DNA from: Candidatus Kaiserbacteria bacterium | GTDB taxonomy: Bacteria > Patescibacteriota > Minisyncoccia > Phycocordibacterales > Phycocordibacteraceae | Assembly: GCA_029288835.1 (NCBI GenBank) | Contig: JARIGN010000002.1 | Location: forward strand, 1 to 54,217 | Direction: 5' to 3' | Length of the DNA: 54,217 nucleotides | Shown: one piece after another, positions 1 to 54,217 of the stretch | Position numbering within the stretch: the first letter of the stretch is position 1 | Layout: every line of letters begins with the position of its first letter | Made by a program: the position numbers and the translations under genes | Notes under the pieces: model-generated | The model's input: only the letters and a program-made list of their open reading frames with translations | What the model was told of the DNA's origin: nothing | The model's database searches: none

Positions 1-36
1 GCCGGCGATGCAAAGCATCGCCGGCCTTTTCTTTTA
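1..36 (+). terminator. Rho-independent terminator hairpin, possibly bidirectional
   Basis: GCCGGCGATGC-AAA-GCATCGCCGGC is a perfect 11-bp stem followed by CTTTTCTTTT. It sits just past the stop of the minus-strand pilin operon. Confidence 0.7.
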
Positions 37-73
37 TCGCATCATTCAGATCTTCTTCCACTTAAACACCCGC

Positions 74-499
74 CTACGGCGTCTCCGTCCAGTTCGCAAC
101 AATTGTTGGTGTAACCTGAGAGGTCGTAATAGTGATGTTCTTGTAGAGTGTTGCATACTGGTCGCTCAGCGTGATGGTCTTTGTCGGCGCGGTACCGCTA
201 ATAGAATAGGTGCACGTACTTCCCTGCACCGAGAGCGTGCCGCTTGAAACAAGGCTCGTTGAATTTCGCACATTCATCAGAAGAATTTCCCCACACTGGT
301 CTGCCATAGTGCGTAGCTTGGCTGCATTTGCCGCGGTGTCGGTGCGTGTCGTTGCAAAGGCGCCAATGGTGCCAGCACCAAGCGCGAGCACGGTCAGAAT
401 GCTCGTAATAATGATGATGACATAGAGAAAGGCAAAGCCGCGCGGCTGCCCACCACGAGGGCGATGAGTAGCACAAGGTTTTAGATAGAAATGTGTCAT
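74..499 (-). CDS. PilX/GspK-like minor pilin (locus 1)
   Basis: Basic leader then RG|FAFLYVIIII hydrophobic helix lacking Glu5. Last gene of the minor-pilin run. Confidence 0.7.
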   Translation of the reverse strand: MTHFYLKPCATHRPRGGQPRGFAFLYVIIIITSILTVLALGAGTIGAFATTRTDTAANAAKLRTMADQCGEILLMNVRNSTSLVSSGTLSVQGSTCTYSISGTAPTKTITLSDQYATLYKNITITTSQVTPTIVANWTETP

Positions 500-500
500 A

Positions 501-1007
501 TCATCGAAGGGTGACTGTTGCGTAATAAGTGCGGGAAAAATTCTGATAGGACGTGCCTGCGGGATTTGCTGCGCTAAGGGTGAGCACTACTCGGAAAGAA
601 CCATCGGTGCCCGAGACGCTCAAGTTTGATACTGAAAACTGCGTCACCTTCACATCCCCTGTGGTAAGCTGGCTTGCACCTGAACCTGTATTCTCGGTAA
701 GCGTATTTCCGGAAAGTGCAAAGATCACAGGCGAAGCAGAACCGGCAACTTGGAGAGAGAGCGTGCTTGAAGTAGCACTGGTGGAGGGAGTATTTATCAC
801 GGTTGCATTCCTTACTGCTTGAGAAATTTGGTAGAGGGCAAAATTTGCTTCTCGATCCACCGCACTAATTGCCGCGTTTCGCTTTTCCGCCTGAAGTGAG
901 ACCATAAGAATCGAGGTAGCCGTCAGCGAGAGCAGCGAAAGCAACGCCACGGCAATAATAACCTCGATGAGCGAATATCCTTTGAAGTGAGTGGTTCTCC
1001 TTTTCAT
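501..1007 (-). CDS. Minor pilin, PilW/GspJ-like (locus 1)
   Basis: Prepilin site KG|YSLIEVIIAVALL; typical 'YQISQAVRNA' helix and terminal 'TVTLR'. Confidence 0.8.
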   Translation of the reverse strand: MKRRTTHFKGYSLIEVIIAVALLSLLSLTATSILMVSLQAEKRNAAISAVDREANFALYQISQAVRNATVINTPSTSATSSTLSLQVAGSASPVIFALSGNTLTENTGSGASQLTTGDVKVTQFSVSNLSVSGTDGSFRVVLTLSAANPAGTSYQNFSRTYYATVTLR

Positions 1008-1009
1008 AC

Positions 1010-1855
1010 TTATTCGCTTAGGCTAACACTTTCGCTTGAGCCATCATCAAAGATAGGAGCGATCGTTATTGTGTAGCCTTTTATATTTCCGCTAAAAAGT
1101 ATTTGGAAAGACTGGGTCGCAGCACCACTGAGCACAATACTCTTACTGAGTGTCGTGGTTGCACCACTATCAACAGCTCCCGGTCCGAAGACGGTAGTGG
1201 TATTTGGGCTATAGATATTTTTAAGCGTGATCTTGCCACCACTTCCCCCTGACCACGAAACTCTGAATGCCGTAATAGTCGTCGTTGCGATATCACCCGT
1301 AGTAGAGAAACTAAGCCCCGTTAGTTCAGCATTTCCCTTCGTGAGGGTAGCCGAGGAGGTAGCGATGCTCGTATAGGCAACTTCCGTGCCAATGCTCTTT
1401 CGCCAATTGGTGAACTGCTCAGCAAGAGAGACGGTGGAGGTTGCACCCTGAGTATTCCAACTCACGCTCGAGGTTGCCTGGACATGATCGGCATCCAGTG
1501 AGGTAAGTGCAATGGTACGCATATACCCATCGGTATAGTCTGCGGTTCCGTTATAAGACCATTTGTTTCCACTTTGTGAAAGGCCATGTGTTCCCGGAGT
1601 TAGCATGCTGAAAGATTGGTCACGAATGGAACGGCTCGCCTCTATACCCTCTTCCGCAAGCCACCAGGCCTTGGATGAATTAGCTGCACGCTCTGAAGCG
1701 TTGTTGGCATAGAGGTAGGCATTCATTGCAATGGTCGCTACTACTCCAAAGATGGAAACCGCCACCACCGCTTCGACAACACTCATGCCCCGTGCTCTTT
1801 GCCGTTTCGTATCGTTCTCTTTTCTTATCGTGTTTTTTACCTTGGCTTTTATCAT
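1010..1855 (-). CDS. Minor pilin, PilV/GspI-like, with extended Ser/Thr/Gly-rich C-terminal domain (locus 1)
   Basis: RG|MSVVEAVVAV prepilin site; 'LAEEGIEASRSIRD' motif of PilV-like pilins. Confidence 0.8.
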   Translation of the reverse strand: MIKAKVKNTIRKENDTKRQRARGMSVVEAVVAVSIFGVVATIAMNAYLYANNASERAANSSKAWWLAEEGIEASRSIRDQSFSMLTPGTHGLSQSGNKWSYNGTADYTDGYMRTIALTSLDADHVQATSSVSWNTQGATSTVSLAEQFTNWRKSIGTEVAYTSIATSSATLTKGNAELTGLSFSTTGDIATTTITAFRVSWSGGSGGKITLKNIYSPNTTTVFGPGAVDSGATTTLSKSIVLSGAATQSFQILFSGNIKGYTITIAPIFDDGSSESVSLSE

Positions 1856-1880
1856 GAATTTTTCCTATCTATCCTCATGT

Positions 1881-2336
1881 CTAACTTGAAGCTCCCATAC
1901 TCGAAGTGACGACCGAGCTCGAAGCATACGTGGTACTGAAGGTGGTCGTGCTAACACTTGCCGGAAGGCCCGTAAATTTTGCAAAGTCTATCTCCGTAGC
2001 ACCACTGAGCGTAATCCCACCAGGCAAGGCAAAAATACGATCCTGTGCGACGGTGCGGGTGGCATACGTGCTTCCCTCAAATTCAATTGCTTCACTTGGA
2101 CTCGAAAGTACTTTCACTCCCCATGCGCTATTAAGCATTTCGGTACGCGAGCGAAGCGACGCGTCCGCAAGGATAGAAAGCAGTGTTTGGCTTGCCTGTC
2201 GTGGGCTATACGTAGCGAGCACGGCAGAATTCGAGGTAGCAACCACGCCTCCAATGACTCCGGCAATAGCGAGCGCCACGAGTAGCTCGATGAGCGAGTA
2301 GCCGCGAGCACCATGGCTCGGCGCAATATGAGCCAT
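1881..2336 (-). CDS. Minor pilin, FimT/FimU/GspH-like (locus 1)
   Basis: RG|YSLIELLVALAI prepilin site; 'AWGVK' and 'EIDFAKFTGLP' GspH-like features. Confidence 0.8.
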   Translation of the reverse strand: MAHIAPSHGARGYSLIELLVALAIAGVIGGVVATSNSAVLATYSPRQASQTLLSILADASLRSRTEMLNSAWGVKVLSSPSEAIEFEGSTYATRTVAQDRIFALPGGITLSGATEIDFAKFTGLPASVSTTTFSTTYASSSVVTSSMGASS

Positions 2337-2337
2337 A

Positions 2338-3441
2338 TTAAAAGTGGAGACCTATCTGATAAATCGGAAGCAGGATACCGAGGCAGAGGAAGGCGACAAT
2401 ACAGCCAATGACGAGGATGAGTGCAGGCTCAAGAAAGGCAGGAATATTCCGCGAGGCGGCATCTACCTTCCCTTCATAAAGCGTGCCCACTTTAATAAAG
2501 GTATCGGAAAGCGTGCCCGACTTTTCGGCTGCTACGACCATCTGCCGAACCGCACTGGGAAGCACCGAGGAAAGGTTTTTATATTCTGCAAAAAGTTTTT
2601 GGAACGAATATCCTTCATCGATACGGTCACCCATGTATTCAAAAAGTGACGCGTAGTTTTTGAAGGTGGTCGTGGTGGGAAGAATATCGAAGATAATCGG
2701 AAGCGGCGTGCCTGCCTGGATCATCGTCCCGACGATAAACCCGAAGCGCGAAATCTCCGTACTGCGAATGAGTTCCTTAAAGAGCGGCAGATGGAAGAGC
2801 ACCGTATGGCCGATGAAGCGCGTTTTGGGAAACGAAAAAAGGAAATAAAAGAGCGAGAGAAACACAAGCACGAAGGCAGGAATGAAGATATAGCCAAAAC
2901 GCTGCAAAAAACTTCCCGTGCTTATGATGATGCGGGTGCTGAGCGGGAGCGGCACGTTAAAGGCCGTGAAGAAGGTGGCAATCTGCGGAAGGACATACCA
3001 GGCCGTGCCGATTCCCACCACGAGCGCGATGATCAACACAAAGCTTGAGTACGCGAGCGCAGAGCGAATACGCGAGCGGAACTGAGCCTCTTTTTCATTT
3101 TGTGCTGCGGCAATCATAAGGTTTTTTGAAAGTTGCCCGGAGGTCTCGCCAATCGTGACGAGCGCAAGCGTATAGGAATTCACCACGCCTGCCTTCTCAA
3201 GTGCCTTGGAGAAAGACATGCCTTCATCCACATCCTGCAAAATTTCCTTCACCACGGAGCGCATGCGTCCTGGATGTAGCTCTTCGTATACGGAAGCAAG
3301 CGCCGTCTCAATATTCATTCCCGCTGAAACAAGGATGGAAAGATTTTGTATGAAAAAACGGGATTCATTTTGGAGACCAAACGAGCGTGCCTGTAAAAAA
3401 GCCTTTCGCTTGAGGGTGAGCGGGTGAGCAGTGTTCTCCAT
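2338..3441 (-). CDS. pilC: Type IV pilus/T2SS platform protein (PilC/GspF), locus 1
   Basis: Two GspF repeats (GETSGQL; AEKSGTL), 'RIRSALAY', 'LEPALI' and terminal 'LLPIY'. Confidence 0.92.
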   Translation of the reverse strand: MENTAHPLTLKRKAFLQARSFGLQNESRFFIQNLSILVSAGMNIETALASVYEELHPGRMRSVVKEILQDVDEGMSFSKALEKAGVVNSYTLALVTIGETSGQLSKNLMIAAAQNEKEAQFRSRIRSALAYSSFVLIIALVVGIGTAWYVLPQIATFFTAFNVPLPLSTRIIISTGSFLQRFGYIFIPAFVLVFLSLFYFLFSFPKTRFIGHTVLFHLPLFKELIRSTEISRFGFIVGTMIQAGTPLPIIFDILPTTTTFKNYASLFEYMGDRIDEGYSFQKLFAEYKNLSSVLPSAVRQMVVAAEKSGTLSDTFIKVGTLYEGKVDAASRNIPAFLEPALILVIGCIVAFLCLGILLPIYQIGLHF

Positions 3442-3443
3442 AG

Positions 3444-5105
3444 TTAGCGCGCCGGCGCAACACGCACCACTTCCTCGATAGTCGTGATGCCGGCGCGCGC
3501 CTTCTCAAGCCCGTCTTCAAAGAGCGTCTTATTTCCCTGCTTGGTACTGAGCTCTTCAATTGCCCCTGCGGATGGTCGCTTCCCGATGAGCTCTTTAAGT
3601 TCCGGAGTCGCTTCAATCATCTCGACGATGGACACACGGCCCTTATATCCTGACCCGTTACAGGTTGCGCATCCTTTTGCGCGATACAGGGTAACCTTTG
3701 CCTCAGGGAAGTATTTCTTTGCGCCACCTTCGCTGCTGTCAAAATATTTTTCAAGCTCGGCGCGTGAGGCTTCATAGCTCACGCGGCATGCTTCACAGAT
3801 GCGGCGCGCGAGGCGCTGCGCCACCAGGAGCTCGAGCGTCGACGCAAGCAGGAACGGTTCCACCTGCATATCGAGCAGGCGGGGAATAGCGCTTGCGGCA
3901 TTATTCGCATGAAAAGTGGAGAGCATGAGGTGGCCGGTGAGTGCGGCATTCACCGCCGTTTCTGCCGTTTCGAGGTCACGAATTTCGCCCACGAGAATAA
4001 TGTTTGGGTCCTGGCGCATTACCGCGCGAAGGCCGCGCGCAAAGGTGAGGTCCGTTTTTGGATTTACCTGAATTTGGTTCGTCCCTGCCATGCGGTATTC
4101 AACCGGATCTTCAATCGTCGTGATGTTTATTTCCGGCGTATTAAGCTGGCGCAAAAGCGCATAGAGCGTGGTGGTCTTTCCGGAACCTGTCGGGCCCACG
4201 GTGAGGATCATACCGAATGGTTTTGCCGAAGCACGCGCAAGGAGCTCGCGATGGTGTGCGGAGAAACCAAGCGCTTCAAAGGAAAGGCTTTGGATATATT
4301 CCGCAAGAATACGAATCACCGCCTTTTCCCCTTCTAGGGTCGGCACGATAGAAAGACGCAAATCTATCGGCGCAGCGTTTTCATTTTTTCGTTCAAAACG
4401 AATCGCGCCGTCCTGGGGCAAAAAGTGTTCGTCGGTGCGCAGGTTAGACTGAATCTTCATGCGATTCAACACGCTTTCATAGTGCTCGCGTGAAATAGTA
4501 CCGGCATGCTGCAAGACACCGTCGATGCGGAAGCGAATCACCGTCGCGTCGCGCGCCGGCTCAAAATGCACGTCAGACGCATTGTACGAAAGCGCGTCAC
4601 GGATGATCTCGTCAAAAAGCTCCGGCGCGACGCGGCGGTCATGCTTCACAATTTCTGCAAAGCGCGTATTCAGCTCCTTTTGGTAGCGGGTGAGGTACAG
4701 GTCAATCTGCTGGGGCGACGCATAGGTGAGGTGAAGCTCTTTTCCGGGGAAAAGTTTTTGCGCTTCTTCTGCAAGGGTTGGCTCCTGCAGTGAGTCGCTT
4801 GCAAGCCGAAGGGACCCGTCTTGATTCTCCTCCACAAACACGAGACGCAACCGTCGCGCTTCCGTTTCAGGAATCATTGCAAGCACCTCCGCGGAAGGAC
4901 TCCGCGCAGAAAGGTCGGTATAGGTAGTGTGATAATGCTCTGCCATCGCACGGCCGAGGGTAGTTTCATCGAGGAGCTCCTGGCGAAGGAGGTATTCGAT
5001 CGGTGTACTGTTTTGTCGCGCCGCCTGCGTCTTTGCTTCCTCGGCATTTTCTGCCGTTATGTAGTCTTGCTCAACAAGGATTTGAAGAATATCTTGTTGC
5101 TCCAT
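3444..5105 (-). CDS. pilB: Type IV pilus assembly ATPase (PilB/GspE), locus 1
   Basis: Walker A GPTGSGKTT, TIEDPVE, RQDPNIILVGEIRD, TGHL-STFH, and an intact CEAC...CATC zinc motif. Confidence 0.95.
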   Translation of the reverse strand: MEQQDILQILVEQDYITAENAEEAKTQAARQNSTPIEYLLRQELLDETTLGRAMAEHYHTTYTDLSARSPSAEVLAMIPETEARRLRLVFVEENQDGSLRLASDSLQEPTLAEEAQKLFPGKELHLTYASPQQIDLYLTRYQKELNTRFAEIVKHDRRVAPELFDEIIRDALSYNASDVHFEPARDATVIRFRIDGVLQHAGTISREHYESVLNRMKIQSNLRTDEHFLPQDGAIRFERKNENAAPIDLRLSIVPTLEGEKAVIRILAEYIQSLSFEALGFSAHHRELLARASAKPFGMILTVGPTGSGKTTTLYALLRQLNTPEINITTIEDPVEYRMAGTNQIQVNPKTDLTFARGLRAVMRQDPNIILVGEIRDLETAETAVNAALTGHLMLSTFHANNAASAIPRLLDMQVEPFLLASTLELLVAQRLARRICEACRVSYEASRAELEKYFDSSEGGAKKYFPEAKVTLYRAKGCATCNGSGYKGRVSIVEMIEATPELKELIGKRPSAGAIEELSTKQGNKTLFEDGLEKARAGITTIEEVVRVAPAR

Positions 5106-5108
5106 GGT

Positions 5109-5480
5109 TTATTTGGATAGCGTGTCCTGAATGTAGGTCACAATGTCACCAAGACCCACATCAGACTTCACAAAATAATGCGCTGCACCCGCTGCTGCTG
5201 CACGGTTCCTATCGGTGTCCTGGCTTAAGTTAGACATCACCACGACAGGCATCGTATTTCCCTCTTCTTTAAGCTGCTCGATTACCGCGAAGCCATCATG
5301 CTTCGGCATCATAAGATCCATGAGGAGCAATGCGTAGCCGCCTTCTTTAAGTTTTTCTTTCAGAGCATCGCCGTCGTTCACGATATCTGCGTCAATGCCT
5401 GCCTTTTCAAATTTAAGCGCAAGCGCTTTCGCAAGCGGCTTCTCGTCTTCAGCGATAAGGATCTTTTTACCGTCAGTCAT
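5109..5480 (-). CDS. Single-domain response regulator (receiver)
   Basis: ILIAEDE, LLMDLMMPKHDG (phosphoacceptor Asp), MSN, YFVKS; no output domain. Confidence 0.92.
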   Translation of the reverse strand: MTDGKKILIAEDEKPLAKALALKFEKAGIDADIVNDGDALKEKLKEGGYALLLMDLMMPKHDGFAVIEQLKEEGNTMPVVVMSNLSQDTDRNRAAAAGAAHYFVKSDVGLGDIVTYIQDTLSK

Positions 5481-5494
5481 ATTCTTAGTATAGC

Positions 5495-8029
5495 CTAAAG
5501 CGTGCCTGAAAGCGCCTTTGTACCCTCTTTTGCCTTCATGCCGCTCTGCGGTATGTGGATGGTGAAGGTCGTTCCTTTTCCTTCTTCTGACACGAAGGAA
5601 ATGCTGCAGCCTGCTGCCTCAACAATAGTCTTAATGATATAGAGCCCGAGACCCGTTCCTTCTACATCGAGCGTGCGGATGTTGTCGGCACGGAAGAGCT
5701 TCTTAAAGACGCTATTTTGCTGGCCTTTTGGAATGCCGTAGCCATTGTCTGCACAGATGAGGTTGTACCCTTCTGCAGTTTTCTCAAGCGAAAGCGTAAT
5801 AGTGCCGCCCTCTGGCGTGTATTTATAGGCATTTGAAAGAAGATTCTGCACGATGATATGGAGCAGCTTCTCATCAATCGGTATCTGCGGCACGCTTTCG
5901 GGATGGGTGAAGGTAAAGGTCTGCTTCTTTTGTGGGAAAAGCGGTGCCTGCTCATCAACAGCTCCCTGCATCACGTGAATGAGGTCTGCCGGCTCTGGCT
6001 CAATGATGAACGTACCAAGGTCGAGACGTGAGACATCGAGCAGTGCCGCCACGAGCGTATTCATGCGCACCATGGCTTCCTGAATTTCATGCGCATATTC
6101 ACGCTGCGCCTTCGTGAGTTTCTTGGAGTCTTCAAGCAAGAGCTCGACATACCATTTAATGGAGGTGAGCGGCGTGCGAAGCTGGTGCGAAGCCAGCGAA
6201 ACGAATTCCGTCTTTGACTTATCAACTTCATGCTCCTTAGTAATATCATGGAAGATAGCGACGGCACCAATGAGCTCGCCGCTCGCAAGGCGCACCGGCT
6301 GTGCGGTCACGCTCAGGAAGCGCCCATTAGGAAGGGCTGAATGGCGCAAAAAGATTGACATTGCTTCGACGCGCTCGCCCTTAAGGGCTCGCGCAAACGC
6401 CTGATCCTCACTTGGCACGGGAGTCTTCTCATCAACGTAGAATACGCCGGCATGAGGATCGCTTGCATTCGGCGTACTCCCATCAGTGGGCATACCGAGC
6501 AAGGTCTGTGCAGCAGCATTCCAATAAATAATTTTTCCGGCAGTATCCGCAACCATTACCCCATCCCCAATAGAGGAAAGTATCGCCTCATCTTTTACTT
6601 TCTCACGCTCGAGTTCAACGGTGCGCTTTTGGAGTGAGTCAGCCATCTCATCGACGGAGTGCGCGAGCAAGCCGAGGTCGTCCCGCGTCGTGACATTGGA
6701 GCGCGCTGCCCAGTCCCCTTTCGCGAGCCGTGCGGCTTGGGACTTCAGCTGTTCAACCGGCTGCAGAATGGAGCGCGTGGTCATGATTGAAAGCACGGTG
6801 ATGAGGAAGAGCACAATGATAGAGAGGAAGGTAAGGTTTACCTCAATAGTACGTAATTCGTTTTGTGCTTTTGCAGCAGAACCTGCCACTGAAGCTGCCT
6901 CATTGTCCGCAATTTTAGAAAGATACGTCTTTGACTGGTCGATTAACTCGTTTCGTTGATCAAGAAGACTTTGGTAGCTTGCGGCTGGCTTTTTTGCAAG
7001 TACTGCCGCAATGATACTGTCTGCGAGTGAGACGCGCTGTGGAAGACTTGCCTCGTATTCGTTGAGCAACGTAATAGTCTCGGGAAGCTTTGTGTCCTGG
7101 CGAAGTTCAGCACGCTCTGCAGCCACCTGCGCACGCACCGAAGGAATTGCCGACGCATAGGACGGATCCCCAGTCTTCAAGAAATTTTCAAAATTCAACC
7201 GGCTCTGCAGCGTGTCCACCTCGAGCTTAAGCGCGAGCTGCGCCGTGCCAATGCTCTGCTCACGCGCTTGATAGATGCGGGTAATGCTATTGATGGAGTA
7301 CAGTGCATACGCGGAGAAAAGCACCATGATAATAACCACCGTACCGAAACCATAGAGGAACTTTTTAATGATGCTGAGGTTCAAGAACCAATGCGAAAGC
7401 ACTTTCCAGAGCCAGATACCCTCCGTTTCATTCCTGCTGTCTTTCCAATAGAGATAGCTGCCAACCAGCACGAACATCACGGCAGTATGCAGCGCGACGG
7501 GGTTATAGATGGAATGGCCATAGACGCCCACGAAATTGTAGAGGTAGGCAGCGATAGCATAGAGTGCTACCAGAATAACTGCGCTATAGAGGATATTTCG
7601 TGCAAAGCGCCACGCATGCGGCAAGAGGAGCGCGCTTCCAAGCATGAAAAAGTCAGCCGCAGTCGCCGGCGCCATTCGATTGATGCCAAGGCGGCTCGTG
7701 AAAAAGATGCGGTCTATTGGAATATCGATGCCGGTACCATATTTAAGCAAAAGTAACCCTCCTACGAGAAGACACATCCCTGCCACAATCCGGCGCACGA
7801 GATGACGCACGCGTTCCGGCACGTGCGGCGCAACGGGTGCGCATTCGAGGAAAAGATAGCAGGCACAGGCGAGGAAGCAGCTCGCCGTGACCGGGTTCAT
7901 CGGCGTGAAGGTCGGCAGGATACTCGTGAAGTACACATTATGGAAGGTCCATCCATAAAGCACGAGGAGGGGGATGAAAAAAATGAAGGTAAGGGGCAGC
8001 CAGCGAACCACTTTTTGGGCGAGGGACAT
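5495..8029 (-). CDS. Membrane sensor histidine kinase (multi-TM, four-helix sensor, HAMP, PAS, HisKA, HATPase)
   Basis: H-box ASHQLRTPLT, N-box NLLSNAYKYT, DNGYGI, GTGLGL; HAMP 'ILQPVEQL...DDLGLLA'; PAS 'ILSSIGDGV...WNAAA'. Confidence 0.93.
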   Translation of the reverse strand: MSLAQKVVRWLPLTFIFFIPLLVLYGWTFHNVYFTSILPTFTPMNPVTASCFLACACYLFLECAPVAPHVPERVRHLVRRIVAGMCLLVGGLLLLKYGTGIDIPIDRIFFTSRLGINRMAPATAADFFMLGSALLLPHAWRFARNILYSAVILVALYAIAAYLYNFVGVYGHSIYNPVALHTAVMFVLVGSYLYWKDSRNETEGIWLWKVLSHWFLNLSIIKKFLYGFGTVVIIMVLFSAYALYSINSITRIYQAREQSIGTAQLALKLEVDTLQSRLNFENFLKTGDPSYASAIPSVRAQVAAERAELRQDTKLPETITLLNEYEASLPQRVSLADSIIAAVLAKKPAASYQSLLDQRNELIDQSKTYLSKIADNEAASVAGSAAKAQNELRTIEVNLTFLSIIVLFLITVLSIMTTRSILQPVEQLKSQAARLAKGDWAARSNVTTRDDLGLLAHSVDEMADSLQKRTVELEREKVKDEAILSSIGDGVMVADTAGKIIYWNAAAQTLLGMPTDGSTPNASDPHAGVFYVDEKTPVPSEDQAFARALKGERVEAMSIFLRHSALPNGRFLSVTAQPVRLASGELIGAVAIFHDITKEHEVDKSKTEFVSLASHQLRTPLTSIKWYVELLLEDSKKLTKAQREYAHEIQEAMVRMNTLVAALLDVSRLDLGTFIIEPEPADLIHVMQGAVDEQAPLFPQKKQTFTFTHPESVPQIPIDEKLLHIIVQNLLSNAYKYTPEGGTITLSLEKTAEGYNLICADNGYGIPKGQQNSVFKKLFRADNIRTLDVEGTGLGLYIIKTIVEAAGCSISFVSEEGKGTTFTIHIPQSGMKAKEGTKALSGTL

Positions 8030-8116
8030 TATCTGCAGTATAGCTTGCGCTTTCCTGCGGGTATTTCTTTTGTGTTAATAACTCGCCCGCCTTACACAAG
8101 GCACGGGTATGCTTTC

Positions 8117-8632
8117 CTATCCCTCCCTATCAAGTGATTTCTTTCGGAACTCACCAATGTTTTGGAGCACAAAGAGTACGAGCGCGAGCGCAGCAAACGT
8201 TTGCACGAGCAAAAGTGCTCGGCCGCTTGCGGTTGCAGGAAGATAGAGCGGGTTAAAGACAAAGACCATGACGCTATGGAGCATGAGGCTGAGCGGATCA
8301 AGCTGGAGCGTTGGAAAGCTCCCCGGCTGCACGCGCATAAGGAAAAGGTATTGGAAGAGGAAAAAGAGCACAAATTCAAGCACGATACCGCACAAGAGTG
8401 TGATCATATGAAGCGCACCACGCACTTCTTCGATAATTTCTGTGGCGAGATAGATGGTCATGACTGAACCGATCACCGCTGCGAGGAGAATGATTCCAAT
8501 ATTTATGCTTGCTGCCTGCGGTAAATGCGAAAACACAAAGGCGTGCAATAGAACAAGCTCGATGATGACGAGCAGCGCATTTCCTAAAATGGAATGTGAA
8601 AACTTGAAGGGTCGCGAGCGAAGCTTGTGCAT
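8117..8632 (-). CDS. Integral membrane protein, possibly two-TM ion-channel-like
   Basis: Four hydrophobic segments. The C-terminal half resembles a TM-pore helix-TM unit (DPLSLMLHSVMVF...PATASGRALL). Confidence 0.55.
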   Translation of the reverse strand: MHKLRSRPFKFSHSILGNALLVIIELVLLHAFVFSHLPQAASINIGIILLAAVIGSVMTIYLATEIIEEVRGALHMITLLCGIVLEFVLFFLFQYLFLMRVQPGSFPTLQLDPLSLMLHSVMVFVFNPLYLPATASGRALLLVQTFAALALVLFVLQNIGEFRKKSLDREG

Positions 8633-8639
8633 GCGGGTG

Positions 8640-8939
8640 TTATGAAAGTGAAGATGATGAAAATAAGGCGAGCTTTTCTTTCCTGCGAAGTCTCTTCAGG
8701 GCTGCTTCGCGCGAACGCGCCGCACTAAGGCTCGGAAGCTCTTCTTTATATTTAAGCACAACCGGGCGACGCATTTTTGTGTAGCGTGCTCCCTGCTTGG
8801 AGGTGTTGTGCTGGGTGAGCCGGCGCGTTAGGTCATTCGTCGAGCCGGTATAGAGGGTGCCATCTGCGCACTCGAGAATATAGACGAATCCTTTTTCTTG
8901 CGCTTCAACTTTTGTATTTTCTTTAGTTTTTACTTTCAT
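8640..8939 (-). CDS. Small GIY-YIG nuclease family protein (YazA/UPF0213-like)
   Basis: [28 protein letters not shown]...GARYT.MRRPV...RE..LK. Start moved to ATG 8939 to avoid overlap. Confidence 0.9.
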
Positions 8940-8946
8940 ATAACTC

Positions 8947-10104
8947 CTATTCCCAATCAAGCGCAAAATACTTCTGATACTCGAGAAGCTCGCCCCGCTT
9001 CCATGCCGCGAGCAGGTATCCAGAAAGAAAACTCGTGACGATTCCCGTGCCGCCAAAGCCTGTGCTCGCGATGTACGGCGTGCCAGGAATTGCACCTATA
9101 TAAGGAACGCTGCGCGCGGTCGGGTAGAAGAGCCCGCTCCAAGTCGCCTGGTGGGTATAGGTGCTATCAATGCCGAGAACCTCGCGCGCATAGGTGTCTA
9201 TGCGGGCATATTTTTCTGCATCATGCTCGGGCGTAGGCTCATATTCATGCTCAAAAACGTCTTCTCCACCCACCCACAGGCGGTTCCCCGCAAAAGAACG
9301 AATGTAGTGGTACGGCGCGTCGGTATCCCAAAGGACGGAATCTCGGAAAAGTTCTGGAAGCTGCTCAGGGGTCTTATACGAAACCACAAAGGTACGCTTT
9401 CGCTTGATCTTAAGATCGGGCAAGAGACCGCCGCCGTCTCCCGTCGCAATGATGATATGCTCGCCCGAGTACTCAACACTTTCTCCTGACGCAGGAGCAG
9501 AATTTTCAACAGCCTGCATACTCTTCGGCATGACTGCGCGCACTCTATTCTGATCCAACCCGGTGACACGCGTGTTATACAAAATCTTTCCGCCGTGCTC
9601 TCGCACACCATGCGCAAGTCCTTTCAAGATCTGCTGGTTGTTGGTGACGCCGTCGCCATGGGTGGTGAGTACCGCAAGAATGCTCGGGTGCAGCTGCGGC
9701 GCCACATCAAGCGTGACGTTGGCACCGATCTTCTGGTACTGTTCAAATTTCTTTTCCAAAAGCGCAACGCCTTCGGTGGTATATGAGAAAAAATGGGCCG
9801 GCACCCGCTGCGCATTCCAATGAGGTTCACCAAGCTGGTGCGAGAATTCACTTAAGAGCTCAATACCCCTCTCTGAAACTTCCCAGATATCTTTTGCTCC
9901 CTCGGTTCTAAATACTTCCATGACATGCTCCCACGCTGCATCGGGGTCATGATTCATCTCTGCTGTGGAAGCATAGCTTGCGCTTTGGGTGCCGTCAGTT
10001 GCTTCGAGCACCAGTACGCGGTATCCATCAGCGCTTAAATAATACGCAGCGGAAAGGCCCGCTATCCCTGCGCCCACAATCACATAGTCATAGTGCTCAT
10101 CCAT
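8947..10104 (-). CDS. FAD-dependent oxidoreductase (DAO/PuuB-like)
   Basis: [17 protein letters not shown] dinucleotide-binding motif, IIATG, WSG, C-terminal GFGGTG. Start set at MDEHYD. Confidence 0.85.
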
Positions 10105-10215
10105 ATACCCCACTATACCGTATTCATTGCAACCACATGCAAAGCCCGTATGATGAGAGTATCTGTGTGATAAATATACAAGGCATTTATTTAGTAAAAA
10201 TAACAACGACGAACT

Positions 10216-10908
10216 ATGAAAATTCAGGACTCAGTAGCAATTGTGACGGGAGCCTCAGCCGGCATTGGACTTGCAACGGCAAAGCTTCTCGCCGAGCGTG
10301 GTGCAAAGGTTGTGCTCGCGGCGCGTAACGAAGCAAAGCTTAAGGAGCTCGAGGTGGAAATCCCTAACTCTTTCGCCGTCGTTACCGATATGCGCAAGGA
10401 AGAAGACATTCAAAATATGATTGATAAGACCATGGAGAAATTTGGCCGCATCGATATTCTCGTGAATAACGCGGGCCAGGGCATGCGCTCATCACTAGAG
10501 AACATAAACATGGATGAGTACCGCGACATTATGGAGTTGAACGTGTTCAGCGTCGTGAGTGCCATGCAAAAAGTCATCCCTAGTATGCGCGCACAAGGCG
10601 GTGGCATGATCCTGAACGTAAGCTCGCGCGTTTCCAAAAACTATTACACCGAGCTCTCTGCCTATGCCTCCACAAAGTATGCACTTAACGCACTTTCCCT
10701 TACCTCGCGCGAGGAGCTTGCGCCAGATCACATCACTGTGAGCGTCTTCCATCCAAAAATGACGGCGACTGACTTTGGTGCAAACGCTAAGGGTGAGAAA
10801 TATAATTCAAGCGCCGGCCGCCCGGGTATGGCCGTGGATACCGCGGAGCAGGTCGCTGAAAAAATGCTTGAGCAAATCGAAAGCGAAGAAGCCGAGGCGA
10901 GTATGTAG
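10216..10908 (+). CDS. Short-chain dehydrogenase/reductase (SDR)
   Basis: TGASAGIG, NNAG, VSS and catalytic YASTK (YxxxK). Confidence 0.93.
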   Translation: MKIQDSVAIVTGASAGIGLATAKLLAERGAKVVLAARNEAKLKELEVEIPNSFAVVTDMRKEEDIQNMIDKTMEKFGRIDILVNNAGQGMRSSLENINMDEYRDIMELNVFSVVSAMQKVIPSMRAQGGGMILNVSSRVSKNYYTELSAYASTKYALNALSLTSREELAPDHITVSVFHPKMTATDFGANAKGEKYNSSAGRPGMAVDTAEQVAEKMLEQIESEEAEASM

Positions 10909-10926
10909 ACAGTTTGTAATGATTTG

Positions 10927-11409
10927 CTACATTGCCTTTGCACCAATTCCCTGCAAAAACTTTTCATCAGCAGAAAAGAGCGAGCCATAAAGCGCAATTG
11001 CTTCGGAAGCAATGTCTCCGAGAGTATTTAGTGAAGGCGTTACCGAAGCGCCTTGTTGCGCCGCACCTTGCACGAGATACCAATGCACAAGTGAGGCACC
11101 GGTATAAAATCCCATCCACTCGAGCACCTCACTGCTCTCGTTCCAAGAATCACCTATATAGGTATCGCGCATAGAGGATACTTTTTCCTGTGTCTTGCTA
11201 GCAGACTCTTCTACTTTTTGCGTCACATCTTCCTGCGCGGCAAACCCGGCAACTTTTTGCTCGAGATTATTAAAACGCTCTTTGAGAGTATCCAGCTCCT
11301 GAGGCTGCATAATCTGCACGAAGCCTTCCCTACCTTTATCCAAAGTATCACTCCCAAGCCGCGCAAACGCCAATACTTCACCAAGTTTTTTCTGTAAGAA
11401 TTCGTTCAT
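10927..11409 (-). CDS. Hypothetical helical protein
   Basis: Clean ORF with plausible amphipathic-helix composition filling an intergenic gap; no motif recognised. Start set at MNEFLQ. Confidence 0.65.
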   Translation of the reverse strand: MNEFLQKKLGEVLAFARLGSDTLDKGREGFVQIMQPQELDTLKERFNNLEQKVAGFAAQEDVTQKVEESASKTQEKVSSMRDTYIGDSWNESSEVLEWMGFYTGASLVHWYLVQGAAQQGASVTPSLNTLGDIASEAIALYGSLFSADEKFLQGIGAKAM

Positions 11410-11470
11410 AGACTGCCATACTACCCGAAGGTATATGAGCAAAGCGTTAATCAGCTCATCTTGCCCGTAT

Positions 11471-11932
11471 TTACATCTTCCTGCTGTCGTATGCCCAGTG
11501 GAGAATGGCCTGGCGCTGGCGTGGACGGCAGGTGCTATCGCCCGGGCGACAGTGCTGCTTCAGCTGGCTAATGTGCCGGCCAATAGCATGCCAGCGCCGA
11601 ATCTGCCGTGCATCTTCTTCCGGCAAGCGGCGCCCCATCGTATAGCGGCAATACCACTGGAACCATCCGAGCGGGTCTTCTTTCGCAATCCATCCTTTTT
11701 CAATCCATACCGAGCGCGGCTGCGAAGCATTCACGCCGAAGCAGTTTAGCGTTGCGCGTGGCTTGCCATCGGGGCTGAGTTTTGCATGCGTAAACCAACT
11801 TTTCGGAAACTCTTTGAATGCTTCTGGCGCGTCAGCAAAGTACGCGCCACCAAAGACGCCGAGCTCGAGCATTTCTTTCGGGGTAAGGTCAGGCTTAAAT
11901 TCCGGGATTATTGTGCTCATATTTCTGCTCAA
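11471..11932 (-). CDS. Conserved [15 protein letters not shown] protein (FKPxLTPKEMLxLGVFGG...GWFQWYCRY...RQRQAxLHWAYD family)
   Basis: Motif-rich Trp/Arg/Cys sequence that I recognise as a conserved family of unknown function. Overlaps the tspO stop. Confidence 0.75.
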   Translation of the reverse strand: MSRNMSTIIPEFKPDLTPKEMLELGVFGGAYFADAPEAFKEFPKSWFTHAKLSPDGKPRATLNCFGVNASQPRSVWIEKGWIAKEDPLGWFQWYCRYTMGRRLPEEDARQIRRWHAIGRHISQLKQHCRPGDSTCRPRQRQAILHWAYDSRKM

Positions 11933-12372
11933 CTACCTTTCTTGATTCGCCCCTCTTTATCCACTACCTTCCCGTTCATAACCGTAATGGTAATCTGAAG
12001 CACGCTCGCGAAACATACCCAGGCAAGGTATGGGATGTTTAGGTACGAAACCCACGCTGCAGTCGGAAAGATGGCAACCTGCGCCCAGAGGAGCGTCACT
12101 GCGACGAGCACCTCATCAAGCGAAGCGAGCACGTATTTGTTATAGCGAAACTGCAGGAGTGTATACGCAGCATTAAAGATCAGGTTCAATAAAAACGGCA
12201 GTACTATCCAAAAAGAAATATTCCCTCCTATAAATAGATACGCCACGTAGCCAAAAGAAATGGCAATCAAAAGGTAGAGCACTGACCATACTGGCCCAAA
12301 AACCCAGGACGGTGGTGCCCAGGACGGCTTTCGATATGCCTTGTATTGCGCTGGCGTGCGTTCAGGGTTCAT
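11929..12372 (-). CDS. tspO: TspO/MBR tryptophan-rich sensory protein
   Basis: KPSWAPPSWVFGPVWSVLY and PYLAWVCFA motifs; five TM segments. Confidence 0.92.
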   Translation of the reverse strand: MNPERTPAQYKAYRKPSWAPPSWVFGPVWSVLYLLIAISFGYVAYLFIGGNISFWIVLPFLLNLIFNAAYTLLQFRYNKYVLASLDEVLVAVTLLWAQVAIFPTAAWVSYLNIPYLAWVCFASVLQITITVMNGKVVDKEGRIKKGS

Positions 12373-12467
12373 AGGTAGCAGCTTTACGAGTACATTTATC
12401 GTAGCATTTTCCCGTATTCATGCGCTATACACGCCTTTTCCTATTTACTCCATATTAGAATGGAAGT

Positions 12468-13175
12468 ATGGAGATCCATCACGAAACCAACAGCGAAGTT
12501 GCTTTTGAGACTGCGCGCTACCTTTCCGAAATATTTCGTTCCTATGCTTCCCTGCCATTCCTCTTTCTCTCTTCTGGTGGCTCTTCCCTCCAGCTTCTTG
12601 ACCTGCTCGACACAGAACACTTCGGCCCACACAGCACCGTTGCTGTCTTAGATGAACGATTTTCAACAGATCCTTTGAAAAATAATTTCGCGCAAATGCA
12701 AGCAACTGAGTTTTATCAGAAAGCAAAAGAACGCGGAGCCCAATTTATTGAAACGAAGATTCGCGAGAATGAAACTATAGAGGAAGCCGCGGCAGGATTC
12801 GAGAAAGCGTTACGAACCTGGGTCGCCAAAAATCACGGCCCCATTATTGCTACGGTAGGGGTCGGTCCGGACACGCATACCTCAGGCATCATGCCCTTTC
12901 CTGAAGATCCGACGTTCTTTGAGACAACCTTCAATGATGAAAATCATTGGGTTGCCGCCTATGATGCAAACGATAAGAACCCCGAACGGCTCCGCATCAC
13001 CTGTACGATTCCCTTCTTTCGAATGATCACACATCCCGTCCTTTTCGTTACCGGAGAAAATAAGCGCGATGCGCTCGACGTGCTCGCCGCAAGCGAAGGC
13101 ACCGTTCACGAACACCCATGCCGCATCTGGCGTGAGATATCTTCTTCGGTGCTATTCACCGATCAAAAAATCTAG
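12468..13175 (+). CDS. pgl: 6-phosphogluconolactonase / glucosamine-6-P isomerase family
   Basis: LSSGGS, LDERF, GVGPDTHTSGIMP, RIT, GENK motifs. Confidence 0.75.
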   Translation: MEIHHETNSEVAFETARYLSEIFRSYASLPFLFLSSGGSSLQLLDLLDTEHFGPHSTVAVLDERFSTDPLKNNFAQMQATEFYQKAKERGAQFIETKIRENETIEEAAAGFEKALRTWVAKNHGPIIATVGVGPDTHTSGIMPFPEDPTFFETTFNDENHWVAAYDANDKNPERLRITCTIPFFRMITHPVLFVTGENKRDALDVLAASEGTVHEHPCRIWREISSSVLFTDQKI

Positions 13176-13178
13176 TCA

Positions 13179-13499
13179 CTAGATAATTTCTATCGGATAT
13201 ACATCAAGCGCGGGTTCTTCATACGGATGCGCGTCTTTAATTGCGGCGATGACGGCTTTAAGTCTGTCACCATGGCACACCGTCTCAATTCTTTCTTCTT
13301 CAACTTCCTCCATTTTTCCCACTTCACCGATCGTCGGATTTGCTCCTTCTCCTGGCTTAAATCTTCCCATACCCTTCATCGTAAACGTGCAAAAAGTATA
13401 GTTCCCTATTACACCTGCACCGGCATTTCCCATAGCTTCACGCACCTTGTCGGCAGCTGATTCAGGAACGTAGATAACTATCTTGTACTGCTTCTCCAT
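13179..13499 (-). CDS. Stand-alone NIF3/YqfO PII-like domain protein
   Basis: KIVIYVP...AGAGVIGNY..CTF...GRFKP..GANPTIG...EERIE...HPYEEPA.DVYP. Confidence 0.9.
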   Translation of the reverse strand: MEKQYKIVIYVPESAADKVREAMGNAGAGVIGNYTFCTFTMKGMGRFKPGEGANPTIGEVGKMEEVEEERIETVCHGDRLKAVIAAIKDAHPYEEPALDVYPIEII

Positions 13500-13508
13500 A
13501 TCTCAATA

Positions 13509-14078
13509 TTAGTTATTAGCTGGTGCATACCGCAAAATCACTCCTCCGCTCTCTAACTGCTGATCCTCAAGGAGGGCGAGCTTCTGGTGTGGAATGCCTT
13601 CGGCAAATAAGTGCCTTCCCTTTCCAAGGAAAATCGGTGCGACACCGAGCCGGTATTCATCAAAAAGCCCTGCCTTCATGAGCGATTCTGAAAGGATGGC
13701 GCTGCCAAAAACGAACATATTCCCTTCGCCTTCTTGCTTGAGTTTCTGAATTTCTGCGACCGCATCTTTTATTACCGTCGAGTTTTGCCATTCTGCAGAC
13801 GTGGGGGAGGTCGAGCAGACTATTTTTGGAAGGCTGTTCATAAGCTCCGCGACTTCGTCTTGACCTTCTTCCTGCTCTTTCGGCTGAGACCAATACTCGG
13901 CCATACCTTTATAGGTATTCTCGCCAAAGACGAGCATCTCAGCAGTCTTGAGCTGCTCGATAATAAACTTCTCGAGATCAGGACCCCACATGCTCTGATG
14001 GAACGCCAAATCCCACGGCTTCTCACCTTCAAAGTACCCGTCGAGGGTCACCAAATTCCACATGATGAGTTTTCGCAT
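13509..14078 (-). CDS. Dihydrofolate reductase / RibD C-terminal family protein
   Basis: MRKLI...VTLDGY, GENTY, PKIVCS, FGSAIL, DEYRL...P.FLGKG..LF, GGVILRY. Confidence 0.9.
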   Translation of the reverse strand: MRKLIMWNLVTLDGYFEGEKPWDLAFHQSMWGPDLEKFIIEQLKTAEMLVFGENTYKGMAEYWSQPKEQEEGQDEVAELMNSLPKIVCSTSPTSAEWQNSTVIKDAVAEIQKLKQEGEGNMFVFGSAILSESLMKAGLFDEYRLGVAPIFLGKGRHLFAEGIPHQKLALLEDQQLESGGVILRYAPANN

Positions 14079-14113
14079 AGAGACATTATACAATGACCTA
14101 CTCTCACTACTCG

Positions 14114-15853
14114 CTACGTATGGGCCACTATATATGCGCGCGTAAGTGGGCCGAAATAGCCGCTTGCAGGAGATATGCCGTGCGCTTTTTGGTATTCAAC
14201 TAATGCCGCCTTCGTGAGTGCGCCAAAATAGCCCGTGACGCCGTTTGCCGCGAGTGCCTGCGCTGCTTTCCCTGTGTTTACTGAAATGAGGAGTAACTGC
14301 AATGCCTTAACATCACTGCCACTCATACCGTTTTTAAGGTCTCTCGTGAACATATTACTGGTAGTAGCGACGCGAGAACCTTCCCTTCCCGGCATTTTCA
14401 GCAGCAGCGCCTGGTATTCAGCTTCCAGATTCTGCAATTCGCTTTCAGAATTAGTAGACACAGAGACAGGCATTTGTGCCGCAATCTGTGGAACCCTCAG
14501 CTGTCCCGAAAATCCTGATGACGTATTTTGCACTGTCGACGGTGCCGTGCCAGTGGTCGTAGCGGTTAGCATTGCAGAAGGCGTGCTTGTCCCGATACTG
14601 TTCACAGCACTCACGCGGAAGTCATAGGCCGTTCCGCTCGTGAGTCCCGTTACGATCGCATTCGTCGAGGTAGAGACACCATCGGCAACTGTCGCCCAAG
14701 AATTTTTCCCAGACAGAGAATACTCGACTTGGTAATCGGTAACCTGTTTCCCCCCATCATCCGTGGGTGCAGTGAAGGTAAGTAAGACGGAAGTGTCAGC
14801 AGGCGTTGCGGTGGTAAGGGTCGGGGTGCTCGGGGCAGTAGCCGCAAACGTGTACAGGTAATTGTCTGTCGCATCAATTGCGACACCCTTCGTACCATCA
14901 GACGAAATAGCGACGCCGTTCCATTGCACGGTGCTGGTGGCATGCTGTTCCTGCCAGGTGCTTTCTCCGGTATCAGAAAACCAGACATGGCCATTGTCCG
15001 TGCTTGCAAGCATGCTCTGGCCGTCGGGCGTTATGGCCGCAGCATCCCAGCTTCCAGTATCGTTTAATCCCGTATCGACGACTGAATCTCCGGCGCTGTT
15101 AGAGTAATACAAAACATTGTTCCCACCGCCAAGCAGGACTCCCCCATTTGCCGCTGCTAACCCATACCAGGGTACCGTCGAACCAAGATCTTCAGTCCAG
15201 CTTAGTCCTTCGTTAGTTGACACCGCGAGTGAAGGGGTGGTTGTCGCTGCGCCCACCGCTAAATAATTTCCATCGGGAGAATAGGAAATGGCATCCCATT
15301 CCTTTCCTGATATATTTGGTGCCGTGTTCCAGGTCGCACCGTAGTCGTTTGAGATCTCAATGAGATTGTCATACGTGGAAGCAGCTGCAAGGTATTCACC
15401 ATTAGCAGACATCGTGACGGAAAGCCACGTATCAGCTGTGCCCGGACCCACTTCATTCCACGTGAGTCCGCTGTTTATCGAAAGCCAGATATGCCCGTTA
15501 TACTGAACACCAACGATGCGCGTGCCATCGGATGAAATCGCGACTGATTCCCATGGTTCATTTCCTGAGGCAGCAGCGGTGAGAATTTCGCTCCAGGTCA
15601 CTCCGCCGTCCGTCGAGCGATACAGCCCCTGCTCGGTGCCCCCGTATACTCCGGTGACGATGATCTGGCCGTTCGCTGATTCTGCCACGGTACTCATCGG
15701 CTGCGAGGGTGCACCTGCTTGCCGCGTCCACGTTAATGCATACGCTCGGTTAGGCCCACCAACCACGAGACCTAAGAGCAGCAGGAAAACAAGCGGTGAC
15801 GAAAACGCTTGAATAAACCGCATCGCTTTCGCCTGGGTCAGTAGATCACTCAT
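14114..15853 (-). CDS. Secreted surface protein: BNR/YVTN-type beta-propeller, fibronectin type III, peptidoglycan-binding domain
   Basis: Signal peptide (AYA|LTW); repeated SxDxGxTW Asp-boxes; FN3 'YDFRVSAVNSIG'; PG-binding 'DLKNGMSGSDVKALQ...GYFGPLTRA'. Confidence 0.85.
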   Translation of the reverse strand: MSDLLTQAKAMRFIQAFSSPLVFLLLLGLVVGGPNRAYALTWTRQAGAPSQPMSTVAESANGQIIVTGVYGGTEQGLYRSTDGGVTWSEILTAAASGNEPWESVAISSDGTRIVGVQYNGHIWLSINSGLTWNEVGPGTADTWLSVTMSANGEYLAAASTYDNLIEISNDYGATWNTAPNISGKEWDAISYSPDGNYLAVGAATTTPSLAVSTNEGLSWTEDLGSTVPWYGLAAANGGVLLGGGNNVLYYSNSAGDSVVDTGLNDTGSWDAAAITPDGQSMLASTDNGHVWFSDTGESTWQEQHATSTVQWNGVAISSDGTKGVAIDATDNYLYTFAATAPSTPTLTTATPADTSVLLTFTAPTDDGGKQVTDYQVEYSLSGKNSWATVADGVSTSTNAIVTGLTSGTAYDFRVSAVNSIGTSTPSAMLTATTTGTAPSTVQNTSSGFSGQLRVPQIAAQMPVSVSTNSESELQNLEAEYQALLLKMPGREGSRVATTSNMFTRDLKNGMSGSDVKALQLLLISVNTGKAAQALAANGVTGYFGALTKAALVEYQKAHGISPASGYFGPLTRAYIVAHT

Positions 15854-15925
15854 AAAGACAGTATACCGTTTGAGCTTCCAGCTTTTTTATACTTTCCCCA
15901 CTATATTATATTTTCCCCATTGTTC

Positions 15926-16942
15926 TTATACTTTTCCTAACGGCACCTGTTGCAAGCGGAGCGCCGCAATTCTAATTTCTTCTGCTTTTTGTGTATGGTT
16001 CTTGGTGACATGCATATCAGGAGGATCGAGACGGAACGTACCGAATGCCGCTCGCGTTTCTGCGGGATCTTCTGAAATACGGTATAGGTCCGGATATGTT
16101 TCTTGCAGCTTTTTCAATTCTGCGTTGCCTTTCAATTGCTCGAGCAATGCGGGAGGCAGGCGCTTCTCCGCATAATCGCTTTCAAAAAGAAATTGCCGCG
16201 CCAGGCCGCATGCGTATCCTTCAAACTCTGTGTATAGATTTTTGAATGCCATATCAGCAGCATTCATGTGTAGTACAAGAAAATTCGAGATTATTCCTGC
16301 ATTTGAGCGCACGGGCTGCACTGACAGCATCGGAAACACGGGCGCTAGCTCTGGCAGATAGAAATTAGGGTATATATCGTGGTGCCAGTATGATTCGGCT
16401 ACGCGCGCATATTCAATAAAGGACGTGACTGGCTTAATGGGCGCGTCTGCAACAGAGCGATACAGGATGATTGGTATCTTGTTTTCGTCAACGGTATCGT
16501 TTGCGACATCCAGTATCGTGTCACCGATTTGTATCGCATTTTGGAAATACATTCCTTTATCGATTCCCCAGAACGGCCGCATGATGCCGCCTTCTTCAAG
16601 GAATTTCCTAAGCACACGCATACCCGGCTGGGTGTTTTTTGCAATCGCCGCCTTTATGCTTGCGTACACCGTATCGCGTATCGGAAGACACATGCCGTAG
16701 GGATATTCCTTATCGGTCGCAAGGCGTTCAAGCGTTGCAACCGGGTGCTGGAAAAGGATCGCATCGGCTTCCTTTCGAAAAACCAACACATCGGCAAGTA
16801 TGCTCGTCTCATTTGGGAGTATCCATTTCCCAGTGAGTGCAATCTGCTCCGCGTTTGGCGGAACAAGCTGTCCCGACAGCATGGGATGCAGGCGCAGTCG
16901 TGCAATATTTCGTTCGAGTAGTTCGTCGACAACTAGGGGCAT
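15926..16942 (-). CDS. Hypothetical protein (YPYGxC...WG...YFQNAxQxG...DVANDTVD family)
   Basis: Long clean ORF immediately downstream of tRNA-Met; start uncertain (16942 or 16972). Confidence 0.7.
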   Translation of the reverse strand: MPLVVDELLERNIARLRLHPMLSGQLVPPNAEQIALTGKWILPNETSILADVLVFRKEADAILFQHPVATLERLATDKEYPYGMCLPIRDTVYASIKAAIAKNTQPGMRVLRKFLEEGGIMRPFWGIDKGMYFQNAIQIGDTILDVANDTVDENKIPIILYRSVADAPIKPVTSFIEYARVAESYWHHDIYPNFYLPELAPVFPMLSVQPVRSNAGIISNFLVLHMNAADMAFKNLYTEFEGYACGLARQFLFESDYAEKRLPPALLEQLKGNAELKKLQETYPDLYRISEDPAETRAAFGTFRLDPPDMHVTKNHTQKAEEIRIAALRLQQVPLGKV

Positions 16943-16987
16943 GATACAAATTTCATGCGTACAGTATGCCACAGTGTCGGATTCGTG

Positions 16988-17058
16988 TTGCGGGGGCCGG
17001 AATCGAACCGGCGTCTGGAGGTTATGAGCCTCCCGAGGTACCTCTCCTCTACCCCGCT
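16988..17058 (-). tRNA. tRNA-Met(CAT), probably initiator type
   Basis: AGCGGGG-TA-GAGG-AGAGGTA-CCTC-G-GGAGG-CTCATAA-CCTCC-AGAC-GCCGG-TTCGATT-CCGGC-CCCCGCA-A. Has a 1:72 mismatch; CCA not encoded. Confidence 0.9.
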
Positions 17059-17125
17059 ATTATTGAGCGAGTATACCAACTTTTGGGTAATAAACAACCT
17101 TAACAAAGATGTTGGCCTAAACGTA

Positions 17126-17719
17126 CTAAATCTCCCCGAACTCCCGGAACACATTTTCATACTGGTTAATCGTGCGGTATGCGATGTTTGGCGAAAGCTG
17201 GAACTCTGAGCCACGGTGTGCAATGTCGTTACGCACGCGGTGCGCTTCCCAGGCGTCATTAAGCGTGCGGAAATGCGTAGGTGAGGAGCTTTTCAGCATG
17301 TCACCGAGCGTCGCGCCTTCATAGCCCTGCTTGCGGAGCACTTCCTCAAGCATGATGTCGGCCTCAATAATGGCCTGGCGCCAATCGCTCTCCTTCGGGC
17401 TTTCGATTAAATTCTTTATGTACGTCCAGCGGGAGTCCTCAAGCTTATCATGTACTTCCTCATGGGACTCGGTCTGGTATTTTTTATCGTCTTCCTCGCG
17501 AATCTGTTTGATGCGTGTCATGAGATACACGAGCACGCCAATGAGGATGATGCACACAAGAATGGCGACGAGCGAATAGAAAAGCCAGAGTGTGCTGAAA
17601 AAATCGCCAATGTTATCGAAAGAAAACTGTCCGCCAAAAAACAGGTTATAGAGAAGCTCGAAAAAATACGCGACGTTGAGGAAGTGAATGGAGGGACCGA
17701 CCGGATAGGTACTCGACAT
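17126..17719 (-). CDS. Membrane-anchored conserved hypothetical protein
   Basis: N-terminal TM; 'WRQAIIEADIMLEEVL...GATLGDMLK...AWEAHRVRNDIAH' (RNxxxH, HEPN/DUF4145-like). Confidence 0.75.
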   Translation of the reverse strand: MSSTYPVGPSIHFLNVAYFFELLYNLFFGGQFSFDNIGDFFSTLWLFYSLVAILVCIILIGVLVYLMTRIKQIREEDDKKYQTESHEEVHDKLEDSRWTYIKNLIESPKESDWRQAIIEADIMLEEVLRKQGYEGATLGDMLKSSSPTHFRTLNDAWEAHRVRNDIAHRGSEFQLSPNIAYRTINQYENVFREFGEI

Positions 17720-17739
17720 GCACCTATTATAGCCTTGTA

Positions 17740-19254
17740 TTAGAGCGTTTCGCCGGTAACGGCAGCACCTATTGTGAACAGGAGGTCTTCCGCGCCTTTT
17801 GGTGCCGTGAAATGAATGCCTGTTGGGAGTTCTTTTCCTTCTCTGCTGACCATGCCCATTGGTACGGAAAGTGCCGGCATACCGGTGAGGTTTGCGGTGA
17901 CAGTGAAGATATCTTCAAGGTACATAGAGACCGGGTCACTCTTTTCGCCAAAGACAAAGGCAGGAGAAGGGGTCGTTGGGAATGCGATGACGTCAACGTT
18001 TTTAAATGCCTCATCATATTCTTTCGTGAGGACGGCACGCGCTGCATCGGCTTTACGATAGTATGCGTCGATGTAGCCTGAAGAAAGCACAAAGGTGCCA
18101 AGCAGGATGCGGCGCGTCGTCTCTTCGCCGAAGCCTTCCGTACGCGTTTCGACATAGTCATCAAGGAGCGACTTTCCGCGCTTCGCAAGGCCGTAGCGCA
18201 TCCCATCAAAGCGAGCGAGGTTTGCGGACGCTTCCGCGGGCTGGATTACATAGTACACGGCGAGCGCATAGGAACTCGTTGGAAGCGAGACATCGAGTAT
18301 TTCGTGCCCTGCGCTCTTGAAGGACTCGAGCGTTTTCGTAAAATGCGCAAGCAGGTCTTCATCGACCCCATTCTCAAGGAGATGATATGGCACTCCAATC
18401 CGGAATTTCTTCGGTGCTGCTCCTGCATCTTTCGCTTCAGGCTTTTGGTACGGAGACTTTTTCGGAATGCTCGTCGCATCAAGCGGGTCGTTTCCTTTGA
18501 GCGCATCGAAAATGATTTTTGCATCAGCGACAGACTTCGCGAGTGGACCGCACTGGTCAAGCGAGGATGCGAGCGCGATGAGACCGTTTCGCGAGACTGC
18601 GCCATAGGTAGGCTTAAGACCCACAAGGCCACAATGCGCAGCAGGCTGGCGAATGGAGCCGCCCGTGTCGGTGCCGAGGCTGGCGAGTGCACCATGAGAA
18701 GCGACTGCGGCGGCGGAGCCGCCGCTTGAGCCTCCCGGCACGCGCGTCGTGTCATAGGGGTTTTTAGTTTTTCCAAAGGCCGAGTGCTCTGTGGAGCTGC
18801 CCATAGCAAACTCGTCCATGTTGGTGCGGCCGATGAAGATCGCGTGCTGTGCCTTTAGTTTCTTGATGACCGTCGCATCATAGGTCGCCGTATAGTTTTC
18901 AAGCATTTTAGAAGAAGCGCTCGAGGTGCGCCCTTCAATTAAAATATTATCTTTGATCGCAAGCGGTATGCCGCAAAGAAGCGGAGCCGGTACACCACAA
19001 GCATCACCCGACGCCACGCTTTCAATCTCTGCATCGATAAGTTTTTGCGCTTCTTCTATAGCCGCAAGCGTCTCTGCATCTGGCTCAAGAGTTTCATGAT
19101 TCGAAACGAAAAGCTCGAGGTATGCGTTTAGTTCTTCGTTCTGCTTCTGCGCTGATTGGACGCATGCATCGAAAAGTTCGCGCACCGTGCATTCACGCGC
19201 GCGCAGCGCGCGTGCGGCTTCCGTTATCGTAAGTTCGTTGAGCTTTTTTTCCAT
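17740..19254 (-). CDS. gatA: Asp/Glu-tRNA amidotransferase subunit A
   Basis: IKDNI, TNMDEFAMGSS, GGSSGGSAA, DTGGSIRQPA, RFDGMRYG, MYLEDIFT. Confidence 0.97.
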   Translation of the reverse strand: MEKKLNELTITEAARALRARECTVRELFDACVQSAQKQNEELNAYLELFVSNHETLEPDAETLAAIEEAQKLIDAEIESVASGDACGVPAPLLCGIPLAIKDNILIEGRTSSASSKMLENYTATYDATVIKKLKAQHAIFIGRTNMDEFAMGSSTEHSAFGKTKNPYDTTRVPGGSSGGSAAAVASHGALASLGTDTGGSIRQPAAHCGLVGLKPTYGAVSRNGLIALASSLDQCGPLAKSVADAKIIFDALKGNDPLDATSIPKKSPYQKPEAKDAGAAPKKFRIGVPYHLLENGVDEDLLAHFTKTLESFKSAGHEILDVSLPTSSYALAVYYVIQPAEASANLARFDGMRYGLAKRGKSLLDDYVETRTEGFGEETTRRILLGTFVLSSGYIDAYYRKADAARAVLTKEYDEAFKNVDVIAFPTTPSPAFVFGEKSDPVSMYLEDIFTVTANLTGMPALSVPMGMVSREGKELPTGIHFTAPKGAEDLLFTIGAAVTGETL

Positions 19255-19260
19255 AGAACG

Positions 19261-19548
19261 CTAGTCGTGCGAGATGATCTGCTTCACCGAAAGATAGTCA
19301 CCTTCGCGTGCCGGAAACTGTTCGGCGAGCTTCTCCGTATATTTCCCTTTTTCGTGCGGTTTCCCATCTTCTCGAAACACATTTGTATACGGAAGAAGCG
19401 GTGTTTTTTCAGGCACTTCCAAACTTTCAAGCTGGCCCACATAGCCCAAAATGGCCTCGAATTCCTGGGCGAATTTCTCCAGCTTTTCTTCAGGTACGTT
19501 GATGCGAGCGAGCGCCGCAAGCTTTTTCACCTCCTCCGTATTTACCAT
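19261..19548 (-). CDS. gatC: Asp/Glu-tRNA amidotransferase subunit C
   Basis: EEVKKLAALARI...ILGYVGQL...NVFRED; directly upstream of gatA. Confidence 0.93.
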   Translation of the reverse strand: MVNTEEVKKLAALARINVPEEKLEKFAQEFEAILGYVGQLESLEVPEKTPLLPYTNVFREDGKPHEKGKYTEKLAEQFPAREGDYLSVKQIISHD

Positions 19549-19594
19549 ATTCCCTACTGTATCACACGCCTCTACGTACTGCATCGAAGTAAGT

Positions 19595-19623
19595 TTGACG
19601 ACTTACATTTCTCATACTAAACT
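19595..19623 (+). promoter_or_regulatory. Sigma70-type promoter for a candidate small RNA
   Basis: TTGACG (19595-19600), 17-nt spacer, TAAACT (19618-19623). It points into a structured non-coding stretch with no credible ORF. Confidence 0.65.
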
Positions 19624-19626
19624 TCT

Positions 19627-19700
19627 GGTATGCCCGCTTGGGCACACGTTTTGCCGAGGCGAAAGCCTAGGTTGGCTATCTCGCAAGGGATAGCCTTTAC
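19627..19700 (+). ncRNA. Candidate structured small RNA convergent with the orphan PemK/MazF gene
   Basis: Three hairpins: TGCCC-GCTT-GGGCA; GCC.AGGC-GAAA-GCCT.GGT; GGCTATCTC-GCAA-GGGATAGCC-TTT. The GNRA loops and G-U wobbles only work on the + strand. Confidence 0.6.
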
Positions 19701-19703
19701 GCT

Positions 19704-20093
19704 TTATAGTTCTATAAACTTAACAATTAGTGCTTGTATATTTTTATAGTCAGTTTTAGACACTCTTCCTTTTTTCGTTGATAATCTCTTTTTATCTAAT
19801 ACTCGCAGCTGAAACAGCAGAATGTCATTTATAATTCCCTTCAAATCAATGCTATATCTTTCAGGTGCACGTTGAATCTTTGTAGAAAGTGGGATTCCCC
19901 AAAATAAATTTTGATTTATTTTCTTAAAAATGAGTACAGGTCTGCTAAAATTCGCTCCTGTACCGTCCTGCTCTGAGCCTACATTAACGCCTATCGAACA
20001 CCACCATATTTCTCTTTCAAAAATCGGTAGGTTATTGCGCGCCTCAACAAGGTTCTTTTTGTAGCTATTCCACGCATCGAAATCTTTCGGCAT
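19704..20093 (-). CDS. PemK/MazF-family endoribonuclease toxin, orphan
   Basis: KDFDAWN...EREIWWCSIGVNVGSEQDG...RPVLIFKK...GIPLST...FQLRVLDKKRL...KGRV. AT-richer than its flanks; no adjacent antitoxin ORF. Confidence 0.88.
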   Translation of the reverse strand: MPKDFDAWNSYKKNLVEARNNLPIFEREIWWCSIGVNVGSEQDGTGANFSRPVLIFKKINQNLFWGIPLSTKIQRAPERYSIDLKGIINDILLFQLRVLDKKRLSTKKGRVSKTDYKNIQALIVKFIEL

Positions 20094-20154
20094 CAGCGCA
20101 CTATACGATATAGCGATGAAATAAATATCTATTAGATATAAAGATTTACTGAAA

Positions 20155-20196
20155 GACGTAAATCGATAAAATTACGACGTAAATCGATAAAATTAC
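20155..20196. repeat. Perfect 21-bp tandem duplication
   Basis: GACGTAAATCGATAAAATTAC occurs twice (20155-20175, 20176-20196) between the ligA stop and the toxin promoter. Confidence 0.95.
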
Positions 20197-20203
20197 AGGG
20201 ACG

Positions 20204-22447
<2,244 letters not shown>

Positions 22448-23005
22448 TTAGTACCGCGCAATAATGCCGCGCTCGACACGCGCTGGATCACTAGCATTAC
22501 AGTTATTAAAACCGTTTGCGTATATAAGGGCATGGTACGTGTTCCCATTTATTACATAGCCGGCAGCAGATTTATACACGTACACCGTTGCATTTGACGT
22601 TGTATTTGAACCTGTGGGACAAGGTATTTGAATAGTGGTAGTTATTTGACTGTTTTGGGTGCCACTGGAAGTAAATTTGCTTGGAAAAGATTGTCCTTCA
22701 CAATATATCGGCGAGTTGACAGCATTTGTTCCAATGGGCTCTGTAGATAAGTCAAAGGTGTCATACTGCTGATCCATTTCAAGAACGCATTCCAGCCCTG
22801 CATCCGCCGCATAAAAGGCATAACTCGACTGCTTAACAAGCGAGGTCAAGATAACTTGTTTATAGGAAATATCCGCAAGGGAAATACCTATTGAAAGAAC
22901 CACGGCAGTAAAGATAACCGCAAAGATGAGTGCCGCACCGCGAAGCTTCCGTACGCTTTTCATGTAATCACTCTCTTTTCTTTGTAGTGGTGAAAAAGAA
23001 ATCAT
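22448..23005 (-). CDS. PilX/GspK-like minor pilin (locus 2)
   Basis: RG|AALIFAVIF with no Glu5; 'AFYAADAGLEC' PilX-type motif. Alternative start at 22963. Confidence 0.8.
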   Translation of the reverse strand: MISFSPLQRKESDYMKSVRKLRGAALIFAVIFTAVVLSIGISLADISYKQVILTSLVKQSSYAFYAADAGLECVLEMDQQYDTFDLSTEPIGTNAVNSPIYCEGQSFPSKFTSSGTQNSQITTTIQIPCPTGSNTTSNATVYVYKSAAGYVINGNTYHALIYANGFNNCNASDPARVERGIIARY

Positions 23006-23006
23006 A

Positions 23007-23639
23007 TTATTGTAGCCAGTTTTGAAGGTAATCCGTTTGTACAATACTGTAGCTCTTGCCAAAGGTGCTCCAATTTACCGTTACAGAAACTTTTGCCTCA
23101 TTTGAAAGTGTTCCATTACACGTTGAGCTGCTCGGCTGTATGTAGCAGAGGGTAAAACTTCGGGTAAATCGCGTCGCGGTATTTCCCGCTGACTGCTGGG
23201 TATAGGTATAGTTGCTGGGTCTCACATATAGCACCGGGCACGTACCTGAGCACTGGGAAAATGGTGTAGTTGGAGCTGTAGCTCCCTGAGAAAGCGTTGG
23301 GTCAACGGTGCAGGAATTAGAGACACAGTTATAGGTTGACCCTGTAGTACCATCTATACCCCAAAACATCACTCGCGGAGTGGAAGCATTATTCCTCGTG
23401 TAGAGATAGTTCGTGTCACGGTAAAAACGGAGGTATTCTATTCCCTCCTGAGCAAGAGAGTTCGCTATAATCTGGTCGCGTGTTATATACGCGGCATTAA
23501 TATTATTTTTAATAAGCGCAAACGGACCGAGAATCGCAACCATGATAATGGCGACTGCAACCAGGGTCTCGACCAAAGTAAAGCCTCGTGTTGTGTGTGG
23601 CTGGTTTTTCACGAGATTTTTTAAGAAAAAGTGCATCAT
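23007..23639 (-). CDS. Minor pilin, PilV-like (locus 2)
   Basis: RG|FTLVETLVAV; LAQEGIEYLR; VSVTVNW; terminal LQNW. Confidence 0.88.
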   Translation of the reverse strand: MMHFFLKNLVKNQPHTTRGFTLVETLVAVAIIMVAILGPFALIKNNINAAYITRDQIIANSLAQEGIEYLRFYRDTNYLYTRNNASTPRVMFWGIDGTTGSTYNCVSNSCTVDPTLSQGATAPTTPFSQCSGTCPVLYVRPSNYTYTQQSAGNTATRFTRSFTLCYIQPSSSTCNGTLSNEAKVSVTVNWSTFGKSYSIVQTDYLQNWLQ

Positions 23640-24187
23640 ATATTTATTTGGCGCATCGTTGCAGCCCCCTCAATATCAAAGCTTACCGGCGCATGGACTG
23701 GATCGGTCGTCATCTGTCCCTTAATCACAAAGGTAACTTGCGGTTGAGTGTTATCACCATTTCCCGTATCAACTCCCTGTACATAAAATCTCAGGTAGGA
23801 AATGGTAATGTTTGGGTCGGTCATGGGAGATGCCGTGCAGCCTGAACCGTAACATTCTGTAATGCTGCCTCCACTAGAAGAGTATGTCACGGGGTTCCCT
23901 TGGTCATCCGTAAAACTAAAAGAAGCTGCACCCCCGCCTGAATAAGAAGCATTTGCTGAGTACCCGCTTCCTGTGCGGATTGAACGCTCCATGCTATCTA
24001 CCACAAAACTCAAGTTATTTGAGATGTTATTGGTCGCGAGCGCAATACGATTCTGGCTCAAGAGTGAGGTAAATGCTGCAGCGACGATTGCCACCACAAC
24101 ACTAAAGAGCGCGATAGACACCATGAGCTCGATGAGCGTAAAGCCTTTAGAAAGCTCAGTCACAAAATGTTTACGAAAGTATCTCAT
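23636..24187 (-). CDS. Minor pilin, PilW-like (locus 2)
   Basis: KG|FTLIELMVSIALF; MERSIRTG. ATGA coupling with the upstream gene fixes the start at 24187. Confidence 0.88.
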   Translation of the reverse strand: MRYFRKHFVTELSKGFTLIELMVSIALFSVVVAIVAAAFTSLLSQNRIALATNNISNNLSFVVDSMERSIRTGSGYSANASYSGGGAASFSFTDDQGNPVTYSSSGGSITECYGSGCTASPMTDPNITISYLRFYVQGVDTGNGDNTQPQVTFVIKGQMTTDPVHAPVSFDIEGAATMRQINI

Positions 24188-24927
24188 GATGGTTGCGTGC
24201 ATCCTCCAGAAACCGTATTCGCTATGGTGATTTCCCCTAACTGATTTATATCTATGCACTTTGAAACTCCTCCTGAAGACTGAATTTGAATCGCAGCAGC
24301 AGAAGTCCATTTATTAGTTCCAAAAATATTTACATTCATAATCGGTAGTAAGTTTGGCCTTTGGAACACAATATTTAAAACATTACTGCCCCCGGATGTG
24401 AAAGATGTCCACGGAGCGGGTGAGCCAGGTAAATAATAAATTTTTTGTATAGAATATCCTGGAGCTAGCGAATACGTCATAATCTTTTCTGACTGCGCAG
24501 AGTCATATAAGCAGTTCCCTGGCCTTTCGGCAGGGGTGCCTACGTCACTTGCAGAATGAGGGCAGTAGTAGGTGCCGAGAGTCTGAGTATTATTAATAGT
24601 GCTTTCCGAACCAACTCCCGGATATGAGTCCACATATTGTATATATGAGCTAGCACTATTTCCTATGTATATGCCATACCCGGCATTATTAGTACCAGTA
24701 CTGGAGTAATTCTTACTCGAGAGGCCGAGCGACTGTGTCTCCCGTAAGGAAAGCGCAAGATCATAGGCTGTATTTATAAGCACAGTTGAATTATTGAAAT
24801 TTTTCTGCTGCGCTATTACCACTGCAGACAACACCCCAATGATGGCGGTTACCACGACCATCTCAAGGATCGTAAACCCTCTTGTGGAAAATTTATTTGT
24901 GCGAAAAAGTATATTTAGTACCTTCAT
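24184..24927 (-). CDS. Minor pilin, FimT/FimU-like (locus 2)
   Basis: RG|FTILEMVVV; 'AYDLALSLRETQSLG', 'GYGIY', 'IVFQRP'. ATGA coupling with pilD. Confidence 0.88.
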   Translation of the reverse strand: MKVLNILFRTNKFSTRGFTILEMVVVTAIIGVLSAVVIAQQKNFNNSTVLINTAYDLALSLRETQSLGLSSKNYSSTGTNNAGYGIYIGNSASSYIQYVDSYPGVGSESTINNTQTLGTYYCPHSASDVGTPAERPGNCLYDSAQSEKIMTYSLAPGYSIQKIYYLPGSPAPWTSFTSGGSNVLNIVFQRPNLLPIMNVNIFGTNKWTSAAAIQIQSSGGVSKCIDINQLGEITIANTVSGGCTQPS

Positions 24928-25670
24928 ATAAAAGGATTCCAATGCACGAAAAAAGCAAGGAGGTATCCAGCAGCGAGAAACGGGACGAACGGGACCTCTA
25001 TACCCATTGTAGGTCCTCCACGCCGTAAACATAAGATCACTATACCCACTGCTGCTCCTATCCAAAAGGAGAACAAAAGACCAGACACCGCCCATGAGCC
25101 CGCGAGAAGAGATAATGAAAAAGCCACGGGTGCATCCCCTAGCCCCATTGCCTTCCCTTTCGAGAAAAAAGTAATGAGCAGGAAGAATACTCCTATAAGT
25201 GCAGCGACTCCTCCTATCATTTCTAGACTTCTAAGAGCCTTTGTCTCCATGAGTAAAAATAATAACGAAAAAAGAAAAAGGAGAAACGTGCCGCTCCATG
25301 GAACAATAGTGTGCCGCAGGTCATACAGCACGACGAACAAAAGAGATAAAAGTACAAGAATGAAGACAAACAGCTTGAAGTTTAAACCAAGGTTGAAATA
25401 TGCTAAAACAAAGAGAATTCCGAGGAATAATTCTGAAGTAACATACAGAAAGGGCACCTTAGCTTTACAGGTTCTACACCTTCCTAAGGAAAAGACCCAA
25501 GAAAGTACCGGAATTAAATCAAGAGAGCTCAGTTTCCTTCGACATGAATTACACCGAGATCTTCCACGCCACCACGACTGCCCCGTGTAGACGCGCTCGG
25601 TTATCACACCAATAAAGCTGGCCAATACGGCACCTAGGAAGAAAAGGCTTGTTCCTATAATGAACTGCAT
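24924..25670 (-). CDS. pilD: Prepilin peptidase
   Basis: RSRCNSC...LIPVLSW....GRCRTC zinc domain; YDL and MGLGD aspartates; VPFVPFL. Confidence 0.95.
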   Translation of the reverse strand: MQFIIGTSLFFLGAVLASFIGVITERVYTGQSWWRGRSRCNSCRRKLSSLDLIPVLSWVFSLGRCRTCKAKVPFLYVTSELFLGILFVLAYFNLGLNFKLFVFILVLLSLLFVVLYDLRHTIVPWSGTFLLFLFSLLFLLMETKALRSLEMIGGVAALIGVFFLLITFFSKGKAMGLGDAPVAFSLSLLAGSWAVSGLLFSFWIGAAVGIVILCLRRGGPTMGIEVPFVPFLAAGYLLAFFVHWNPFI

Positions 25671-25701
25671 GAATACAGTATACGCCACTAAATGCTGAGT
25701 C

Positions 25702-25730
25702 TTGACAAATAACCATAGTATTTATATATT
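25702..25730 (+). promoter_or_regulatory. Sigma70 promoter of the PEP-CTERM gene
   Basis: TTGACA, 17-nt spacer, TATATT. Confidence 0.7.
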
Positions 25731-25777
25731 ATGGCTAGGATTCTAGAGATCCTTAACACAAACAGCAGGGCTGGAAG

Positions 25778-26317
25778 ATGCGAATCACCCTTCTTACGAG
25801 CTCAATGCTCGCAGGGATACTGGCCACCACGGTGGCGATGGCTGCAACCGTTCTCGACTGGAAGGTCCAGGGGAGTGACACCATCGGCACTACCTTCGGC
25901 AATGTGGAGTTGACACTTGCTTCGACGCTTGGTTCCTCACCCGAGGTACCTACCGACGCTGCCGGCGACATCACAATCGACGGCACGCACTACGTCATCA
26001 CGGGCATCAACACCACCAGCGGCGCCAGCAATCTCGTGTACTCATTCTCGTATCCGTACTACGGCAACGTGGTGACCGAGAACTCCCTCGACCTCACGAC
26101 AAGCGGCGGAGACCTTTATTTCGCCGCTATGGACATCAACTATACGGTAATGACGGGTCTGAACACCCCTCCCGGTGGTGAGCAGGTCACTATCAGCCCG
26201 GGCGGCGTGCCCGAACCGGCCACCTGGACCCTAATGATCCTGGGCGTCGGCGCAGTCGGCGGCGCCCTCCGCTTCAGGCGGCAGCACCGGAGCCTGGGCA
26301 ACACCCTCGCAGTCTGA
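25778..26317 (+). CDS. Secreted protein with PEP-CTERM (PEPxxWA-type) sorting signal
   Basis: Signal peptide (TVAMA|A); Thr/Gly/Ser-rich body; VPEPATWTLMILGVGAVGGALRFRRQHR tail. Visibly GC-richer than its neighbours. Confidence 0.9.
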   Translation: MRITLLTSSMLAGILATTVAMAATVLDWKVQGSDTIGTTFGNVELTLASTLGSSPEVPTDAAGDITIDGTHYVITGINTTSGASNLVYSFSYPYYGNVVTENSLDLTTSGGDLYFAAMDINYTVMTGLNTPPGGEQVTISPGGVPEPATWTLMILGVGAVGGALRFRRQHRSLGNTLAV

Positions 26318-26342
26318 ACCGCGGTACCACCCGCACACCTTC

Positions 26343-26381
26343 AACGCCCCCTCTCTCACGAGACGGGGCGTTCTTTCTTTT
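26343..26381 (+). terminator. Rho-independent terminator
   Basis: AACGCCCC.TCTC-TCAC-GAGA.GGGGCGTT followed by CTTTCTTTT. Confidence 0.75.
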
Positions 26382-26419
26382 ATGCTACTATTTTTTCATA
26401 CTTCACCTAAAACGTTACC

Positions 26420-28381
26420 ATGTCCCCAACTAAGCTTTATCTTGAGTCAGCGTTCCTATTATTTGCTTTATTCGGTGGCGCCGTACTTTCCGTCGTCAGT
26501 ACAGATTTTGGCGCAAGCGGAGGCGCAAACATCTACAACCTCGTGTTATGTGCTCTCTGTTCTTTTGCTTTTATTTATTTAACGATTAGAAATACAGAAG
26601 ATAAAGGCCGGATTCATTTTCCAGCACCCCTACTTTGGGCTTTAGGTCTTCTCTCTATTACCATACTTATAACCGATGGTACCGGGTGGTACTTGCATAG
26701 CTCACTAGTCAGTACACTTGAATGGTTCATGGCTTTGGGTTTGTTTATTGGTACCGCAGCATGGATATCACACAATCCAAATGCTGCGCGGATCTTTTTA
26801 GGGCTGTATGTCTTTACTACGGCAGCATTCTCAATCTATGGATTCTATACATTTACACTTGATCTTACCTCTCTTCATGTTCGGTCAATTCTTGGGGAAT
26901 ATAATGCTTTTGGCGGATTTCTCCTTATTCCTTTTTTCTTGAGTCTTGCTCTTGCTTTTACTGCAAATTCTTCTCGGGCACGACTTATCTATTCATCTTC
27001 AACAGTACTTATAAGTGCAGCTCTACTACTTACCTTTTCTCCTAGCACTTATATTGCCTTACTATTTGGTTTGATTCTAGGAGGAGTATTTCTAAGAAAA
27101 GATCTTTTCTCCATAAAGCGTAGCGTCCTTTTAAAGATGGGAATACTTATCCTTTGCAGTGTAATTTTCGCATATGGATGGTACAGTTTTACCCAGAGCT
27201 TAGGGAAAATTGAACACTCTACCCTTGCCCCCCATATTAGCGTAGCAATTCCCCCAGATACTTTCTCTGACCGTGTTGAGTACTTAACTGAGGCTTCGCA
27301 TATATTCATAGCGAATCCTTTCGGTATTGGATTAGGGAATTACAGCCTAGGCGCACAAACCTATAGAACAGACGTCCTTCATTTTGCACTCAATTCTCAT
27401 AATGCTTATGTGCAGATGTTTGTAGAGGCGGGCTTTCTGGGAGGAATATTTTTCCTCATCTTTATTCTTTATGCTTTTTTTCGTCCTGCTTATAAAGCAT
27501 ATCTAGATTCTCGCTCGGGTACTTCATCGGAAATAACTCTTGGACTGATTATAGGAATAGGCGCAACTCTAATTCATGTAGGCATAGATGTAGATCTAGC
27601 CTACCCAATAACGTTTTTTTCTCTTTTTATCTTCTTAGGAATACTCTGGGGAACTACCCCAGGCCTACTTACTACAAATGGCCTTAAAACATCATCCTCA
27701 TCTCTTCCTCGACTTTGTGCAGGTATGATAGGCATTATTACTCTTCTTTTACTCGCTGAGTTTATGAGCTTTCTCTCTTTAGAAAAGGGTGACATTCTGG
27801 ATTCTAAACAGCAATCCAATGCAGCCCTTGCTGCTTATCAAGACTCTTTACTTTTTGATCCTCTAAATGCGGACACGTATATTAAGGAAGCCCAAGAGTA
27901 TAATTCCCTTGCTATAGTAGCCAGTTCTACGGCCCAACACCAACATTATCTTCAAAGCACCCTTTCATCACTACAGAATGCACTCAATTTAAATTCCCAT
28001 AATCCGATAGCTTACTTATATGAATCTCAAAATTATCAAGCTGAAGGAAATCTAAAACAAGCAATAGCGGTACAGAAAAAGTCACTGACCTCAAGTCCCC
28101 TAGATAATCTTGATAACTATCTCCATCTTGTACAGCTTGATCTATTTATCCGAGATAATATAAGCGCCATTACAACAGTAGATACAATTACTGAACATTT
28201 TCCGCCTTCAGTATTTTCTGATCCTACCATTGTAATTTCATCTAAAGAGGAATCTATAAATGATCTCGTGCAACTCACTGAACTTGCAGCAGCAGCGTAT
28301 GCAATATTAGGAAATACTGCGGGCAGCAATATAGAGCTTACTAAAGAAAAAGAGTATGCCTCATTACAGACTCAGTACTAA
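26420..28381 (+). CDS. O-antigen ligase (Wzy_C)-family O-oligosaccharyltransferase-like protein with C-terminal TPR repeats
   Basis: About 12 TMs; NAFGGFL, LLTFS, 'PFGIGLGNY', 'SHNAYVQMFVEAGFLGG', 'IHVGIDVD', then a TPR-like tail. AT-rich. Confidence 0.85.
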   Translation: MSPTKLYLESAFLLFALFGGAVLSVVSTDFGASGGANIYNLVLCALCSFAFIYLTIRNTEDKGRIHFPAPLLWALGLLSITILITDGTGWYLHSSLVSTLEWFMALGLFIGTAAWISHNPNAARIFLGLYVFTTAAFSIYGFYTFTLDLTSLHVRSILGEYNAFGGFLLIPFFLSLALAFTANSSRARLIYSSSTVLISAALLLTFSPSTYIALLFGLILGGVFLRKDLFSIKRSVLLKMGILILCSVIFAYGWYSFTQSLGKIEHSTLAPHISVAIPPDTFSDRVEYLTEASHIFIANPFGIGLGNYSLGAQTYRTDVLHFALNSHNAYVQMFVEAGFLGGIFFLIFILYAFFRPAYKAYLDSRSGTSSEITLGLIIGIGATLIHVGIDVDLAYPITFFSLFIFLGILWGTTPGLLTTNGLKTSSSSLPRLCAGMIGIITLLLLAEFMSFLSLEKGDILDSKQQSNAALAAYQDSLLFDPLNADTYIKEAQEYNSLAIVASSTAQHQHYLQSTLSSLQNALNLNSHNPIAYLYESQNYQAEGNLKQAIAVQKKSLTSSPLDNLDNYLHLVQLDLFIRDNISAITTVDTITEHFPPSVFSDPTIVISSKEESINDLVQLTELAAAAYAILGNTAGSNIELTKEKEYASLQTQY

Positions 28382-28382
28382 C

Positions 28383-28437
28383 TACTAAGTGCAACATAAA
28401 AAGCCCCATAAAGGGGCTTTTTATGTTGCACTTAGTA
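28383..28437. terminator. Perfect 25-bp inverted repeat, bidirectional terminator between convergent genes
   Basis: TACTAAGTGCAACATAAAAAGCCCC-ATAAA-GGGGCTTTTTATGTTGCACTTAGTA. Confidence 0.85.
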
Positions 28438-28442
28438 TAAGA

Positions 28443-29015
28443 CTAGGTGCAGATAACGGTTGATGCTGCGGTTACTGCTGCAGGCGCGGAAGAGATAACT
28501 TCGGCCTTACCAGTACTATCAACACAGAAGTAATTACCTGATGGGTTCTGTATTGGTGCATATACCCCCCAGGCACTAGCAAACACGGTTGAACCCAAAC
28601 CACCGTACGAACCTGATGAGCCAGAAACAATAGCGCATTTCGTTGAGTTAGTAGGTGAAGTTGCAGCGTTAGCAGATGTAATTGCTGCAGCTATGTTTGG
28701 ATCCACAAATAGGGTACCTGCAAGCGTACAATTAGTGGTAGCCCATGCTCCACTCACGCCAATAGCGGTTGTAGCTGCTGATGCTGTACTATATGCATTA
28801 CTATTTGAATCGTAGTAAATAGCTGACTGCGTCTCAATAGTGGTTAAGTTTGACTTTACTGCCGCATCGTTACCCTTTGAACGCGCAGTATTAAGTGCTG
28901 CGAGCACGACAGCCGAGAGAATACCGATGATCGCGATAACGACGAGGAGTTCGATGAGGGTAAAACCTCGTAGGTGTCCTCGGAGATGACCGCGTTTGTT
29001 GTTCGTTGTTATCAT
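28443..29015 (-). CDS. pilA: Major type IV pilin
   Basis: RG|FTLIELLVVIAIIGILSAVVLAALNTAR.K..DA; four Cys; YFCVDSTG. Has its own intergenic promoter region. Confidence 0.9.
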   Translation of the reverse strand: MITTNNKRGHLRGHLRGFTLIELLVVIAIIGILSAVVLAALNTARSKGNDAAVKSNLTTIETQSAIYYDSNSNAYSTASAATTAIGVSGAWATTNCTLAGTLFVDPNIAAAITSANAATSPTNSTKCAIVSGSSGSYGGLGSTVFASAWGVYAPIQNPSGNYFCVDSTGKAEVISSAPAAVTAASTVICT

Positions 29016-29160
29016 AAGAATAATAAATTGTTAATGTGCGGTGTTTGGAATAATTCCGCTTACGCTTATTGTAGCGGATAAATAAACGAAAGATGAAGAG
29101 AAAAATGAATGCGTGTGGATAACACGGATTCATTTTTATCTGAAAGTTTTATCAGGACAA

Positions 29161-30366
29161 CTACACTGCCCCCGCGAGGTTGTAAATCGGTACTAGCACC
29201 GAAGCAAGAAGCGTTCCCACGCCAAGACCAAGAAAGACAATCATTGAGGGTTCTATGAGGTCCACTAGCGTATCGATAGAATTCGACACTTCACGGCGAT
29301 AGAAAGCTGCAAGGGTATTCAAAATATTTCCAAGCTCTCCTGTCTCTTCTCCCACACGAATCATGGCGATCATGATTCCCGGAATCTCCCGGTGTTTAGC
29401 TAGTGCGTCAGAGATAGAGGCACCTGCTTTTACATCTTCGCCGGCCTCACGAAGCATAACCTGGAATTTGCGGCTCCCTACGACCTTTCCGGTTATCTCA
29501 ATCATTTCAACTACCTGCACACCGGAAGCAAGCATGGTGGAAAAGTTATCCGCAATGCGGGAGAGATAGAGCTTTTGGTACAAGTCACCTAAATAAGGAA
29601 TATCGAGTTTGAAGGTGTCGAAGAAAAGCTGCCCCGCTTCAGACTGGAGCGATTTCCACGCTGCTATTCCTAACACTACGACTACAATTGCAAGATATAC
29701 GCCAAAATGAATGAGAAAGTTACTTGCAGCGATAACTACTTGGGTATATGCAGGTATTTTTGTTCCCGAGCCCTGCAAAATGGACGCAATATTTGGAATC
29801 ACCAGCGTGAGCATTAAGATCATCACCACAAAGAAAATACCCATCACGAACGCGGGATAAATAAGCGCATTCGAAGCCTTACTCATCACTTCATAGGTTC
29901 GGTCGAGATAGTCTGCGAGGTAGCTAAAGGTTTGGGAGAGCTTTCCGGACTCTTCGCCAGAGCGCACCATGTTTACGTAAAAGTCTGAAAATGCTTTCGG
30001 GTGCCGCGCCATGGCCTTTGATATCGGCATGCCTCCCTGCACGTCATCAGCCACCTGGGTTAAGACTTGGGCAAGGTATTTGTTATCAATCTCGGCCGCA
30101 AGCAAACGGAACACACGGAGTGCAGAAACTTGTGCCTGAAAGAGCGTCGCAATCTGGCGTGAAAGAATGACAATATCCTTATTTGAAACATGCTGGAAGA
30201 GCCCAATATCCATCGAGAGCAAGGACTTTTGTACTGCAGGCTCGATAGAGGAGACGATCAGGTCGCGACGCTGGAGCGTCGACACTGCCACTTCCATCGA
30301 AAGCGCTTCGACAGTTCCTTCGCGTTCGTGTCCGTCCTTATCGAGTGCGTGGTAGGTAAAGAGCAT
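29161..30366 (-). CDS. pilC: Type IV pilus platform protein (locus 2)
   Basis: SRQIATL, GEESGKL, ALIYP, VGEETGEL, LIEP, PIY. Confidence 0.95.
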   Translation of the reverse strand: MLFTYHALDKDGHEREGTVEALSMEVAVSTLQRRDLIVSSIEPAVQKSLLSMDIGLFQHVSNKDIVILSRQIATLFQAQVSALRVFRLLAAEIDNKYLAQVLTQVADDVQGGMPISKAMARHPKAFSDFYVNMVRSGEESGKLSQTFSYLADYLDRTYEVMSKASNALIYPAFVMGIFFVVMILMLTLVIPNIASILQGSGTKIPAYTQVVIAASNFLIHFGVYLAIVVVVLGIAAWKSLQSEAGQLFFDTFKLDIPYLGDLYQKLYLSRIADNFSTMLASGVQVVEMIEITGKVVGSRKFQVMLREAGEDVKAGASISDALAKHREIPGIMIAMIRVGEETGELGNILNTLAAFYRREVSNSIDTLVDLIEPSMIVFLGLGVGTLLASVLVPIYNLAGAV

Positions 30367-30388
30367 AGTGGTTCAAAATTTTCACGTA

Positions 30389-31468
30389 TTACAAATAGCG
30401 CTCAAACGTCTTCGGGTCGGATGCATGCTGATACGCATGGTCGATGGTCACTTCCCCTTTGCGCACGAGCTCGGCGAGCGAGCGGTCCATGTCCACCATG
30501 CCTTCCTGCGAGCTCGTCTGAATGATGGTGCCGATCTCGTGCGTGCGTCCTTCACGGATAAGGTTCGCCACTGCATTGTTGTTGATCAAAAGCTCATACG
30601 CAGGCACAAGCCCACCAGCAATGCGCGGGATGAGTCGCTGCGAGAAGATACCGGCAAGCGAGCCGGCAAGCTGCACGCGCACCTGGGACTGCTGCTCTGA
30701 GGGGAACATGTCGATGATACGGTCGATCGTCTGCGCGGCATTGTTGGTATGGAGGGTGGAAACCACGTAGTGACCGGTTTCTGCGGCGGTCACCGCGGAA
30801 GAAATGGTCTCATAGTCGCGCATCTCCCCCACCATGATTACGTTCACGTCTTCGCGAAATGCCGACTCGAGCGCCGCATGGAAATCAGGCGCATCAATAT
30901 GGATCTCGCGCTGGTGGATAAGCGACTTCTTCGGGTCAAAAATATATTCAACCGGGTCTTCAATGGTCACAATGTGCTCGGCACGGGTCTCATTGATGCG
31001 GTCGATCATGGCCGCAAGCGTCGTGGATTTTCCCTGCCCCACCGGACCCACCACCAGGAAGAAGCCTTGCGTGCGCTGCGTGAATACTTCAAGGATTGGT
31101 GGCAGGTTAAGCTTTGAAAAAGAACGGATCTCGTGCGGAATAAGGCGCATGGCCATTGCAACCGAGCCCTGCACGATAAATCCATTTACGCGAAAGCGCG
31201 CGTCCTCCGTATGTGCATAGGAAAAGTCTATCGACTGGGTATCCGGAAATACTTTCAAGCGGTGCTCCGGCGCGATCGCCTTGAGCATCGCTTCAGTATC
31301 TGCAGCGGTCAATACCTTTTGCTGCAAAAGAGGCACGAGCGCGCCGGAGATGCGAACGATTGGCGGTGAACCCGCAGAAAGGTGCAGGTCCGAGCCTCCT
31401 TCGCGGATAACAATGTCACATAATTCTTTTATATGCGCAGCTGCGCCGCTCTCTCCATTTGCACTCAT
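30389..31468 (-). CDS. pilT: Type IV pilus retraction ATPase
   Basis: SDLHL, GPVGQGKSTTL, HIVTIEDPVE, QREI, AETGH..STLHT, IDRIID, NLIRE motif. Confidence 0.95.
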   Translation of the reverse strand: MSANGESGAAAHIKELCDIVIREGGSDLHLSAGSPPIVRISGALVPLLQQKVLTAADTEAMLKAIAPEHRLKVFPDTQSIDFSYAHTEDARFRVNGFIVQGSVAMAMRLIPHEIRSFSKLNLPPILEVFTQRTQGFFLVVGPVGQGKSTTLAAMIDRINETRAEHIVTIEDPVEYIFDPKKSLIHQREIHIDAPDFHAALESAFREDVNVIMVGEMRDYETISSAVTAAETGHYVVSTLHTNNAAQTIDRIIDMFPSEQQSQVRVQLAGSLAGIFSQRLIPRIAGGLVPAYELLINNNAVANLIREGRTHEIGTIIQTSSQEGMVDMDRSLAELVRKGEVTIDHAYQHASDPKTFERYL

Positions 31469-31848
31469 GGTTTCTTCTCAATTATGGCAAGCGTCTCCGT
31501 ATACACTTCAGAAGGAATTGCTGATGCCTTGATAATATAGCCTGCAGCGCCAAGGCCTTTCGCTTTTTCTATGTCGCTTTCCTGTCCCTGGTTTGAAAGC
31601 ACGATTTTTTTCGTATTTGCCGCAAGATTTTCTTTTTTAATAGTCTCAAGTACCTGAAAGCCGTCAATTTCTGGCATAACAATATCCACGAGCAGCGCGT
31701 CGGGTGCTGGCTTGGTGCGAAGTGCATCAAGCAACGCGTTTCCATCCTGAAATACCGTCACCTCATGGCCTGCGTTCTTAAATTTGAGCGCATACATATC
31801 AAGCAGAAAACGGTCGTCGTCAGTGAGGTAAATAGAATAAGTAGCCAT
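31465..31848 (-). CDS. Single-domain response regulator (receiver)
   Basis: LTDDD, LVDIVMPEIDG, LSN, YIIKA; lies between pilB and pilT. Confidence 0.92.
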   Translation of the reverse strand: MATYSIYLTDDDRFLLDMYALKFKNAGHEVTVFQDGNALLDALRTKPAPDALLVDIVMPEIDGFQVLETIKKENLAANTKKIVLSNQGQESDIEKAKGLGAAGYIIKASAIPSEVYTETLAIIEKKP

Positions 31849-31853
31849 AAAAA

Positions 31854-33704
31854 TTAGGTGGAAAGACTGGAGTAGGGAATGGTCGGCGGTAGCGGTGCTG
31901 CAGATGCCCCTTCAGAAGAGTCAGAGTTCGGCTCTTCCTCGTCTGGCTTTGGCGCATCTTCGTACACTTGCGGCATGTCTTGGTCGAGAAGAAGCTCTCC
32001 GCCTAAGGCATTCACTTCCTCAAACGGGATCTCCCCTGCCAATGCCTTAATGATAGCATCCTCGCGCATGGTAATCATGCCCTGTGCACGCGCGACCGCG
32101 AATACATTTTCTTCAACCGGTTTCGTAAGTATCACGTGCTCAAGCTCCTTATTCATTTGGAGGATTTCAAACACCCCAAGACGCCCGCGCGTACCGTTCG
32201 GGCATTCTGCCGTCGGGCTCGCTTCATAAAACTGGGTAAAGGGCGGTAACGCGGCATGAAATTGCTGAGGCAGATCGCTAAATTCTTTTTCAAGAAGCGC
32301 CTTGAGGCTTTCGCTCACCGGAAGTGGCTTCCCTGCCCCTGGGCAAAGCTTGCGTACAAGGCGCTGACCGATAGCAGCGATGAGCGTTGGTGCGATGAGG
32401 TACGGGTCTACACCCATGTCGATGAGACGTGGAATAACGCCCGCAGCGGTGTTGGTGTGAATCGTTGAAAAGACAAGGTGGCCGGTGAGTGCCGCCTGAA
32501 TAGCCAGGCCAGCGGTTTCCTTATCGCGAATTTCTCCCACCATGATGACATCGGGGTCCTGACGAAGGATCGAGCGAAGACCCGAAGCAAAGGTATACCC
32601 GATTTCAGGCCGCACCTGCGACTGCGACACGTGCGGAATCTCATACTCCACCGGGTCTTCGACCGAAACCACATTCTGCGTCTCGCGATCAAGCTCGGAA
32701 ATCATGGAAAAGAGCGTCGTTGACTTACCTGACCCCGTCGGTCCCGAAATTAAGATGATGCCATACGGTTTCTTAATAATGTCACGAATAACCTTCAGCT
32801 GTTCAGTGTTGAGGCCAATAGACTCAAGGCTCGAAATAGACTTCGCACTGTCGAGAATACGCATCACCACCTTCTCGCCATGCTGCGTTGGAAAGGTCGA
32901 CACACGGAAGTCAATGCGTCGTCCTTCCACCGTTGCTGAAAAACGGCCGTCTTGTGGCTTGCGCTTTTCGTCGAGGCGAAGCTGCGCAAGGATCTTGATG
33001 CGCGCTACCACCGCTGCATGCACCTTAAGCGGAAGCTCGAGCGAAGAATGCAGCTCGCCATCCATGCGGAAACGCACAAGCACTTTATCGGGAAGGGTTT
33101 CTATGTGAATGTCGGATGCACCACCTTCCACCGCATAGCGCAAAATGGTAGCGACAATTTTCGTAACCGGAGCATCAGCTTTAATGGCTTGCTCCGTTGG
33201 TTCTGGCTCATCACCCTTTTGGTCTTCATCGAGCTGGACCGGATCGAGCTCCTGGAGCGCCTCGCTCACCTCTCCCTTGATGTTTCCGTACTCCTCAATG
33301 ACTCGCTTGAAGTCTGCCTCGCTAATCAGGAAGAGTTTATACGGCATTCCAGCGCGCGTAGAAATGAACTGCAACGCATCAAGGGCTTCAATATTGTCAG
33401 GATCCACGATACCCACTTCAAGTACATTGTCGTCAGCAGAAAGCGGAATAAATTTGTAGTGCTCGGCGGATTCCTGGGGAATAAAATTTAAAGCCTCCCG
33501 CTTTGCTGGATCATTTGCGGGAAGCATTCGGTACGGGATGCCATATGCCTCGCTCTGGGCCTTAAGAATAGCCTCGCCCGTTATGCCATGCTTAAGCACG
33601 ACATCAAAAATAGAGACATGGGTCTTTTCTGCCTCGTCGCTGAAGGCTGCCTTGTCTTCAGGCGTTATGAGTTTTTTATCGACGAGGAGAGAAAGAAGGT
33701 CCAT
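31854..33704 (-). CDS. pilB: Type IV pilus assembly ATPase (locus 2)
   Basis: ASDIHIE, RFRMDG, PQDGRF, GPTGSGKST, RQDPDVIMVGEIRD, TGHLVFSTIHTN. Confidence 0.95.
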   Translation of the reverse strand: MDLLSLLVDKKLITPEDKAAFSDEAEKTHVSIFDVVLKHGITGEAILKAQSEAYGIPYRMLPANDPAKREALNFIPQESAEHYKFIPLSADDNVLEVGIVDPDNIEALDALQFISTRAGMPYKLFLISEADFKRVIEEYGNIKGEVSEALQELDPVQLDEDQKGDEPEPTEQAIKADAPVTKIVATILRYAVEGGASDIHIETLPDKVLVRFRMDGELHSSLELPLKVHAAVVARIKILAQLRLDEKRKPQDGRFSATVEGRRIDFRVSTFPTQHGEKVVMRILDSAKSISSLESIGLNTEQLKVIRDIIKKPYGIILISGPTGSGKSTTLFSMISELDRETQNVVSVEDPVEYEIPHVSQSQVRPEIGYTFASGLRSILRQDPDVIMVGEIRDKETAGLAIQAALTGHLVFSTIHTNTAAGVIPRLIDMGVDPYLIAPTLIAAIGQRLVRKLCPGAGKPLPVSESLKALLEKEFSDLPQQFHAALPPFTQFYEASPTAECPNGTRGRLGVFEILQMNKELEHVILTKPVEENVFAVARAQGMITMREDAIIKALAGEIPFEEVNALGGELLLDQDMPQVYEDAPKPDEEEPNSDSSEGASAAPLPPTIPYSSLST

Positions 33705-33721
33705 AGCGGTTAGAAACCGCT

Positions 33722-34021
33722 TTATTGAAGCGGCGCGAAAGGATCAGGGCGACCGGTTGGGACTGGCGTAAGCGGAGTATGGGTATTCTTAAGGTTGGTG
33801 AAGTGCGGATTAGTCAAAATGGTCGTATCAAACGTAATTGCATTAGCCTTACTCGCTAATTCAATAAAATTTTGTTCCACCTCTGAAACGGCCCCGTTTG
33901 GTCCCGAAGCACTAAGGGCACTGTTTGAGGTGCTGTCCGTATTGAAAAAGAAAAGGTAGCCGCCCACCAAAAGCGCTATTCCGACGACTACTCCTATGAT
34001 GATGTTGGTGCGTAGTGACAT
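33722..34021 (-). CDS. Small membrane-anchored pilus accessory protein (PilP-position)
   Basis: N-terminal TM; terminal GRPDPFAP motif; position after pilO. Confidence 0.7.
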   Translation of the reverse strand: MSLRTNIIIGVVVGIALLVGGYLFFFNTDSTSNSALSASGPNGAVSEVEQNFIELASKANAITFDTTILTNPHFTNLKNTHTPLTPVPTGRPDPFAPLQ

Positions 34022-34024
34022 AGG

Positions 34025-34606
34025 TTAGGAAGCAAGCCAATAAATTTGGAAGGTCATCGAATACGTGTATACGCCAGTATAGGTTGATGGTGACGTGAGC
34101 GAAAGGTTCACGACATCAAGCGGACGCTGGCTAAGCTCGACTGAGGAAAGGAAATTTAAGAAACTGCTATAGGTTCCGCTGGCGTTCACCGAAAGATCGA
34201 GGGAGTTAGTTCCGCCTGAAGAATTAAAGAGTGAGCCGGTGCCCGTGCTTGAAGCGGTCGGCGAGCTGTTTTGCGCACCCGTTGAGCCACTCTGGAGGGA
34301 GAAGTTGGAAAGTGTAATGCCGTTGCTATTTGCTAGCGTGTTGAGGTCGAGAATGAGCTGGATGTTATCGACGGAGTTAGGCATGTAGTCCATGAGTTTA
34401 TCCTGGTCAGCCTGGCTGATACTGTCTCTTTTTGCTATAAGTTTCTTTTCCTCCTTATCAAACGTGTCTGCAGCATGGAGCGCTTGCTGGTAGTTGGTGA
34501 TTTGCTGCTGCACCGTAGCAATATCATTATTCCACGTCGGGTAGATATAGAGGTAACCCAGCGCAGCAGAGAGCACTATGAGGACTATAGGTAGGATGCG
34601 GCTCAT
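34025..34606 (-). CDS. pilO: Type IV pilus alignment protein PilO
   Basis: N-terminal TM, coiled coil, 'GTYSSFLNFLSSVELSQRPLDV'. Confidence 0.8.
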   Translation of the reverse strand: MSRILPIVLIVLSAALGYLYIYPTWNNDIATVQQQITNYQQALHAADTFDKEEKKLIAKRDSISQADQDKLMDYMPNSVDNIQLILDLNTLANSNGITLSNFSLQSGSTGAQNSSPTASSTGTGSLFNSSGGTNSLDLSVNASGTYSSFLNFLSSVELSQRPLDVVNLSLTSPSTYTGVYTYSMTFQIYWLAS

Positions 34607-35316
34607 GGTGTTGTGGTTGAAAGTGAAGTGCCTGCTGCAGCGGTTGTTGAAGCAGGAACGGCCATTGAAGCGGGCACTGAGGAAGGGACCGAGGTTGGCA
34701 CGAAGAGCGACGTGTCGTACTCCTGTGGGATGGCGTTTTCCTTCACAAGCGGTGCGGTGAGCGTACCTGAGACTGAAAACGTCACCGTATTATCTTTATT
34801 TAAGACAAAATCTGAGAAAATAGGGTTTTTAATGTACTGGGTTTGCTGGTCAAAAAGAAGGGACTCGTTTTCGAGTGCGTTAAAGTTTTTTGCTATGCCA
34901 TGCAGGCTGAGGGTAGCCGTCCTATCCTCTGCTACCGCTATTGAGACACTGCTGAAAGTTACATCTTTCGCCGTGATATTCCCGAGCAGGTTAAAGAATT
35001 GAGTAAGCGCGATGTGCTGGTTAATGACCGTTTGGGCTGCCGTAAGCCTATTTTGCAAAAGGATAAGGTCTGAAAGGGTCGTGGTGGCTGTTTTTTCTTC
35101 TTTTGCAAGCACAAGTTTTGCTTCTACGTTGGATTCATTTTGCAAATATTTGTCATAGGCAAACGTGCCGATCGCGACTGCGATCGCAAGCACGAAGATT
35201 ACGGTAGCGATGATGAGAAAGACGCTGGTGCCACTCGAAGAATAGCGCTTGTTACCAGCGGGCGTGACTGGTTGCTTGGGAACGAATGATGTTGGTATTG
35301 AAGGGGAAAGAGCCAC
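34603..35316 (-). CDS. pilN: PilN-like alignment protein
   Basis: TSFVPK N-terminal motif, TM, coiled coil, L.LHGIAKNF; lies between pilM and pilO. GTG start. Confidence 0.7.
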   Translation of the reverse strand: MALSPSIPTSFVPKQPVTPAGNKRYSSSGTSVFLIIATVIFVLAIAVAIGTFAYDKYLQNESNVEAKLVLAKEEKTATTTLSDLILLQNRLTAAQTVINQHIALTQFFNLLGNITAKDVTFSSVSIAVAEDRTATLSLHGIAKNFNALENESLLFDQQTQYIKNPIFSDFVLNKDNTVTFSVSGTLTAPLVKENAIPQEYDTSLFVPTSVPSSVPASMAVPASTTAAAGTSLSTTTP

Positions 35317-35391
35317 GATATAAGTATACTGTGCAAAGCACGCGAAGTCTTTTCATTATACACACAATGATGAAGCGCCCAGCAATTCTTT

Positions 35392-36477
35392 TTACGAGCC
35401 TTCGAGTTGTCGCATAGCGAGACCAACCGCCACCGCAAACTCAGGACCAATCTCCTGGAGCACCGGTCGCATGAATGCGGGCGTCTGCGTTTTTCCGAAA
35501 GGATCGGCGATGCGTACCTCTACCGAAAAGAATTGGCGCGCATACGGCGCAAGTTCCTTGGTCACTGCCCCACCGCCGGTAAGGAGAATATAAGAAATAG
35601 GAGCCTGATGAGCCACTTCATACTGCGTAAGTACGCGTTTGGTTTCTTCAAAAATATGTGCGTACACTGACTCAATCGTTGCTTTTGCGTAGGTATTTTC
35701 TGCGGGAGTAAAGCCATACTGCTTCTTCCAGGTCTCTGCCTGGGCGATGGAGATGTTGTGTGCTCCTGAAATGGTACGAGTGACATCCTGACCGCCTTGG
35801 GGAATGTAGTGCGACATCGCAACGACCCCATGCTCCACGACATAAATTTTGGTTGAGGATGCGCCGATATCAATCACCAGCACGGGCTTCACTGGTTCAT
35901 CCACAACGGAGCGTATGCTGCTGAATATTTCTATTTCATAAAAATTTGCCACGAGCGAGGCGCCGGTGATCGCACTCTGCAAAAGCGTAAGCTCATCATT
36001 TTGTACGGCCACAATAAGCACCTTTTGCTTTTGAGAAAGCTCTTTGCCATCGGTAACGGGGTCTGGCAACGCAAACCAGTCTAGCTGCACCTCACTCACT
36101 GGCACAGGAATGTACTTACGCGCCTCAAGCTCCACCATCGTCTTCTGTTCTGCCGGCGTTTTGACGCGGGGAAGCTCCACCATGGTGAGCAGCGAGCGTG
36201 AAAAAGGAATAGAAACGCCGGCGAGGGTTGTCGTGACATTTGCTTCCCGGAGAAGGTCATGGAGATTTTCTGAAATTTTATCTGCGGGAAGGTTCGTCGC
36301 CTGCCCCACTTCAACGCCGCCATAGGGACCGAGCGCTAGCTCGCCATAGGTTTCAAGGACCGCTGCGCCTCGCTCGCGGCGCAGCTGCACCACCTTAAGG
36401 GAAGACGCGCCGATATCTAGACCGAGTGCGCTCGTGCTCTTTGGCTTTCCCCCTATGACATTTGATAAAAAACTCAT
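35392..36477 (-). CDS. pilM: Type IV pilus assembly protein PilM
   Basis: LGLDIGASSLKVVQL, EARKYIP, IDIGASST, LLTGGGA, AVAVGLAMR. Confidence 0.95.
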   Translation of the reverse strand: MSFLSNVIGGKPKSTSALGLDIGASSLKVVQLRRERGAAVLETYGELALGPYGGVEVGQATNLPADKISENLHDLLREANVTTTLAGVSIPFSRSLLTMVELPRVKTPAEQKTMVELEARKYIPVPVSEVQLDWFALPDPVTDGKELSQKQKVLIVAVQNDELTLLQSAITGASLVANFYEIEIFSSIRSVVDEPVKPVLVIDIGASSTKIYVVEHGVVAMSHYIPQGGQDVTRTISGAHNISIAQAETWKKQYGFTPAENTYAKATIESVYAHIFEETKRVLTQYEVAHQAPISYILLTGGGAVTKELAPYARQFFSVEVRIADPFGKTQTPAFMRPVLQEIGPEFAVAVGLAMRQLEGS

Positions 36478-36499
36478 GTCGTTATTCTATCATGCAGCA

Positions 36500-37180
36500 A
36501 TGCGAACACTGCGCACCTATATTCGGCGTGCCCTTATCGTACTTTTTGAAAGAGCTGCCGAGGTGCTATTTCCGCTGCGCGAAACTGAGAAAGTAGTCGC
36601 TACAATTCAAAAAGAAGATCTTTTGCCGCTCTATCAGCCGCGTTCTTTTATTCCCGATAGTGCTGCGAGAAATATTTCAATCCACGCACTCCTTCCCTAT
36701 GCCAAAAATGTACAACCACTTGTGCTGGAAGCTAAATTCCATAACAATCAGCGCGCTCACGAGCTGCTTGGCTTTGTTCTTGCGCACCATCTACAAATTT
36801 TGGCGCAGAAAACTCATTTGAGCTTCTGCCTTGTACCTATTCCTTTAGGGAAAAGGCGCTTTAAGGAGCGTGGCTATAACCAAGTAGAAGAAATTGCACG
36901 CAAAGCGCTCGCTCTTATGCCAGAAACGCAGCTTGCTTCTTCGCTCTTGGTGCGCACGCGCGAAACCCTGCCACAAACGTCCCTTGGCAGAAAAGAGCGT
37001 AAGGAAAATATGCAAAATGCTTTTATGCTTTCCGCAGATTCCTTACGTGCACTCGATGCCCACACGCTTTTTATCATATTGGACGACGTCACCACTACCG
37101 GCGCGACACTTCTTGCCGCCTGTATGGCGCTTGAACGCACAGGAGCCAAGAATATAGTCGGAATCGCGCTGGCACATTAA
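36500..37180 (+). CDS. comF: Competence protein ComF (phosphoribosyltransferase fold)
   Basis: VPIPL...RGYNQ...Q..L...ER..N...AF...LDDVTTTGAT; lacks the N-terminal zinc ribbon. Confidence 0.9.
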   Translation: MRTLRTYIRRALIVLFERAAEVLFPLRETEKVVATIQKEDLLPLYQPRSFIPDSAARNISIHALLPYAKNVQPLVLEAKFHNNQRAHELLGFVLAHHLQILAQKTHLSFCLVPIPLGKRRFKERGYNQVEEIARKALALMPETQLASSLLVRTRETLPQTSLGRKERKENMQNAFMLSADSLRALDAHTLFIILDDVTTTGATLLAACMALERTGAKNIVGIALAH

Positions 37181-37221
37181 TATTTGAATAGATAGGGATT
37201 CTGAATTATAGTGGCATGTAC

Positions 37222-37309
37222 GGAGACGTGGCTGAGTGGTCGAAAGTACCTCACTGCTAACGAGGCAGGGGTTAATAGCCCCTCGAGGGTTCGAATCCCT
37301 CCGTCTCCG
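37222..37309 (+). tRNA. tRNA-Ser(GCT)
   Basis: GGAGACG/CGTCTCC acceptor, anticodon loop CTGCTAA, long variable arm, GAGGG-TTCGAAT-CCCTC, G73; CCA not encoded. Confidence 0.93.
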
Positions 37310-37324
37310 CCCTTTGTTCGCGCG

Positions 37325-37501
37325 TCAGTCCATTCCAAAATACTTCGCTGTTTTAAGTCCGCAGTATATACCGATGAATCCGCCCACCGCGGTGAGGATG
37401 ACTGAAGAGAGCGAAAAAAGACCGTTTGCATTCCAAAGCATGGGTAGCGCGCCTCCAATCGTCGAACCGACAAGCATACCTCCCCATACCATTCGTTTCA
37501 T
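37325..37501 (-). CDS. Small (58 aa) glycine-rich two-TM membrane protein, absent from the ORF track
   Basis: MKRMVWGGMLVGSTIGGALPMLWNANGLFSLSSVILTAVGGFIGIYCGLKTAKYFGMD*; starts 4 nt after the upstream stop. Confidence 0.75.
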   Translation of the reverse strand: MKRMVWGGMLVGSTIGGALPMLWNANGLFSLSSVILTAVGGFIGIYCGLKTAKYFGMD

Positions 37502-37505
37502 ACTG

Positions 37506-37985
37506 TTATTTTACTACAGGCGTTACTGAGCCTCCGTTGTTTTGTGCAGGCATGAGTTGTACTTCTACCCTGCTCGCGCTAATTGAACCGTCCTGATTTG
37601 GAGAGCCTGATACCGTCACCCGCTCCCCCACCGAAAGCTGGTCGAGGGTGAGGTTTGAGCTTGTTGCGGAGCTGCCATTCATTTCTTTAATAGTAGTGGT
37701 CGCGGAAAGCTGCACGTCTTTTGTGGTGCCGTCTTCGAGAGTCATCGTAAACCCATTGCCGTTAAGTGTTTCAATAGATCCAACAAGTGATGTTCCATTC
37801 ACTGATACTCCTGTACCAAGTCCACCAGTTTGAGGAAGGTTTATATGTTGTACCACTGAAGAGACGCTGAGTGAATTTTTATAGACGCTTCCCGCAATGA
37901 CCCCACCTACTATCAAGAGCAAAAGAATGATCCACACGATAGAAAACTTTTTTCCTTCTTTTTCACGCTCTTTTTCACTACTCAT
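37506..37985 (-). CDS. Membrane-anchored DUF5666/OB-fold-like protein
   Basis: N-terminal TM; 'GSIETL...TTTI...L.VGERVTVSG...DGSISASRV'. Confidence 0.7.
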   Translation of the reverse strand: MSSEKEREKEGKKFSIVWIILLLLIVGGVIAGSVYKNSLSVSSVVQHINLPQTGGLGTGVSVNGTSLVGSIETLNGNGFTMTLEDGTTKDVQLSATTTIKEMNGSSATSSNLTLDQLSVGERVTVSGSPNQDGSISASRVEVQLMPAQNNGGSVTPVVK

Positions 37986-38020
37986 GGAGTTAGTATAGCG
38001 CGCTGTGGCATACTAAGTAT

Positions 38021-38455
38021 ATGCATGAAGAAAAGGCAAAAACGGCAGGCGGCATCGTCATTGGCGACGGGGGTACTATCGCAATGGTTCGCAGTAAAAA
38101 TAGTGACTCCTGGCTTTTTCCAAAAGGGCATGTCGATGAAGGAGAAACTGATGAGCAGGCTGCTCAGCGTGAAATTGCGGAGGAGTGTGGCTTAGAAGAG
38201 TTGGAATACATCGATGACCTCGGCCTTTTTGAGCGCGGAGAAAAAAGCATTCATATGTTTTTATATTTGGCCCAACCGCACGCTGCTCTTTTTATTCCTT
38301 CCAACGCTGCAGAAGAAATTCTAGAAGTGAAGTGGGTTCCCTTCCGAGAAGTGGCTGCCGTGCTTGGTACGCCCCACGTTGAGTGGTTCCTGAAAGATCG
38401 CGCGTGGTTTGCAACCGTCTTTGATCGCGTGCGTGAAGCGGTGCAGCGGGACTAG
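38021..38455 (+). CDS. NUDIX hydrolase
   Basis: Nudix box GHVDEGETDEQAAQREIAEECGL. Confidence 0.93.
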   Translation: MHEEKAKTAGGIVIGDGGTIAMVRSKNSDSWLFPKGHVDEGETDEQAAQREIAEECGLEELEYIDDLGLFERGEKSIHMFLYLAQPHAALFIPSNAAEEILEVKWVPFREVAAVLGTPHVEWFLKDRAWFATVFDRVREAVQRD

Positions 38456-38469
38456 ATTAAACCGGCTAA

Positions 38470-39630
38470 TTAGCGAACTGCCTTTGCCACAGCTGGCACG
38501 ACGCGCTTGTCGAGATTATCAGGCACGATCTTTTGGGCGGTAGGGTGAGTGACAAGGCCTGCAATAGCTTTTGCCGCGCGAAGCTTCGTCTCATTGGTAA
38601 TTTTATGAATGCCTTTATCGAGGGCGCCGCGGAAGACTCCGGGAAATGCGAGGGAGTTATTGAGCTGGTTTGGAAAATCGGAGCGGCCAGTCGCCACGAC
38701 GGCGGCGCCCGCGGCGAGTGCTTCATCCGGCATGATTTCAGGAACTGGGTTTGCAAGCGCAAATACAATCGCCTTTTGTGCCATTACCTTTATATGGTCT
38801 TTCGTGAGGGTGCCGGGGCCGGAGACGCCGACGAAGACGTCGGCGTCTATAAGCGCATCCATGAGGTCTCCTGAAACCGCGCGCGGGTTCGTGAGCTCAG
38901 CGAGATCTTTCTTTACGGACGAAAGACCGCCGCGGCCATGATTAATGATGCCCTGCGTGTCGGTAACGATGATGTCGGTTATGCTTGCAGACGCAAGAAG
39001 CTTCGCTATCGCGACTCCCGCCGCGCCAGCACCAGCAATAACCACGCGCAGCTTCTTAAAATTCTTCTTCACGACTTTCGCCGCATTCATGAGCCCCGCA
39101 AGCACCACGATGGCCGTGCCATGCTGGTCATCATGCATCACGGGAATGTTAAGCGCCTCGACAATGCGCCTCTCTATTTCAAAACACTCCGGCGCCTTAA
39201 TGTCTTCGAGATTAATACCGCCCCATCCTGGTGCAATTGCGAGCACGGTCTCGACGATTCTATCAATGCGCTCCTCAGACTCTTTTTCAGAAATATTCAG
39301 GACGATCGGCCATGCATCAATCCCCGCAAGCTCCTTAAAGATAAGTGCCTTCCCTTCCATCACGGGAAGCGCACCATAAGGGCCGATGTTTCCAAGACCT
39401 AGCACCGCGGAACCATCTGAAATAACGGCAACAGAATTTTTCTTCACCGAATACATGCGCGCTTCCTCCGGTTTTGCGGCAAGATGCTTCGCCATAACGC
39501 CTACGCCAGGCGTATAGAAGAGCGCGAAATCCTTTTTGTTCTTTAATTTTGCGCGGGCTTTTGTCTCCACGCGCGCACCCACCTTCTTAAACGCTGCAAG
39601 CACTTCTTTTTCAGAATTCTTTTTTGTCAT
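38470..39630 (-). CDS. NAD(P)-dependent malic enzyme (short bacterial type)
   Basis: YTPGV, DGSAVLGLGNIG, PVMEGK, INLEDI, HDDQHGTA, GAGAAG, ANPVPEI, TGRSDFPNQ. Confidence 0.95.
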   Translation of the reverse strand: MTKKNSEKEVLAAFKKVGARVETKARAKLKNKKDFALFYTPGVGVMAKHLAAKPEEARMYSVKKNSVAVISDGSAVLGLGNIGPYGALPVMEGKALIFKELAGIDAWPIVLNISEKESEERIDRIVETVLAIAPGWGGINLEDIKAPECFEIERRIVEALNIPVMHDDQHGTAIVVLAGLMNAAKVVKKNFKKLRVVIAGAGAAGVAIAKLLASASITDIIVTDTQGIINHGRGGLSSVKKDLAELTNPRAVSGDLMDALIDADVFVGVSGPGTLTKDHIKVMAQKAIVFALANPVPEIMPDEALAAGAAVVATGRSDFPNQLNNSLAFPGVFRGALDKGIHKITNETKLRAAKAIAGLVTHPTAQKIVPDNLDKRVVPAVAKAVR

Positions 39631-39648
39631 AGGAGAAGCGGGAGCAAC

Positions 39649-40224
39649 CTATTTCCCTAGTAGTGTCTGCACTTGTGTAGCGATCTGCTGCACCTCCATT
39701 TGGATATTCGTGAGTGCCGTTTCATTCGTGAGCGTGAGCGACGCCGTGCTTGAGCTTAGGGCGGTGAGCTGAATCATGGTGTTCAGGTACTGAGTGCTGC
39801 CTTGGAGCGGAAGCTCTGAAGGCTCTAAAGGAAACGCAGCTGATGACTGGGTTGTGCATTCGCGGGAGGTAGGTACAGAAACGCAGGGAAGGTACTGGAG
39901 TGAGAGCTGAGCAAGATATACCACGGGTGCTTGCGCTGCCTTGGGCACTAACGGGTCAGGGTTGGTATGCAGCTCATGGACAAATGTAATGTTCAGCAAT
40001 CCATTTTCTGCCGTACTCGTAGCGATGAATGCACTTACGCCAGGTGTAAGGGTGATAGTACTCATTGTTGAGGTAGCATTCAACTGAGTTGAGAGCGTAG
40101 CAAGACGCGCATAGAGGTCTTGTGCCTGCGATGCGGAAGCTCCTGCTGCATGGGAAAACTGCGGCACAAAAAGTAGTAAAAGAATGGCACTTAGTAGTGA
40201 AAAAGTTTTTTTCGATGAGGTCAT
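39649..40224 (-). CDS. Hypothetical secreted protein
   Basis: Signal peptide (FSHA|A); Thr/Ser-rich with ATST motifs; one Cys pair. Confidence 0.7.
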   Translation of the reverse strand: MTSSKKTFSLLSAILLLLFVPQFSHAAGASASQAQDLYARLATLSTQLNATSTMSTITLTPGVSAFIATSTAENGLLNITFVHELHTNPDPLVPKAAQAPVVYLAQLSLQYLPCVSVPTSRECTTQSSAAFPLEPSELPLQGSTQYLNTMIQLTALSSSTASLTLTNETALTNIQMEVQQIATQVQTLLGK

Positions 40225-40269
40225 AGGAGCATTATATAGGAATTTTCTATATACTAATAGGGTATTTCT

Positions 40270-42564
40270 ATGCTTGTTTCTGATCCTCTTATTCTTCATT
40301 TCAAGCGGCTGCGCGCCGACCAAAAGGCGGCACTTTCAAAACTCGGCATAGAGACCGTGCGCGACCTTTTGTACCACTTCCCTGCGCGCTATGAGTCCGC
40401 GGGCCCGACCGGTACCATTGCAGGCGCGCAGGCCGGCAGCGACGTAACGCTTTATGGCACGATCCGCAAGCCCGAAACACGCAAAGCATGGAAGAGTCGC
40501 CGGCCGATAGCCGAAGCCTGGCTTGAAGACGCGAGCGGCAAGATAAAACTGATGTGGTTTAACCAACCCTATATCGCGAAGATGCTCGCGGACGGCATGG
40601 TGGTGCGCGCGACAGGCCGCATGGCAGGCACCGGTGCAAAAGTGTATTTGGCAAATCCTGAAATAGACCGGTCCCCTATTCCTCCGGAAGATGTGCATGA
40701 GAATCTTTTTTCGAATACCGTTTCTGAAAATACTGCGCCGTCCGCAGACTCAGCAAAAGTTTTTGCCGACCAGTCGCTCTTTGCAATTTATCCGGAGAGT
40801 AAGGGCATTTCGTCGCTCTGGTTTCTGCATGCGATGAAGCGACTCTTTGAAGCGCATGTACATGAGGATATTGCTGACCCAATTCCTGCAGACATTTTAG
40901 AAAAATATAATTTACCAAGCCTTTCGACCGCGCTCGTGTGGATGCATGCGCCGAAGAATTTGGAGAATGCCACTGCCGCACGAAAGCGGTTTGCCTTCGA
41001 AGAAGTGTTCATGCTGCAGCTTGCGCTCGCAGAGTCGCGCCGCGAAGCGGCGAGAGAGAAAGCATTGCCCGTTGCCGTCTCCGAAGAAGACCTCGCGCGC
41101 CTCACTGATTTCATCGACTCCTTTCCTTTTCCTCCAACCGCTGCACAAAAAAAAGCAATCCAGGAAATCATCACCGACTTTGGCAAATCCCAGCCAATGC
41201 GCCGCCTCCTCGAAGGTGACGTGGGCAGCGGCAAGACTGCCGTTGCAGCTGCGACCTCATACCTCGTCGCCACCTCACGCCCACCCAAGCGCTTAGCAAA
41301 CAAAAGTATCCGTCGATCAAGCCTTAAGGCGGACCTCACTCCCGAGGAACGAGCCGCGAGCGAAAACGAAACGAGCGGCGTGGGCAACTTGCAGGTTGCC
41401 TACATGTGCCCCACGGAAATTCTTGCAAAGCAGCACTTCGAGACCTTCGTTTCCTATTTCAAAGATCATCCTATACAAATCGGCCTCATCACGGGTAGCG
41501 AATGCCGGAAGTTTCCCTCGAAAGTAAATCGTGAGCTCTCGACAAAAATTTCAAAGGCGCAGTTCCGTAAGTGGGTAGCAAACGGTGAAATCCCTATCGT
41601 CATCGGCACCCACGCCCTCATCCAAAAGTCCCTTGAGTTTAAAACGCTTGCATACACGATCATCGACGAACAGCATCGTTTTGGAAAAGTGGCGCGCCAC
41701 ACGCTCGCGCAGAAAAACGGCCTCTCGCCACACCTTCTTTCCATGACCGCCACGCCAATTCCTCGCACACTCGCCCTCACCATCTATGGCGATCTCGACC
41801 TTTCCATTCTCGACCAAATGCCCGTGGGACGAAAACCGATCATCACGGAAATTCTTGGCCCTGAAAAACGCGAGCTCGCGTATGAGCGCGTGCGCGCGGA
41901 GCTAGCCGCAGGCCGCCAAGCCTATGTCATATGTCCGCGCATTGACGAGCCGGACCCAACCAAGGAGCTCGCCATACAGGCAAAATCCGTGAAGGCAGAA
42001 GCAGAGCGCCTCAAACGCGACGTATTTCCGGAAGCGACCATTGGCATTCTCCATAGCAAGATGACGCCGGCAGAAAAAGAGGGGGCGATGCAAGCGTTTG
42101 AAAAAAACGAGACGCAGATTTTAGTCGCGACCTCCGTCGTGGAAGTGGGCGTGAATGTGCCGAATGCGACCGTCATTTTAATAGAAGGTGCCGAACGCTT
42201 TGGCCTTTCGCAGCTCCATCAGCTGCGCGGCCGTGTCATCCGCTCCAATAACCAGGCGTATTGTTTTGTGCTTCCGGAAAAACTGGGTGAAGCAACGAAG
42301 GCCCGCCTCAAGGCGCTCGCTACGGCTAGGAACGGCTTCGAGCTTGCGGAAGCCGACCTCCTGAACCGCGGCGCCGGCCAATTCTACGGCTCGCGCCAGT
42401 GGGGTATCTCAGACATCACGATGGAAGCAATCAAAAACCTCAAGCTCGTCGAAGCAGCGCGCACCGAGTCAGCAAAAATTACTAAAGACGACCCGGCCCT
42501 CGCCAAGCATCCCCTCCTGCGCGACCTCCTCACCGGCAAAGAAGCAAAGATACATATTGAGTAG
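40270..42564 (+). CDS. recG: ATP-dependent DNA helicase RecG
   Basis: Wedge domain WFNQPY, EGDVGSGKT, PTEILA.QH, DEQHRFG, MTATPIPRTL, QLHQLRGRV. Confidence 0.97.
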   Translation: MLVSDPLILHFKRLRADQKAALSKLGIETVRDLLYHFPARYESAGPTGTIAGAQAGSDVTLYGTIRKPETRKAWKSRRPIAEAWLEDASGKIKLMWFNQPYIAKMLADGMVVRATGRMAGTGAKVYLANPEIDRSPIPPEDVHENLFSNTVSENTAPSADSAKVFADQSLFAIYPESKGISSLWFLHAMKRLFEAHVHEDIADPIPADILEKYNLPSLSTALVWMHAPKNLENATAARKRFAFEEVFMLQLALAESRREAAREKALPVAVSEEDLARLTDFIDSFPFPPTAAQKKAIQEIITDFGKSQPMRRLLEGDVGSGKTAVAAATSYLVATSRPPKRLANKSIRRSSLKADLTPEERAASENETSGVGNLQVAYMCPTEILAKQHFETFVSYFKDHPIQIGLITGSECRKFPSKVNRELSTKISKAQFRKWVANGEIPIVIGTHALIQKSLEFKTLAYTIIDEQHRFGKVARHTLAQKNGLSPHLLSMTATPIPRTLALTIYGDLDLSILDQMPVGRKPIITEILGPEKRELAYERVRAELAAGRQAYVICPRIDEPDPTKELAIQAKSVKAEAERLKRDVFPEATIGILHSKMTPAEKEGAMQAFEKNETQILVATSVVEVGVNVPNATVILIEGAERFGLSQLHQLRGRVIRSNNQAYCFVLPEKLGEATKARLKALATARNGFELAEADLLNRGAGQFYGSRQWGISDITMEAIKNLKLVEAARTESAKITKDDPALAKHPLLRDLLTGKEAKIHIE

Positions 42565-42622
42565 CTTTTAGTGCGCAAAATGATACAGTTTTCTCGACCA
42601 ATCCAAACCTCTGGAGGACGCA

Positions 42623-43495
42623 ATGGACTGGAGTTCTTTTTCACTCAGCAACGCCGCCGGGTTTATCAAGGGTCCGGGCAAGCAGTTCGACGAGATGCTG
42701 CGCTCTGCCGCTACGGAGATCGTGGTGGGTTCCATCACCATCGACCCCAAACCGGGTAATCCAGGAAATGTATATGATCTCCAGGATGACGGCACCAGCG
42801 TGAACGCGCTAGGCCTTCCGAATCCCGGCCTGGAATTTATCAAGGAACATATGCGCCACATGCATGAGCAGGCAGTACGCGCCGGGAAGAAGCTTTACTA
42901 CTCGGTCGCCGGCAAGAAGCCTGAAGAGTATGTGTTCCTCGCGAAGAGTCTATTGGCATGTAACGATCGCATCGAGCTGAACCTCGGCTGTCCGAACGTC
43001 TGGGGCGCAGGAAAACAAGAGCCGATCGCTTCCTTCAATCTCGAGATCATAACCGAAATTCTCGAGCAGCTGGAGCGGCAGCAGCTTCGTCAGCCCTTCA
43101 TCAGTGTGAAGCTCTCGCCTTACAGCGATCCGAACATGATTCCGATGGTCGCCGCAGTACTTCGGCGACATCACCACCTCGTGAAGCGAGTCGTTACCTG
43201 CAACACCTTCCCCAACGGTCGGGCTATGTCGGGTGGCAAACTCAAGACCGACATGCCCAAGGGCTATGGTGGTGTTGGGGGTAACGCCATGCACTCTATC
43301 GCGCTGGGTCAAGTTGCCCAATTCACGGAAGAGCTCCATGGTTCGGGGATTGAGGTCGTCGGTGTAGGCGGCATTAACAGTGGTGAACGCCTCAAGAACA
43401 TGCTGGGCGCAGGCGCGCGTAGTGCACAGATCGGCACCCACTATTACGAGCATGGGGCGCAGGTGTTCTCCGACATTTTGCAGGAAGCGGTGTAA
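42623..43495 (+). CDS. pyrD: Dihydroorotate dehydrogenase, class 1 (1A-like)
   Basis: NAAG, GNP, NALGLPNPG, ELNLGCPNV (catalytic Cys), VKLSP, NT, GGVGG, GVGGI; GGAGG SD. Confidence 0.9.
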   Translation: MDWSSFSLSNAAGFIKGPGKQFDEMLRSAATEIVVGSITIDPKPGNPGNVYDLQDDGTSVNALGLPNPGLEFIKEHMRHMHEQAVRAGKKLYYSVAGKKPEEYVFLAKSLLACNDRIELNLGCPNVWGAGKQEPIASFNLEIITEILEQLERQQLRQPFISVKLSPYSDPNMIPMVAAVLRRHHHLVKRVVTCNTFPNGRAMSGGKLKTDMPKGYGGVGGNAMHSIALGQVAQFTEELHGSGIEVVGVGGINSGERLKNMLGAGARSAQIGTHYYEHGAQVFSDILQEAV

Positions 43496-43519
43496 ACACA
43501 TCTTCCTTACTTATGACTT

Positions 43520-43552
43520 ATAGGCGACCCAAGCGGGTCGCCTATTTCTTTT
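43520..43552 (+). terminator. Rho-independent terminator after pyrD
   Basis: ATAGGCGACCC-AAGC-GGGTCGCCTAT followed by TTCTTTT. Confidence 0.8.
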
Positions 43553-43642
43553 GTAGTTTGTTCGCTTTACCCCAGCAATATGCTACAGTCCTTGCGGAAG
43601 GTGTATGAGAACCTTCAAAACCTTTAACAGCGGAGGTGCCAT

Positions 43643-44806
43643 ATGGCATACGCCTTAGATTGCGGAAATCCCCCTTTTATGCCGAGCTGGGCCATGGAAG
43701 GCTACAATTCCAGGCTTCAAGGGTGGGTACTCCCCCGCCCAATCAATCCTCACGCACATTTTCGGTGCCCGCAGACCCAACGTGAGATGTTTGATCTCGT
43801 CGTCCCCGAAACGGCGAAGATCTATCGATGGGCGACTGCGATGCCGAATCTACAAAAGCATCGCATCAAGACACCAGCCCAAGCGTTCGAGTACAGACGA
43901 CTCATCCAGGAGTGTGGGAAACCGCACAATCCTCGCTTCGACGTCACGGTTCCGTTCTACATCGAAGCGGATCTTGATCCGCTAGTCGTGGAGGACGGCT
44001 TTCATCTCAACGCATGGGTTGCGGGGAAGCTCTACCCCAAGAACGGCACCACGAACAGCGCAGAGGGCGTAGACTTCCGAAACATCAGTGGCCTTTGGCC
44101 ACTGTTCTCTCGCATGCAGAGACTTGGCGCATTGCTCCTCGTCCACGGCGAAGTGGTTACGTTTGAAGACGGTCGTCTTGTGCCTGATCGAGATCGTGAG
44201 ACTCTCGCTATCTCAGTCGTCCAAGAGATTCTCGAGGCGTTCCCACGACTCAAGGTTGTCTTCGAGCATATCTCTTCCAAGGCTACCGTCGAGGCGGTCA
44301 TTCGCTGGCAAGACCATGGGTACGCCGTTGAAGCCACGATTGCGCCCCAGTATCTGCTCTGGAATAGTACTGTTCTTTTCCAAGGCGGCATGAACCCCAT
44401 CAACTTCTCAATTCCGATTCTCAAGGACGAAGAGGATCGACTCGCCATTCTCGACTTCATGCTGAATGGGCGCGGAATGCTGGGCACGGACACTGCCCCG
44501 CACGACATCACCAGGAAAAGCCAGCACATCGGTTGCCCTGGTGGAGTCTTCAACGAGCCTGTCGGCCTGTTCGTCTACTTCCATATGTTCCGGAGGTATG
44601 GCGGTGAAGGATGGTTCAACCGGTTTCGGGAGTTCGCGTGCTATCGAGCTGCTAAGTTTTATGGACTACCCTCAGCTTCTCCTACGGATCGAGTACTGAT
44701 CACGGATGGGGAAACGGTCATTCCGGAACTCTACACCAATGGCACTACGCGCGTGGTGCCCATGTTCGCCGGTATGGTCGTGCCGTACGGTTTCAAGGCA
44801 CTTTAG
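43643..44806 (+). CDS. pyrC: Dihydroorotase, E. coli-type (class II)
   Basis: HAHFR, AMPNL, KLYP..TTNS, LLVHGEV, VFEHI, LGTDTAPH, GCPGG; GGAGG SD. Confidence 0.92.
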   Translation: MAYALDCGNPPFMPSWAMEGYNSRLQGWVLPRPINPHAHFRCPQTQREMFDLVVPETAKIYRWATAMPNLQKHRIKTPAQAFEYRRLIQECGKPHNPRFDVTVPFYIEADLDPLVVEDGFHLNAWVAGKLYPKNGTTNSAEGVDFRNISGLWPLFSRMQRLGALLLVHGEVVTFEDGRLVPDRDRETLAISVVQEILEAFPRLKVVFEHISSKATVEAVIRWQDHGYAVEATIAPQYLLWNSTVLFQGGMNPINFSIPILKDEEDRLAILDFMLNGRGMLGTDTAPHDITRKSQHIGCPGGVFNEPVGLFVYFHMFRRYGGEGWFNRFREFACYRAAKFYGLPSASPTDRVLITDGETVIPELYTNGTTRVVPMFAGMVVPYGFKAL

Positions 44807-44845
44807 CCTGGTGGCGGAGTAATAGCCGCTAACCATCTGTGAACG

Positions 44846-44875
44846 CCGCGCGGCCCTGCCGCGCGGTTTTTCTTT
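44846..44875 (+). terminator. Rho-independent terminator after pyrC
   Basis: CCGCGCGGC-CCT-GCCGCGCGG followed by TTTTTCTTT. Confidence 0.8.
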
Positions 44876-44924
44876 AGGTTTTCTTTACGCCTCCGCGCAT
44901 TCACGATATGGTAGAAAAAAGTTC

Positions 44925-45869
44925 ATGAAGAAATTGTCGAAAGAGAAAATACTAAAAATCGCAAAGCTTGTCTGGCAGATTCTGGTGTATGTCTTTGCAG
45001 CGATCGGTTTCGTGCTTGTGGTTGCCTATTTCGCCGTGCGCTTTGGCTTCACCAACGTCACCGGCATCATAGACCAGCAGCGGCAGTCGTTTCTAGGAAA
45101 TGCGAGCTCTACCCTCGCTTCAAACGTCGCAAATGAAGCACCCGAATACCCTAAGGGCACCCCGTGGCAAAACACCGAGGAATGGCAGGTACTTTCTGAG
45201 GCTATTATTAAGGATGCGCCGGTGATAGACCGCGCTGCGTCAGCAGCAGGAGTGTCGCCCCGGCTTATTGTCGCGGACCTAGTCGTCGAGCAGCTTCGCC
45301 TCTTTTTCACTGAGCGTGCGTTCTATAAGCAGTTTTTTGCACCGCTCCAAATTTTGGGCTCGCAAACCCAATTCTCGTGGGGCGTGATGGGCATGAAAGA
45401 AGACACTGCGGTACAGGTTGAAAATAACTTGAAAAATCCTTCATCTCCATTTTATCCTGGGCCGCAATACGAGCACCTCCTCGATTTCCCCGGCACAGGC
45501 CCTTCTCAAACCACGCCCTTTGGCACACCAACCGCTTCCTCTACCCAGGCTATCGCCGCTTCAAGCACTATCCAGCAGGAACGCTTCACCCGCATGACCG
45601 ACCAGCACAACCACTACTACAATTACCTCTACGCTGCACTTTACATAAAAGAGATCGAGACCCAGTGGCAGAATGCCGGCTTCCCCATTACCAGCCGCCC
45701 CGATGTCATCTCAACGCTCTATAACATTGGCTTTGAGCACTCTACCCCTAATGCCAACCCGCAAGTCGGCGGCGCGGCAATCGTAATCAACGGCGTCACC
45801 TATAGCTTCGGCGGTCTCGCTCAGCAGTTTTATTCTTCAAATCTCCTCACGAATCTCTTTCCTCAGTAA
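44925..45869 (+). CDS. Membrane-anchored hypothetical protein, possibly lysozyme/lytic-transglycosylase-like
   Basis: N-terminal TM; 'LVVEQLR', 'SWGVMGM', 'YAALYI', 'STLYNIG' echo SLT motifs. Confidence 0.55.
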   Translation: MKKLSKEKILKIAKLVWQILVYVFAAIGFVLVVAYFAVRFGFTNVTGIIDQQRQSFLGNASSTLASNVANEAPEYPKGTPWQNTEEWQVLSEAIIKDAPVIDRAASAAGVSPRLIVADLVVEQLRLFFTERAFYKQFFAPLQILGSQTQFSWGVMGMKEDTAVQVENNLKNPSSPFYPGPQYEHLLDFPGTGPSQTTPFGTPTASSTQAIAASSTIQQERFTRMTDQHNHYYNYLYAALYIKEIETQWQNAGFPITSRPDVISTLYNIGFEHSTPNANPQVGGAAIVINGVTYSFGGLAQQFYSSNLLTNLFPQ

Positions 45870-45882
45870 GGAAACGAATGTA

Positions 45883-45911
45883 TTGACGTTGTATATACAA
45901 AGAAATATACT
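45883..45911 (+). promoter_or_regulatory. dinJ-yafQ promoter with palindromic operator
   Basis: TTGACG, 17-nt spacer, TATACT; perfect palindrome TTGTATATACAA (45889-45900) in the spacer; ATG 6 nt after the -10. Confidence 0.8.
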
Positions 45912-45917
45912 AAATAG

Positions 45918-46175
45918 ATGGATACCGTAATAAATATTCGTACACAAAAGAAAGTGCGAGATGAAGCACGAAAAGTATTTGCCCAAATGGGTCTCACCAC
46001 TTCTGCAGGCATAAACCTTTTTTTACAACAAGTAATAGCCGAAAAAGGACTTCCATTCACTCCTACCCGTAATCCCGAAAAGCTTCGCAAAGCATGGGAT
46101 ACAGAAGTTTCTGCTGCCCTTCGTTCAAACAAGCCTTCTAGAGATGCAAAAGAACTGCTTACTAAATTAAAATAA
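45918..46175 (+). CDS. dinJ: RelB/DinJ-family antitoxin
   Basis: INIR...VRDEARKVFAQMGLTTSAGINLFLQQVIAEKGLPF. Confidence 0.92.
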   Translation: MDTVINIRTQKKVRDEARKVFAQMGLTTSAGINLFLQQVIAEKGLPFTPTRNPEKLRKAWDTEVSAALRSNKPSRDAKELLTKLK

Positions 46176-46462
46176 TGTATAAAATCTTCGAAACGAAGAG
46201 ATTCAAGAAATCCTATCGCCGCCTCCAATCCTCAGGAACAGTAAGTACACAAACCAAAGCTCGACTCGCAGAAATAATTGATACCTTAGCCGCAGGCAAA
46301 ACTCTAGCCTCCTCTTTTCGCGATCATGCTTTAAAGGGCGCTTTGTCGGGCTATCGAGAATGCCATATACGTGGAGATCTACTAATGGTCTATACCTTTA
46401 TTGAAGAGAAACTAGTGTTGGTGCTCGTGGATGTAGGAAGCCATTCTTATTTAAACTTGTAA
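46175..46462 (+). CDS. yafQ: YafQ-family mRNA interferase toxin
   Basis: TKRFKKSY, RDHALKG....YRECHI.GDLL.VY, GSHS; TAATG overlap with the antitoxin. Confidence 0.93.
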   Translation: MYKIFETKRFKKSYRRLQSSGTVSTQTKARLAEIIDTLAAGKTLASSFRDHALKGALSGYRECHIRGDLLMVYTFIEEKLVLVLVDVGSHSYLNL

Positions 46463-46500
46463 ATTGAAGATGGCGTGGAGGTGCGGTAAGCTGAATGAAC

Positions 46501-46574
46501 CCATCCTTAGCTCAGTTGGTTAGAGCTCCGAGCTTATACCTCGGCGGTCCCTGGTTCGAGTCCAGGAGGATGGA
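46501..46574 (+). tRNA. tRNA-Ile(TAT)
   Basis: CCATCCT-TA-GCTC-AGTTGGTTA-GAGC-T-CCGAG-CTTATAC-CTCGG-CGGTC-CCTGG-TTCGAGT-CCAGG-AGGATGG-A; CCA not encoded. Confidence 0.92.
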
Positions 46575-46622
46575 CTAAAGTGTGCTATTGTAGCGATGGA
46601 TGTTGCCGGCAAGGAGGCCAGC

Positions 46623-46793
46623 ATGGAAAACACAGACGAAGATGCATACTGGAATGCCTATGCTTTAGCTGCAGCGGCGGCCCTGGTTTTGTGGCCCTTC
46701 TATTACCTGGGCGATACGTTGGTTCAAGTATATCGGTACCGGGTGCCCACGCACTGGAGGGTGCGCCTAAAAAGGATTACCCGGCTTTTTTAA
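46623..46793 (+). CDS. Small hypothetical membrane protein (56 aa)
   Basis: AAGGAGG SD before ATG; one hydrophobic stretch and a basic tail. Confidence 0.5.
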   Translation: MENTDEDAYWNAYALAAAAALVLWPFYYLGDTLVQVYRYRVPTHWRVRLKRITRLF

Positions 46794-46810
46794 CGACGAG
46801 GGAGGACTCA

Positions 46811-47119
46811 ATGCCGTGGAAGTGGCTAACCCCATTCCTCATCCTCATGGCACTTATCCAGAAAGGATGGGGGTTCCTACAAGGACCTCGCACGGAGCAC
46901 CGACACCGCTTCATGATACTGTGGCGTTTCGCGGTCTTAGCCTGGGTCGCAGTGGTGATGCTTTGGTGCATGATGCCTATGCTTCATCGCTCTGTCGCTG
47001 CCAGAACTGTTCTGGTGCTCGCAACACTAGTGGGTATCGTCATTCTCGTTCTCTATATCAGCGAGAAAGTACATCGGACTCGTCACCCACAACACAGGTT
47101 TCGTGCTCATGCGTCATAA
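46811..47119 (+). CDS. Small hypothetical membrane protein (102 aa)
   Basis: GGAGG SD before ATG; two or three TM segments with His/Arg-rich loops; terminator follows. Confidence 0.55.
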   Translation: MPWKWLTPFLILMALIQKGWGFLQGPRTEHRHRFMILWRFAVLAWVAVVMLWCMMPMLHRSVAARTVLVLATLVGIVILVLYISEKVHRTRHPQHRFRAHAS

Positions 47120-47123
47120 CAAT

Positions 47124-47160
47124 AGGTGCCAGATTCTAACGGATCCGGCACCTTTTCTTT
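47124..47160 (+). terminator. Terminator hairpin between the small-ORF pair and the ftsH 3' end
   Basis: AGGTGCC.GATT...GGATC.GGCACCT followed by TTTCTTT. Confidence 0.65.
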
Positions 47161-47183
47161 ATATTCTTGAATCTACTCTACCC

Positions 47184-49163
47184 TTACCCCACCACCGTCG
47201 TTGCGTCGGTATAGTCTTCCTTTTTCTTTGGCGTGATGCCGTGCACGATGAGGATCTTTTCAAAGTCCTCGCGCTCAAGCGTTTCTACATCCACAAGCGT
47301 GTCCGCGATAGCGTCAAGCGCTGCGCGATGCGTAGTGATGACTTCCGTTGCCTTGTTCTTCCCTTCTTCGATCATGCGACCCACTTCAGCGTCCATGCGC
47401 GCCGCGAGGTCTTGAGAATATTCCGGACCAAAGCCTCCGCGGTCTGAAGCGAAAGCAGCTGGGCCGATTGCGTCGCTCATGCCGTAGCGCGAGACCATAT
47501 TCTTTGCGAGGTTCGTCGCGACAGAAAGGTCATTTGATGGGCCTGTTGTGACATCATTAAAGATGAGCATCTCCGCTGCATAGCCACCGAGCATCGTGGC
47601 AATGTCGTCGATGAACTCTTTTTTAGAAGGCATCTTTTTGTCTTCGAACGGAAGCTTGAGGGTGTACCCGCCGGCACTTCCTCGGCTAATAATGGAGACC
47701 TTGTGGACAGGGTCAGCGTTTGGAAGCACGGAAGCGACGAGTGCATGTCCGGCTTCGTGGTATGCGGTGACTCGCTTTTCCTTTTTAGAGAGCAAATGGC
47801 TTTTTCGCTCAGGACCAAGCATTACTTTTTCAATAGAACGTATCAAATCAAACTGCGTGATCTCTTTACGGTTTTCACGCGCTGCCAAAATAGCGGCTTC
47901 GTTCATGAGTGAATAGAGCTCGGCACCCGAGAACCCAGGCGTGCGCTCCGCGATAAGCGGGAAGTTTACATCCGGACCAAACGGCTTCTTGCGTGCATGC
48001 ACAGAAAGAATTTCCTCGCGGTCTTTTCGGTCTGGAAGGTCGATGGTTACGCGACGGTCAAAACGACCCGGGCGCAAAAGTGCAGGGTCCAGCACGTCGG
48101 GGCGGTTCGTTGCAGCCATGACGATAACCTTTTCCGTTGGCTCGAAGCCGTCCATCTCGACGAGTATCTGGTTCAAGGTTTGCTCGCGCTCGTCGTTTCC
48201 GCCTCCAACGCCGCTTCCGCGTGCGCGACCGACGGCGTCGATTTCATCCACGAAAATAATGCTCGGCGCCGAGCGCTTCGCCATTTGGAAAAGGTCACGG
48301 ACGCGCGAGGCACCGACACCCACGAACATCTCAACGAACTCGGAGCCGGAAATAGAATAGAACGGCACCGATGCTTCGCCGGCGACGGCGCGCGCGAGGA
48401 GCGTCTTTCCGGTACCGGGAGCACCCATGAGCAAAATACCCTTTGGAATGCGCGCGCCAATATCCAGGAACTTCTTCGGATTTTTCAAGAAGTCCACAAT
48501 CTCCACCAGCTCCTCTTTCGCTTCCTTCGCACCCGCCACATCCGCAAACGTCACGCGAGAGTTCGTGTCCGCAGGATCAATCATGCGTGCCTTTGATTGC
48601 CCAAAGGTGAAGGCTTGCATGCCGGCACCACGCACTTGCCGCGCCAGGAACCAAAAGAGTACCGCAAGAAGCAAGGCAGGAATCAGAATCGGCGCGAGGG
48701 TAAAGAACCAATACGAAAAGCCGGTGTTCGTCGCGATTGTCATGTTCACCGCAGAGAGCTGCACAGGAGTCACGCCATACGGCACGAGCTGCTCCGGAAG
48801 GCTCGTGTTCGGGTCCTTCATCGAGGTCTTTTGCGTGCCATTCGTGTAGGTGACGATGAGGTCACTGTCGGTTATCTTCACTGAAGACACCTGGCCGCTC
48901 TTAATGTCATTCGCGAGCTGCGAAAGCGGAATGACCGGCTTCGCTTTTACGTCAGTTGCCACGAGCGTGTACGCGCTCATCAAAAGCAAAAAGATAATGA
49001 CGATGGTGATGAAGTTACTGGTGAAGCCTCCGCCGCCCGAGAGGAAACCGCCGCCCTTCCCTCCTGGCTTTCCGGCCGAGCCCTTGCCGCCCGATGTCTG
49101 GTTGCCGTTTCGGTTGCCCCCTTTCTTTAACAGATTTTTAGGATTTCTTTGAGTAGGAGCCAT
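47184..49163 (-). CDS. ftsH: ATP-dependent zinc metalloprotease FtsH
   Basis: Two TMs, [41 protein letters not shown]. Confidence 0.97.
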
Positions 49164-49258
49164 GTGCGTTGCAGTATACAATAAGAGTTATCAGTATGAA
49201 AATAATGAGGTTAAGGGTTAATGAAGAGTAAGAAAGAAAGCGCCGACGCGTCACTACT

Positions 49259-49738
49259 ATGGCTACCCTATTAGAAAATAAAAGAGTACACCTGCGCTTT
49301 GCCGTCCTTGAAACCTTCCAGGCTGGGATGGTGCTTTCCGGCAGCGAAACGAAGTCGCTTCGTGCAAAACTGGGCAGCCTGGATGGCTCGCGCATCTTGG
49401 TGCGCGGCGGCGAGGCCTATTTAGTGGGTGCCACAATCCCGCCATACCAGCCTCTCAACCTTTCCGGCACACGCAGCACGAGCACTAAAGCTTATGATCC
49501 GGAGCAGCCGCGAAAATTGCTTCTCAATAAAAAAGAACTCGCGGAAATTGAAGCCGCAGAATCACGCAAAGGCTTGACAATAGTGCCAATTGAAGTGTAT
49601 AATGCAGGACGGTACCTGAAGCTGCGTATTGCCATCGTGCGTGGGAAAGGCAAAGCAGATAAACGCGAAGACTTGAAGAAGCGTGACGCGGAGCGAGAGA
49701 TCGCTCGAGCAGTACGAACACGACCGCAGCACATATAA
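49259..49738 (+). CDS. smpB: SsrA-binding protein
   Basis: ENK, AGMVLSGSETKSLR, RKLLLNKKE, GKGKADKREDLKKRD; adjacent to ssrA. Confidence 0.96.
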   Translation: MATLLENKRVHLRFAVLETFQAGMVLSGSETKSLRAKLGSLDGSRILVRGGEAYLVGATIPPYQPLNLSGTRSTSTKAYDPEQPRKLLLNKKELAEIEAAESRKGLTIVPIEVYNAGRYLKLRIAIVRGKGKADKREDLKKRDAEREIARAVRTRPQHI

Positions 49739-49879
49739 ACTACATGAGTGTGCGCTCCGGGCCGCTTGGCCAAGTCTTACAGACTCATGTAGTTTATCTG
49801 CGCTGCTTCCCCGCTTCAACTAATCGATCATTCACGGATTCGACCTATCTCACACAAACGAATGAGATGGATCAAGCCC

Positions 49880-50302
49880 GGGGGTGACCGGTTTTGACGG
49901 TCTGCTCTTTGAGAGACGTGCGACGCGGTGCAAGCTTGTTGAACACCTAAATCTTACAAGCAACGATACTTGCAAACACTTCTGTTGCAAGCGCAAAGAG
50001 CGTTCGCTCACCGTTTACGATGGCGGACTTCGACTTTGTGCTCGCCTAACGAGGCTTGAGCTTTTGCTCGCTTCGCTCTGCGACGTTCATACCTCCAGGA
50101 TCCTTTAGCTGGTGGTATGGGCGGAATTCTCTAGAGGATCGGACGGCGCGCGTACCCGCGCACGCCTCCTAAAAATTCGGGTGTAGGTAGGGCGAGTTTG
50201 GTTTCTGTTTTCATCGCCCTACTGAATCTTAAATAGAGACTACGCGTCGTAGACTCGCTCTCAAAGCCGGATTCGGACGGGGGATCAAACCCCCCACCTC
50301 CA
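49880..50302 (+). ncRNA. ssrA: tmRNA
   Basis: 5' GGGGGTG...TTTTGAC pairs with 3' CACCTCC-A (G3:U70). P2 pairings CTTTGAGAG/CTCTCAAAG and TGCGACGCG/CGCGTCGTA. Tag ORF 49972-50049 reads ANTSVASAKSVRSPFTMADFDFVLA*. Confidence 0.93.
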
Positions 50303-50376
50303 CAAAAATAAGAAGCGTAGCGACTATATTTTTGTAGGATGTCGCAATTCCTATTGCGACACCACACTATTGATAT

Positions 50377-50407
50377 TTACAGAGCCGCCTTATGGCGGCT
50401 TTTGTAA
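50377..50407. terminator. Bidirectional terminator downstream of ssrA
   Basis: TTACAGAGCCGCC-TTAT-GGCGGCTTTTGTAA. Confidence 0.75.
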
Positions 50408-50408
50408 T

Positions 50409-50840
50409 TTAATAGACTTCCTGCTTTTTCAGTTTTGGTCTAAACGTTTGGTATGCATACCAGAGCGGACCAGAAAGCAACACTAAATCCGCCATAGATA
50501 AAATGAGAGAAGACAACAAATAATTCCCAGAATAGCCTAGAAAGGGAGTTAGCGTGTCCATTACGATTGATACCAAAAGCCCAAATAGAATCCAAAGAAA
50601 AGGCATACAAGCCCAAAGTACTGACTTCCGATATTCTGACCATACTATACATGTGATAGATCCGACGAAATACCCTACATTCATTAAGGTATAGAGATTA
50701 GAATTTAATGCCCCGTATACGCCCACATCAATACCATCAGCATTAATAACGAATAAAATAAAGATCAAAGGAAAGGAGAGGATCAAAAATATATTTAAAA
50801 TAATTAAGATAGTTCTTTTTAGGGGTAAGTCTTTGATCAT
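50409..50840 (-). CDS. Hypothetical four-TM membrane protein, AT-rich
   Basis: Four hydrophobic segments; TAGAAT-N6-ATG start; lies inside the direct-repeat-bounded segment. Confidence 0.7.
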   Translation of the reverse strand: MIKDLPLKRTILIILNIFLILSFPLIFILFVINADGIDVGVYGALNSNLYTLMNVGYFVGSITCIVWSEYRKSVLWACMPFLWILFGLLVSIVMDTLTPFLGYSGNYLLSSLILSMADLVLLSGPLWYAYQTFRPKLKKQEVY

Positions 50841-50921
50841 GAACTAATTCTATCAAGTAAAGAAAAGATAAGTGGCGTTAAGCATAAAGAACAGAGTACA
50901 GAGGAATCTCTTTAATAGCGA

Positions 50922-51899
50922 CTATATTACCTCCCGCACCCCATACCTCCTCTCCTTCCCCGACGTGTTATAGAAAATGCGCAGGAGTAAGTCGATGATT
51001 ATGCCGAAGCTGAACAGCATGATTGCCATGAGTAAAAAGAAAAAGGTGAGGAAGAACCAGCCGTTGTGGTTTACATGCACGCCGAGGGCGAGCTTTTGGT
51101 ATGCGGTGATGATAAAAGAGGCAATCGCGAGAGCAAAGGAGAGCAGCCCAAGGTATCCATAGAAATGAAACGGCCGGTCTGCATATTTATACAAAAACCA
51201 TATATAGATAAGGTCGATGAAACCGCGCAGCGCTTTCCCATAGCCATATTTGCTCGTTCCGTTTTTGCGCGGACGGTCATTGACCGGAAGCTCGCCGATG
51301 CGAAATCCTTTCCACCGCAAGAGCGCGAGAATATAGCGATGCATCTCACCATGCAGCTCAAGCTGCTCAAGCGCTTCGCGACGATACACGCGCAGCATGC
51401 AGCCTGAGTCGTGGATGTGGTCATTAATAAAAAGTTTTCGCAGGCTGCGGGCTGCGCGTGAAATTATCCGAATACCTTTTCGATCGTTACGCTCGGTCCT
51501 CCATCCTGCCACGACATCTAAATCATTTTCCTCGAGCTCGCGCAAAAGCTTCGGAATATCCTGCGGGTCATTTTGCCCGTCTCCGTCGAGCGAAACCACA
51601 AGCTCACCACGCGCCGCAGAAAATCCTGCGTCAAGCGCAGTGGACTGCCCATAGCGGCGCGTCAGCGAAAGCACCCGGACCAAATCATCCTGTGCAGCAA
51701 TCTTCTGTATCTGCTGAAGCGAGTCATCCGAGCTTCCATCATTCACATAGATAATTTCATACGGTCGCTCAAGCGCGTTGAGCACCTGCACGAGCTCTGC
51801 ATGCAGCGGCGCGATATTGCCGTCTTCGTTATAAATAGGAATGACGACGGAAAGCTCAGGCTCTGTGGTGCGTGGAGAGGTCGCCGAAATCTTGCTCAT
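50922..51899 (-). CDS. GT2 polyprenyl-phosphate glycosyltransferase (ArnC/GtrB-like)
   Basis: SVVIPIYNE, VNDGSSD, GQSTAL.AG, LDGDGQNDP, DSGC, HRYI, two C-terminal TMs. Confidence 0.92.
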   Translation of the reverse strand: MSKISATSPRTTEPELSVVIPIYNEDGNIAPLHAELVQVLNALERPYEIIYVNDGSSDDSLQQIQKIAAQDDLVRVLSLTRRYGQSTALDAGFSAARGELVVSLDGDGQNDPQDIPKLLRELEENDLDVVAGWRTERNDRKGIRIISRAARSLRKLFINDHIHDSGCMLRVYRREALEQLELHGEMHRYILALLRWKGFRIGELPVNDRPRKNGTSKYGYGKALRGFIDLIYIWFLYKYADRPFHFYGYLGLLSFALAIASFIITAYQKLALGVHVNHNGWFFLTFFFLLMAIMLFSFGIIIDLLLRIFYNTSGKERRYGVREVI

Positions 51900-51956
51900 G
51901 TCTCGAATGGTATACTAAGCGAAATTAAACGACAAACGTTTGCAACGCATATCGTA

Positions 51957-52280
51957 ATGACGCCCGATTCCCTTCATTTGCTTCTCGCTACACTCCTCAA
52001 CCCTTGGGTCATCATCGGCTTCTTCGGGCAGTTCGTATTCTTTTTGCGCTTCATCGTGCAGTGGATCGTGAGCGAAAAAAACGAGCGCGTCGTAGTGCCG
52101 CTTTCCTTTTGGTATCTCTCTATCGCGGGCTCCATCATCATCCTCATTTATTCTATTCACATACGCGACATCGTCTTTAGTACCGCACAAGTCGCGTCGC
52201 TCTTTATTTATGGAAGGAATTTGAGGTTCGAGGCGAAACTCCGAAAAGCGAAACATCCTCTCCCTGGTACAGAGGCGTAA
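51957..52280 (+). CDS. Lipid-A-disaccharide synthase N-terminal (LAB_N) domain membrane protein
   Basis: GFFGQFVFFLRFIVQWIVSE...VVPLSFWYLSIAG...YSI...D.VF...IYGRNL. Start set at MTPDSL. Confidence 0.9.
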   Translation: MTPDSLHLLLATLLNPWVIIGFFGQFVFFLRFIVQWIVSEKNERVVVPLSFWYLSIAGSIIILIYSIHIRDIVFSTAQVASLFIYGRNLRFEAKLRKAKHPLPGTEA

Positions 52281-53763
52281 AGGAGAATTCGGGAAGCGCG
52301 GAAGCAAGAGTGTTTTGTGGAGTGGTCGTGATGACCATTGCGCCGAGGGTCGGCTCGCTTGAGGTGCTTAAAAGATAAATGTACCGGTTTGGCGTTGAGG
52401 AAAGCGCGCTGTAGTAGAGAATGGTACCCAGGTCACTGTCATTATAGGTATACACGAGCGGGTTTGGTCCCGATGCTTTTATCATTTGCCCAATGTACTG
52501 CTCTTCAAAGGTGTACTCGTCTTGCCAGTGATAATAAGGGCTGATGTGCAGCACATTTTGTGTAGTCGCATACGCGCATACGGCGAACGTAACTACCACG
52601 ATAGCAAGGACTGCTCGGCGCTCCTCAGGATATTTCTCGAAAAGTTTCCATACTTCTGCACCTACGAGCGCAAGAAAGACGGCGAGAAACGGATAGAGCG
52701 GAATGAGATAGCTAAGCGCCTTTGTTTGGGAATTCAGCATGATTCCCATAATGGTGAGGACGGTAAAAAGTGAGGCGAGGCACACGTCTCGCGAGAGGCG
52801 CGGCATCTTTTTCCAAAGCAGTCCTAGCGCAAGCAAACCAAAAAAGAATAGCTCCGCCCACGGTGCGGCATAGTTTAAGAAATAGGTGAGGTAGTCGGTA
52901 TTACTCGGGCCGACTCCTTGGCCAAAGATATTATTTGAAACGCGCGCAAGCACTTCCATACCGAGGTAGCTATCCCAAAAGGCTTCGCCGAAGCGAATAG
53001 TTTCATAGAAATGCCATGGCACCATCACGACGAGCGCTGCTAAAGCACCAAGCCAAAAAAATTTATCTCGAAAGAAACGGAAATTCCTACTGGCAAGTGC
53101 ATAGCTCCCCACCGCCACTATGGCAAAGCCTGCTATGACATTTTTTGAAAGAACAGCGAGGCCAAAAAATATTCCAGCCGCCACATACCACACCGCTCTA
53201 TTTTTCTTCCACGCTCCCGTTTTTTCTTTTCGCTCTTCTTTTCCATTTTCTTTTTGTTTTTCTGCGGAAGGCTGCGTACGCAAAAACGCATAAAATGTTG
53301 CCGTGATAAAAAGAGACACCAAAATATCGAAACGCACCTGGCGCCCCGGTTCCATGAATGCCGTGGTGGTGGCGAGAATGCCACCGGCCAGAAGTGCTGC
53401 CCCGCTACCTACTGCCTCAAAGCATATGAGCATCACAACGAGGATGGTAAGAACTGCAGCACTCACGCTTGAAAGCCGCATGGCAAATTCGCTACCGGTT
53501 AGCGGTGCGAATACTTTCGTATCCACATCATTTATCCAAATCAAAAGGGGCGGCTTGCGCCAAAAGGGCGATCCTAAATAGGTTAAGGAGAGATAGTTTT
53601 CGTGCGCGAGGGATTCGTTGGTTACCTGGGCATAGGTGGCTTCGTCATAATCCTGAAAGGGTTCACGGCCGAGGTGATACAACAAAAGCAGCGCGGAAGA
53701 AAGAAGTATCACTACGACGAACGCTGGATAGAGGTATTTTTTATGTACCGCAAAGAAATTCAT
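52204..53763 (-). CDS. ArnT/GT83-like (PMT_2) GT-C glycosyltransferase
   Basis: DYDEATY, KPPLLIW, EFAMRL, RFD, LAVLSK, PWH, YLIPLYP; multi-TM. Confidence 0.9.
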   Translation of the reverse strand: MNFFAVHKKYLYPAFVVVILLSSALLLLYHLGREPFQDYDEATYAQVTNESLAHENYLSLTYLGSPFWRKPPLLIWINDVDTKVFAPLTGSEFAMRLSSVSAAVLTILVVMLICFEAVGSGAALLAGGILATTTAFMEPGRQVRFDILVSLFITATFYAFLRTQPSAEKQKENGKEERKEKTGAWKKNRAVWYVAAGIFFGLAVLSKNVIAGFAIVAVGSYALASRNFRFFRDKFFWLGALAALVVMVPWHFYETIRFGEAFWDSYLGMEVLARVSNNIFGQGVGPSNTDYLTYFLNYAAPWAELFFFGLLALGLLWKKMPRLSRDVCLASLFTVLTIMGIMLNSQTKALSYLIPLYPFLAVFLALVGAEVWKLFEKYPEERRAVLAIVVVTFAVCAYATTQNVLHISPYYHWQDEYTFEEQYIGQMIKASGPNPLVYTYNDSDLGTILYYSALSSTPNRYIYLLSTSSEPTLGAMVITTTPQNTLASALPEFSFTPLYQGEDVSLFGVSPRTSNSFHK

Positions 53764-53824
53764 ACTTTTCGTTGTTGTGCAGTTTACCATTTTAGGATAC
53801 GCCGCAATACGCTATGCTACCGGC

Positions 53825-54217
53825 ATGGCGAAGGCAGGAAAAATACTTGCAAAGGAATGGTTCGCGGGAGATGCGGTTGAGCTTGCGCCAAAGCTTTTAG
53901 GAAAAATAGTGAAGCATGGCGAATGCGCCGGCATCATCGTCGAGACGGAAGCATACACCACCGACGCAGCCTCCCATGCCTTCCGCATTACCCCACGCAG
54001 CGCAATGCTCCGCGACACCTACGGCATGTGGTATGTCTATTTCACCTATGGCATGCATTTTTGTGCGAACGTCACGACGAACAAAGGCGGAACGGGCGCG
54101 GTGCTGATTCGGGCAGTTGAACCAATAGAAGGTATAGAAAAAATGAGGGAGCGACGAAGCAAAGGTTCATCTAATAAGAATAAGGTGCTTTCTCTGCGAG
54201 AGCTAACGAATGGACCC
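53825..54217 (+). CDS. mpg: DNA-3-methyladenine glycosylase (MPG/AAG family), truncated by the window end
   Basis: LAPKLLGK...GIIVETEAY..DAASHA...YVYFTYGMHFCANV...GAVLIRAVEP...LTNGP; no stop within the window. Confidence 0.92.
   Translation, partial: MAKAGKILAKEWFAGDAVELAPKLLGKIVKHGECAGIIVETEAYTTDAASHAFRITPRSAMLRDTYGMWYVYFTYGMHFCANVTTNKGGTGAVLIRAVEPIEGIEKMRERRSKGSSNKNKVLSLRELTNGP

Follow-up and report, generated by a model that had tools for sequence, protein, structure and literature searches.

A PemK/MazF-family toxin gene and a convergent small RNA, probably its antidote, in a Candidatus Kaiserbacteria genome

The toxin and RNA locus

The window, a 54,217 nt stretch from a contig of Candidatus Kaiserbacteria (GenBank assembly GCA_029288835.1, contig JARIGN010000002.1), contains a PemK/MazF-family toxin gene located between ligA (20204–22420) and gatC, and faced on the opposite strand by a predicted small RNA (sRNA). 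The features of this region are:

19546–19575, minus strand: start of gatC (ATG, 19546–19548), its −10 box TACAGT (19556–19561) and the remnant of a ligA 3′ end, including the stop codon TGA (19562–19564), from comparison with loci L118, L123 and L124
19575–20203 (approximate), no strand: inserted toxin and sRNA block of about 640 nt, from composition and empty sites in relatives
19595–19623, plus strand: candidate sRNA promoter, TTGACG, 17-nt spacer, TAAACT, from sequence and an equivalent motif at the corresponding site in homologues
19630–19706, plus strand: predicted sRNA of about 77 nt, both ends predicted, from folding and likeness to L009, L021 and CJpv3
19631–19644, plus strand: sRNA hairpin 1 (5′ hairpin), loop GCUU
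19653–19672, plus strand: sRNA hairpin 2, loop GAAA
19673–19694, plus strand: sRNA hairpin 3, loop GCAA
19704–20093, minus strand: PemK/MazF-family toxin gene, 129 aa, matching Pfam PF02452 (PemK_toxin)
20100–20105, minus strand: toxin −10 box TATAGT, 6 nt upstream of the toxin ATG
20155–20196, no strand: perfect 21-nt tandem repeat (two copies) within the inserted block, flanked by the ligA stop and the toxin promoter

The G+C content of the block is low (33–40% across the toxin, compared with about 50% on either side), and in six genomes of the same genus ligA lies 15–96 nt from gatC, with none of the block sequence between them. As ligA is directly beside gatC in these relatives, the toxin and RNA block is an insertion. 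The junction at 19546–19575 agrees with the ligA–gatC junction of relatives (L118, L123 and L124). These empty junctions, together with the retention by gatC of its own TACAGT-N7-ATG, uphold the view in the earlier note on this DNA that the RNA is not a gat leader. A toxin homologue is present in just 12 of 36 genomes of the genus, and many homologues also sit amongst housekeeping genes, including SecE, ribosomal protein genes and gatC. This patchy distribution and the insertion into rows of housekeeping genes mark the module as a mobile element that is tolerated or used by reduced genomes. Genomes of 0.6–1.4 Mb carry two to eight toxin matches each. Besides Patescibacteria, MAGs carrying the label Rickettsiales have members of the family, as do Campylobacterota plasmids and viral contigs; the last account for two loci only, which provides no evidence of a mainly phage gene.

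The promoter-like motif that the earlier note placed opposite the toxin, just past its stop codon, is present, with TTGACG at 19595–19600 and TAAACT at 19618–19623 of the plus strand. It matches the consensus at just 9 of 12 positions, and a loose scan found four sites in 1.3 kb compared with 1.9 expected, so the motif in the window is not significant by itself. The three consecutive hairpins, with their GAAA and GCAA loops, are also as described there. Hairpins 1 and 2 are separated by an ACAC single strand, and the predicted 3′ tail, UUUACGCUUUAU, extends to the toxin stop codon (19704–19706), the predicted sRNA and the toxin ORF sharing no more than 3 nt. This tail corresponds to the short U run reported after the last hairpin, but it is weak. 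Both strands of 19625–19710 fold well (plus strand −35.1 kcal/mol, z −3.0; minus strand −32.1 kcal/mol, z −4.1); over the predicted transcript, 19630–19708, folding is better on the plus strand (−34.1, z −3.8) than on the minus strand (−28.5, z −2.6). The argument that G–U pairs assign the structure to the plus strand holds for hairpins 2 and 3 and fails for hairpin 1, which is better paired on the minus strand. None of the window hairpins has a U run after it on the toxin-sense strand, so that read-through by the toxin transcript is probable. In layout and length the predicted sRNA resembles the RNAs of L009 and L021, both with an additional hairpin at the 5′ end, and the 77-nt CJpv3 RNA of Campylobacter jejuni. 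No further copy of the window hairpin element was found in the genome.

The toxin

The window toxin matches PF02452 with 43.9 bits (cut-off 23.1; E 3e-11), and a genome-wide profile search gives three PemK copies. Its TATAGT box lies only 6 nt ahead of the ATG, which indicates a leaderless mRNA, in agreement with the earlier reading of TATAGT-N6-ATG. A TAnAAT-like box 6–8 nt ahead of the ATG, without a Shine–Dalgarno sequence, is seen in most of about 80 homologue loci, as judged by eye and not by counting.

An N-terminal helix motif, KDFDxWN..KK, precedes the MazF barrel. In the AF2 model (pLDDT 92.9) this helix comprises residues 5–17, and the best Foldseek matches of the model are the MazF proteins of Staphylococcus aureus, Bacillus subtilis, Mycobacterium tuberculosis and Escherichia coli (E down to 1e-7; TM 0.68–0.72). 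As modelled, the toxin has the MazF/Kid barrel fold. The toxins share only 40–50% identity. G39, E41, R51 and P52 are invariant in 72 homologues, as are S40 and T71 in an 18-sequence set. By reference to the B. subtilis enzyme, residues of this core may correspond to the catalytic Arg25 and Thr48 of MazF, the HMMER alignment to PDB chains being partial. The invariance of the MazF core residues suggests that the toxin is probably active and in need of control.

Public annotation labels these proteins 'type II ... PemK/MazF family toxin'. The PADLOC defence models give no match to the window toxin, NCBIfam gives only far-sub-threshold matches to MazF and ChpB, and profile searches do not place it in the ToxN, AbiQ, CptN or TenpN families.

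Absence of a protein antitoxin

No same-strand ORF between ligA and gatC is a candidate for an antitoxin gene, and the observation in the earlier note that neither side of the toxin carries one is correct. An adjacent protein antitoxin is also absent beside both paralogues of the toxin in the genome, and of 150 small same-strand neighbour ORFs in 80 homologue loci, none matches an antitoxin family. A cognate protein antitoxin encoded elsewhere, which the earlier note had named as a possible objection, was looked for across the genome (96.6% complete): there is no match to the MazE-type domain PF04014, and the single match to RHH_1 lies on a different contig from the toxin. The adjacent, co-transcribed protein antitoxin that characterizes type II systems is missing from the window, from the paralogues and from the homologue loci.

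Conservation of the promoter and RNA amongst homologues

The earlier note had proposed a search beside homologues for an antisense promoter and covarying hairpins; both are conserved. A strict promoter motif (TTGACN-N16–18-TANNNT, antisense, no more than 260 nt past the toxin) is present in 62 of 80 homologue loci, compared with 73 occurrences in 773 kb elsewhere in the same loci, a background of 0.025 per 260 nt. All three paralogues in the genome, the window copy included, have this motif at the expected site.

A covariance model, R2, was built from a hand-structured seed of four sequences from the homologues, followed by model-based realignment. It matches 71 of the 80 loci at E≤1 and 66 at E≤0.01, and 26 of 28 relatives' loci. 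All full-length matches beside toxins are antisense and directly past the toxin, and the few sense-strand matches are partial or upstream. In the R2 alignment 98.5% of cells are paired, compensatory change is seen in 11 of 12 pairs and none of 500 shuffles equals the observed values, although pair counts from a model-based realignment lean towards the model. MAFFT with RNAalifold on 30 RNAs gave just three pairs, since that alignment ignored structure. The homologue RNA alignment contains eight G–U cells and no A–C cells, which indicates that the conserved structure reads on the sRNA strand, and a U run follows the final hairpin on the antisense strand only.

The RNA is closely tied to the toxin. 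Across five whole genomes, 13 of 15 R2 matches abut a PemK-like gene; the two without such a neighbour (21.2 and 19.7 bits) are among the four weakest. In L012, L040 and L059, each extra R2 match adjoins an extra PemK paralogue. The 3′ ends interlock: amongst 68 loci, the sRNA end overlaps the end of the toxin ORF in 46 and lies 0–20 nt from it in 20. Sometimes the toxin ORF takes in the RNA, whose sequence then reads as a spurious extension of the C terminus, 'SEAEA'.

The RNA sequences are wholly different between lineages and amongst the three paralogues of the genome. The CCGAG linker is invariant in the 30 aligned class-A RNAs, in which a 5′ ACA(A/C)AU stretch is common. Free-standing extra RNA units, overlapping no toxin gene, occur in L024, L035 and L129, and in L034 the toxin has a terminator of its own ahead of the RNA unit. 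The window copy is divergent: R2 misses it at E≤1, it lacks the CCGAG linker, and its −10 box (TAAACT) and U tail are weak.

The earlier note had also suggested a search of Rfam, in which a pemK motif is an entry. No family was found for the RNA: the window gave nothing at E≤10 except two chance-level matches, and across 12 consensus-like loci the element scored no higher than 25.7 bits (istR, threshold 45). The candidates snoR101, RefA1 and istR were rejected, as all the Rfam matches are sub-threshold. In the literature searched, no paper describes a convergent sRNA beside a PemK/MazF toxin gene of Patescibacteria.

A relative on Campylobacter jejuni plasmid pVir

The C. jejuni plasmid pVir encodes a homologue of the window toxin (NC_008770, 30634–31038; tblastn, 35.7% identity over window-toxin residues 5–116, E 2e-12), which is a PemK protein by Pfam and shares the N-terminal helix motif, here FDEWN..KK. 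No antitoxin is annotated for this gene. CJpv3, a 77-nt pVir sRNA on the minus strand (31119–31043), was found by dRNA-seq and is listed as 'Detected on Northern blot' (Dugar 2013, Table S12), so that the RNA of such a pair has been shown by others to exist, for a homologue. It is convergent with the pVir PemK gene and ends 5 nt past the toxin stop (31038), and its three-hairpin fold is specific to its own strand.

Statements in papers citing Shen et al. (2016; Mol Microbiol 101:909) describe CjrA as the antisense RNA antitoxin of a pVir type I system, and report that cjrA neutralizes the toxin cjpT. The supplement of PMC7826846 gives no cjrA coordinates. The literature searched contains no text naming the family of CjpT. 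We infer that cjpT is the pVir PemK gene and that cjrA is CJpv3.

At both the pVir and the window locus, a homologous toxin is thus accompanied by a convergent RNA, about 77 nt long and with three hairpins, whose 3′ end lies at the toxin stop; in the window this RNA is predicted. The two differ in several respects. The RNAs have no detectable sequence similarity, R2 finding nothing in L127; the Campylobacter sRNA promoter has a −10 box only, whereas that of the window has both TTGACG and TAAACT; and the pVir locus is on a plasmid, whereas the window locus is a chromosomal insertion.

Possible roles of the small RNA

The toxin and sRNA form a real module, belonging to a little-known kind. The proposal in the earlier note of a toxin with a downstream convergent sRNA is supported by the promoter and covarying RNA at the homologues, the lack of a protein antitoxin and the pVir precedent. 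Because the pairing is kept in most relatives across bacteria with tiny genomes, and a real RNA lies beside the relative on the Campylobacter plasmid, the sRNA is probably the toxin's antidote. Our preferred reading, with a probability of roughly one-half, is of a compact mobile toxin–RNA module in which the sRNA is an antitoxin, most likely working as an antisense RNA, as type I antitoxins do. Toxicity, neutralization and the pairing mechanism are what we infer here.

Under this antisense reading, one gene would give a leaderless mRNA for a MazF/PemK-family endoribonuclease toxin. From the other, a sigma-70-type promoter would direct synthesis of a multi-hairpin sRNA of about 77 nt towards the toxin, with its 3′ end interlocked with the toxin stop. 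A toxin transcript that reads through would carry the perfect complement of the sRNA in its 3′ region, and formation of the duplex would reduce the amount of toxin mRNA or its translation. As the overlap of sRNA and toxin ORF is at most 3 nt, antisense action in the window depends on the predicted 3′ UTR of the toxin. Pairing with the toxin 5′ UTR or a Shine–Dalgarno sequence was considered and rejected, since the toxin mRNAs look leaderless. Two features argue against antisense action: perfect complementarity in cis leaves unexplained both the conserved single-stranded 5′ ACA(A/C)AU and CCGAG, beside toxins of such limited identity, and the free-standing extra RNA units in L024, L035 and L129.

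Both would be accommodated if the sRNA of the same module bound the toxin protein, as in type III systems, serving as a decoy or pseudo-substrate in the RNA groove of MazF, a role that we regard as possible but unlikely. The 5′ ACA(A/C)AU and CCGAG single strands would then occupy the groove of the enzyme; many MazF enzymes cleave ACA-type sites, and cis-antisense requires no such conservation as that of CCGAG (30 of 30) and the common 5′ ACA stretch. RNA units that overlap no toxin gene, and the toxin of L034, which terminates before its RNA unit, also favour direct binding. However, the toxin operon is without tandem repeats, the toxin lies outside the ToxN, AbiQ, CptN and TenpN families, and the only relative to have been studied is called type I in the statements of citing papers. 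The complete difference of the RNAs across lineages and amongst the three paralogues also counts against direct binding, although it fits cis specificity and co-evolution equally. It is similarly doubtful that the orphan 'type II' PemK toxins constitute a large unrecognized class, in which a single-unit, independently transcribed sRNA directly binds a MazF-family RNase.

The sRNA could be real and tied to the toxin without being an antitoxin, tuning expression or blocking read-through, for example by transcriptional interference that shields gatC or other genes downstream, with the toxin tolerated or otherwise controlled. Convergent promoters are capable of mutual interference, the block lies within a row of housekeeping genes, as do those of many homologues, and there is a recorded case of a type II mazEF locus fine-tuned by antisense RNA (PMC8749433). 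We consider this role rather improbable, as the toxin retains the invariant MazF core and so is probably active and needs control, the homologue loci have no other conserved control element, and the pair is also kept on plasmids, where the usual role is addiction.

There is less to suggest that the window hairpins are a mere terminator or insulator, or a decayed remnant from which no functional RNA is made, and this we judge very unlikely. The folding of both strands (minus strand z −4.1), the 9/12 promoter match, the weak U tail and the failure of R2 to recognize the window copy are all consistent with it. Against it, no U run lies past the hairpins on the toxin-sense strand, the strict promoter motif is in place in all three paralogues of the genome compared with 0.025 expected per site, the architecture and length are those of L009, L021 and CJpv3, and the toxin ORF is intact.

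Finally, that the plus strand yields a leaderless message encoding a protein antitoxin of 39 aa (ORF 19630–19749) is scarcely credible and was rejected on the patterns of indels and covariation. Its TAAACT-N6-ATG spacing is identical to that of the toxin's TATAGT-N6-ATG, and 17 of 65 loci have a start codon 4–10 nt past the −10 box with at least 20 open codons. However, ATA occupies this position in L009 and L021, the closest in architecture; the length of hairpin P1 (10–14 nt) alters the spacing between AUG/UUG and CCGAG by amounts not divisible by three; the variable region changes by compensatory pairs and not by codons; and the ORF would extend beyond the predicted terminator.

Relationship to known toxin–antitoxin classes

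In B. subtilis, txpA/RatA and bsrG/SR4 are type I systems with convergent antitoxin RNAs that overlap at the 3′ end. The window locus shares with these a convergent RNA gene with its own candidate promoter, a predicted overlap with the 3′ end of the toxin transcript and the lack of a protein antitoxin. Classic type I toxins are small hydrophobic peptides, whereas the window toxin is a soluble 129-aa protein of MazF fold, and RNAs of the window type carry single-stranded motifs that are conserved across distant lineages.

The type III systems ToxIN, CptIN and TenpIN also have an endoribonuclease toxin of Kid/MazF-like fold and an RNA partner, the antitoxin role of the RNA here being putative. 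A type III antitoxin is a series of tandem repeats that precedes the toxin gene within one operon and is processed by the toxin; the predicted window RNA is a single convergent unit with its own candidate promoter, and the toxin beside it belongs to the PemK family proper by Pfam and matches no PADLOC defence model. Tandem antitoxin repeats of the type III kind are absent upstream of the toxin, the sole repeat there being the two copies of 21 nt. These were considered as a type III-like antitoxin and rejected, as they are not conserved: repeats of any sort lie upstream in 5 of 83 family loci.

The type II systems MazEF, PemIK and Kis-Kid have toxins of the same family and fold, but the window family differs from them in having no adjacent protein antitoxin, an extra N-terminal helix and a leaderless mRNA. 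The suggestion in the earlier note that the pair matches neither type II, classic type III nor classic type I is weakened because citing papers, in the statements referred to above, describe the pVir RNA–antitoxin pair cjrA/cjpT as type I.

Implications

These toxins are publicly named type II, and the evidence points instead to an RNA partner outside every Rfam family. With a toxin gene of about 390 nt and an RNA of about 55–80 nt, the pair is near the minimum size for a two-part toxin–antidote module, and it is present in multiple copies in bacterial genomes that are among the smallest known. The PemK–sRNA family, with its covariance model, defined promoter and cultivable relative, provides a concrete test case for the idea of Makarova et al. 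If direct binding were true, the family would be a MazF counterpart of type III, distinguished by the arrangement of its genes.

Toxin gene and facing predicted small RNA

In the window, a 129-aa ORF interrupts a minus-strand row of housekeeping genes and is faced by promoter-like and hairpin sequences on the opposite strand.

Features of the locus
20204–22420, minus strand: ligA (by Pfam)
19704–20093, minus strand: 129-aa ORF
next in the row, minus strand: gatC (by Pfam)
17740–19254, minus strand: gatA
19595–19623, plus strand: small RNA promoter-like TTGACG-N17-TAAACT (sequence)
19631–19644, plus strand: hairpin 1 (sequence and fold)
19653–19672, plus strand: hairpin 2, GAAA loop (sequence and fold)
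19673–19694, plus strand: hairpin 3, GCAA loop (sequence and fold)
extending to the toxin stop codon, plus strand: RNA tail UUUACGCUUUAU (sequence)

Scoring 43.9 bits where the Pfam PemK_toxin cut-off is 23.1 (E 3e-11), the encoded protein belongs to that family. A confident AlphaFold2 model, with 72 homologs as input (mean pLDDT 92.9), has an N-terminal helix (residues 5–17) preceding the barrel, and Foldseek groups it with MazF of S. aureus, B. subtilis, M. tuberculosis and E. coli (TM approximately 0.7). Residues G39, E41, R51 and P52, which we take to be the GSEQ...RP core with the catalytic arginine of MazF, are unchanged in all 72 homologs. The gene is AT-rich, with 33–40% G+C against approximately 50% in the flanks. 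TATAGT lies 6 nt 5' of its ATG; in most of the homolog loci viewed, as judged by eye, the toxin gene has a -10 box 6–8 nt ahead of the ATG and no Shine–Dalgarno sequence. Toxin-family mRNAs thus look leaderless, which would leave the RNA no 5' UTR target.

The promoter and the three hairpins running up to the toxin stop are all present as an earlier note on this DNA described them. By themselves they would not make a convincing case, since the promoter match is only 9/12 with 1.9 comparable sites expected in the region by a loose scan, the minus strand of the hairpin region also folds (z -4.1), and the Rfam search suggested in that note returned no family for the window RNA. Folding of the predicted transcript (19630–19708) favours the plus strand (-34.1 kcal/mol against -28.5 for the other). 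The predicted RNA start coincides with that of a 39-aa ORF (19630–19749, plus strand), which begins 6 nt past the -10 box and is not conserved in homologs; a small-ORF reading of the RNA is rejected because of the indel pattern and covariation.

A conserved antisense element at homologous loci

Protein searching identified 514 relatives of the toxin, most from Patescibacteria, and 80 homolog loci from species-representative genomes were compared. Some relatives are 170–190 aa long with a common C-terminal 'SEAEA' extension. These long forms (P0006, P0008, P0011, P0027 and others in alignment A1) end ...SEAEA... by in-frame read-through of the small RNA gene and are probably an annotation artefact. 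The shared extension pointed to conserved nucleotides immediately 3' of the usual stop, and the same element follows the toxin on the antisense strand in nearly all 80 loci.

Conserved element, in antisense order
TTGACa, spacer of 16–18 nt, TAtACT
(U)ACA(A/C)AU, approximately 7 nt past TAtACT
short hairpin P1, often GGC-UUCG-GCC, then linker CCGAG
G+C-rich hairpin P2, then a U run overlapping the toxin stop

The strict promoter motif occurs within the 260-nt zone past the toxin in 62 of the 80 loci, against a background elsewhere in the same loci of 0.025 per 260 nt (73 in 773 kb), and also at both paralogs in the window's genome. A covariance model of the RNA (R2), seeded with four sequences of hand-given structure and rebuilt from 40 matches, has a match beside the toxin in 71/80 loci at E≤1 and 66/80 at E≤0.01 (40 of these are training rows), and in 26 of 28 additional loci taken from the genus and order to which the window belongs. 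Full-length matches beside the toxin are all antisense; the few sense-strand matches are partial or upstream. In the 40-row alignment, which is fitted to the model and so leans towards structure, 98.5% of cells are paired and 11 of 12 pairs show both-side changes, values that no shuffle or slid control approached. Stem sequences vary freely from locus to locus. The paired cells include eight G-U and no A-C, in agreement with the promoter and U run on the strand read.

Judged from sequence, it is this comparison that decides whether the window feature is real. Both the R2 and the promoter counts support the earlier note's reading of a toxin with a downstream convergent small RNA, including the conserved promoter and covarying hairpins that it proposed looking for; the finding is real. 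The predicted window RNA has the family's architecture: promoter in the expected place, an extra 5' hairpin, then ACAC followed by two more hairpins, and a tail poor in U. The extra hairpin and U-poor tail recur in homolog loci L009 and L021, and TCTGGTAT after the -10 box is common to the window and L021. The window RNA lacks the CCGAG linker, and R2 did not find this copy; the three modules of the window's genome carry three different RNAs.

Association of the RNA with the toxin

Searching five whole genomes with R2 gave 15 matches at E≤0.01, 13 of them convergent with and abutting a PemK-like gene; the two unlinked matches (21.2 and 19.7 bits) are among the four weakest. Second R2 matches in L012, L040 and L059 each lie beside a second toxin gene. 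The RNA 3' end overlaps the toxin ORF end in 46 of 68 loci and lies ≤20 nt away in another 20. The RNA is linked to the toxin alone.

In one genome of approximately 0.6 Mb, a stretch of less than 4 kb (G001, contig C4, 22–3882) holds four toxin–RNA modules in head-to-tail order, and other small genomes have two to eight toxin matches each. Extra tandem RNA units without an extra adjoining toxin are present at L024 (3013–3072), L035 (2956–3008), L129 (3' of the toxin) and L039.

The absence of an adjacent antitoxin ORF held on wider inspection. No candidate was found at the window locus or at either paralog, and none of the 150 small same-strand ORFs scanned (of 151 flanking the 80 homologs) matched an antitoxin family; those named encode GatC, SecE, ribosomal proteins, NUDIX, HIT and similar. 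No MazE/AbrB domain was found in the window's genome (96.6% complete), whose sole RHH domain sits on another contig.

Insertion between ligA and gatC

In six same-genus genomes, 15–96 nt separate the ligA stop from the gatC start. The relatives' junction, ...GGCG(C/T)GTGATA(C/G)AGT-N6-7-ATG, is preserved in the window at 19546–19575, where a vestigial ligA 3' end with TGA is fused to TACAGT-N7-ATG, the separate gatC promoter that had been claimed. This places the gatC start at 19548, not at the ATG at 19584 from the ORF list. Read from this old junction, the toxin–RNA block is an insertion, and the hairpins are part of the inserted module and not a gat leader, as already argued. A toxin homolog is present in just 12 of 36 same-genus genomes (top identity 50%). 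Locus L011, from a second genome, has the same order (ligA 380–2428, toxin 2501–2866, gatC 3021–3317) and a toxin 46% identical to the window's, so either the insertion is old or the site is favoured.

Directly past the ligA stop, upstream of the toxin promoter, is a perfect 21-nt tandem repeat in two copies (20155–20196). Loci L035, L045, L051, L060, L066 and L085 also have its core, ATTTTATC, at 33–89 nt 5' of the toxin start, and the repeat may be an operator or promoter element. At L116, L122 and L126 the ligA–gatC spacer is approximately 90 nt and has the arms of an inverted repeat at its ends (CGTGCCACGCACCAAAAGC ... GCTTTTTGGTGCCGTGG); it is missing in relatives with a 15–16 nt spacer. 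At L019 (2204–2258, plus strand), approximately 250 nt upstream of the toxin homolog, there is a type III hammerhead ribozyme match (46.9 bits against an Rfam threshold of 48.5).

Plasmid relatives

A translated plasmid search revealed toxin homologs in Campylobacter, Helicobacter and Nitratiruptor. The homolog on pVir of C. jejuni 81-176 (30634–31038) is annotated as a PemK/MazF toxin, with no annotated partner. The pVir small RNA CJpv3 is listed on the minus strand from 31119 to 31043 (77 nt, '><>', 'Detected on Northern blot'; Dugar et al., 2013, Table S12). From these coordinates and the toxin position, it is a convergent RNA ending 5 nt past the toxin stop. Its own strand forms three hairpins (-25.8 kcal/mol, z -3.9), against a poor fold on the other (-15.8). 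On the H. suis and Nitratiruptor plasmids, a -10 box with two or three hairpins likewise comes after the toxin gene. The pVir PemK gene is presumably cjpT, and CJpv3 presumably cjrA. Passages in two papers citing Shen et al. (2016) describe a type I system on pVir whose antitoxin, CjrA, is an antisense RNA; no text naming CjpT's family was found in the literature searched. The module is best classed with the kind known from one Campylobacter plasmid.

Mode of action

We consider the small RNA to be the antitoxin of a toxin–RNA module. Antisense action is ranked first, with a probability of roughly 0.5: the toxin transcript would read through the hairpins, and the small RNA would act antisense on this read-through transcript. 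This ranking reflects the interlocked 3' ends, the lack of a U run past the hairpins on the sense strand, the free divergence of the RNAs between lineages and the description, in the passages cited, of the studied relative as type I. Neutralization by direct binding of the RNA to the toxin protein is a serious rival, if a rather unlikely one; in its favour are single-stranded motifs conserved across toxins just 40–50% identical, the free-standing extra RNA units in L024, L035 and L129, and a toxin-proximal terminator in L034.

Judging by the literature searched, three things have apparently not been published: the breadth of such modules in Patescibacteria, a conserved RNA family that has no Rfam entry, and the question of mechanism that they raise.
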